A stretch of 64,000 nt of DNA from Tubulanus polymorphus (taxonomy: Eukaryota; Animalia; Nemertea), in assembly GCF_964204645.1 (NCBI RefSeq), contig NC_134031.1, positions 15,177,807-15,241,806 of the forward strand, read 5' to 3'. How positions within the stretch are numbered: position 1 is the first letter of the stretch; each line of letters starts with the position of its first letter. Of the stretch, positions 1 through 64,000 are shown piece after piece. The notes below the pieces were generated by a model that saw only the letters and a program-made list of their open reading frames with translations, was not told the origin of the DNA and searched no databases. A program made the position numbers and the translations under genes.

Positions 1-51
1 GTGCTGTGTATCAAAATTAATATGACTTTGAATAATTTGTGATATTTGTAG

Positions 52-2691
52 ATTCAAGAGGAGATCAGTAAATTCAAACAGCAAGGAGCCGATATGGAGG
101 AGGAACGTAAACGAATATTGAAAAAACTATCGGAAAAACAAGAGAAATCTTCGAAAGAAGCCGATGAGCACGACAGCCGGTTTACCGCTATTAGTAAAAT
201 ATTAGATCAACTCAGAGCAGGTACCTAAACAACCCCTCACTCCCTCCTACCCTCACTCCCTCCTTGCCCTCACCCTCTCCTACCCCCACCCTCTTCTACC
301 CCTCACTTCTAACCCTCACCCCTTTCTACCTCCTACCCCTCCCTATTACCCTCCACCCTCTCCTACCTCGCACTCCCTCCTATCCACCCTCTTCTACCCC
401 TCAGTTCTAACCCTCACCCTCTCATAACCCCTCTCTAACTCCTACCCCTCACTCCCTATAACCCCTCACCCTCTCATAACCCCTCTCTAACTCCTACCCC
501 TCACTCCCTATAACCCCTGACCCTCTCATAACCCCTCTCTTACTCCTACCCCTCACTCCCTATAACCCCTCACCCTCTCATAACCCCTCTCTAACTCCTA
601 CCCCTCACTCCCTATAACCCCTCACCCTCTCATAACCCCTCTCTTACTCCTACCCCTCACTCCCTATAACCCTCACCTCTCATAACCCCTCTCTTACTCC
701 TACCCCTCACTCCCTATAACCCCTCTCTTACTCCTACCCCTCACTCCCTATAACTCCTCACCCTCTCATAACCCCTCTCTTACTCCTACCCCTCACTCCC
801 TATAACCCCTCTCTTACTCCTACCCCTCACTCCCTATAACTCCTCACCCTCTCATAACCCCTCTCTTACTCCTACCCCTCACTCCCTATAACCCCTCACC
901 CTCTCATAACCCCTCTCTTACTCCTACCCCTCACTCCCTATAACCCCTCACTCTCTCCTACCCTACACCTTCACTCTACCCTTCACTTCTACCCCTCACT
1001 TCTCACCCTCTCATAACCAATCACCCTCTCATCACCAATCATCCCCACCTACCCTACACCCTCACTCTACCGCTCACCCTCTCCTACCCCTCACTCCTCC
1101 AAACTCAATCAGATTTCCAAATCATCCATTCAAGTTTCACCCACAGATAAATGACATTATTGTTGTTGTTATCATTTTAGGAGTTGAATCATTGTTTAAT
1201 AAGATCAGTTGTAACCGCGCTGCTATTGACGAGATGCTCGGCGCTCATCAGGGGGTCACCGATCAAACTCTCATGGAATATCTCGGAATCATTGAACAGA
1301 GAACGAATGAATTATTAGCGATACAAGCCTACATCAATTATAAGGTACGCATTGAATCTTGCCGCGACTCCGCAGAGAGACAGATATAGAGTATAAATAT
1401 GAACTGATGTTGGATTTATGTTTGATAAATGTAGGATTATGAGAAGTACGATCCTAAAGCGCCTGCGCTGTTAGGAGAAGGTCCGCAACCTCCGGCGCAA
1501 CCTCAGCTAATCTTCCCTCCGTCTGTTGGGTAAGTTGTCATCAAGTTCTTGACTCAACGCGACCGTACAAAACTGTCTACTGAAAATTTCTAAACATTGT
1601 GAATTTGATGTTAAGAGTCAAATTGCTTGGTTCAGTATCAAATTTACCTCAAAATCGTGGAACTGGGACCACGTAAAACTGATTAAAGCTGACTGGAATT
1701 TGATAAATCTGTAAGGCTAAAATAAGATGTTACCATGTTTCTCCTGATTGGTAGGTTCATTTTGTAGATTGCAATAAAATTTGTCCATTCCTATATAACT
1801 GCTGGGTCTGTTATTGTTAGCTTGGTCATGATATTGAAAAACAAGTAATGTACAGGGTAGATACGCGACCAGTCGGGTCAACTTATAAGTTCAGGGGCCA
1901 GTTGCGCAGTTGTGACCTCAGTCGAAAAGTGGTCTTAAATCTTGAAACAGGTCTTAAGTTGTTAAATTGGCTATAGAACTAAGTTGGTCTTAGACTGGTC
2001 TTAATACCGAACCATGACTTTGCAACCGGCCCCAGCAGAAATGAGAAACAACGTATCTATTGGCCCTAAGGTGGTACACAAAACTTCGCTCTCAATTAAC
2101 CCTTTCAGTGCATCTAGACCGCAGTGCGGTGTATGAATCGCTGATGGATTTTGCTAGTACACCGCAATGCGGTGTATTGATATAATTAGTAATTAGTTTT
2201 TCTCTATTGAAAGATAGCAGCACCTGTCAAACATAGTGAAATATTAATAACTAACGATATACCGCGCCAGGGTGTAGACGCACTATAGTGGTATTCCTGT
2301 TATTCAACACACTAGGGTGGAATTTTTCAAAATTTTCAAATTATCTCCAGCACTATAGGGTATTGATCAGTCAGCACTGAAAGGGTTAAGCGGAGAATTT
2401 TCTGATAGTCCCCAACTAGTTTTTGTTTCCGCGCCCATAAACCTGGTTGTGGCCATATTTTAAATGTATTATTGATGTTGATTATATAGAGATGAGTACG
2501 AGTCAGAAGCGAGCGACGCCAGCGACGACGACCGTCCGTTTACGAGGAACGAGCTGCAAGTGAAAGTGATCAAAACGGTGCGAAAACGAGAATCGGCCGC
2601 GAAGAAAGAAGGATTTAAATACGACCTGTCGAACGCTCGAGAGAAAGCTGCCCAAAAACAAAAAAAGAAAGATGATAGGGGGAAAAATTGA
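52..2691 (+). CDS. Outer dynein arm docking complex coiled-coil protein, CCDC63/CCDC114 (ODAD1) family; 3' part only. Exons ~52-220, 1181-1344, 1435-1529, 2490-2691
   Basis: Spliced translation IQEEISKFKQQGADMEEERKRILKKL...KILDQLRAG / VESLFNKISCNRAAIDEMLGAHQGVTDQTLMEYLGIIEQRTNELL / DYEKYDPKAPALLGEGPQPP / DEYESEASDASDDDRPFTRNELQ...stop. The 'MxYLGIIEQRTNELL' and 'RPxTRxEL' motifs are typical of the ODA-DC2/CCDC63/114 family. GT-AG introns. Confidence 0.8.
225..1100. repeat. C-rich intronic minisatellite (CTCCTACCCCTCACTCCCTATAACCCCTC... units, ~30-50 bp)
   Basis: Directly visible tandem, nearly G-free repeat filling the intron. Confidence 0.95.
2096..2389 (+). mobile_element. piggyBac-type non-autonomous element (MITE family A), copy 1
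   Basis: TTAA-CCCTTTCAGTGC ... GCACTGAAAGGG-TTAA termini; ~290 bp; four more copies in the window. Confidence 0.9.
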
Positions 2692-3682
2692 ATCGTATTC
2701 GGAGAATGAACTATTGTGATATAGGAAATCGCGGCTCAGTTTCATGAAGTAAACATCACCTTAAATATCTGACCTCATGAAATTGGACCCCAAAATCCTG
2801 CTGCAGTTTCATGTCAGTTTGATTTGATCCAAAAACACTTTCTTGTATATTTTCTATGTGAATTGCTTTGTAGAATTTTAGAAAATGTAAAGTTGAATTT
2901 GAATCAAATCTGCTAATACGTGTAATAATATAAGGAATAGTGAAATTGTGATCGGTTTTTATTTTAAATTATTAAATCTATTGTATTAAAAATTCCGTCC
3001 TTGATAAAATGAATATTGAATTATATGTTGCTGTTTTGCTATTAAATGATGAAATTTAAAATAAAATATTAAAATAAATTCCTAGCATTTTGTGTCGATG
3101 TTGAATTGAGTCTGATGTAGCCCGGTAGGGCCTCAAGGACCTAGAGGAAGTCAGTCTGATGAAGGAACTAGAGGTCAGTTTGATCTAGGCCTAAGAGGAA
3201 GTCGGTCTGATCTAGGATTTATAGGAAGTCACAGTCTAATGTAGGACCTCGAGATAACCTGGTAAGTACCAGTAGCACACTTTAAAAATTACAAACGATC
3301 ACGTGTTTCAGGTATAGAAATATATTTCGACTCAGTTTTGTAAAAAATACTGACATTTAAATAGAAAAACAATCTTGGTTCCGGCTCCAGGAAGAGAGAG
3401 AACACGGACTCTGTGTATGTAGAGTACATACTTTAGCTTTGTAAACTCATTCATCACTGCATGAAGCACACGACTCGGTTCTACAACTCTCGGTTAGAAT
3501 TTGACTCGCAAGTAAAAAACATTTGAAATGAACTAAATTTGAAGTTATACTGAACCGAAACTGTAGACACTGAGTCCACTATGTTATAGAGCATAAAAAC
3601 ATTTTATCACATTATGTAGACACAGATATTCATGGACGGATTTGATATAAATCACACGATATTTCGAACAGTTTAGTTATTG

Positions 3683-6600
3683 CTATTTTTTGCGAGTGAG
3701 AATCGCAGGAATACGTCTCCTACTGTCGGCCATATTGACTGAATTAATCTTAAATACACCGGACGCGTTTGAGACATCTGTACCATCCCCTACAGCAGCG
3801 GGTGGAGGTTTCGGTGGAAGTGGAAGAGACGTGAGACTGTTTCCGCTATTTCGTCTGCTACTACTAGATGTGGATAGACTACTCGTTACACGCGGAGGTG
3901 TCTGATATCCACCTGGAAAATAAAAACAAAATTCAAGTTAGTTTCTACACAAACATCAGGAGAAAATTTCAACGTTTATTTGATGAATTTGGACCAACGA
4001 CGCAGTTCTAGGAAACACAGATAAGTTGCGAGACAAAATGAGATATCTTGAAGTTAAAGTTAAAGAAGTTAAAGTTGAAGTTGAAGTTGAGTTAAAGAGG
4101 ACTTTTTGACAATCCTTCAAAACAGTGTAAAATGGATATAAAACGATGATTCATCTGGACTGCACAGTTTCACTTCTGGGAAATATCCCCAAAAAATATC
4201 AGATGTCAGACAAAAAAGTAGACTTTAGACAAAATGGTTATCTTCAAGTTGATATAGTAAACTGAATTAGTATTGAGTTAGACGGATACTGGAAGTGGGA
4301 GGATGTTTATAGATTACCTGACGGTTTTTTCAATGTCAGTAGTTGTTCCCGTGCCTCGCTTAGAGCTTCAGTCAATTCGAATCTTTCCTCACATTCACGC
4401 CGTACAGTTTCTTGTAACAAAAACACCTTGAAAATATAGAAAACAAAACATCTATAGTTTGACTATAGGTTCTACAGTGTTGTTGGTGCTCTTAAGAGGG
4501 GAGTGTCTCACCTCATCTTGTAAACGTTTCAATTCTTCATCTTTATTTGTTTGATCTGATTGTAAATTATGAACGAGTTCCTGTGATTGTTTTAGAGACA
4601 GTTTTAGTGATTGTAATTCCTCTTCATTCCCGACATCCAAACGACCTAAACAATTATAGACAACACCGGCTACATGAAAATCAATTATCAGGACTCAGAG
4701 TTCCACATAACTGTGGAACCAGGTTCTGAACTGTGGAACTGGATCCAAAACTGTGGAACCAGGTGCTGAACTGTGGAAGTGATTCCAGAACTGTGGAACT
4801 AGGTGGAACTCAGTCCAGAACTGTGAAACTGGATCCAGAACTGTGGAACTGAGTCTTGCACTGTGGAACTGAATTCTGAATAGTGAAACTGGATTCAGGA
4901 CAGTACTGTGGAACAGGATCCAAGACTGTGAAACTGGATCTAGGATTGTGAAACTGAATCCAGGACTGAAACTGGATCCAGGACTGAAACTGGATCCAGA
5001 ACTGTGGAACTGAGTCCTGCACTGTGGAACTGAGACCTGAACTGTGAAACTGGATCCAGGACAGTACTGTGGAACTGGATCAAAGACTGTGGAACTGGAA
5101 CCAGAACTGTGAAACTGGATCCAGGACTGTGGAACCGGATCCAGGGGTGTAGAACTGGGTCCAGGAATGTGGAACTGGCTCCAGGACTGTGGAACTGGAT
5201 CCACATCTGTCCAGGACTGGTTGATTGATTCCTCACCTAAACGATCCTCTAAATCCCGAATTATTAACTTTAGGTTTTTCATTTCTTGTTGAAGTTCGGA
5301 TTCTTTATTTTGACAATGTTTCCTACAATCAGTAAGTTGTCTCTGTAAATCGGTCACCTCTGTTTTACGTCCGGCTTCAATCGATGATAATTGACGCTGA
5401 AACTGTTTAGAAAATTGTTCATTTGAAAATCAGAAATTTGTCCATAAAAGAAAACATATAACAGAGAGATTGTACGGCATGAATTTCAGTAGAATTGAAC
5501 TAACCTTTAATTCTTCATCTTTAGCATTTTTAATATACTTTTGAATTAATTCTTGATGTTTTTGACGCTCGATTTGTAATTCCTGAAATCAAAATCAGTT
5601 GATTATAGAAAACCAGTGAATGATGTTAAAAACAAGTTTTGTTTAGTTTTCAACATGGGAGATTTAGTTCACGCAGCCTACCGAAGCAGAATTCTCTTTA
5701 AGACGTTGTTCCACCAGAGCTAATTCTGCTAAATGTTTCGAACGCTCTTTCTTCAGACCATCTTCTAACTAAACACGAAGAAATAAAGACAATACAGTAG
5801 AATCAGCTTAATTCGGATTATTTGGGTACGACAAAATGCATCCGGTTTACGGGAAATCAGGATTAAAAGTCATTTTCTTGTTTATTTATGAACAAATGGA
5901 CTGCATATATCGTCCGGATTAGACCAGGATTCAGATTAAGCCGATCCGGATAGTGGGTTAGACTGTAATTTCAGTAATTCCTGAAGGAGCCGTGTTAACC
6001 TGGAGTAGAATAAATACAACGAGTCGAATAGTACAAATAGGTTAACTAGTTTATTAGACACACAAGCTTTTGCTACTAGAGTATAGTAGCTTCATCAGGT
6101 GAATGAGGGCAAATTAGTTCAATTAGATGAATAAGAATCCTACATTTACAAAATGAATTATACCAGCAGGGTTTACAGTTGTAAGGCCAGGATAAAAAGA
6201 CGTACTAAGAAAGACTTTTACTGCAACTTTAGACCCAAAACGGAGCATTTTTTGACTCAGAAAGTACTTTCCAGTAAAATGAGGGTCCATAAGAAAGCAT
6301 TTTTGCACTAGTCATTTCTCACTAGTCATGTAGACCAGTCATATATTCCAGGGTAAATCCATAACACTTTCCTGTATATTCAATCTTACTGACAATTGAC
6401 TTACCAGGCCTAAGTAATAAAATACTTCAACTGTTGAATTTGTGAAAAATGCGTGCGAAAAGTACATAAAAATCTAATTTAGGACTTTTTTTATCAGAAG
6501 GAAGGACTTAGAGTCAAAAAGAAGGACAAAGACGATGTTTATCCCTTTCTCTAAAAGGACAAAGAAGGTCTTGGAAGGACCACTAGAAACCTTGACCCCT

Positions 6601-9600
6601 GTAATCTCATTTACTGATCGGGAATATTTTCAAACCTTTTGAGGCCAGTTGTCAGCTTCGGCCATTTTATTTTTGAAACTTTCTCGGAGTTGTTCAATTC
6701 GAGTTTGATGCGAAAGAATCATCGATTCTCGTTCGGATTTTATAGATTTCAACTCTTCCTCCGTCGACGTCAATAAACGCTTGATTTCTTCAGTTTCATC
6801 TGTAAAAAAATAACCTTGGATTGAAAATCCATGTTCTCCACTTCCACCAGGCCTCGATAAACAGATTAACTCTTAACCCTTTCAATGCATCTACACCGCA
6901 GTGCGGTGTACGAATCAGTGATGGATTTTGCTAGTACACCACACTGTGGTGTATTGATTTAATTAGTAATTACAAATTATCTCACTTGAAAGATGGCAGC
7001 ATCTGTCAAACATAGTGAAATATTAGTAACTAACGATACACCGCCCCAGGGTGTAGACGCATTATAGTGGTATTCCCGTTTTTCAACACACTAGGGTGGA
7101 ATTTTTCAGAATTTTCAAATTATCTCTAGCACTATAGGGTATTAATTAGCCAGCACTGAAAGGGTTAAATCGAATTAGGACTTTATAAGAAATTTATCGA
7201 TAAACCGGACCAAGGTCTTGGGGGAAACTTCAAAATATTTGTTAGTCGTTCAAAAACTGAATAATCAAAAATCAGAAACAATTACTCTGTCAGAAATATC
7301 GTTTTTGGCAGGAAACTCCGAGGAATCAATAGTTACGATCCCGGTTCTTTGCATGCGGCTAGGCGCTCATGTCATGAACCGTTTGCACAAATCACTATTG
7401 GCGTAACATTTTGCGCCTCGAAAAAGTGGACGCACTCGATCAAAAGTGACGGCACAGGACGGTAAACCAAAAATCAAACATCCAAAACAATTACTCGTTA
7501 TTCTATTGACGTGACGGCAATGTCATGAGTTATCAACAAATTTGGATACACTATTTACAAAACTATGGCAGTTTTTAGATGAAATTGAGAGTCACTTACT
7601 GAGAGACAAATTTGCTTTACGATGAATTTCTTTCTCCGACTGTTTTTGTCGTTCGAGTTCGTTTTTAAAGTTCGTAGTTTGCATTTTCAACTCGTTCAAT
7701 TCGTTTTCTTTCTGTTTCAGTTTATCTTGCAACCTATAAAAAAAATATATTCGTCACAAATTCGGCGAAAAAACGTCAGTAAAAACTGAATTCGAAAACA
7801 TTCGAAAGTGAAAAAAAACCACGGAATTGCGCAATTCCTTATTTGTGATTACGAATTAGAAAACCTTTTCGTGTATCTGCAAGGAAGGATCTGTCCCGTT
7901 TAATACTCACAATGATATACTCTGTTCCAAACTAGTTGTAATACGTCGATTCTGAATTGAACTGTCGCTGATTTCTTTCGTTTTGTGACCGATTTGTTCT
8001 TTATATTGTTCACATTCTATAGAAATCATACGAGACTTCGATGTTTCTTTCTCCAAATCTTTCTCGAGCCCTAAATATAAACAAACAACTTTAGATCTAT
8101 CAAAAACACTCAGATATTAACTTCACATTGAAAAAAAATTCCTTTCGGCAAAAAGAGAGACAGTGATAATTATGTTATAACTAAACTACAGTGTGTTCAA
8201 AATTCTGCGGCTTGTGTGTGTTGTAACTCGCAATTCAAAATTTTGTAACATACAAATTCTTGAGCATATTTCATATGGATTTTAGGCTGAATGAATTATC
8301 ATTAAATCATTATTAATAGAGAGACTCAGATCTACTGTTGTGTGAGTTAAATGAAGCAACAGGATCCAGAAATAATTGAACTTACCTTTAACAGTTTGTT
8401 CAAGTAAGATACATTTGTTGCGTAACGAACCACAGTCTCGAGATTCCGCCCTCAATCTCAATAATTCACTCTCGTTCTCACTCAATATTTCTGAATATTT
8501 CTCGCTCTCTTTTCTCAATTTCGTAACTTCTTCTGAACTCTTTTTCAATTTCATTTCGATGGCTGAAAACTCTATAAAACCAGAACCGCATAATTATAAA
8601 GCTGACATGAACTTTTTGAACCTGCACATGCACATGTTAGATATTGATTTTTAATTACCTGTTTGATACTGTTTTTGTAGCTGTGTAAACAGGAACTGTA
8701 ATTGCGAATGAAATTGTTGAATTTGATTCCGTTGATTTATGAAATCGTCTCTTAGCGACGCCAACAATGATTTCTGTTGAGTTTGAGATGAATTCAAATA
8801 ACTCATTCTATTTTTACAACTTTCTAAAGTCAACCTGGAAAACAAAGAAGCAATATTGAAATTAGAAAAACTGGGGCTGCAGTTTCTCAAAAGTTGGTTA
8901 AAGTTAACCACAGTAGATAGTTGACATAGCGACAATTAAAAGTTCATTGCTACTATGATATTCATCTGCCGGTTATTTTTAACCAATTTTTGAGCAACTG
9001 GTCCCAGGACGTTAACATCATCTTTGTGAAAAAGATTTTTAGAGATTGACCTGTTTTTCTCAGCATCGTTCACAGAAAACGATAGTCTATCTTCCATTGT
9101 CGTATAATCGCAATTCATCGTCGTAATTAATTCCTCTTTATTCGATAATTCTTGCGTTAATGAAGAAATTCTGTAATAGATAATGTAAATAATAACTTAT
9201 TCAGCCTAAGATCCATTCCATGCTCGTCAGCCTTACATTATATATAAAAATAGAACATAGAAACAGAAAAAACTAAAACTGGTTAAATCAAAAGCTTTGA
9301 TGAACAAATTGGTTTCCAGCTTAAGATTCAAATACATCGATTGATTGACTTGATTTAATCGGACTAGGTATAGTGATGATTTCTGAGTCGTGCTAGTTTA
9401 ACCCTTTCAGTGCTGACTAATCAATACCCTATAGCGCTGGAGATAATTTGAAAATTTAAAAAAATTCCACCCTAGTGTGTTGAATAACGGGAATACCACT
9501 AGGCGTGCGTCTACACCGCGGCGCGGGGTATCGTTAGTTACTAGTATTTCACTATGTTTGACAGGTGCTGCCATCTTTCAATAGAGATAAAAACTAATTA

Positions 9601-10008
9601 CTAATTAAATCAATACACCGCACACCGCATTGCGGTGTACTAGCAAAATCCATCACTGATTCATACACCGCACTGCGGTGTAGACGCACTGAAAGGGTTA
9701 AGCGTATCACACTAGACGGCGCTTACTTACACATTTTCTTTATCTTTCATATTTTTCTCGTACTCTCCGATGACTGTCTGATGTTTTTTCAACTCCTCTT
9801 TAAGTCTTGTCTCCCTTTCTTCGCAGCCCTCGTAGAATTTCAGTCGTTCTTCCATTTTTTTCAGTTTGTCCTCCAACGCTTTGATCTCGTTGTGTATGAG
9901 GTAACTGACTCCGCAGAATTTACAAACAGTTTCATCGCGTTTCATCTTACGAATGTTCTCCGGTAGAGGGTGAACCGGGGTCGTTATTTCCAAACGATCG
10001 TTTTCCAT
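3683..10008 (-). CDS. LEKR1: LEKR1 (leucine-, glutamate- and lysine-rich protein 1) ortholog; multi-exon coiled-coil protein
   Basis: N-terminus MENDRLEITTPVHPLPENIRKMKRDETVCKFCGVSYLIHNEIKALEDK resembles LEKR1 'HALPEEI..M..EKVCKYCGVSYLI'. Near the C-terminus, LQETVRRECEERFELTEALSEAREQLL (~4320-4425). Last exon ~3683-3912 ends ...RRRIPAILTRKK-stop. Confidence 0.88.
4705..5215. repeat. 20-bp minisatellite (CTGTGGAACTGGATCCAGAA-type) in a LEKR1 intron
   Basis: Tandem array; same unit as 28440-29086 in reverse orientation and as the TIR of MITE family B. Confidence 0.92.
5793..5967. mobile_element. Short TA-flanked MITE (CAGT...ACTG termini, Tc1/mariner-pogo-like); relatives at ~13309-13440, 15345-15710, 18605-18768, 43500-43660
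   Basis: TACAGTAGAATCAGCTTAATTCGGAT ... GTTAGACTGTA; shared AATTCGGAT/ATCCGGAT internal motifs among copies. Confidence 0.6.
6873..7168 (+). mobile_element. piggyBac-type MITE family A, copy 2
   Basis: TTAA-CCCTTTCAATGC ... GCACTGAAAGGG-TTAA; body aligns with 2096-2389. Confidence 0.9.
9398..9701 (-). mobile_element. piggyBac-type MITE family A, copy 3 (inverted)
   Basis: TTAA-CCCTTTCAGTGC ... GCACTGAAAGGG-TTAA; body is the reverse complement of copy 1. Confidence 0.9.
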
Positions 10009-10159
10009 CGTTGCCAACACAGCTGCTGCAATAAAGTTTGAATTTATTTGACCAGGAAGTGAGTTGAATAAGCGATCTTTTTTAAAGATTTAATGAAGTT
10101 AAATTTAAAACAGATTGAACTTGATAAACATCAAATTTAACTAATTGAGGAACTTACGG

Positions 10160-10400
10160 TGACGGTGTTCAACAGCGCTTAGAATCCATTAAAATCATCA
10201 AATAATTAAATACTTTACAATATTTACAGCGTCATTCGCAACGGTTAGCACTAAATTGCGGAATCGGAATATCTATATAATTCGATTACTCTAAATCACG
10301 GATAGGGATTTATGCGTAGTAGATGGCGCTGATAACCCGGAAATGTAAATACCATGGCGATTGTAGAAACAAATTCAGTAAAATTCAGGTGCAGTGAAAC
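10160..10400. promoter_or_regulatory. Probable bidirectional promoter shared by LEKR1 (-) and TTC16 (+)
   Basis: Start codons ~570 bp apart head-to-head. LEKR1 5'UTR donor at ~10152-10158. Motifs AGATGGCG (YY1-like, 10321) and CCGGAAAT (ETS-like, 10337). Confidence 0.55.
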
Positions 10401-10575
10401 AGGATCCAAATATTTGCAGAATCTTCATATAGAAAACTGCATCACTCCTGACAATCGAGTCTGATTAAATGCACCAGCAGAGCAGCTGCACACAGCCCGA
10501 CCAGCAGCAGCAGGCCCTCTTTCACTCACTTGTCTCTTTCCAGACTCAGTAGACTATAGACGGGTATAGTGAGCG

Positions 10576-13500
10576 ATGGCTGAGGAAATACACATCCCTT
10601 CAGCGGCGTACACCCCGACCAGTGAGGTCGACGGTATCAGTCCCGAGGTGACTCTTATACGGCACGACAACACCTCCTCCGATATAAACCTGACCCTCGG
10701 AGGGGCACCCCCAAGCGGTTCACCGAGCGTATCGACTCCCGTCGATAATATATTCACTAAAAAACATGAATCCGATCATAAACATTTCATCCCTCAACAA
10801 CCTAGCCCCGCCTCCACAGCTGCTAGACCAGACAACAATACATCGGTCGTCAGTAGCGACAGTGTTACCAGGCAACCGTCTCAGACGTTTGTCGTCTCGG
10901 AAACGTCGACAATCGGTTTGAGCAAAGACGATACTTTAGAGAGTATAAAAAGAGCTCGAGCGAACCGCGGAGAACCGGACGATAAAGAACCGGAAAATGA
11001 GAACCAATTCATACCTGATATTCATATGAATTTACTCGCGGTCGAGGTGGCTTCGATCGATTCTCGGATGGGTCTGTTACGAAGTGTCCAGGCAACACCC
11101 GTCAGTCGCAGTATCCTGGCAACACCCAACAGTACGTCGACATTCGAGGATGAGCGATCATCACCGCAACAACCGCAGCAGCAGCAGCAGCAGGAGCTGA
11201 GACGAGTTAGTGATAATAAATCAGTTCTCTCTGAAGAGAATCTCGCAAAACTTGAAAAAGAAACAATGTCCGAAAAACAGCGTAAATCGAACAATAACAA
11301 CACTACGGGGGTCAGATTCGGGAGCACGACAGTAACCGAGATACCTGAGGAGAATGAGGATTACGATACCTCACCGGTGAGTAACACACCTCATATGAGG
11401 GGAGAGGAATATCTCGCAGGGGGAGAGTAACACCTCGTTTGGGGTTCGCTCTGGAGATAGAGATAGCTCTGACGTTTGAGAGATATTTCGTTTTTATTTG
11501 TAGACTGTAGATGGCACCAGTAGCGTTTTCAGTACGGCAGTCGACGAAGAGATGTTAGCTAAAAACGAAGAAACATCGTCGCGACGAAATACTTTATTTC
11601 TGCCGGAAAACTGGAGTCAACTTAAAAAACCGACTCTAACGATGGATGCGGTGCTCACGTCGAAAGCTAAAGAACAGTAAGTCCGAAATAGTCCTTAACT
11701 CATTCAATTCTTTCTTCGATTCTGTGAAAACTATCTCTGAATTGATTATTGATCTCCGTAGAAAATCTGTGACTCCTTCCTTTATAAAAACTAAAGGAAC
11801 GCTAGAATCGCAACTTCTAGTCGGTCTCAGAGTTTACGAGGAACTTACTTTCAACAAAGCTGCCAAGCTGTAAGTTATTTCTATTACTCGCCAGATTAGA
11901 GCTAAAAAATAGAGCAGAATAGAGAAAATCGGCTTCTAGAATAGAACCACATTTATATTTCATTCGTATTTCATATTCATTTACACGTTTAAAATCGAGG
12001 CTTTCACTAAACTAACTAAATATCAGCAACCAGTCTCACAGTTCCACAGGTGTATGTTAAGTTTTGACCGAAACTTAACAGAGATTTGCAGAACTGATCC
12101 CAAAGCTTTTTAATCAATCCAGCAGTATTAATTTTCAGCACATATTTTAGAATATTTCATAGCATTAAGATATCTGATACAGGGTCCGATCTAAGCACAT
12201 GTCCGATCACCCGGGACAAGTACATTCTCATTAGAGGAAGTAGGTTATCATCATCATTCGTGCAATTTTATGCCTCCAAACTTTTTTCCCACTCGATACA
12301 ACAGGACCCAGTAACACAGTTGTGAGTTAACTCTGAGTTAAAGTTAGTTCATTTTCAGTGATTTAACTCAGAATTAAATCTTAACTCGGAACTGTGGAAC
12401 TGGACCCAGATGATTGTGCCACCAATCGGACTGCCTGTGTAGGGCAAGATGATTTTTGAGGGGGCTAGTGAAATTTCAGATATGCTTGCCCCCGGGCAAA
12501 TGGCTTTTATTCATTGTAGATGTATTTAAAAACGCACCTGATCCGTTCACTGTTGTTGTTGTCGATGTATTTCAGTTATCAAAATGCTGTAGAGTTTATG
12601 AACGAAGGTGATTTTGAACGAGCTTTGATGCCATTGAATAAAGCTATTAATCTGAAATCTGAAGAGCCACAATTTTATGCTTGTCGTGGAGAATGTTTGC
12701 TACAACTTACTGACTTCCAGGTAATATTCCCCTCCCTCTCCCCTTCCCCCCTCTCCCCTTCCTCTCACCTTCCTTTTCTCTCTCCTCTCCCAGCGCCATT
12801 GCTTTTGAGATGTTTGAAATTGAATGAATACATTATGTACGTTTATTACGTACGCATAAAATTTGAATTTTTCAAAACCCTCCCCTTACCCCTGTACGTA
12901 AAATCGGCCAGTTTTTCATATTTATGAAACATTACAGTATGCAATTACACTCGTCCCTCCTCCCATAATGCCTACTACCAAAAACTTCAGAATCTGATCT
13001 TTCTTCATTGAAAATTTGGGCTTTGAGGTATGGTCTGATGTTTGTTTTTCTGTTTTTGCGTGTGTTTCAGTCAGCTATATTGAACTATAAGAAAGCACAC
13101 AGTTTACAACCGTCCGATCAACAGCTTTACTCGAAACTCGCCTTCATATATTTCTTCCAAGGTCAAACGTTGTTTGATCAGAAACTGTACTCGGAAGCTC
13201 TCGAATCGTTTACTAAAGCGGCGGAAATGAAACCAGAAATCAGAGGTTATCACACCAGAAGGTACGTGTGATGTCATAGGGGGATGTCGACATGCAGTGT
13301 ACATATAGTACAGTAAAACCCACTTGATCCAGATTTTGGTCCAATCCGGAGAATATTTGCAGTCCATTCGTTCATGAAAAGAAAATGACTTTTAATCTGG
13401 ATTTTCCGTAAACTGGATTAATTTTCCTGTGTAGAGACTGATGAAGACTGTATATACCTCAGAATATGTAACAGTAGTTCATTCTCTCACTTTTACATAC

Positions 13501-16500
13501 ATGTGAGCCCAGTACTCAGAAAATCGGACCTATTTATTGAGGCACTAAGACTGGGATTAGTAATGTGATATTAACCGCTTAATGTAAACAAATACCTCAA
13601 TACCAAACGAATAAACATGCTTACATGATAGAATACATAAAAATGAATACAAAACGTAATGACATGTTGGTCCCAAATGATCAGAATTCTACTGTAGCAG
13701 CCATGTTTTTCTATGTATTTACAGTATAGCATGTTTAACAGCTCTTCACAGGCACGGAGAATGTTTAGCTCTGATTAATAAACGTCTGGAACAGGAACGA
13801 GACAACGCCGATTTATTTGTGATGAGGGCAAGACTTCATGATCTATTCCAAAACGTATGTTAATGATTCCCTCCGACCCCAGCCTGATTGCTGCATCCCC
13901 TTCAGCCTGAAACTCCCCCACCCCTTCAGCCTGAAACTCCCCTACCCCTTCAGCCTGAAACTCCCCCAACCCCTTCAGCCTGAAACTCCCCCACCCTCTT
14001 CAGCCTGAAACTCCCCCACCCCTTCAGCCTGAAACTCCCCCACCCCTTCAGCCTGAAACTCCCCCATCCCTTCAGCCTGAAACTCCCCCACCCCTTCAGC
14101 CTGAAACTCCCCTACCCCTTCAGCCTGAAACTCCCCCAACCCCTTCAGCCTGAAACTCCCCCACCCTCTTCAGCCTGAAACTCCCCCACCCCTTCAGCCT
14201 GAAACTCCCCCACCCCTTCAGCCTGAAACTCCCCTACCCCTTCAGCCTGAAATCCCCCATCCCTTCAGCCTGAAACTCCCCTACCCCTTCAGCCTGAAAC
14301 TCCCCCACCCCTTCAGCCTGAAACTCCCCCACTCCCTTCAGCCTGAAATTCCCCTACCCCTTCAGCCTGAAACTCCCCCACCTCTTCAGCCTGAAACTCC
14401 CCCACCCCTTCAGCCTGAATCATTCGCCCTCCTATACTATACTACTAAGCCTATACTCAATCAGCCCGGCACATGCACCTCCTTTAGCGTGAAACCCTCA
14501 TTTGGTGAATGTTTGAATATATATTTACAGAGTACACTGTGTTCATACGATGTAAAGGATGCTTTACTGTTAGACGCTGAACATCCTGAAGCGCTTACAT
14601 TATTGAAAAAGATGCAGGATAAAGCTAAAGAAAGTAAACAACAGGCAATTTCACTGAATCTTATCGGAAAACATCAAGAGGCTTTACAGAAAATCACGAC
14701 AGCAATAGAAACGGATCCGTCCTGCCCGGAATATCACGTGTTCAGGTATGGATAAATCATTACGAGCTGCCGCTTGAAATTGAAATTTTTAAGTTAACGT
14801 TTCTATGAATTTTTCTTTCTTTCACAGGGGCGCCCTCTACAGGAGAACGAGCGATTTCAATTCGGCTATCGACGATTATTTATTGGCTCTCGATAAAACC
14901 GATCACAACGAGGACAGTCCGATTTACATGGACGCTCAAAGACAGTTACTGCTGACGTACAACGATTTCGCCGTCGAATGTTTCTCGAAAGGTTTCTACG
15001 AAGAAGCCGTCGTTCTGTTGAACAAAGCGATAAAAGGAGAGAAACGCGAGAAAGGGCTTTATATCAATAGAGGAGGTAGGTGGCGCTCTAGACTCAAAAG
15101 TCCGGCTTGCTGTGAAAACAACAGTGATATATTTATTCAAAAACTAGCTATAAGCGAAAGGCAGTAAAATGTCTGGTAGAACCTCCGATAGACTGCCCTT
15201 CCATAAACCGGCTCCCCGCCTACCGCCAGGTTTTCTCAATTTACATCTCGATACATAGTAAAACACCCCCGATATACTGCCATACTCTCTATACCAAAAA
15301 TCGTTCTGCACCGATGTGGGCGGTAAATCGGGGGTTGACTGTAGTACAGTATAACTCGTTTAATTCGGATCGGTTTTATTGGGAATTCACACTTACTTCC
15401 GACTGAAATTCCAGTCTTAGTTCTTGAACCAATCTAACAATTAAAAACCAGTTTTAAGATTTAAGACCACTTTTGGACGGCCCTTGGCTTTCAACCACCA
15501 AAACAGCATTGCGACACCATGATGATAATTTCATAATACAGTATAAACTGCTTGATTTGCATCGGTTTTATTCAGATTTTGACTAATAATATTTTGGACT
15601 AAAATTCCAGGTTATTTCTATTCAAATGAGGGCGCATAATTTGGATTTCGTATAATTCTGACAAAATTTTCCAATCCTGAGTGATTCGAATTAAGCGAGT
15701 TCCACTGTACAACACATATTTTGAAAATCAAACTGAACCAATTGTATTGTCGTAATTTCAGATTGTTTCTATCGTCAAGGCGACCTCCACTTCAGTTTAG
15801 CAGACTATCACCAGGCGTTAGAGATCGACCCGTATGATACGAGTATCAGATCACGTATATCGGTGATACACAACGAATTCGGAGTGATGGAGTATCAGGA
15901 TCGCAATTTCGAGGAAGCCGAATCACGATTCACTCTCGCGATTCAAAACAATCCGAAAATCGGTCATTATTACGTTTCACGGTGTCGAGCTAGATACGTT
16001 TTAGAGGTGAGTCACCAGGGGGCGTTACAAGTGTGTCAGTAATTACTGAGTTCGAACCCGGGACCCCTCTGTACATCCTCTATTCAGCATCAGTACCGCT
16101 CTGAATGAGTATCAGTAATTACTGAGTTCGAACCCGGGACCCCCCTGTACATCCTCTATTCAGCATCGGTACCACTCAGAGAGTATTAGTAATTACTGAG
16201 TTCGAACCCAGGACAACCCTGTACATCCTCTATTCAGCATCGGCGCCACTCAGAGAGTATCAGTAATTACTGAGTTCGAACCCAGGACAACCCTGTACAT
16301 CTTCTATTCAGCATCAGAACCACTCTGAATGAGTATCAGTAATTACTGAGTTTGAACCCAGGACACCCCTGTACATCCTCTATTCAGCATCGGTACCACT
16401 CAGAGAGTATCAGTAATTACTGAGTTCGAACCCAGGACAACCCTGTACATCTTCTATTCAGCATCGGAACCACTCTGAATGAGTATCAGTAATTACTGAG

Positions 16501-19038
16501 TTCGAAGCCAGGACAACCCTGTACATCTTCTATTCAGCATCGGAACCACTCTGAATGAGTATCAGTAATTACTGAGTTCGAACCCAGGACAACCCTGTAC
16601 ATCCTCTATTCAGCATCGGAACCACTCTGAATGAGTATCAGTAATTACTGAGTTTGAACCCAGGACAACCCTGTACATCCTCTATTCAGCATCAGTACCA
16701 CTCTGAAGAGTATATAAGATATAGTAGATTACCAATATTTTGCTTGACATGACGTCTGGAATTTTGGATTTTTCTCTTGGAAAAGTCCTGGAATTCCAGT
16801 TGCCCTGAAGTATACAAACCATGTTATTTATTTATCAGTGGATCAGTTTAACAATCGAGGATTAGGATTTGCGGTTCTACTGAGCTGAATTTAATTGTTA
16901 CTTTTAGAATCATAACGCGGCTAGAGAAGATATCCTGTACGCGTTGCTGCTCGATTCGCAGAATGAAGAGATCATGTCCGTTTTATCGAGATTGTTCCCT
17001 GGGAAATCGGTGAGAGATATAATAACGAGTCAGGCGGCTGATACAGCACGTATCGGACTTCAGAACGCCGTGGTAACCGCATCACCGGTCCGTCTGCCAC
17101 CGATGACTGATGATACTTTATCTATTACCACTAAACCGGATTAGTAAGTATTGAGGCTGTGAGGGGAGGGGTTGGGGGGTGAGGGGTAGGTTAGTGGGAT
17201 AACTGTAGTAATTATTAAGGCTGTGAAGGAAGGGAGAGGTTAGTGGGATAACTGTAGTAATTCAGTGGCGGATTTAGCCTACCACACTTGCCGCTAATGC
17301 GGTAGTCAAAATTTTTCCTTTTTGACTTAGCTGATTCCTTGGAAAAAAGTACCCATATTAAAACAGGATTTTTCTCTTCCAAAACCCAGGAAATGTCATC
17401 TCAGCCCTTTAAATAAATCAAAATTTTCTGGGGGAGGACCCCGAGACCCCCCGTAGGCACATCGTGCCTTCAGCATTCGTAATGCACATCTCGGTTGCCG
17501 AAATGCGGTAGTCATATTATGCCTCTGGATCCGCCACTGTAATTATTCAGGGGCAGATCTAGCCTAGGTTTTTGAATACTGCTCAGCTGTGGAAGGGCAC
17601 CTGTCATAGAAAATTTTGAATTTTTAGGGCTCCGAGATATAATCTGAGTCACTTTGGGGCATCGAAACCTTCTCTGCACCCACAAAATATGACATATTCA
17701 CCTGTTAAAGAAAGATCATTCTGAATGATCTTTCTTTAACAGGTGGAATTTCATCGAAAATAAGAAGTTTACCCATTTCGATTATTCAAATTGGCAAATT
17801 TTAAATTACTTCTACAAGAACTTGAAAAACATACAATCGTGAGTACCACTCAAGCGGTAATAGTGGTAGGCTGGATCCGCCCCTGTTATTGGGGCAGTGA
17901 GGGGAGGTTAGTCGCGTAGCTGTAATAATTATCGAGGATGTGATGGTGGTCTGAAGGGATACCGATTGCTAGTATGATATTTTCACAAGTCCGTCCGAAC
18001 TGTACATGTCACTCGATTCTAGTTTTACTGATTGTATATTTGTAGTGATGACGACAGCGTGATGATCTCTTCAAGTCGACTGAGAACGTGTGAACAGACA
18101 TTGAGTATCCCCCCTACAGCCCCTCAATCACTCTCTCCTCCCCACGCCGCTGGTAAACCTTTGATCATTACGTGCGTACCGGACATCAAACAGTGTATGG
18201 AGGAACGAGATTTTCATATCAAAATTGCGAAAGAAAAGAAAAAGGTCGGTGCCACATTTTGAAATGATTTTTTACTGAACACAAATCGGACGATAGAAAT
18301 GAGAGATTTTGATGAATTGTTTGAAATAAGAAATCGATTCTAAAATTTTTATCTCTCAGAAATAATTTCGTTATTTCAGATCAGATCTGCTACAAACTTT
18401 TAGGAACTAACTATAATGTAACTATATGTGTACAATAAGATTTTTTCAGGATTTTTGAAATTGTTTTTGAAGTTGTTAAGTTTTTCGATCAGTTTTTAGT
18501 TCACATTTCAAATGTTTCCCCACATTTTTATTGTATGGATAAAGAGAGAGACACAAATAGGATGCATGTCACTTTGTTAGAAATATGAATTCACTTCCAG
18601 ACTAAGGATTCACGTAACTGCTTAATTCGGATCGATTTTATTCAGATTTTCACTTATTTTGGACTGAAATTCCAGTCCCCTCGAAGTTATTTCTATTCTT
18701 CATATGAGAGCACATAATTCGGAATTTGTCCAGTCCCAGGTGATCTGGATTAAGCAAGTTCTACTGTGATTAGTTTATTAGTTATAACTTCCTGTGATCA
18801 AGGAGGGCTCATTCTATAATATTTTTATTTTCTGGTCATATTTCAGATCAACAATGCCGTCAAATCCGCATTGAACAATCGTAAAACTTTACGTCGAGAT
18901 AAAAACCATCGAGTCGTCCGCCTGCCCGGACCGGTGTCGTCGTACCGACACGGCGGAACTCCTGATATTCAAAAATCGAAAGTTCCTCTTCCTGCTCCGA
19001 CCGGTTGGAGGAAATTCACTGGAGGAATTAATGCTTAA
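10576..19038 (+). CDS. TTC16: Tetratricopeptide repeat protein 16 with long low-complexity N-terminal exon. Exons ~10576-11376, 11504-11676, (11762-11869 optional), 12576-12720, 13071-13261, 13725-13854, 14511-14745, 14828-15076, 15762-16006, 16908-17143, 18046-18244, 18847-19038
   Basis: Tandem TPRs: YQNAVEFMNEGDFERALMPLNKAINL...FYACRGECLLQLTDFQSAILNYKKA; RGALYRRTSDFNSAIDDYLLALDK...AQRQLLLTYNDFAVECF...AVVLLNKAIKGEKREKGLYINRGDCF, matching recalled TTC16 motifs. Junction phases checked were consistent. Confidence 0.85.
12304..12408. mobile_element. MITE family B (~105 bp hairpin, CCAGTTCCACAG...CTGTGGAACTGG); copies at ~20336-20445, 36088-36192, 43659-43770
   Basis: Terminal inverted repeats and a shared GAGTTAACTC/AATGAACTAAC core in four copies. 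Confidence 0.8.
13895..14420. repeat. 24-bp minisatellite CCCTTCAGCCTGAAACTCCCCCAC (~21 copies)
   Basis: Direct tandem array in a TTC16 intron. Confidence 0.95.
16030..16710. repeat. ~74-bp satellite with a Pol III B-box-like core (GAGTTCGAACCC), ~9 copies; related copies at 37255-37560 (inverted) and 37860-38295
   Basis: Unit ATCAGTAATTACTGAGTTCGAACCCAGGACAACCCTGTACATCCTCTATTCAGCATCGGAACCACTCTGAATGAGT. Confidence 0.9.
17263..17885. mobile_element. Two adjacent MITEs with (G)GCGGATCCAG-type TIRs; relatives at ~23845-24118, 27620-27895, 42350-42642, 59845-60138, 60400-60848
   Basis: CAGTGGCGGATTTAG...CTGGATCCGCCACTG (17263-17540) and CAGGGGCAGATCTAG...CTGGATCCGCCCCTG (17548-17885). Confidence 0.7.
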
Positions 19039-20445
19039 GACTTGTAAAATATCAGTTTAATATTGTTTGGACTTGTTTAATTATTTTTGTTATATATTTT
19101 GTTTATTTCACTTTATTTTTCATGCCATGTCAAAATGATGAAGTTTTTAAGTTTTATTGTACAGTTTTAGTTTTATTGCAGTAATCAAATATAAGTACAG
19201 CAATCCGTCCCTAAACTGTGAAATATCATTGGTTTTGTCAGAAATATTCAATACCGGTATGTAAAAAGTTATGTTTTCAATAAATTTATTCATGAAGTTA
19301 TATAGCTTTTATCTATTGTGATTTAGTGTATTCTCCCTACCATTTATTTATTTGAAGATTGAGAAATAAAAATATACGAATTTACAAAAATCTCAAATAT
19401 TTTATTGCGTGAAAAACTCGGCAGCGAATCGTGCGCCATCTATCGAATTTTGGTGACGGTATTTCGCGGGAAGAATTCAGAGAGTAGTGCAGGATGAATC
19501 CATTCCTGCTGCGGCACGTGAGGAATCCGTGCGCTACCGCCTTACCGCTGGTCAAAATGTGCGATCGATGACACAAAATTATTCTCAGAATTAGCTCAAA
19601 TTCAAGTTACAAACTTACAAACTCCTAAAAAACATCAGATTTATGTTTAACGGTAGTTTTAGTACTGCATTATTGCCAAATTTACCTCGAAATTCGAATG
19701 AAAGTATATTACAATTCAGTTAGGTGTTCGGTTGTGTAGTGTACGAAATCCGTGCGGCAATTTCCTTCCTGTTCTACAGTAAACAACTCTTCAAACATTC
19801 AGCTCACATTCCTTTGTACTGATTAATTCTGCCCCTAGCCGCCGCTTGTTTACTACTTATTCAAGGTCATGTTTTATATCTATTGACGGAATACTTACGC
19901 GACAGGTAAGGACTCTATAGTTATCCCGGCTTAACTATTTTTTGTTGGTGAGTTGACCCCTCCAAAAAATTCTGCCGAGTTCTGTATAGTGTAAGTGTAT
20001 GGGCTTTTTGGACTGTGATTTTCGGATCACTGATAAGCTAAATAACTACTAGTACCACTTGTAATATTTTTATTTTTGTTCTTTTAAGAAAAACAATTCT
20101 GAGAATTTCAAAACTGAAAGCGGTTTTAAATCGATAAATTCTTGAATCAAGATTGCCGTAGTTAGGACTGATTTATAGTTATTGCCATCGCTAGTAATGT
20201 GTAGCCTATTCCAACTTGGAGAATTTCAAAACTGAAAGCGGTTTTAAATCGATGAATTCTTTTAATCAAGACTGCCGTAGTTGGGACTGTAGTTAGGACT
20301 GAATGTAGCCTATTCCAACTTGATTTTAGGATCCAGGACCCAGTTCCACAGTTGTGAGTTAAGGTTTAACTCTGAGTTAACTCATTGAAAATGAACTAAC
20401 TTTAACTCAGAGTAACTCTAACTCACAACTGTGGAACTGGGGGCA

Positions 20446-20910
20446 GGTGGCCTAGCTCAGTCAGTTCTGGTGGTAGGCCTACATACCTGATAGAAGTCTT
20501 ATTAGGACCAGAAAGGTCTAGCAGTTGACCTAAAACCTTGATTTTTAATCCATCCTACGCAGCTGTAGGCCTATTGAAGGATTGCAAAAAAGTCTGCATT
20601 GAAAGGGTTGAAAAGAGAAAAGAAAAGTGACTCCATGATTTGAAAGTTTAAAAAATGAATTTTTGTATGAAGCCTAAGCATGGAAACATATTGTTAACCT
20701 TTCAAATCATGGAGTCACTTTTTTCTTTTCACCCCTATCAAAGAAGACTATTTGCAATCCTTCCATACAGCGTAAAATAGATTAAATATCAATGTTTCAG
20801 TTCACTGACTTTCTGGTGCTAATAAGACTTAGCCTATATCAGGTATGTACCCCCAAAACTAACTGAGGTACGTAGGCCACGTGATCTCAACTCGAGTTGA
20901 AATGGACATT
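20446..20910. mobile_element. Foldback/MITE with long (~200 bp) imperfect inverted arms; second copy at 57245-57910
   Basis: GGTGGCCTAGCTCAGTCAGTT...CTTATTAGGACCAGAAAG...AAAGTGACTCCATGATTTGAAAG mirrored by CTTTCAAATCATGGAGTCACTTT...CTTTCTGGTGCTAATAAGACT. Confidence 0.8.
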
Positions 20911-21212
20911 AGCACTTAATGAATTTAAGAGACATATACGAACAATTTGAGACAAAATGTCTATATTTAAGAGGGTAGGTAGGCTATGGGTTACCCTATT
21001 GTTCCTCGGTTGTTTTTAGAACAGCAGATTCAGCCTAGGCCTATAAAATACATAAAGGTCTGTTGTTTTTTTGGTTGCTAGACAAGATACAGATTGAAAA
21101 CAAGTTTCAGCCAGTCAAACAAGGCGTATCATGAATCGGGGGGTTTGCTATTGTTACAGGTTAAAGAAAAAACTGAAGTTTTAAATAATGTTCGTATTTT
21201 CAGTGTGTTAAA

Positions 21213-31616
<10,404 letters not shown>

Positions 31617-32964
31617 TTAGATCTTCGACTGAAAATCGATTCATTCCATGACTTATATTCATTGTTACTGACGATGTCTGCCGGATTAAATCCAACTTCA
31701 CCCATGGCAACAGTAGCAACAATAGCATCAGTTGGTGAATTTAAGTTTGTTTAATTGGTTATGTTGATTGTGAGTCGCCCTTTAATGATGAGGGGCTCTG
31801 AAATTGACGAGGTGCTCTGTTATGGATGAGGTGTCTCTAATTGACGAGGTGTCTAATTGATGAGGTACTCTAATTGATGAGGAGGTCCTTATTTAAGATG
31901 CAATTTAGATGTAAATTATTTTTGATGTTTAATTCAATGAAATTGTTGTACAAACTTTATATTATCGAGAACGGATTCCATTTTTCATGGTTTATTATTT
32001 TGTATAATGGATCGATTCTCTGCCTTACTGTATTTATATACCAGGAAATTTAAAAAATCAATGAAAAAAAATGAATTTTGTGAATTATTATTATTTTGAT
32101 AAATTAATACATGGCCTATATTGCCAATGAAATGTTTGTAAATTCATTATTTCTATGTTAAATCGATTTATTCATCAAATGGGATCAATTCGTGTATTTC
32201 ATCCGTACTCGACCCGCAGAGTATCAATCTTTACTCGGAATACACCGTCGCGTGTCGCCACCTGGTGTACGAATTGTACACTGTAGTAGCAGGTGCGCGG
32301 TATATTGATTTACTAGTTGCTAGGATACTAGAATCATGGCGTAAACAAGTATAAACAGGTTTTCAGCCGATAAACGACGCTCGAGCTGCTGCTCTCCCTC
32401 CCGTCTCCGTTCGTGATTATTGGAATTAATCTTGAAAGTCATGCGCGATTTAAGGTAGTTGAAGTTTGTTATGTCGATGGAGGGGTTGGTATACCGGGGG
32501 TATCTCTTGCCGAGAAGCGCGAGGGATTCTAAAAATAGCAGTGACAAATATGACGACATGATGGTGTCCTTATATTTATTTGTGGCCAGTGTTGATGTTT
32601 GTTGTGTAAATATATGGCTTGAACGGAGAGGTTTCTGCCACCTCTATTAAAACTCGGAGGCCCTCTCGTTTTAGTCACTGAGCAGGCCTCCATATCTAAT
32701 TAGTGTGTCGTGTTCGCCAATAATCTGAACGGGTGTCAATTAGCCTATCATCACCACTAATTAATTACTGGTAATTAACACATGTAGTAGTACATAGGCC
32801 TAGGTTATAGTTTGTTTTTAAATTGGCATTAGATTAGACTGTTCAACTCAATCCCCCACCGACAGCAGGTAGGTGTTTTAGGACTTCTCTGGATTTTATC
32901 TTTCAGATTTTATCGTTAATTTTTGGTGAACATGTTTTTTAAATTTCAGTTTGTCGCTGTAGTA

Positions 32965-35063
32965 ATGTGCGAGTCAGTTACCAGGTTACCGACCCCTGGT
33001 GGTGGTAAACGTAGATCAGCGGCTCCGTTAACTACCACCAGCGATGAATCGGACGACGGCGACGTCCCGTCGGTGTCCCGCGCGTCTGCCGATATAGAGA
33101 CCGATAGCGCCGTGGAGGACTCATCTCCTCTATCTCCGTGTAGTGGTAGCAGCACGGCTAGCGGGCCGATCTATATCAGACCGCCCGGGTTTAAACATCA
33201 CGCTCACTCGGACAGAGCTGAAATCATCTCCAGACCGAGAATTAAAAAGAAGAAAAAAATCGTTATTTTACGAGATGGAATCAAAAGACAAGAAACGACG
33301 GTGACGCCAAAAATCAAACCTAAAAGAGGTGAGAATTTCACTACTGAGATCATTGAGATAGTGCCATTGATATATCATTGAGATAGGGTCAGTGACATAG
33401 CATTGAGATAGGGTCAGTGATATATCATTGAGATAGGATCAGTGATATATCATTGAGATAGGATCAGTGATATATCATTGAGATAGTGCCGCTGATATAT
33501 CATTGAGATAGTGCCAGTGATATATCGTTGAGATAGGGTCAGTGATATATTGAAATAGGATAGTGATATATCATTGAGATAGGTTCACCTATATATCATT
33601 TGAGATAGGTTCACCGATATATCATTTGAGATATATATAATTATATCATTTGATATATACAAGTGAGATGGGTTCACCGATATATTATTGAGATGGGTTC
33701 ACCGATATATCGTAGTAGTTCAATAGTTCATCAATATGTCATTGCAATTGCTCACCGATATATCATTTAGATAGGTTTGGTGATATATCATTGAGATAGT
33801 TTTGCGGATATTTGTGATAGTTCACTGATATATTGTTGAGATAGTTTCGCCGATATATCATTGAGATATTGAGATATTTGAGCGATATTTCAACGATATA
33901 TTGAGATATTTAAGATGAATCGTTGAGATTGCTGATATGTCGTTGCGAATTATTTTTGCTGATATTTCTTTACGTTGAATGATGAGATATTTGAATTGAA
34001 TGTTGAGAATTGTTTGATGAATATATTTTTAGAACCGGTACCGATGAGACTGAGAGCATTACCTCAATCATTCTGGCAACAACCGAACAAACCGCAGCCA
34101 TATTCACCAGCAGGCGTTTATCCGATACTACCCCCTCTGTGTAAGGGGGAGTCTAGTGACGAGGAATCAGGTATAACACCCCCTCCCCTTCCTTCCCCTC
34201 TCTGTCTCTAATGATGAGTAGAATAGATCATAATGTATTTATGTGTAATGCGCCGATAATGAATAGAATCAGTATGGTGTATAACACTACACTACATTTA
34301 TAGCCATTGTGTTGTGACCTTCAAACAATCATAATCCCTACCCCTGGGGCAACTGAGAGCACTAGTAATAATCTTTTATAATCCTCTCCTTTTTGGGGAG
34401 GACGCAGTGGCGATAAACTGGTTATTAATCACGTGTTTGTAATACGATACAGAAATCCGTCCGGTGACGCCACCTGAGGAGAATAACAACAATAGCGCGG
34501 CGCCGAGAGACAAGTCGCATAGCAACAACAACAACAACAATCACAGCTGTTATAACAATAAACCGGAACGTCAAATCACCGTAACTAACGCCGATTTACT
34601 GTTCAAACTATTCGAAGGAATCGAGGACAATTCGAAAACGAAAAAACAATCGTCGACTTTACTGAGGAGAAGCAGGTATGGCAGGTGCCATTACTTCCCC
34701 CTATGACATCAGCATCGCATTATAAAACATCAGTTTTATGTATTACATTTCAGATCGAAGAGGTTAACGGCGGGACCAGCAGGCGGAGCCACTGGTGCAA
34801 TCGCTCATAGAGTGACGTCTAAAACGACACCGATAGCGCTAATAGCAGGAGAGGATCCGTTCCTGGTCGAGGCCGTTACCGAGAAACTATTTCCGCAGCT
34901 ATCACTAGAGCACGGCAGTAAATCGTCGTCGTGCTCGTCGCATATGACCTCGTCGTTACATCTGGTAACACTAAAAGAAGGAGACCGATCGGTAACTTTA
35001 CCTTCATTAACCGTCGAACAAAATTATTCGCAAATGTTGTCGGAACTTGTTATGCATATCTAA
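32965..35063 (+). CDS. Uncharacterised ~344-aa, largely disordered protein with a YAP/FAM181-like TEAD-binding Omega-loop motif. Exons 32965-33328, 34033-34170, 34453-34675, 34754-35063
   Basis: Four GT-AG exons with compatible phases (1,1,2) give one open frame: MCESVTRLPTPGGGKRR...YIRPPGFKH...RPRIKKKKK...EPVPMRLRALPQSFWQQPN...IRPVTPPEE...RQITVTNADLLFKLFEGIE...LPSLTVEQNYSQMLSELVMHI-stop. Upstream non-coding exon donor at ~32869. Confidence 0.85.
33345..33960. repeat. Degenerate GATATATCATTGAGATAG-type minisatellite (intron); similar GATATC-rich tract at 35310-35590
   Basis: Direct. Confidence 0.85.
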
Positions 35064-36295
35064 TGAGAAAGGTAGCGACCTCTCTCTGCGGCGAGAGAGG
35101 TTGTGACCTCTCTACTGTGACCTCTCAGCGGAGAGTTAGTGAGGTAGTGACCTCTTAACTGTGACCTCTTTCAGCGGAGAGAGGGGTAACGAAGAGGTTG
35201 TGACATCTCTCAGTGGAGAGGTAATTGATATCGTTAAAGTGATTGTGAACAGTCAGTATTGTTGGAAGTTGTTGCGCGATTCTGTGATTTCATAATAGAG
35301 TCTCCACCAAGGGAGATACCGATATCTCGATATATCTGATACCGATATATCAGTAGATATCTGATACTGATATCGTTGGCACGATATCTCAATACATCTG
35401 ATTTTGGATACAATATATCTGATGCTGTAGCAATACATTTGATACGGATATCTTAAATTTGATGCTGATATTTCAATATGTATCCGATACAGATATATTG
35501 ACATCACGTGATATCTCAATGTATCTATTAAACGTGATGGTATCATTATTAAGGGAGATATCGGGTTAGTTGATATCTCAATATTTTGAGATATGTTGTT
35601 CCAATATCACTATGATTTCTGTTTTCCTACTATTAACCGTAGTGAGTTGTTATAAGGGGGTATGGGTAGAGAGGGGAGGAAGGGGGTTGTTAAGTGCTCA
35701 TTTCCAACTGATGCTCAAACATTGTTTTAAATGTTACTCTTACCGGGACCAAGATTCACTAAACGTCCAGAATGAATTTTTATCAGCTTATTGGCTGATT
35801 GCTGCGTATGCTGATTGGCCCAACCTGTGCTGCATGTGCTGATTAGTTATTATTAAAATCTAATAATTGCTGTAGATCTTTGTAATCTATACAAATTAGA
35901 AGCATGTTTGTAATCGGTAAATCCCACAGGGAGGGGTTGGGGGGGTTATAGGGGTCCTTGTATCTGTTCAAGTTGTGTTGTGTTCATTTTGTGTGTGTTT
36001 GCACTGTGTACTAAAAACTACTACTGCCATAGTCTTATTATAGATACCGTCCCTGGAGGAACTATGTACACTTCTGCTAGAGTAATTCTGGGACCAGTTC
36101 CAAGTTAGGATTTAACTCAGAGTTAACTCGTCGAAAATGAACGAACTTTAACTCCGAGTTAACTCTAACTCGGAACTGTGGAACTGGGTCCTGGAGTACG
36201 GGTAACCATCCTCCAGTTTTAGTTTTATATATTTATTATTGTTAAGTTGATATTTTCATTATTGCTTCGAATTTATTGTAATTTTGATTTTAGCG

Positions 36296-36403
36296 TACAG
36301 TGGAACCTTGTTAATTAAATCGTCTTAATTAGGACTGAGTTCTATATTTGTAATATTCAATGAATCGTTATATCTGAATTCGCTGTAACGAGGTTCCACT
36401 GTA
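36296..36403. mobile_element. TA-flanked MITE CAGTGGAACC...GGTTCCACTG (Tc1/mariner-type); copies at ~38470-38647 and 40738-40940
   Basis: TA-CAGTGGAAC...GAGGTTCCACTG-TA with shared TATATTTGT(A/T)ATAT/AATCGTT core. Confidence 0.75.
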
Positions 36404-36714
36404 ATGATTTATAGAATTCATGGTAATTTTATTATATTAATTTAAAAATTTTAGAAACAGTTTGTTCTATGATGTAACTAATTCTAATTCTATTTATATT
36501 AATTTATTTATTTATTTACTCACTAGTGAGGTGGGTAATGAATTGTGGGGTTACAGGAGATTTGGAAGGATTGTTTTTAGTCATCCGACCTCGTCTTGTA
36601 ATAGTGTCTTAATAACTGATCTCTATTTTTTCGAATTTCGTAATAAAAAACAAGAAGTTTGATGGATTTCACTCCTGATTATTTCTTGTTTATTTCTGAT
36701 ACCACTGATGTATA

Positions 36715-36960
36715 GAGACTGCAGTTCACCCCTAGGGGGCACCACTGATAGATCGAGACTGCAGTTCACCTCTAGGGGGCACCACTGATAGATCGAGACT
36801 GCAGTTCACCTCTAGGGGTCACCACAGATAGATCGAGACTGCAGTTCACCCTTAGGGGTCACCACCGATAGATCGAGAGTGCAGTTCACCTCTAGGGGGC
36901 ACCACTGATAGATAGAGACTGCAGTTCACCTCTAGGGGGCACCACTGATAGATGTAGACT
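36715..36960. repeat. 40-bp tandem repeat (~6 copies) GAGACTGCAGTTCACCTCTAGGGGGCACCACTGATAGATC
   Basis: Direct; lies between the converging 3' ends of two genes. Confidence 0.93.
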
Positions 36961-37598
36961 GCATGGGGCACCAGCTGAGGGGTTGCAAATAATACCTCTC
37001 ACCTCCTGTAAGGAGCTCGTCATTGATATTAATGTTCTGTGACATTCAGTACTACATTTAACTGTATAATGTGTTATACTGGACTAAATATTACTGGACC
37101 AACTGTTGCTGGACTAACTGTTAATGGACTAAAATTAAATCTAAATACTGTTCATTATATGTTTAAATATTGTATAAAATTCTCCACCACCGAAAATAAA
37201 TTATTCATTATTGATTTTCCTAGAAAACAAGTCTTTCGGTTCTTGATTCGTCAGAGGAGGGTGTCCCGGGTACAAACCCAGTCTGAGTGGTCCTGAAGCT
37301 GTATAGAGGATGTACAGGGGTGTCCTGGGTTCGAACCCTGTCTTTCTAGAGTGGTCCAGGTGCTGTAAAGAGGATGTACGGGGGTGTCCCGGGTTCCAAC
37401 CCAGTCTAATACCATCTTGAGTGGTCCTGATGCTGTATAGAGGATGTACAGGGGTGTCCTGGTTCGAGGTGTCCTGGGTTCGAACCCAGTCTTTCTAGAG
37501 TGGTCCAGGTGCTGTAAAGAGGATGTACGGGGTATCCTGGGTTCAAACCCAGTCTGATACCGTCTAGAGGGATACTAATGCTAAAAAGATGCTCAATT

Positions 37599-37720
37599 CA
37601 CAGGGGCCTGTCACAATTTGATGGAGAATGGATGATACCAGTATCCCTATATAAAAAAGATTCTTTTTTATATAGGGATACTGGTATCCATCCTCCATCA
37701 AATTGTGACAAGCCCCTGTG
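37599..37720. repeat. ~120-bp near-perfect palindrome (hairpin MITE-like)
   Basis: CACAGGGGCCTGTCACAATTTGATGGAG...ATACCAGTATCCCTATATAAAAAAGA-T-TCTTTTTTATATAGGGATACTGGTATC...CAAATTGTGACAAGCCCCTGTG. Confidence 0.9.
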
Positions 37721-39585
37721 GCTCAATTGGAAGCATACAAGCGGTTGCGGTATTAGTTTTCATAAATCCTACTAGGGGACTATACAGTGCTGCCAATTAG
37801 ATGTCCTGAGTACAAGCCTGATCTAATTGACGCTGAATGTCCCAGGCTTGACCTAAATAATCAGTATCAGTCATTACTGGGTTTGAACCCGGGGCACCCC
37901 TGTGTATCCTCTGTTCAGCATCAGTACCACAATATGAATCAGTATCAGTCATTACTGGGTTTGAACCCCGGAAAAGCACTGTATATATATATATATATAT
38001 ACATCTTTATTAACGTGTCATCTCGATAAACAAGCCAGCCTATAATGAGGCTTACAAGCCTGTATATCCTCTATTCAGCATCAGTATCACTCTCAGTCAG
38101 TATCAGTAATTACTGGGGTCGAACCCGCGACATCCCTGCACATCCTCAATACAGCATCTTCAAATTTCTGTATCAGTATCGGAGATAACTGTGTCTGAAC
38201 CCACAATCCCCTGTATAATGATCCACTGTTCAGCAGTAGTAGGACTGCTCCAAATCGGTATCTCGAAAACAGGTTCCAGGTTCGAACCTGGGACGACCGG
38301 AGTCAGAAACAGAAAATAACTCGTTAATTAATTATGCATAAATGATTAATATCACTTTCTATTCATTAATGAAAACACGCGCATGAATAATTATAATAAT
38401 AATAATAATCAATTAGTCGCTAATTATTCTCTACAGATATTTAAACATTTATCAATCAATAAACAACCTACAGTGGAATCTCGTTACAGCGAACTTCACG
38501 GGACCAGAAAATATGTTCGTTATAACTGATAGTTCGTTATATCCAGTATGAAATTGATTAAATTTTCTTACGTGGGACCGGAAATTCTATATTTGTAATA
38601 TCGGATGAATCGTTGCATCAGAGTTCGTTATAACGAGGTTTCACTGTATTATTCTCCTGGATTCAGTCATCTTTCAATGGATTTATTAATCCTTATCCTA
38701 ATCCCTCCAAATCCATATACAGTATATTCATCTCTATTATATTATCTATATTTAGATTATTATCGTAAAATATTTTGATATGAGAGAGTTTAATTCACTA
38801 GCCATGGCTTGCGTCTTATAGAACACCGCCACCTATAGGCTAAAACTAGAGTCATTAAGACCCACTAGTTTTACACACTCAAAGCTTGGTTAATATCGAA
38901 TATTTCTGAATTTTACAACGTAACAAAAACCGTGAAAACTTATATAATTTAATCACTAATCATTCAAATATTGCATCCAATTCTAATTCTTCATTAATTA
39001 TTCGATCATCTATTTACAGTTTATACAAAAGCATCTTTCAAATTCAAATCAGGAACAGGGTGTCAACAGAGGAAGTAAAGGGGGTGAGGGGAAAGAGGGA
39101 GGAATGTTTATTAAATGCTTAAAACTTGAACAACGAAAACTAATTATACGTTCATCTGTTTTCATGGAAAATTTAGCTGCAAAAATTCATATCGTAACAA
39201 ACACGCGACGATACTCTACTCGAAGAGTCGAGTTTGATCCCGGATTAACCTACATTACGACGATCGGTATTAATCCCGGATTAACCTACTTCACCACGAT
39301 CGGTATTCATCCCGGATTAACCTACATTACAACAATCGGTATTAATTCTAGTTTCTATCGATTAACAAGAGAACGGCGATAAGCATAGATGAATATTAGT
39401 TTAAACCCGGTCTAAGATTAAGACACCAGGACGAGAAGTAGCAGCTGATCACAACACACAGATTTAATCTCAATCGAATATCTAGGAGTTTATATTTCAC
39501 TCCGTTGTGACCTCCAATGACTAGATACAAGTACATGCGGTGAATAACGCGGAACAATAAAATTCGTCGTCGACGTTTGATTGAT

Positions 39586-42500
39586 TCAACTGGTTAAATC
39601 TTTCAGGTTGTCGAGGAGACCTTCGGGTGTCAAAATCTGAGTCGAACCTACAAAATAAAATTCAACAATGCATCGGAGTTACCACGGAAATTGGAACGTC
39701 AGGGATAACTGAACTTACCGATGAGAACCTCCCAGTTTTTAACGGCTTGCGTCACCTCGTACGCACACCGCATCTCAGCGAACGAAACTCCACCAACTAT
39801 AAACACTATTAACCGGGGTCCGGCTTTATAACTGGACTGACCTTTCTCTTTATGCCACATTCCATAACGAGCACTACAAATATAAACATCATAGTGTCAA
39901 TGACTCAGCCACGACTCAAAGAGTCATCTGAGCTGACTGCACGACTCTAGAGTCATCTGAGCTGACTGCACGACACTCTTGAGTCATCTGAGCTGACTGC
40001 ATGACTGTAGAGTCATCTGAGCTGACTGCACCACTCTAGAGTCATCTGAGCTGACGCCATCACTCGGTTCATCAGTTGTGTTAAGTCAATAAATGAAGGA
40101 GGAGTCGATAAATACCTGACCGGTGCAGCTCTAATCATGGATCTACTGGAGGTTCCTCCCGGTAAATAAGGGTACGCTTTCGGATCTAATTTCTCATCGA
40201 CCGCGTCCTACAAACACAACATCATACACGCATAAAACAACCCTTAAATTCACGGTCAAACTTTCATCATGATAATTACCTCGATGATATCTTTAACGTA
40301 CGGAGTCCATCGGGACATCTGATACGCGTGTTCCAGAATCCGTTCTTTACGATTCAACGGTTGATACGGCTGATAATTCTTTCTGTTTCTGCCGCCCTAA
40401 ACACCAAACGAACGACATTACGATATCGTCGAACGAAATCGCAATATTTCGGATATAAGGACTCGAAATTTGAGGAAAATATTTATCATCAGAGATCGGT
40501 GAAACATTGAAAAGCCACATATAGCCACAATACAATATCATTACACAACATCAGTATTTTCAATAAGAGCCAGGTCCCAGGTTCCAGACCCGTCATTCAT
40601 TTGTAAAGGACCCGCCTGTTTTTTTAAACCTGCTTTCATTTCACGGAGTGTGAAATATTGCGGGACCCTCCTGTTTTTCAAAAGGACCTGGCTTGTTAAT
40701 TCCTTATTGAAAACACTGAACATGCTTATAAACAATTACAGTGGAACCTCTCATCATAACGAACTCGGATACAACATTAACGAGCTTGGATACAACGATT
40801 CATCGGATATAACAAATATAGAATTTCGGGTCCCAAGTAAGAAAATCTAATTAGTTTTCACACTGGATATAACATCTATTGGTTATAACGAACAGATTTT
40901 CTGTTCCCGTGAAGTTCGCTGTAACGAGGTTCCGTTGCAGTCGAAGCAGATAAAAGATGAAATGAAAGTATTCACATTCTAAAAACTTACAAATGCAGCG
41001 ATAACAGCAGCAGCAGCAGCAGCAGCAGCAGCTACAGCTACCAAAAGCAGCAGCAGCAGCAGCAGCAGAAGCTGCAGCAACAGCTACCAAAAGCAGCAGC
41101 AGCAGCTACAGCTACCAAAAGCAGCAACAGCAGCTAATCACAAACACTCATTGTGCTGGCGTCCTTGTATGCCATGTTGTTCATTTAACTTTTTTCTTCT
41201 TGAATAATTTTTAGATTTGTTCAAGGGGAAAGGGAAGAGGTATACTTACACAAGCACACTGGCTGTGAGAGAGAGGGAGGTGAGAGAGAGGGAGGGAGGT
41301 GAGAGAGAGGGAGGGAGGTTTGGGTGATACTTACACAAGCACATTGAGTATTCGTATAATCAAGTGCCGCTAAGAGAGGTAAGAGGTGCTATTGAGAGGT
41401 GCTGTTAAGATCGAAGCAGTGCCGCTGTTTAGAGGTATAGAGAGGTTAAGGAGGCAGGAACTACTTACATCAGGTAGTATTGGTACACCCGCTATCTGGG
41501 ATCTACTACTTACATCCTGTAGAATCGGAACTCCCAAATTCTGCATGTGAGTTATAATGGTTTTCTCGTTCTCAGGTATCTGAGCGTGCTGAACCAACTT
41601 AGCCAGATTCTCCTCGGTTATTCCTACAAAACATGTTCGCTTTAAAGCCGGTTATAACGAAACTCCGCGCAAACGGGGCCAAAATCGGTTTCTGTATCTG
41701 GTCGGAACTAATAACCGAATGCGCTTAACCCTTCCAATGTTGACTAAGCAATACCCTATAAGTGCTGGAGATAATTTGAAAATTTTGAAAAATTCCACCC
41801 TTGTGTGTTGAATAACGGGAATACCGCTATAATGCATCTGCACCATGATGCGGTGTATTGTTAATTACTTATATTTCATTATGTTTGACAGGTGCTGCCA
41901 TCTTTCAATAGAAATAAACTAATTACTAATTACACCAATACACCACAGTGCGGTGTACTAGCAAAATTCATCACTAATTCATACACAGCACTGCAGTGTA
42001 GACGCACTGAAAGGGTTAATTTCCAAACTATTTCCAATATATAGTTCCCACTAATTAACATTCCATTTCACTTAGTTTGACTATAGTCAACTAACTCTGA
42101 TAACCGAAGTCGGCCCGTGCGGGCGGGGCTAGGATTTTGGTACTGACCTCCCTTATAGATGACGTACAGCAAAATGATACGTATTTTATCGTAAGCCGTG
42201 ATGTTCTGATCGAGAAGAATAGGAACGATGTTTCGCATGTGATCTTTGATTTTCTCGCCCTCGGCGTCAGTTCCCATCGCCAAATCCTAAACACGAACAG
42301 TACAATATATACCGAACGAACTTCCGAGTCAAACTTAACCGAGGATATCAGGGGCGGATCCAGCCTTACCGCTTGTAGAAATGCCCTTCTATTTTTCAAG
42401 TTAATTAAAAATTATTCGATTTAAATGGCCAGTTTGAATAATCGAAAATGGGTAAACTTCTTAATTTCTTTGAATGATGTCAAAATGCCATATTTTAACA

Positions 42501-45500
42501 TGTTACACTAAATATCATACGGAAGGATTTCATGCCCCAAAGTAACTCCGCATCTTGGAGGCAAAAAATTCAAAATTTTCTATGACATAGGTGCCCTTCC
42601 GCAGATGAGCGGTACTCAGAAACCTAGGCTAGTTCCACCCCTGGAAATGAACGAGTTGTTGCTTCGAATAATCAACTGGGTTTCGAAACGTTGTATCCTA
42701 CCTGTTCAACTTTACACAGTTTATCCACGTGTCCCTGATAATGCTTCATGCAATCCTCGGCCAGGTGCAAATGTGTCGAATATTTACTCAGTTCTTTCTG
42801 ATATTGCGGCATCTTTTTAATCATTTGCGATAAATCTCTCATCGACGATTTGTCGTCGGATTTCATGCGTTTCTCGACCAGGAATGCTTTCAATTGTTTC
42901 GTAACTTGCCTGAAATTCATAGATTGAATCATAGTCACATTTAGAGTTCAATTAAGCCTATCTTAATAAGCCCTATAACCGATCTAATGATTTTAAGACC
43001 AGACCTAATTTACTTTAACCAAGGGGTTAACTCATTTCATTATAAATTGAGCTTACCCCGGATTAACCTTTCAGTGCTGACTTATTAACACCCTGTAGTG
43101 CTGAAGATAATTTAAAAATTTTGAAAAATTCCACCTTAGTGTGTTGAATAACAGGAATAGCACTATAGTGCGTCTACACCCTGGCACGGTATGTCGTTAG
43201 TTACTAATATTTCACTATATTTGACAGGTGCTGCCATCTTTTAAGAGAGAAAAATACTAATTACTATTTAAATCAATACACCGCAGTGCGGTGTACTTGC
43301 AAAATCCATCACTGATTCGTACACCACACTGCGGTATAGACGCACTGAAAGGGTTAAGGTTTATACTAGTCAATAAAACTGGTCCCAGTGGTTTAACCCA
43401 CAATCAATGACTGGTCCTTTGTCGATCCACTAGGATTCACAGGTTTGAATACTGATGGCAGTAGACAGTCATGCCTGATCAGCGTATATGAATAGATGTA
43501 CAGTAGATCACCTGGGACTGGAAAAGTTTGTCCGAATTAAAACGAAATCCGAATTATATTCTCCCAATCGACAAGAAATAACCGAGAGGACACTGGGAAT
43601 TTTAGTCCGAAATAAGTAAAAATCCGAATAAAACCGGTCCGAATTAAAAGAGTAGTACTGGATCCAGTTCCACAGTTCAAGATTTGCCTCAAGAGTTAAC
43701 TCATTGAAATAAACTATCCTGGTAATCTTAACTCGGAGTTAACTCTAACTCACAAGTGTGGAACAGGGTCGCTGTAGCGTAAACTTACTGCGAAACAATA
43801 GCTATATGCTGATGTCTGAGTCCACACCATAAATCATCGTTTTCATCCAGTAAAACTTCTTTCTCTTGAACGTCGCCGGGACTCACGGTGTTCTCATATC
43901 TATAACCGATAAAATCATTGTCAATTGTTAAACTCTGTCGCCTCGGCAAACTCAGGTAGGACCCACGGCGAGTAAAATCAACGAACTCACTTGTAAACGT
44001 CGTTATCGATCGGCAGTAAATCGTAAGCCATCGCTTGAAACGTCAATTCATGCAGCAACAACGAGACAGGGTCGAAACCACGGTCCAGAATCAATAACTG
44101 GGAACGATCTTTCTGAGGTCCCTGTTTAGAAATCAATATCATCTTTCATTCATTTCATCTACTTTCTTTTTATACCACATCTGAACAGTGTATTTAAATA
44201 TAGATCTAAGGCTATATTTAACCCCCTCTCCCGACCTCTACCCCTCACACGGTTTACCCCTCTACCTCTCCCCTCACATGGCTTTCCCTACTACCTCTCC
44301 CCACCTCTAACCCTCATATGGTTTACCCCTCTACCCCTACCCATATCCCTGACGTGGTTTTAGTCTACCCCTCACACGGTTAAAGCCTACCTCTCCCCTC
44401 CTCTACCCCTCACACGGTTTACCTCTCTACCTCTACCCCTCACATGGTTAAATCCTACCTCTCCCCTACCCCTCACATGGTTTAAGCCTACCTCTACCCT
44501 ACCGCTAACATGGTTTAAGCCTACATCTCCCTACCTCTACCCCTCACATCGTTTAAGCCTACCTCTCCCCTACCCCTCACATGGTTCAAGACTACCTCTC
44601 CCCTACCCCTCACATGGTTTAAGCCTACCTCTCCCCTACCCCTCACATGGTTTTAGCCTACCTCTCCCCTACCCCTCACATGGTTTAAGCCTACCTCTCC
44701 CCTACCCCTCACATGGTTTAAGCCTACCTCTCCCCTACCCCTCATATGGTTTAAGCCTACCTCTCCCCTACCCCTCACATGGTTTAAGCATACCTCTCCC
44801 CTACCTCTCACATGGTTTGAGCCTACCTATCCCCTACCCCTCAAATGGTTTAAGCCTACCTCTCCCCTACCCCTCGTATGGTTTAAGCCTACCTCTCCCC
44901 TACCCCTCATATGGTTTAAGCATACCTCTCCCCTACCCCTCACATGGTTTAAGCCTACCTTTCCCCTTCCCCTAACATGGTTTAAGCCTACCTCTCCCAT
45001 AGTGGCATCGTCTGCCTTGTAGGCATCGAGTTTCTGTTGAACCATCTGAGCGAATTCGAAGTTATTAGGTTGAAACGCCCCTCGGTAACGGATCGAAGGG
45101 TATTCACCCAGACTAGCGCACAGCGTGGCTAACTGTTCGGCGATCCGTTCCAGATGCATGTTACGTCCAGCCTGAAGTACCGGGTTATAGTAAAACTGAA
45201 ACGTCTGAGGAGCATCCAGAGAGAACACCTGCAATACACACACGAAATACCGTATAACACAATACGAGTGAACACTTACAACTCGTACAACATAACAACC
45301 CACTGAATGCCACACAAGGCATTATTAACAGGTTTGATGTTTCTTTTTCCCAATGGGGGTAAGATCAGAGAAGAACCTTAGACCAAGAAACCCTGTCGCC
45401 ACCAGGGTTTGAACCCATAAATTCTGGATTGACGAGACCAGTGACCGGCAGCTTAATACGTTCACTGCCACCTAGTGGTTTAATGTCCGGTCGCCATTGC

Positions 45501-48500
45501 CAACGCTAATTTTTGACATTATACAATTTATATACTGCCAGCACTATTTGTACATTGATAGATAAATACACTGATCTATTTTAGTGTAAAAAACCAATGA
45601 CGAGATAACTCGTCACTGGCACTGGTGAAGAGATTCTCAATTTTTTCTTGTCCCCATTGCCAGTGAAAAGCGTGAAAATCAAATAAAAATCTAATAAAGA
45701 ATAAAAGTTTTATTTTAAAAATGATATAGAATGATTTTAGCCGTTATAATCTCTCTAAATATTGGCCGGAAAAGAAGCTAAAATGCATTGCTTTCTGAAG
45801 ATTTTTTTGAAAAAATTTCAAGTGTGCACCAGACTTGAGTTACCCCCATAAATAATATCTTAGTCTCTCCATACTGCCAGACAATTATTATCTGGTTTCT
45901 CGCCTCTGCCAGGTCATTCATAACGCTGTAAAATGACATTGAATCGATGACGATATAACTCCATGCACCCACCATGACGATTTATCTCGTCAGCGGCAGC
46001 GAACGTGTTAACCCCATCGGCCACTGCGCCTCTCCTAGAAACTCAATGCTGAAGTCGTCGACAGTTGAGACAATTATTTAGTTGATGACTTTCAATTAGG
46101 AAATCGAATTAGAAACACAAATTGTAAACTCAAAAACAGAAGCGACTTCAGTAGTGTTATGACTTATCTGAATGATGACTTATACTTAGTAAATTGAAAT
46201 AGAATTGCTAAAAAATAGAGACCACTTCAGTAATGTTACGACTTATCTAAATGATGACTTATACTTTGAAAATTGAATCGTTAATACAAATTTAGACTAA
46301 AAATAGAGTTGACTTCAGTTGTCAATGCGACAATTTATTCTAACTTTTGAGGGTAATTAGCGATTAAGTTCCGAATAATCATTACCTGACTTTCATACGG
46401 TAGGAAAGCTATGTTGATTTCTTTAAGAGTCTTGATGAATTTCGCCACGTACGATTTACACAATTCATTAAACAACTGATCAGGGCAGGCTGGAAAATAG
46501 ACAGGATACGATAAACAAACCATCGGGGCAGGCTAGAGAATAGAGTAGATGCAATAAACGAAATAGATTCGATTCTTAGATAAGAGTTAACATCTTCACT
46601 ACTGCAGATAATGTAACGCCCCCCACCAGGATTCGAACCGGATGGCATTATTCAATTCAAATCAATTCGGCATTAAAGGTACTGTTTGTTTTTTTTGGTT
46701 TTTGTCGCTTAGATCTTGGTTTCCCAGGACTAAACCCTATTGGATTATTCATTCAACCTCACGATAGGACGGCCTTTGAAGTGTTGCCCGCACGCTGTAA
46801 GCAGGCAGCAGGACTCGAACCCTCCATCTATAAGTTAAAATTGGAACTAAATTGAAGCGGATGGTTATTTAGTACGACGACACACCAGCGGCATAGTGAC
46901 TCACGACACCAGAGCAATTGTAGTAAACGCATATATTTGCGATGGAATGGAAACAAAGAGGTTTTAAGATCGGTCTATTTCCAATATTCTAACCATTAAT
47001 AACTATGGAAACCTGTCCCCAATTCTTATGTTTTGTTGCCTTTTCAGAGAATTTCAGTTCAAATACAAATACGTTTTCAAATAAATCTGATTAGACGGAA
47101 TGAAGAATGATTTAAACGGATGTATTTATGTGTAACAGCTTACGGAGCTTACCTTCAGTGAAATAGACATGAGCCGCTCGGTACATTTTAGTAGCTCCCG
47201 TAAAATCTGACATCAGCTGCCGCATCGACTATAAATATAGAAAAACGATGTTTCATTCTAACTGCAGGGATGAAAATGACCCATATTGAAAAAGTCGGAA
47301 AATATTTTTAAAAAAAGAATTTTTTGTGGGGAATAAAAATCAGTTACTTTTAGCCAAAAAACTTACTTTCTTTTGGTCAAAATGTTAATAGTTTGGGCCT
47401 GAATTAGAGTCGCTTTTTGAATGAGACGCCATTTTGGTTTCTCCGACTCCACAGTTGTGCTAACTACCTCAGAAAACTGTCTTAAGGAGCACTCCTAACT
47501 GCGGAACGCTCCGATGTGACGCCCGCGATTGAGACGATTTACACCGATCTCAGGAATAAAGAAAATGTTAGAAAAGGTCGGAAATCCGTCTATGGTCGGA
47601 AGACTTTCATCCCTGTAACTGTGAGAGGAGGGGAGGGGTCAGCTGGTCAGGGGGTGTTTTTACCTTTTCCGTCGGAGTTAACAGATAAATACATTCTAAC
47701 AATGGAAGCGGTTCACGTCTTTTACCGATATCTTCAACCACTACAAATATATAAAATACAATCACCATCAGTATCTTACACACAGAGTACAGGGGGGAGG
47801 GGTCGTTTAACAAAACCACAGACAGGTTACTGAATGGGGGTGGGGACGATGTAGTTAGTTACATAATCGTTATTGGTAAGCTTTTATAATTGGATGGGCT
47901 TTTACCAACGTGAAAATATCCGATCGTAAAACTAAACCACAGACAGGTTACTGACTATCATTTTGGCTGACAACAAACAACAAACATAGTTCATGATTCA
48001 TTTACTGACTAGGGGGGTAGGGGTAATCTCACCAATCAACCTTTTTGAAAACAACTATAAGATACTAAACTAGGAAAGACCAGCAAGGCTTGTGAGGTGT
48101 ATTGATGGAGATGGGGTGAGTGGGTAATACTGACGTGTAATACCCTCACACATGAAAGCGGAGGGGAGTGAGGCATGAGGGTATAATACTTACAACTAAT
48201 ACCCTCAGGCTTCGACATGAAAGGGGAGGGGAATGAGGGGAATACTTAGGCTACATGTAATACCCTCAGATATAAAACTGAAAATAGAGGGGGAGTGAGG
48301 GGGTTATACTTATTTGTAATACCCTCATACAGGGGAAGGTAGTGAGGGTAATACTTATGTGTTATACAGCTATGAAACTGAAAGGGGAAGGGAGTGAGGG
48401 GGGCTGTAATGCATCAGTCAATGAAAGTCCTACGGGGGCCGGGAAACGAAAATTAGTGCAAATTAGCGCCGGCGCTAGGATCGCTCAATCAGGACTTTTC

Positions 48501-49428
48501 CCTGCTACCGGTACCGGTTATTTTTATCGCTGCTGTAGCGCTATGGATCGCCTACACACACAGGGATTCCTGCGCTATGGATCGCTTAAGTATGCAGGGA
48601 ATTGTGCGCTACGGATCGCCGTGGGATACGGGGAATACTTTAACACTGGACATCTGCAGTTTGAGAATCGTAAAAAATCTGAGATTCGATTTCTCTAAAC
48701 GATATTATCATAAAAATATTACAAACCAATGTTTGAAAAAAGTGATCTAATTGAGCTCTTAAAAATGGTAAAAATATGAATTTATGGAAATAAAAAGTTC
48801 GTAGTTGAAGATGGCACAAGCGGCGTTGCGGATCGACATTGCGGGTGAGGACGTCGGCGCTATTTGACGCTGTGGATCGGGTCCGTACACAAGGACTAAT
48901 CCCTAAAGCTGCGCTGTTACCGGTATGCGATCCACTCATTTTTTCCCTGGATCGCCTCTGTCTCGGCGCTATGGATCGCTAATTTTCATTTCCGGAGTGA
49001 GGGAGGGGGGCTGTAATACTTACGTGTAATACCCTCAGACATGATGTCACACATTTTACAACAAGATGAAATCATTCTCATCGATAACTGATCGACGACT
49101 AAAACTTTCCAGTCGTCTCTCTTTTTACTGTCATCACGAATCACATCCGCGATTATCTCTACAAATATCAAATCAGACAATTCAGTTTAATTTGGAATTG
49201 AATTGAATTGAAAAGAATCAGACAGTGAGTGACAGACAGTGACAGCTCAGTTTAGCTCGTCTGAAACAAGCTTCTATTTCATCAAATTCTTTCAATTGAA
49301 TGTTTTTAGGTTCTTCAGTAAATATTCTTGCGTTATCAAATCAGATAAAACAATGTTTTAATTATGGTTTTAAAAAGAGAATTGCGATTAAAAAACTCAC
49401 TCGTAGCCACTGCTTGTTTTAACGCCAT
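39586..49428 (-). CDS. STXBP1: Syntaxin-binding protein 1 / Munc18-1 / UNC-18 / Rop, complete (~15 exons)
   Basis: [12 protein letters not shown]...[42 protein letters not shown]; [19 protein letters not shown]; [29 protein letters not shown]; [24 protein letters not shown]; [10 protein letters not shown]; YQMSRWTP; [23 protein letters not shown]; [15 protein letters not shown]-stop. Confidence 0.97.
39910..40056. repeat. 30-bp tandem repeat GAGTCATCTGAGCTGACTGCACGACTCTA (~4 copies)
   Basis: Direct; STXBP1 intron. Confidence 0.9.
41004..41135. repeat. (CAG)n-rich microsatellite, intronic; another pure tract at 62333-62390
   Basis: Direct. Confidence 0.9.
41725..42019 (-). mobile_element. 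piggyBac-type MITE family A, copy 4, nested in a GGGCC(A/G)A-terminal MITE (41675-42117)
   Basis: TTAA-CCCTT...AAGGG-TTAA; flanks match the uninterrupted element at 60167-60330. Confidence 0.88.
43063..43357 (-). mobile_element. piggyBac-type MITE family A, copy 5
   Basis: TTAA-CCTTTCAGTGC...GCACTGAAAGGG-TTAA. Confidence 0.88.
44220..44998 (-). repeat. 33-bp minisatellite built from the STXBP1 exon end and donor (GGAGAG|GTAGGCTTAAACCATG...)
   Basis: Tandem GGTTTAAGCCTACCTCTCCCCTACCCCTCACAT; the terminal copy overlaps the exon end ...ATMGE. Confidence 0.92.
45453..46011. mobile_element. Second TTAA-targeting (piggyBac-like) non-autonomous element inserted in a tRNA-derived SINE-like head
   Basis: TTAA-TACGTTCACTGCC ... 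GGCAGCGAACGTG-TTAA. Rejoined flanks on the minus strand read TGGCCGATGGGGTTAAGC...GGTTCAAACCC (A/B-box-like). Confidence 0.72.
47852..47957. repeat. ~105-115 bp dispersed repeat; copies at ~49851-49953, 50434-50548 and inverted at 50780-50893
   Basis: TAGTTACCTAATCGTTGG..GTAAGCTTTTTATAAT...AAACCACAGACAGGTTACTGACTA shared. Confidence 0.85.
48438..48994. mobile_element. Non-autonomous DNA transposon-like element with multiple GGATCG subterminal repeats
   Basis: CCGGGAAACGAAAATTAG ... CTAATTTTCATTTCCGG inverted ends; about ten GGATCG/CGATCC motifs. Confidence 0.6.
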
Positions 49429-51414
49429 TTTGATTGTATACACACTGCGCAGTACGAGGCATCGCCGACTCCGGCTCCATTTACAAACATCACTATGAAC
49501 CGACGATAGTTAGCTTTATCCACGATATAATTAAAACCATTGCTCCAAGGAAACAGATGATTCTTAGAATTATGAAATAAATGGTTAATGTATTTTTATG
49601 TGGTAGTATGATTTTGTTTTGAAAATGGTTTGTTGTGATACTCAGTACGACTCCATTGCGCTAATTATCGACGAGCGCTATTTGCGGTAGGTCATACACC
49701 GAATTATTCGTTTAATCGTTGAATAGGGCATACAGCCACTGTAATACGAGATATCATTTACTTTTCATGTTGACCGTAGATTTTTCTCGAATTTGTGTGG
49801 AGGAATTCATAGACTATGACCGATTTTTTATGAGTTATGAGAATAGTGCCTGTAGTTATTACCTAATCGTTGGGTAAGCTTTTTATAATCGAATGGGCTT
49901 CAACCGGTGAAAATACTCGATCGTGAAACTAAACCACAGACAGGTTACTGACTAAAGAGCCTGACACAAAAGGTACCTAAGATGGGGTCAAAAACCTTTT
50001 GTGTTCAGGCCCCTGTGAAAATCGGCACAGAATCTGCATTGCAGCCTCATGCGGGCTGTGGCCTCTGAAACCGGAGCACTGCTGTCCATCACACATATGA
50101 AACCATAGGCCCAGCATCTGAAACCGGGCCCAGGCCCTACGGTCAAATCTGACCAAAAGAACTGTTTGTTTCTCAGTTTCAGGAAAAGTCAGTCGAGTAT
50201 AAACTGTTAATTACTGTGATGTGTGTCTATAGTAATGGATTTTCAGTCCCTCCTCGAGTGATAGCATTGTTTCATGTGCAGAAACGTATTTTTCAGTCGT
50301 GTTTGTAAAGTAATTAGTCATTTATGTTCTCTCTGTCTTTGTTTAAGGCATGTTGTTGTCTACTCACCATCGGCGTCCCCAGGATTTCTTTGGGGAGTTC
50401 GTTTTTAGGAATAGGAGGGGCCTAGGGACGCCCTAGTTAGTTACCTAATCGTTGGTGGTAAGCTTTTTATAATCGGATGGGCTTATACCAATGTGGTTTG
50501 TGAAAATATCCGATTGTGAAACTAAACCACAGACAGGTTACTGACTAAGGGACGCCCATGCTCACTGTCTGTCACCTTTGTTTTTCCCTAAGTTTTTGTT
50601 ACTATCCGGGAATAAGGCATTGTTGAGATGGAAGAGGACACAAAATACACACTTTTAGTTTGCAGTTTGTACTGAGCAGTTGTTTTGGTCGGAAGCCGAC
50701 CTGACATTGAGATTAATAGATTTTATCAAAATTGAACGTTTTTGACCACTCATGATTTATTTGCCGAGCTAGTTCCCAAGTAGTCAGTAACCTGACTGGT
50801 TTAGTTTCACAATGGGATATTTTCAAAGACCACAAGGTATTAGCCCATCTGATTAGAAAAAGCTTACCACCAACGATTAGGTAACTAACTAGTTCCCGAG
50901 GGTCTGAAAATCCAAGTAGCCTACTATATTCAATTCATAAAAATCTTTATTAATCCGAAAAGTACAAGCTTTGTAGGATAAAACAAGTTAATAAAGATGC
51001 AACACGACAATACAATGCAATTTACAAAACGCGACTTAACATAACATAACCACGCATAAAAAAGAGACCTATTGTCGTCAACCATTACTCTTGAGATAAT
51101 TATCGCAATTAACCAAACTTGTCAATATAAATTGTATTTAATCTGGCAGTTTGACGATAGTCTTAGACCAAGCAGTAATTTCTGTGAGTACCAGTGAGTA
51201 GTTTGTATTTCATTAATTAGCTGTCTGTGATGCTACCAGAGCCTATGGGTATAGCCTATATATATAGTCAGAGAGAGAGTCAGAAAGTTATTCTGATTTT
51301 ACATCTCTCTGTGACGAAATCGAAATATAAACGTACATGTATTGTTATATCTTGCTTTTTCGCTGATATTTACAGGTAAGCTAGATTCTGTTTTTATGTA
51401 GTCAAATTTAAAGT

Positions 51415-51520
51415 CAACATTTGACCGGGCCCGATTCATCACAGTTTTAGGTTTATGATCCAGTAAAAGATAACCGTACGGTCCCTTCCTTGGTCGCATC
51501 TCTAATGAAGGCCGCTTCAA
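51415..51520 (-). pseudogene. Polinton/Maverick packaging (FtsK/A32-like) ATPase C-terminal remnant
   Basis: Minus strand reads AFIRDATKE (frameshift) GPYGYLLLDHKPKTVMNRARSNV, resembling the recalled Polinton ATPase tail 'DAT..PYGYLLxDLxPxT...RLRxNI'. Confidence 0.6.
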
Positions 51521-51889
51521 TCTCGTAAAACAACCCGTTATTTATCTTATATATATCTTATGTATATTCCGAGTATTTGTCTGTTTTCTAGCGTTCTGGC
51601 GACAAATGCGGTAAAACGCTATCTCGTAAAGACAACTTGGCAAGGCATAAAATAACGTGTATACAGGAAAAGACATATGAAACCTGGGTTGCACAAGGTT
51701 ACCGTAATTTCCGCATGACGACCGTTTGAAACGCAATACGCTCAACTCGACGCGCGGGGACACACAAACCAGCGTCCGGAACTATCTAAGTGATGTTTTA
51801 GCGGCTATTAGTGAAATGCTATACACTCGTTCGAATGACATGATCCGTACGTATATGGCTAACGAGCATCGAATCTAAAAGGAAACATT

Positions 51890-53460
51890 GAATTTCCTTT
51901 TTCGTACCGTTGGACGAACTAACGGTCGAATGTATATACTCGGTAGAATAATCCGAGTTCTACAGTCGAATGAGGATTTGTCTTTGGGTGGGTTAATTTT
52001 TCATCGTACGTTCATTCGAATGCCGTTATTTTGGTGATGTACGTCGTAAACGAGTCGAGGTCGATTCGACCAGTTTACGCAAAACAAAAGATGCATCTTT
52101 TCGATCGATAGTGACTGTATGATTTATGTCTCGTCAGGTCGTTAATGATGGCAAAGGCGCGTGCGGATAATGACCCTCGTTATGACGTCATACGTAAATG
52201 CGATCGTCCGACGCAAAATCGCGCGCGCATAAATCATCTGACGGCTATTCTTCAATATTTGTTTTCGCAGGGTACATTTTCGGATATTGTACCAAACGGT
52301 GCAAAAATAATGACGTGTTACATTCATGGATATAAAGTTCTTGGAGACTTGAGATTATCTACCAAATGCAACTTGGTAATTAACCTGAAACATACAAATA
52401 GGTGTAGCCTATTCCTGAATTGAAAAAGAGTATTTTCCGTCTGAATTCTGCACTCGTGATTATATTGATTACGTCGGACCTATTCCCGCTATAATAGAAT
52501 ACATGTATTACAATTATTTTCATATCTCTCTCATGTCGCATTGTTGCAAATTTGAAAAATGATTTTTACATAACTGAAAACTAGAGATTTACGCGGTTTG
52601 AATGTTGCTGAAACTCAAAATCCATCCATGGACAGATGAAATATGATACAACACACATCACGGATAGTTTTTAAAAAAGAGAAAAAAATGACCCAACAAT
52701 ACGGGACAAAAGTACCCTAACAAAATGGCGGCTAGCAACTGTAAAATGGTTTATCCCGACGGTCTAAGTTCGAGCAGGGACCCTGGCTCGAGCGAGAGGA
52801 CCGATTTATTCAAGCGGCATAGCGATCGGATCGTCAGTCGAAAACTTTCATTTTTGATATGCAACGCGAGTTGGTCGAATCTACGAGCGATTATCTAACA
52901 AATCGCTCGTAGGTAGAATACTGTCGTTCGGATGTGGACATTCTAATGCAACCCGTGATAAATTCTTTGCTCTTTCGTCCGTTGATCCATTTCGTATAAT
53001 AGCATTACTAATTAGATAAAACCCCACTATGAACAGACGTGACACAAATTAAAAGAATCTAACTTTTTGAAACCGGCGACAATAGGCTAAATACCATCGG
53101 GCGGTATAAGCCTGGCGCAAAATTTTTAATGGTGGTTATTAACTGGTTGAAATGGATGTCCACAACGGACGACATTATGGAGTCCAAGACGCGTTGAACG
53201 GCGGCGGTAAGGTATCGATTGATCGCTTTAAGTGGACGGCTATCACGCCGCCGAATCCTACAACATGTACGAATTTCACGGTTGCTTTTATCACGGATGC
53301 CCGAGATGTTTTAAAAATACCGATTTGATATCTACAGTACGACCCGATCGTAAATTCGGTGAATAATGTCGGGCCGCATTAGAAAAAACTTCAGAAATAA
53401 GGGTTTGGGTACGTTATAATTTTGTGGAGTTTTAGGAGCACGAATGTCGTGACTTGTTGA
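51890..53460 (+). pseudogene. Degraded Polinton/Maverick (adintovirus-like) protein-primed DNA polymerase B remnant
   Basis: Collinear motifs with stops and frameshifts: FVPLDELTVE / ILGRIIRVLQSNEDL (~51900-51985); DGY..ILQYL...IVPNGAKIM (~52240-52315); FDMQRELVE-YCRSDVDIL (Exo III, ~52853-52945); VDPF; SNFLKPATIG*IPSGG; WLKWM; ALNGG; VDGYH...MYEFHGCFYHGCPRCF (53268-53312); YNFVEF*EHE. Confidence 0.82.
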
Positions 53461-54012
53461 AAGAAAACGCCGCACGTTTGTAGATTTTACCAAGAAATCT
53501 GATATTCTCGATCCTTTAACCACGTGACACATATTTCGTATTTTAATATATCAATTAACACGTGTACATAATTGTTTATTCACATTATTCATTATATCTA
53601 TTGTGTGCATTTCTATCTTATTTATTGTGTATCCATTCTCAATAAAATGAAAAATAAACAATTTAAAATAATTTGTCGCTTTATTTATTGCGAAATAACG
53701 GGCGCAAAAATTAATCAATAGCGCACAAAAACGAATCATCGTTAATGGTTTTTTTTAGCGCTAGGATGTTTTTGCGCGGTAAGATTGGCTTTTACGTGGT
53801 AAGATGTTTTTTTAAAAACTAAACTGAGGATTTTTTAAATGCGCGTTTCAATTGGATATTCTTATGTTAAAAGTTATTGATTTTTAATCTTTCTGTACTG
53901 GCGAACGAGGCCGGGGCCGTGTTTCAGACGTGTGGCCGCGGCCGCGCCAGGAGCTGGGTTTCAGACCCTACCACATTCCTTGAAACCTTTAGCAAATGCA
54001 GAATTAGATTTA

Positions 54013-54096
54013 CGCGTGAAGCTGCTTAAATCGAATCTACCATAGAACTATTCCGTTATAGTTCTATGGTAGATTCGATTTAAGCAGCTTCACGCG
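54013..54096. repeat. Perfect ~38-bp-arm hairpin
   Basis: CGCGTGAAGCTGCTTAAATCGAATCTACCATAGAACTA-ttccgtta-TAGTTCTATGGTAGATTCGATTTAAGCAGCTTCACGCG. Confidence 0.93.
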
Positions 54097-55471
54097 ATGA
54101 AACGACGGCAATTAAGAATTCAATTTAATCATTTCTTAATTATTAATCAGTCTGAAGGTAACGGGAAACTCATGAATGGCGGCACTTCAGTTCTCAGCAA
54201 GAATTTGCTCGAATTTTTTTTTCCCAACTGCTCGACTATCCGCCACGCGGGAACAGGGTCCTTCACTCGAGGGGTTGATTGACCATAACGATAATTCTCA
54301 GAATCAAAAAGAGAACGACTCGAAATTAACAAGAAATAAACATTTATTTATTTTTACTATTGAAGAGACAAAGACTGAGAATGAATGATACAATTCTGTA
54401 TAAACACGATTCATAAAACACATCGATCAGTTACAGCTCTACAGAATATAAAGCATCCAACCTCAACAAACTCTAATAAACGTGGAAAATAAATCAATAA
54501 AAAACAGCAAATAAAAAGCCTCTGATATTTATAAATACGACTAGAAGCAATTCAACTGACTAGTGCACAATGACCAATATACAATGACTAGATTTATTTC
54601 ATAAATAATGACTAGTTTTTAAATGATAAGTTGAAATAGTAATTGACGAAAAAACACAATACTGTTAGTTTACTGTGAACCCCAATAATCATTAACTAAA
54701 AATGATAAACTTAAAAAAAGCAAAGGTAAATTGTTTATTGTTTCATGTTTCATGTGCGTGCTGATGTGGGAAATAATGCATTGTAAATTGAATACAATGT
54801 GAAACAGATATTCGTTACATTGTAAAACATCACTTATAACACTTACGCACATAGATAGTCACAATGTAGAGATTTATATACAATCTATTACAATAATCAA
54901 TAATCAATAATCAATAATCGCTGCGTGAAAAATTACATCAAAACAAACACTGCAAAAACCATACACTACACTTTTACTGTACATGATTCACTGAAATATG
55001 TAAAATATTGATTAGGAAGTTTCTATTTAATCAATGAGTTTTAGTGTAATCGATATATAAAATCATTTGCAATTTTTGAAAATTTACTCAGGTTTTGAAC
55101 TACGGTAGAATCTCACCGAGATAGAGAGTGAGATTGGCAGAGAGTGAGTATTGTCCGATCAAAGACTGAGATTCCTCTTCAAACAAACATGACAACCGCA
55201 ACTCTTCCTTCGAATATAAATGACTATAGGTGGCGATCCAACTCCTTCAAACAAATGTTCCGGCGACTCCTTCGTTAAAATTTGTCTGAAACAGAAAGCA
55301 CGCGCATCGCTGAAATAACTGACTGATTTTCAGCGGATTATGTTCAGATTTTCTATCGAATAATTTCGCCACCGATGAAATTAAAACAGTCATAAACATA
55401 GATTTTAGAATCATGCGAATTATAGTTTTAAGCACGAGAATAGATGAATAGATAATGTGATTTATAGTCAG

Positions 55472-55775
55472 AAATAACAGGGAGGTGAGAGCCTTACCTC
55501 CCTGAAAATAACAGGGAGCAAGAGAGTAACCTCCCTGGAAATAACAGGGAGGCGAGAGAATAACCTCTCTGGAGATAACAGGGTGGTGAGAGAGTAACCT
55601 CCCTGGAAATAACATGGAGCAAGAGAGTACCCTCTCTGGAAATAACTGGGAGGTGAGAGTAACCTCCCTGGAAATAACAGGGAGGTGAGAGAGTAACCTC
55701 CCTGGAAATAACAGGGAGGTGAGAGAGTAACCTCCCTGGAAATAACAGGGAGGTGACTCGAGAGTTACCTCCTTG
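55472..55775. repeat. 34-bp minisatellite with internal palindrome (CAGGGAGGT...ACCTCCCTG)
   Basis: Direct. Confidence 0.92.
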
Positions 55776-55839
55776 GAGTAGAAATATAACAAACATAGCT
55801 TAAAATGAATCAACACTGGCAGCTGCAGCAGCCACCGCC

Positions 55840-56180
55840 GCAGCACATCCTGGGCAGGGATTCGAACCTGATGGCTGCATCGCTACACTCAGCCAACCCC
55901 TGCCACACTAGACCGGGTGCGCAGGTACATGCGCAGCTTTACCGCACGAAAACTTGCAATCAGATTGCTCGTTGTATAATCCCTGAGATAAATTTCACGG
56001 AAGAACTATAAATGGGAAAACACGGGCTAAAATAAAACGGGATATCTGATTGGCTGATAATGACATCATCTAAGCTGCGCATGTATCTGCGCACTCGGTC
56101 TAGTGTGGCAGGGTTTCGTACCGTGGCGAGTCTCGATGCCATCAGGTTCGAATCCCTGCCGGGGGAGGATGCGCAGCAGG
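55840..56180. mobile_element. Inverted pair of tRNA-box-containing ~100-bp arms (foldback of SINE-like heads)
   Basis: GGCAGGGATTCGAACCTGATGGC...CCTGCCACACTAGACCGGGTGCGCAGGTACATGCGCAGCTT mirrored by AAGCTGCGCATGTATCTGCGCACTCGGTCTAGTGTGGCAGG...GCCATCAGGTTCGAATCCCTGCC. Confidence 0.75.
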
Positions 56181-57244
56181 GTGCAGATCAAGGGGGATGA
56201 GACTTGTACAAAATTTTTGAGGGCCCTTTTTTATTTTGTCATGGTGCATTTCAGTGCGAGAGTACACCTAGTATTGCATTTTTGGATGTGCGCCGTTTGG
56301 GATGTGACGAGTTACAAATGATTAAGTTGTCACTTGTAACTGGAACTTGTCACATCCAAAAACAGCCCGAGGTTGACAGTTATATCAGCCCCTCAGCGTA
56401 AAAATGACCTAATATCGCCATTTTGGACATCGGATTGCCCTTATGAGATGTGAAAAAGTCTTCAAAATTAACCCCTGGATCCGCTTCCGAGCTGCTTCCA
56501 CGGGGTCCAGTTTCATGCAGATAAACGAAACCGTCCCCGACTGTGGTTAGTAGTTTAAAACCCTCCTTTGCCAGAGGCGACTACTTCGATATTACATTTG
56601 AAATATCTCGGTGTTAGTATTTGTTATAATTATTGTATAGCAGGCAAGTTACTCTAAACCAGGGATTTCCCCCCCCCCCCCCCCCCCGGGTGCAGGGGAA
56701 ACCTCCCTGTTCTATCTGATGAATACAAATCTGAATCGAATTTTTCCGGAATTGTTCACATATGGGAAGGGTCTGAGTAACGAGCCCTGACCTCTAGAGG
56801 AGATTTAAATAACTACTAAATAATAGAATCGAGTTGAGGTGTTTGTTTGTGCTTACACAGTTTTATTTAGATTCCACAGATAGTAAAGGTACTTCAGCTG
56901 TATCCTGTAGGAAACAACGCAAAAAAAAAAATCAACAAATAAGTGTAATTTCAAATAAAACCGATTCAAATACAACAAAAAAATTCATGATCAGTTCAAT
57001 TGAGAGCAGAAATTTGATGATCGCGAGGGTTCTTATTGGTCAGGACCTCTCGGCCTGAAAATTACAGAACCTCACATTCTCACTGCCTCATATCAGGTTC
57101 AACGATATCAAATTTCTTCTCGCGTGAATCACAAATTTTCGAGAGGATAAAATCGAAGATATGATTGAAAACGTTTCATGCAAGAAGAGTACTATAACGA
57201 TCAACATCGTCATCATCGTTATTCCAGAAATAAATAACAAACAT

Positions 57245-57910
57245 CCCCTAATGTCTATCTCAACTTGACTTGCGAGCACATCGGTAGGCCTAGCTCGGTC
57301 AGTTTTGATGGTACGTACCCGGATAAATTATTAATCTTATTAGGACCAGAAAGCACTGGCAGTTCACCTAAAACTTTGATTTTTAATCCATTTGAAAATG
57401 TATTGAAGGATATCCAAAGTCTTCATTGAAAGGGGTTAAAAAGAGAAAAGTGACTCCAATATGTTTCCATACCTATGTATTAAACTTCAGTTGTTACCGG
57501 TAGGCATGGAAACATATGGGATCATTCATTTATTACGTATGCATTAGGGGAGGGGGACAGTGCAATTGCGTACTGTAATGCTTAATGTATATGATGAAAT
57601 GACCAATTTTGCGTGCAGAGGGGGAGGGGGGTTGGAAAAGTCAAATTTTATGCATACGTAATAAATGCAATGATCCCTATTGTTGAACTTTCAAATCATG
57701 GATCACATTTCTCTCATAAACCCTTCTTTCAATGAAGACTTTTTAGATATCCTTCAATACAATTTAAAATGGATTAAAAATCTATGTTCTAGGTCAACTG
57801 CCAGTGCTTTCTGGTCCTAATAAGACTTCTATCAGGTAAGTACCATCATAACTGACCGAGCTAGGCCACCCGGTGTGCTCTCAAGTCAAGTTGAAATAGA
57901 CATTAATAGA
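57245..57910. mobile_element. Foldback element (same family as 20446-20910) with a nested ~160-bp MITE (57518-57680; relatives at ~59168-59300 and 12840-12970)
   Basis: CTAATGTCTATCTCAACTTGACTTGCGAGCAC ... GTGCTCTCAAGTCAAGTTGAAATAGACATTA; inner GGGATCATT..TTTATTACGTA...TACGTAATAAATG..AATGATCCC. Confidence 0.82.
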
Positions 57911-59566
57911 TAATCATCAACATCCATTAGGAACAGAGTATAGAGAGACTAAAATCAAAGACGGATTTGATTTTAGCGTAAACAAAAATTTGACACGACG
58001 TTTTTTTGATTTGCTCGTTACCTGCTGATTGAAACTGATAAACTGCAGCTAAAAATCAGTACAACATTCATTCACTATCGTCATAAGTTATTCATACAAT
58101 TTCTACATATTCAGAGTACAACATTATTAAAACGTTTGTTGTAATATTACCGGTAAGTTTCATTCGTATTGAATTCAGGGATTCGGCGAAGATTTTACGT
58201 AAATAAAGATCGCGATGTTTCATTACCCGGATGAAAACAACAGATGCAAAGGTTTTTAAAGCCGACAAGAGAATCGTGCATTCATTATCAAATACATTAA
58301 AAGATAGAGACAGAGAGAGAGGGGGGAGAGATTGTGTTTTCAAAAATGAAATACATGCAGTTGAAAATTTAACATTCGCGTCGCTTAACATGAGGATAAG
58401 GGTTCCTCTTAGAATACGGATTACGAGGGTCCCTCTCGGATTGCGGATATAGAGAACAACCCGATTAAGGCAACCTTTCTAACGCAGATGAGAAACAAAG
58501 ACCACAGCAAATTTTATTTGTTAAAGAAATTGTTATCAAATGATAATGCAGATGAGGTGACAGTAAAACACCACGGTAAATTTTGTTTCGTGAAAGAAAT
58601 TATCGCATGAGCAAAAGCCAAAATAAAATAGAGCAATGAATAATGATTTTGGGATAAAGATGAATATAGAATCACTACACAGGACAGAACCAAAAGAGAC
58701 TTCGCTTCAGCAACTGGACACAGACAGTAACTAATACACTGGTACTATAGATACAGTAACTATAGAGACAGTAACAATAGACGGATGGATTATATCTGTA
58801 ACAGGGGATTAAACTCAAAACTCTCTAATCTAAGTTTTGGAAACTTTTGGTTCTGCGTTAAAGGTTATACTATAAAATGCGTGTGTCGTTTTGCACCCGT
58901 CCACCAGGGGGAGGAGGGTCTATCGAGACTGGGGGTACAAAACTCATATAGTATACGCTATGTACGATATTAACCTGGGGGTCTTGAATGTGTTCGCGAG
59001 GTATTTTGAGAATTATTCCCTGCAAAAATGAAAATTATCGCTAAAATCAATGTTTACTTTTTCTCAAAAAAAAAAAAAAAAAAAATCTACCGAGAAAATA
59101 AGAGGATTTCGTCGTAAGGCTAAACAAAACTGAAACCTTAGTTTCTCCGCAGCGGCCAGGTCATTTTGGGGTCATTCATTTATTACGTACGCATTAGGGG
59201 GGGGGAGGGGTCAGTGCAATTGCGTACTGTAATGCTTAACGTATATGAAAGAATGGCCGATTTTGCGTACAGAGGGGGAGGGGGGCTTGAAAAATTCAAA
59301 TTCCCGATCCCTCTTGTAAAATGTGATAAAATTCGTGATCAGTTCATTTCTATACCTGCCAGGTCTGTTATTGTAAAATCAATTACGATTCTAAAAAAAA
59401 GTTATGTACAGGGTGGATAGGTGGCAAGTTTTAAGCACAGCAGAGCGGAGAAACAAGGTATCTATATTTTTTTTAGCTTAACTATTCAAATTTCAAAAAT
59501 GAAAATTATTTATAAATCTTGGATGGAAAACTGAAAAAAGGTCGACGCTCTGTATGATTATTGTCG

Positions 59567-62330
59567 TTATGACGATACCTTATCGATGCTATCACAGTCG
59601 TGTTCGGGTGACGAATGAATCTGAGCGGCCGGCGACGAATCCTTATCGGCCCCGGTCGGCTCCTCTCTGCGTCGTCGCGGGATACGCCGTCTCTGCAATC
59701 GGCGTTCGTCGATCAGAGGCGACGCTTGCGGCGACAGCGAACTCGGCTGAATTAGATATCTACGAAATAAACGAAACGCCGATGAACGGGAGACTATTTC
59801 TCTGATTCAACTCAGCATATCGTTCAAATCTGTACAGGACTGCAATGGCGGATTCAGGATAGCTCGCATGCCTCGTGTGAGGCACTCAAAATATCCGAAA
59901 TGCCCTATACTTCTTGGAAAGACAGAAAAATTCGAAAAGAATTTGAAAACTTTTCTAATGTCCTATCAGGCAAAATTTCCTGAGGATGTGCCTCACAATT
60001 GTTTCCTTGGGATTGTGGATGCTGTTTCGGATATTCAATTGTACGCATTGAGTATTTTCTGGAAATTTTTTTTTTCGAAAAAATTGCCCTTTTTGATTCG
60101 GTGAGGCAGTAAAAATTGGACCCTGGATCCGCCCCTGCACTGGTATTAAAACTCGATGGTTTAACCAGGGCCAAATTCGGTCATCGTATCTAATCGACTA
60201 GTGGTCGGAACTAATAAGCGGATGCGCATAATTTCCAAACTATTTCCGGAAATTAGTTCCGACTAAATGACATTCGGTTTCACGTAGTTCAACTACAGTC
60301 GATTAACTCAGATAACCGAAGTTGGCCCTGGATTTCAGATGTCATGTTACGATCTAAATGAGGCGCGTATTCCCCGAACTAAAGCAAAATATCCCGGAAC
60401 AGGCGCGGATCAAGGGCAATTCAATGACTACAGCACAGTGAAAAAAGGGCACTAACTTTGAAACGGGCCAGTATTAATGTCCAGCGAGCGAGTTTGATTT
60501 TGAGTGCCATTTATTTGTATCATGCCACTAAATTTTGTCTTCACATTCAATTTGCTTGTGCCTTTTTTAGATTTATGCCAAATTTGCCGTTTTTCGATTA
60601 AACTTATGGAGCAACAATAATATATTTTAGAATAGTGCCCTTTTGAGCAAACGAGAGTGCCTTAGATTGGCTTATTTGATTTTGGGGAATTTATTTTCAT
60701 TCATATTTTGCTTTAGGCCTAATACAGAAAGGTAATTATTTCTTATGGCTCACAAATTGTGTGCTCCTTTATTTACTTTTTTCCCAAAACAACTCAAAAC
60801 TGCGACTACCACATGTGCTGCATGTGCGATAGTCTGGATCCGCGCTTGCGTTAAAACAAGTCTGGATCAATTTACAAATGGACTATAGATGAATACTTAC
60901 ATTGTATCATCAAGTTCTAGTTTTAAATCGTAACTAGGATTAATGATCACATACGAGATTGTATTCCTCTTATCACTGACATCCTCTACAATATACAACG
61001 ATCATACAACGTTACTACTAACGCCCCCTTGTTATTAAACTCCCCCTGGTGGCGGATGACGACGTTACTAACCGTAATCTTCCTGAGGTAACCCTAAACT
61101 CTGCATTCTACAACGCACCATCTGACTGATCTCCTGTCGTTCCATATTCATGTTTATATTCTGTTGGTCTTCGTCGATCACGTTAACTGCCACCTAGTGA
61201 GCGAAACCGAAACTGATTACGTCGTAATATCGACGCTGAATTGATATGTGTTTGAATGTGAGACTGTGAGTGATAAGCCGATTTTATTTAAGCAACTCGA
61301 TAAACTCGCGCCATCTTGAAACGCGAGTTGGGTACTCGAGTATGGCGAGTTGGGTACTCGAGTATGGTGAGTTGGGTAACAAGTATGGCGAGTTGGGACT
61401 CAAGTATGGTGAGTTGAGTATAACTTGAGTATGGCGAGTTGGGTATAACTCGAGTATGGCGAGTTGGGTACTCGAGTATGGCGAGATGAGTACTCGAGTA
61501 TGGCGAGTTGGGTACTCGTGGTGAGTTGGGTAACGAGTATGGCGAGTAAGGTACTCGAGTATGGTGAGTTGAGTATAACTTGAGTATGGCAAGTTGGGTA
61601 TAACTCGAGTATAGTGAGTTGGTTAAATAAATGGAAATTGACGGCGACATACGAAGAGTTGCTTAAATAAAAACGTCTTTTGTAATATGAACCTCAGTGA
61701 GGTTCAGAAATAAATTAGTTGAATTTTGTGAAATCAACAGTGAATCGGTGCCAATTAGCAAACAATCAAATTAACCGTGACCCAATTAAATCACTGCATC
61801 CCGATTAATAGGGATTCGATTAGCCATGTTCTAATGCACCATAACCTAATTATCCGTAGCTTAATGATATGCTCTTATCCGGTGAGTTTAATGAAATATT
61901 AAATAGATCTGAAATCAGGAGAGGTTGTATTTTGGAGCTGAATATCGTCGGGATTCCTCGCGGCACAAAGCAGCAGAATGAGATATGAAATAAAATCCCG
62001 ATTCACAACAAACATTAATAATGAATTCAAATTCGAAAGATGAAAGAGCGCTGGGGAAATCAGAGTAACTATGGTTACTAATGATTGAGAGAAAACGAGC
62101 GGATTGGCTATCAATGATTCAGAAAATCTCAAATTACCCTTCTTAGTAGAGGATCAATTGAGGATTGGCCGAGGATCGGGTGATGTAGAAATTCTGTTAA
62201 CAATGCAAACAACAGATTAGAAAGATGATTTCTTTTTAGAAATTGCAACAGCAGCAGTGGCGGCACACATGTGGAACAGAGTATAAAATAGTAGAAACTG
62301 TGGGTGAATATTAGTGAAGCTTGAAGCGGT

Positions 62331-62391
<61 letters not shown>

Positions 62392-63626
62392 TTGCTACTA
62401 CCTGCAGCTGCAGCGAGAAGGAAGCTGAGGAGAGCTAGAGAGAGGAGAGGGGTGCAGCAATCTTACTCTCCACACATACTCCATCTATACTCATACAAAT
62501 AAACTAAACCGCCAAAATCCTAGTATCATTTAAGAACCCGGTTCGAGTCAGCCTAGGCGAACTTCGGTTTTCGTAACTAGTCGACTAGTGATTGCTACTA
62601 ATAAACCAAATGCGCTATAGTTTGGTGGCACAGTATTTCACAGTGTCAGCCATCTTGGATATGGGTCGGAACTACAGCGACCATTTCCGGACCATAGTTC
62701 CGACCAATTAACATTTGGTTTCATTTAGTTCGACTATAGTCGACTAACTCAGATAACCAAAGTTTGCCCTATATGATGGATGACTATGTATGCTGAGAGT
62801 AAGAACACCATCTATTGTTTAGAAATAGAGAAATGAGATTGAGAACTGATTTCTACCTGTTCATAATTCCTTCTAAATGAACGTCTAAAAGACTTGCGAA
62901 ACATCTGTATAAAACACGGTAAAAGATTAGTAAAAGAGAGAGTGACCTGTGGCAGTGGAGGATGTACTGTACGGTGTGACACCTAGGGGGCGCTAGTGTG
63001 TATAACGGAAAGAGAGAGTTCATATTAGTAACGGCTGGTGATCAGATAAACAGCGAGAGAAAGATATCGTCTTATCTTTTCATTGATAAAATTACCATCG
63101 GTACCCGAGCTAAAACACAATTATCAACATCGAGACAAGAAAAACAAACATTTATTACATAAAACTTTGAATATTCAAGATTTATGAAAATAGGACACGA
63201 TTTCTGATTTATCGAATTGATTGTTCGGGGGAGGGAGGGCATGCATGCTCCAATGAATGGAAATTTGTTCGGGGAAGGGGGGGCGATCATGCATCTACAT
63301 GTGTGTAGTCTAGTAAGAAAGAGATTCATGAAAAAAGGGAAAATAGAAAAACATTTGAAACATTAGAAAAACAATTTACAAGAGATAAAAGAGATAAAAA
63401 AACATTCACATCATCAATAACAGCTGAAACAGAAAAATTTCGGTGCAGATTTAAAATTCATTTGTGCATTTTATTTTGAGAAAATTCGAGGAAATTAAAG
63501 ATTTCCGTTTTCAGGAAAATATCTTTGCGAAACGTATAGAAATGAAGTAGAGAAACATGCACAGTAACGATAACGTATAATACTTACAGAAGACTGGCGT
63601 CGGAAACCTCCTTTTTTATCACAATT
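59567..63626 (-). CDS. KCNT: Slo2/Slack sodium-activated potassium channel (KCNT1/2 family), 3' end only. Firm exons 61073-61160, 60901-60985, 59567-59759; candidate small exons upstream
   Basis: Spliced in phase: NINMNMERQEISQMVRCRMQSLGLPQEDYEDVSDKRNTISYVIINPSYDLKLELDDTIYLIQPSSLSPQASP...stop, resembling KCNT1 'ERQELSELVKNRMKHLGLP...YEDV...[26 protein letters not shown]'. Not shown in the ORF track because the exons are short. Confidence 0.85.
60167..60330. mobile_element. MITE with GGGCCAAATTCGG...CCGAAGTTGGCCC termini; relatives at 62555-62770 and 41675-42117
   Basis: Inverted termini; shared GTCGGAACTAAT/TAGTTCCGAC internal repeats. Confidence 0.8.
61322..61625. repeat. 22-bp minisatellite CTCGAGTATGGCGAGTTGGGTA
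   Basis: Direct; KCNT intron. Confidence 0.93.
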
Positions 63627-64000
63627 CTAAAAATAATACGGAATCGAAAAACAAACGGAGAAATAAAGCGCAGAACAACTACCAACAAAATTGAATTAAA
63701 AATCATCAAAACCAGTTTATACATAAAAACAAACGCTACGAAACTATGTGTGATGATTTAATGAACCCAGGTGATTCAGAGGCGGTGTAAATCCCAAGCA
63801 GTTTCATGTCCCTAGCTTTTTATCGGCTGGACTGTGTGTAAGCCTATAGCGAAGCGAACCGACAGTAAATGAGGATCAGAGCCACCTAGTGGAGGTTCTA
63901 CGCACTACTTAATACGCACTAGCTCGGATTGTAGCTAATACATCAGAGCCTCCTAGTGGCAATTCTGAGCACTACAGCATTGCCCGCTTTAGACGAGTAG

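Follow-up and report, generated by a model that had tools for sequence, protein, structure and literature searches.

Known elements in a new arrangement: probable TEAD cofactors of a conserved and apparently undescribed family

Introduction

Models of TEAD output rest on a short list of cofactors from vertebrates and flies, and it is the completeness of this list that is put in question by LOC141908299, a gene of the nemertean Tubulanus polymorphus. An earlier note on its DNA had described an orphan protein containing a YAP-type Omega-loop but no WW domain and had proposed it as a new co-regulator of TEAD. Our analysis leads us to a similar view of its function, assigning a probability of about 0.75 to the reading that LOC141908299 is a mostly disordered nuclear adaptor of an ancient and unnamed animal family, which docks on TEAD/Scalloped. 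This family is real, conserved and apparently undescribed, and its members are probable TEAD cofactors in which known elements are newly arranged.

Gene model and transcription

LOC141908299 is contained in a window of 64,000 nucleotides, the whole stretch of DNA that was analysed. It consists of four coding exons with a total of 1035 nt encoding 344 amino acids and a stop (345 codons), which are separated by introns whose GT..AG sites are canonical and whose phases (1,1,2) are consistent. Four sequencing runs, all from one study and with unrecorded library types, were checked. All three joints are found in a single contig of run X2, and the gene is thus transcribed and spliced as modelled, while run X1 covers the introns as expected of DNA. 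Each exon translation is included exactly in the protein library record P0001 (344 aa, equal to LOC141908299), which was used in local scripts, whereas single exons, homologs or alignments of these served as database queries. The features of the locus are as follows:

32418..32454, + strand: 3' end of an upstream, apparently non-coding exon (loose end in X2, donor; 5' end unmapped)
32965..33328, + strand: coding exon 1 (aa 1-121), with KR..SDE, SP-SSTASGP-x-Y-x-R-x-PGF and a lysine-rich patch; splice joint
33232..33258, + strand: basic patch, candidate nuclear localisation signal proposed from its K/R run
34033..34170, + strand: coding exon 2 (aa 122-167); splice joint, with the phase-1 intron before it shared by genes from Trichoplax to amphioxus
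34038..34085, + strand: putative TEAD interface-3 Omega-loop, aa 124-139 (equivalent to YAP 84-99), from Pfam PF15238, PDB alignments and invariant hot spots
34453..34675, + strand: coding exon 3 (aa 168-241), with RPVTPP, an Asn-rich spacer, the LxxLF helix and the first half of the AT-hook position
34599..34613, + strand: LxxLF motif (aa 217-221), candidate interface-2-type helix located C-terminal to the Omega-loop, from its conservation in the family
34665..34765, + strand: AT-hook position spanning intron 3, K-R-G-R-P-K-K in the family and a degenerate R-R-S-R-S-K-R in LOC141908299
34754..35063, + strand: coding exon 4 (aa 242-344), with the DP[YF]..LFP.LSLE block and a C-terminal beta-hairpin and amphipathic helix (alignment A2)

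The upstream exon was located from a loose end of the X2 contig at 32943, which matches 32418-32447 of the window, ahead of a GT donor at 32455, so that the exon ending at 32454 is joined to an acceptor at 32949. No in-frame upstream ATG was found in the translated stretch 32250-32454. The spliced 5' leader contains an upstream ORF of eight codons (32441-32454 and 32950-32962), with its stop two bases before the main ATG. In run X1, exon 1 displays an allele with an in-frame insertion of six bases at 33107 and several heterozygous substitutions between 33021 and 33072. Intron 1 is filled by a polymorphic 25-bp minisatellite (33349-33911), and a repeat of similar period is found downstream of the gene (35315-35374).

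Properties of the Omega-loop

The Omega-loop motif opens exon 2 (34032-34085, +) and is followed by a family-specific SP..LPPL tail. This exon matches the Pfam family TEADIR3 (PF15238) with 35.3 bits at a cut-off of 26 (E 1.2e-8), a score that exceeds those of YAP, FAM181 and PERCC1 of the same genome, whereas exons 1, 3 and 4 did not match any Pfam family. In a search of the PDB, the loop aligned best with FAM181A (6L9F, E 0.009) and with peptide chains of YAP1, to whose residues 84-99 it is identical at 11 of 16 positions. The loop described in the earlier note, including its agreement with YAP at 11 positions and its hot spots, is confirmed, and the basic patch of the type RPRIKKKKK is found at 33232 (+) as described. 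The absences that had been listed also hold: Pfam detected no WW domain in the exons of LOC141908299, and a motif scan of the protein retrieved neither HxRxxS nor VxxHF nor PPxY.

Extent and orthology of the family

The description of the protein as an orphan was, in contrast, wrong, since it has more than 120 full-length relatives in a deeply conserved family. With exon 2 as query, exhaustive phmmer searching retrieved 117 proteins, many aligning over their full length at 30-45% identity, and a limpet homolog as query retrieved 126. Named members are found in Hydra, Pocillopora and Trichoplax, among spiralians in molluscs, annelids, a brachiopod, a bryozoan and nemerteans, among arthropods in chelicerates, a millipede, crustaceans, hemimetabolous insects and one beetle, and among deuterostomes in echinoderms, the hemichordate Saccoglossus and the amphioxus Branchiostoma. 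Among the 120 matches listed for the limpet query, none bears the name of a vertebrate, tunicate, fly, nematode or sponge, an absence that is provisional because many matches are unnamed. A search for vertebrate kin with the amphioxus C-terminal region covered just 71 candidates, and owing to this coverage a loss of the family in vertebrates is suggested rather than proven. Long Asn-rich matches had been considered as fly proteins, an assignment that was rejected since their sole named close relative is from the rotifer Brachionus. In a feature search of the Atlas, all scores obtained for the amphioxus member were below 0.8.

The orthology of family members is supported by common intron positions. 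In the six genes mapped, from Trichoplax, a coral, a scorpion, amphioxus, Lineus and LOC141908299 itself, two introns are shared, one in phase 1 directly before the loop and one in phase 2 at the AT-hook position. No gene neighbours were found in common with the Lineus, Trichoplax, amphioxus, coral and scorpion loci.

Conserved anatomy of family members

Hot spots and motifs were counted in 85 aligned members, with shuffled sequences as control. The strict Omega-loop pattern is present in all 85 members and in none of the shuffles, and the motif noticed in LOC141908299 is thus conserved with all its hot spots. The equivalents of YAP P85, M86, R89, P92, S94 and F95 are invariant, that of L91 is leucine in 83/85, and the position corresponding to 96 is always W or F, with W in 83 members. 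TEADIR3 was matched in each of the 17 members scanned with Pfam.

The homolog searches that had been proposed as a check have defined a family, but the loop is not its sole conserved island, as the family has about seven conserved blocks. The N-terminal part contains KR..SDE, SP-SSTASGP-x-Y-x-R-x-PGF and a lysine patch, with a run of at least four K/R in 63/86 members. The loop with its SP..LPPL tail is succeeded by RPVTPP, an LxxLFxx[VI] helix and an AT-hook core, and in the C-terminal region by DP[YFC]..LFP.LSLE and a terminal LPSL..EQNYSQMLSELV block. Whereas the loop and the basic patch had been recognized in the earlier motif inventory, the LxxLF helix, the AT-hook and the C-terminal hairpin-helix were overlooked.

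LxxLF is found in 81/85 members compared to a mean of 5.3 in shuffles, and the extended LxxLFxx[VI] in 74/85 compared to 0.5, with its L and F being invariant in alignment A3. The spacing from loop to LxxLF has a median of 65 residues, and in the larger set [LI]xxLF follows the loop in 105/116 members, whereas LxxLF within 80 residues before the loop was detected in one. A median of 20 residues past the start of the helix motif, RGRP is present in 68/85 members (shuffle mean 0.56), although Pfam AT_hook did not match any of the 17 members scanned. The RGRP core is absent in LOC141908299, with runs X1 and X2 showing no variant at these bases, and it is missing or degenerate in 17/85 members of A3. 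Many gastropods, Bugula and the rotifer are among these members, a pattern suggestive of repeated loss of the core.

In an AlphaFold model of the Lineus homolog, the chain is mostly disordered with a helix at LxxLF. The C-terminal module is predicted by AlphaFold as two strands (52-63 and 66-77) followed by a helix (79-89) with pLDDT values of 82-96. Fold searches with the model of this module did not provide a match, the best values being E 0.48 in Foldseek, Z 2.9 in VIA and a TM of at most 0.43 in the Atlas, and neither did a sequence search of the PDB with the C-terminal profile. By eye, the C-terminus resembled the strand-helix of Tondu, an assignment that was rejected in light of an hhalign value of 0.1% and the lack of a Vg_Tdu match.

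Relationship to known TEAD cofactors

The LOC141908299 family is distinct from the five TEAD cofactor families known so far, all of which are represented in the same genome. At separate loci, T. polymorphus contains YAP (L004, a true YAP exon with the start of a WW domain), FAM181 (L006) and PERCC1-like (L005) genes, the latter two calls being based partly on sequence motifs that we take to be characteristic, and moreover Vestigial (L010, L003), VGLL4 (L011, L012) and TEAD (L016-L019). LOC141908299 is thus an ortholog of neither YAP, FAM181, PERCC1 nor Vestigial, as had been surmised. L006 and L005 were assigned by their N-terminal helix and helix-then-loop layout in comparison with published data (PMC9710580). 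The family profile matches the four Omega-loop genes among these essentially at the loop only, which further underlines its distinctness. The position of LxxLF also differs, preceding the loop anchor by 20-28 residues in YAP, FAM181 and PERCC1 of this genome and following it by 88 in LOC141908299.

FAM181A and FAM181B (PF15238; PDB 6L9F) resemble LOC141908299 in their W96 Omega-loop, the lack of a WW domain and a largely disordered chain. They differ by an N-terminal helix of their own (Nt-F) and an LxxLF before the loop, in contrast to the LxxLF after the loop, the AT-hook and the C-terminal hairpin-helix of the LOC141908299 family. With one FAM181 sequence as reference rather than a family profile, hhalign and phmmer did not find Nt-F in the family and matched the FAM181 of the genome at the loop only, in line with the N-terminal block described as absent. 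PERCC1 is likewise a small predicted TEAD cofactor with an Omega-loop and no WW domain that occurs in invertebrates (PMC9710580). It is, however, a human gene, whereas the LOC141908299 family is without vertebrate match and contains neither an Nt-P helix nor an interface-2 helix before the loop; in a comparison with one PERCC1-like sequence, neither Nt-P nor consecutive interface-2/-3 motifs were found, and only the loop aligned. YAP/TAZ/Yorkie share the loop with all hot spots and an LxxLFxxV-type helix, but the order of helix and loop is reversed and only the YAP proteins contain WW domains and HxRxxS, with no Pfam WW match in 17 family members and HxRxxS in 1/86. Vestigial/VGLL1-3 and VGLL4/Tgi are WW-free TEAD cofactors as well, and Vg and VGLL2 carry an Omega-loop, but their Tondu motif VxxHF is found in 0/116 members, a genome scan with PF07545 misses LOC141908299 and hhalign against Tondu gives 0.1%.

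It appears improbable that LOC141908299 is an ortholog of FAM181 or PERCC1 that has diverged, or that its family is already described under another name. The same loop with W96, an hhalign value of 91% against the PERCC1-like gene over the loop and the distance of about 317 kb to that gene on one contig would fit a diverged ortholog, but the FAM181 and PERCC1-like genes are separate, each with LxxLF ahead of the loop in one open frame, and the N-terminal helix common to both is absent from the family. A search of the literature open without subscription retrieved descriptions of YAP/TAZ, FAM181, C19orf85, PERCC1 and Vestigial only, and the consulted part of the PERCC1 supplement names no further family. 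No paper on the family was found there, and its members lack real names, being annotated as 'uncharacterized' or 'hypothetical' save for a few automatic labels that are unrelated. Still, public databases already tag family proteins with PF15238 and, in view of scores above those of YAP and FAM181 of the genome, curators may have noticed the family.

Proposed interaction with TEAD

The TEAD of T. polymorphus retains the pocket segments LLE-AVDIRQIYDKF and HHIYRLV, to whose residues we in part presume the corresponding roles. Other such roles were adopted from a published description (PMC10146773). The loop residues conserved in the family are those whose mutation breaks the YAP:TEAD complex (PMC7784741, PMC10146773). 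It is thus likely that the LOC141908299 protein docks TEAD at interface 3 and, with the pocket occupied by its Omega-loop, would exclude YAP from that TEAD molecule. In light of its intact docking loop, LOC141908299 has probably been overlooked as a TEAD partner in the output of the Hippo pathway. TEAD binding is in this case inferred from one 16-residue motif, and a nuclear location is assumed from the basic patches. There is a small chance that the segment is kept for another partner or an internal role and that its likeness to TEAD ligands is convergent or vestigial, as might be reflected in its continuation into a conserved family-specific tail (QPN..SP..LPPL) that is not found in YAP, and in the weak hhalign comparison with YAP and FAM181 of the genome (8%). 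Yet, the positions that never vary coincide exactly with the residues contacting TEAD, and the TEADIR3 score is above those of the YAP, FAM181 and PERCC1 proteins of the genome itself.

Given binding at interface 3, we regard it as possible, though somewhat short of an even chance, that the downstream LxxLF helix also occupies interface 2. The helix would fold back via a flexible linker of at least 50 residues into the interface-2 groove, either on the same TEAD molecule or on a second one, and thereby raise affinity. YAP 84-99 binds with a Kd of about 4 uM, which improves to ~60 nM once the helix is added (PMC7784741). A comparably tentative alternative keeps the core of this mechanism and differs solely in the second site: the protein would bind TEAD weakly at interface 3 only, with the LxxLF helix and the C-terminal module serving other partners. 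A precedent is provided by FAM181A, which contacts TEAD at interface 3 only and whose loop alone suffices (PMC10146773), and W at position 96 favours loop-only affinity (PMC7784741). The reversed order with its linker of median 65 residues and the presence of a loop without LxxLF in another ORF of the same genome (L001) point in the same direction, and LxxLF is a generic amphipathic-helix pattern that is located ahead of the loop in every known family checked. These arguments are countered by the very strong conservation of LxxLFxx[VI], with its invariant L and F, and by the fact that the family helix fits the YAP pattern LxxLFxxV (PMC7784741).

Beyond docking at interface 3, the AT-hook beside the helix would add a contact to AT-rich DNA in most members, with the core lost in T. 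polymorphus. The hairpin-helix at the C-terminus is the likely site for effector binding and probably serves either to recruit another co-regulator or to dimerise. The missing WW domain and HxRxxS argue against a YAP-style control by LATS and 14-3-3, although they are compatible with Hippo dependence, and regulation would more likely proceed via expression and via the SP/TP and serine-rich blocks conserved in the family. The full combination, in which an ancestral family lost in vertebrates, flies and nematodes would hold TEAD by two interfaces in reversed order and contact DNA by its AT-hook to direct target-site choice outside LATS control, we consider rather unlikely.

Implications for the TEAD network

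The retention of the family, with invariant contact residues, from Trichoplax and corals to amphioxus implies that the TEAD network of ancestral animals comprised at least one further member, which the main model animals appear to have lost. This would affect the interpretation of Hippo/YAP knockdowns in Hydra, annelids, molluscs, sea urchins and amphioxus; annotated members include LOC100210921 of Hydra and LOC586927 of S. purpuratus. The reversed order of loop and helix, if true, would also demonstrate the modularity of the two elements that bind TEAD.

Neighbouring and additional loci

A second Omega-loop ORF of ~205 aa (L001:1075-1689, -; G000:C1 at about 27.744 Mb) scores 34.4 bits with TEADIR3. 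It contains neither LxxLF nor WW, resembles the LOC141908299 family in the loop only and is located about 143 kb from the TEAD gene at about 27.888 Mb. No exact match was found in the protein collection and none in the Atlas, and L001 is possibly another type of TEAD cofactor. The PERCC1-like gene L005 resides at about 14.894 Mb of G000:C7, the contig of LOC141908299.

Within the window, a gene for a class I PI3-kinase catalytic subunit with PI3K_p85B and kinase domains is located directly upstream of LOC141908299 (21189 to about 31700, +), and a Sec1/Munc18-family gene is found downstream (about 41300-45400, -). Further upstream, a TPR-repeat gene (about 12500-16100, +) and a coiled-coil gene (4700-10100, -) are arranged in apparently divergent orientation.
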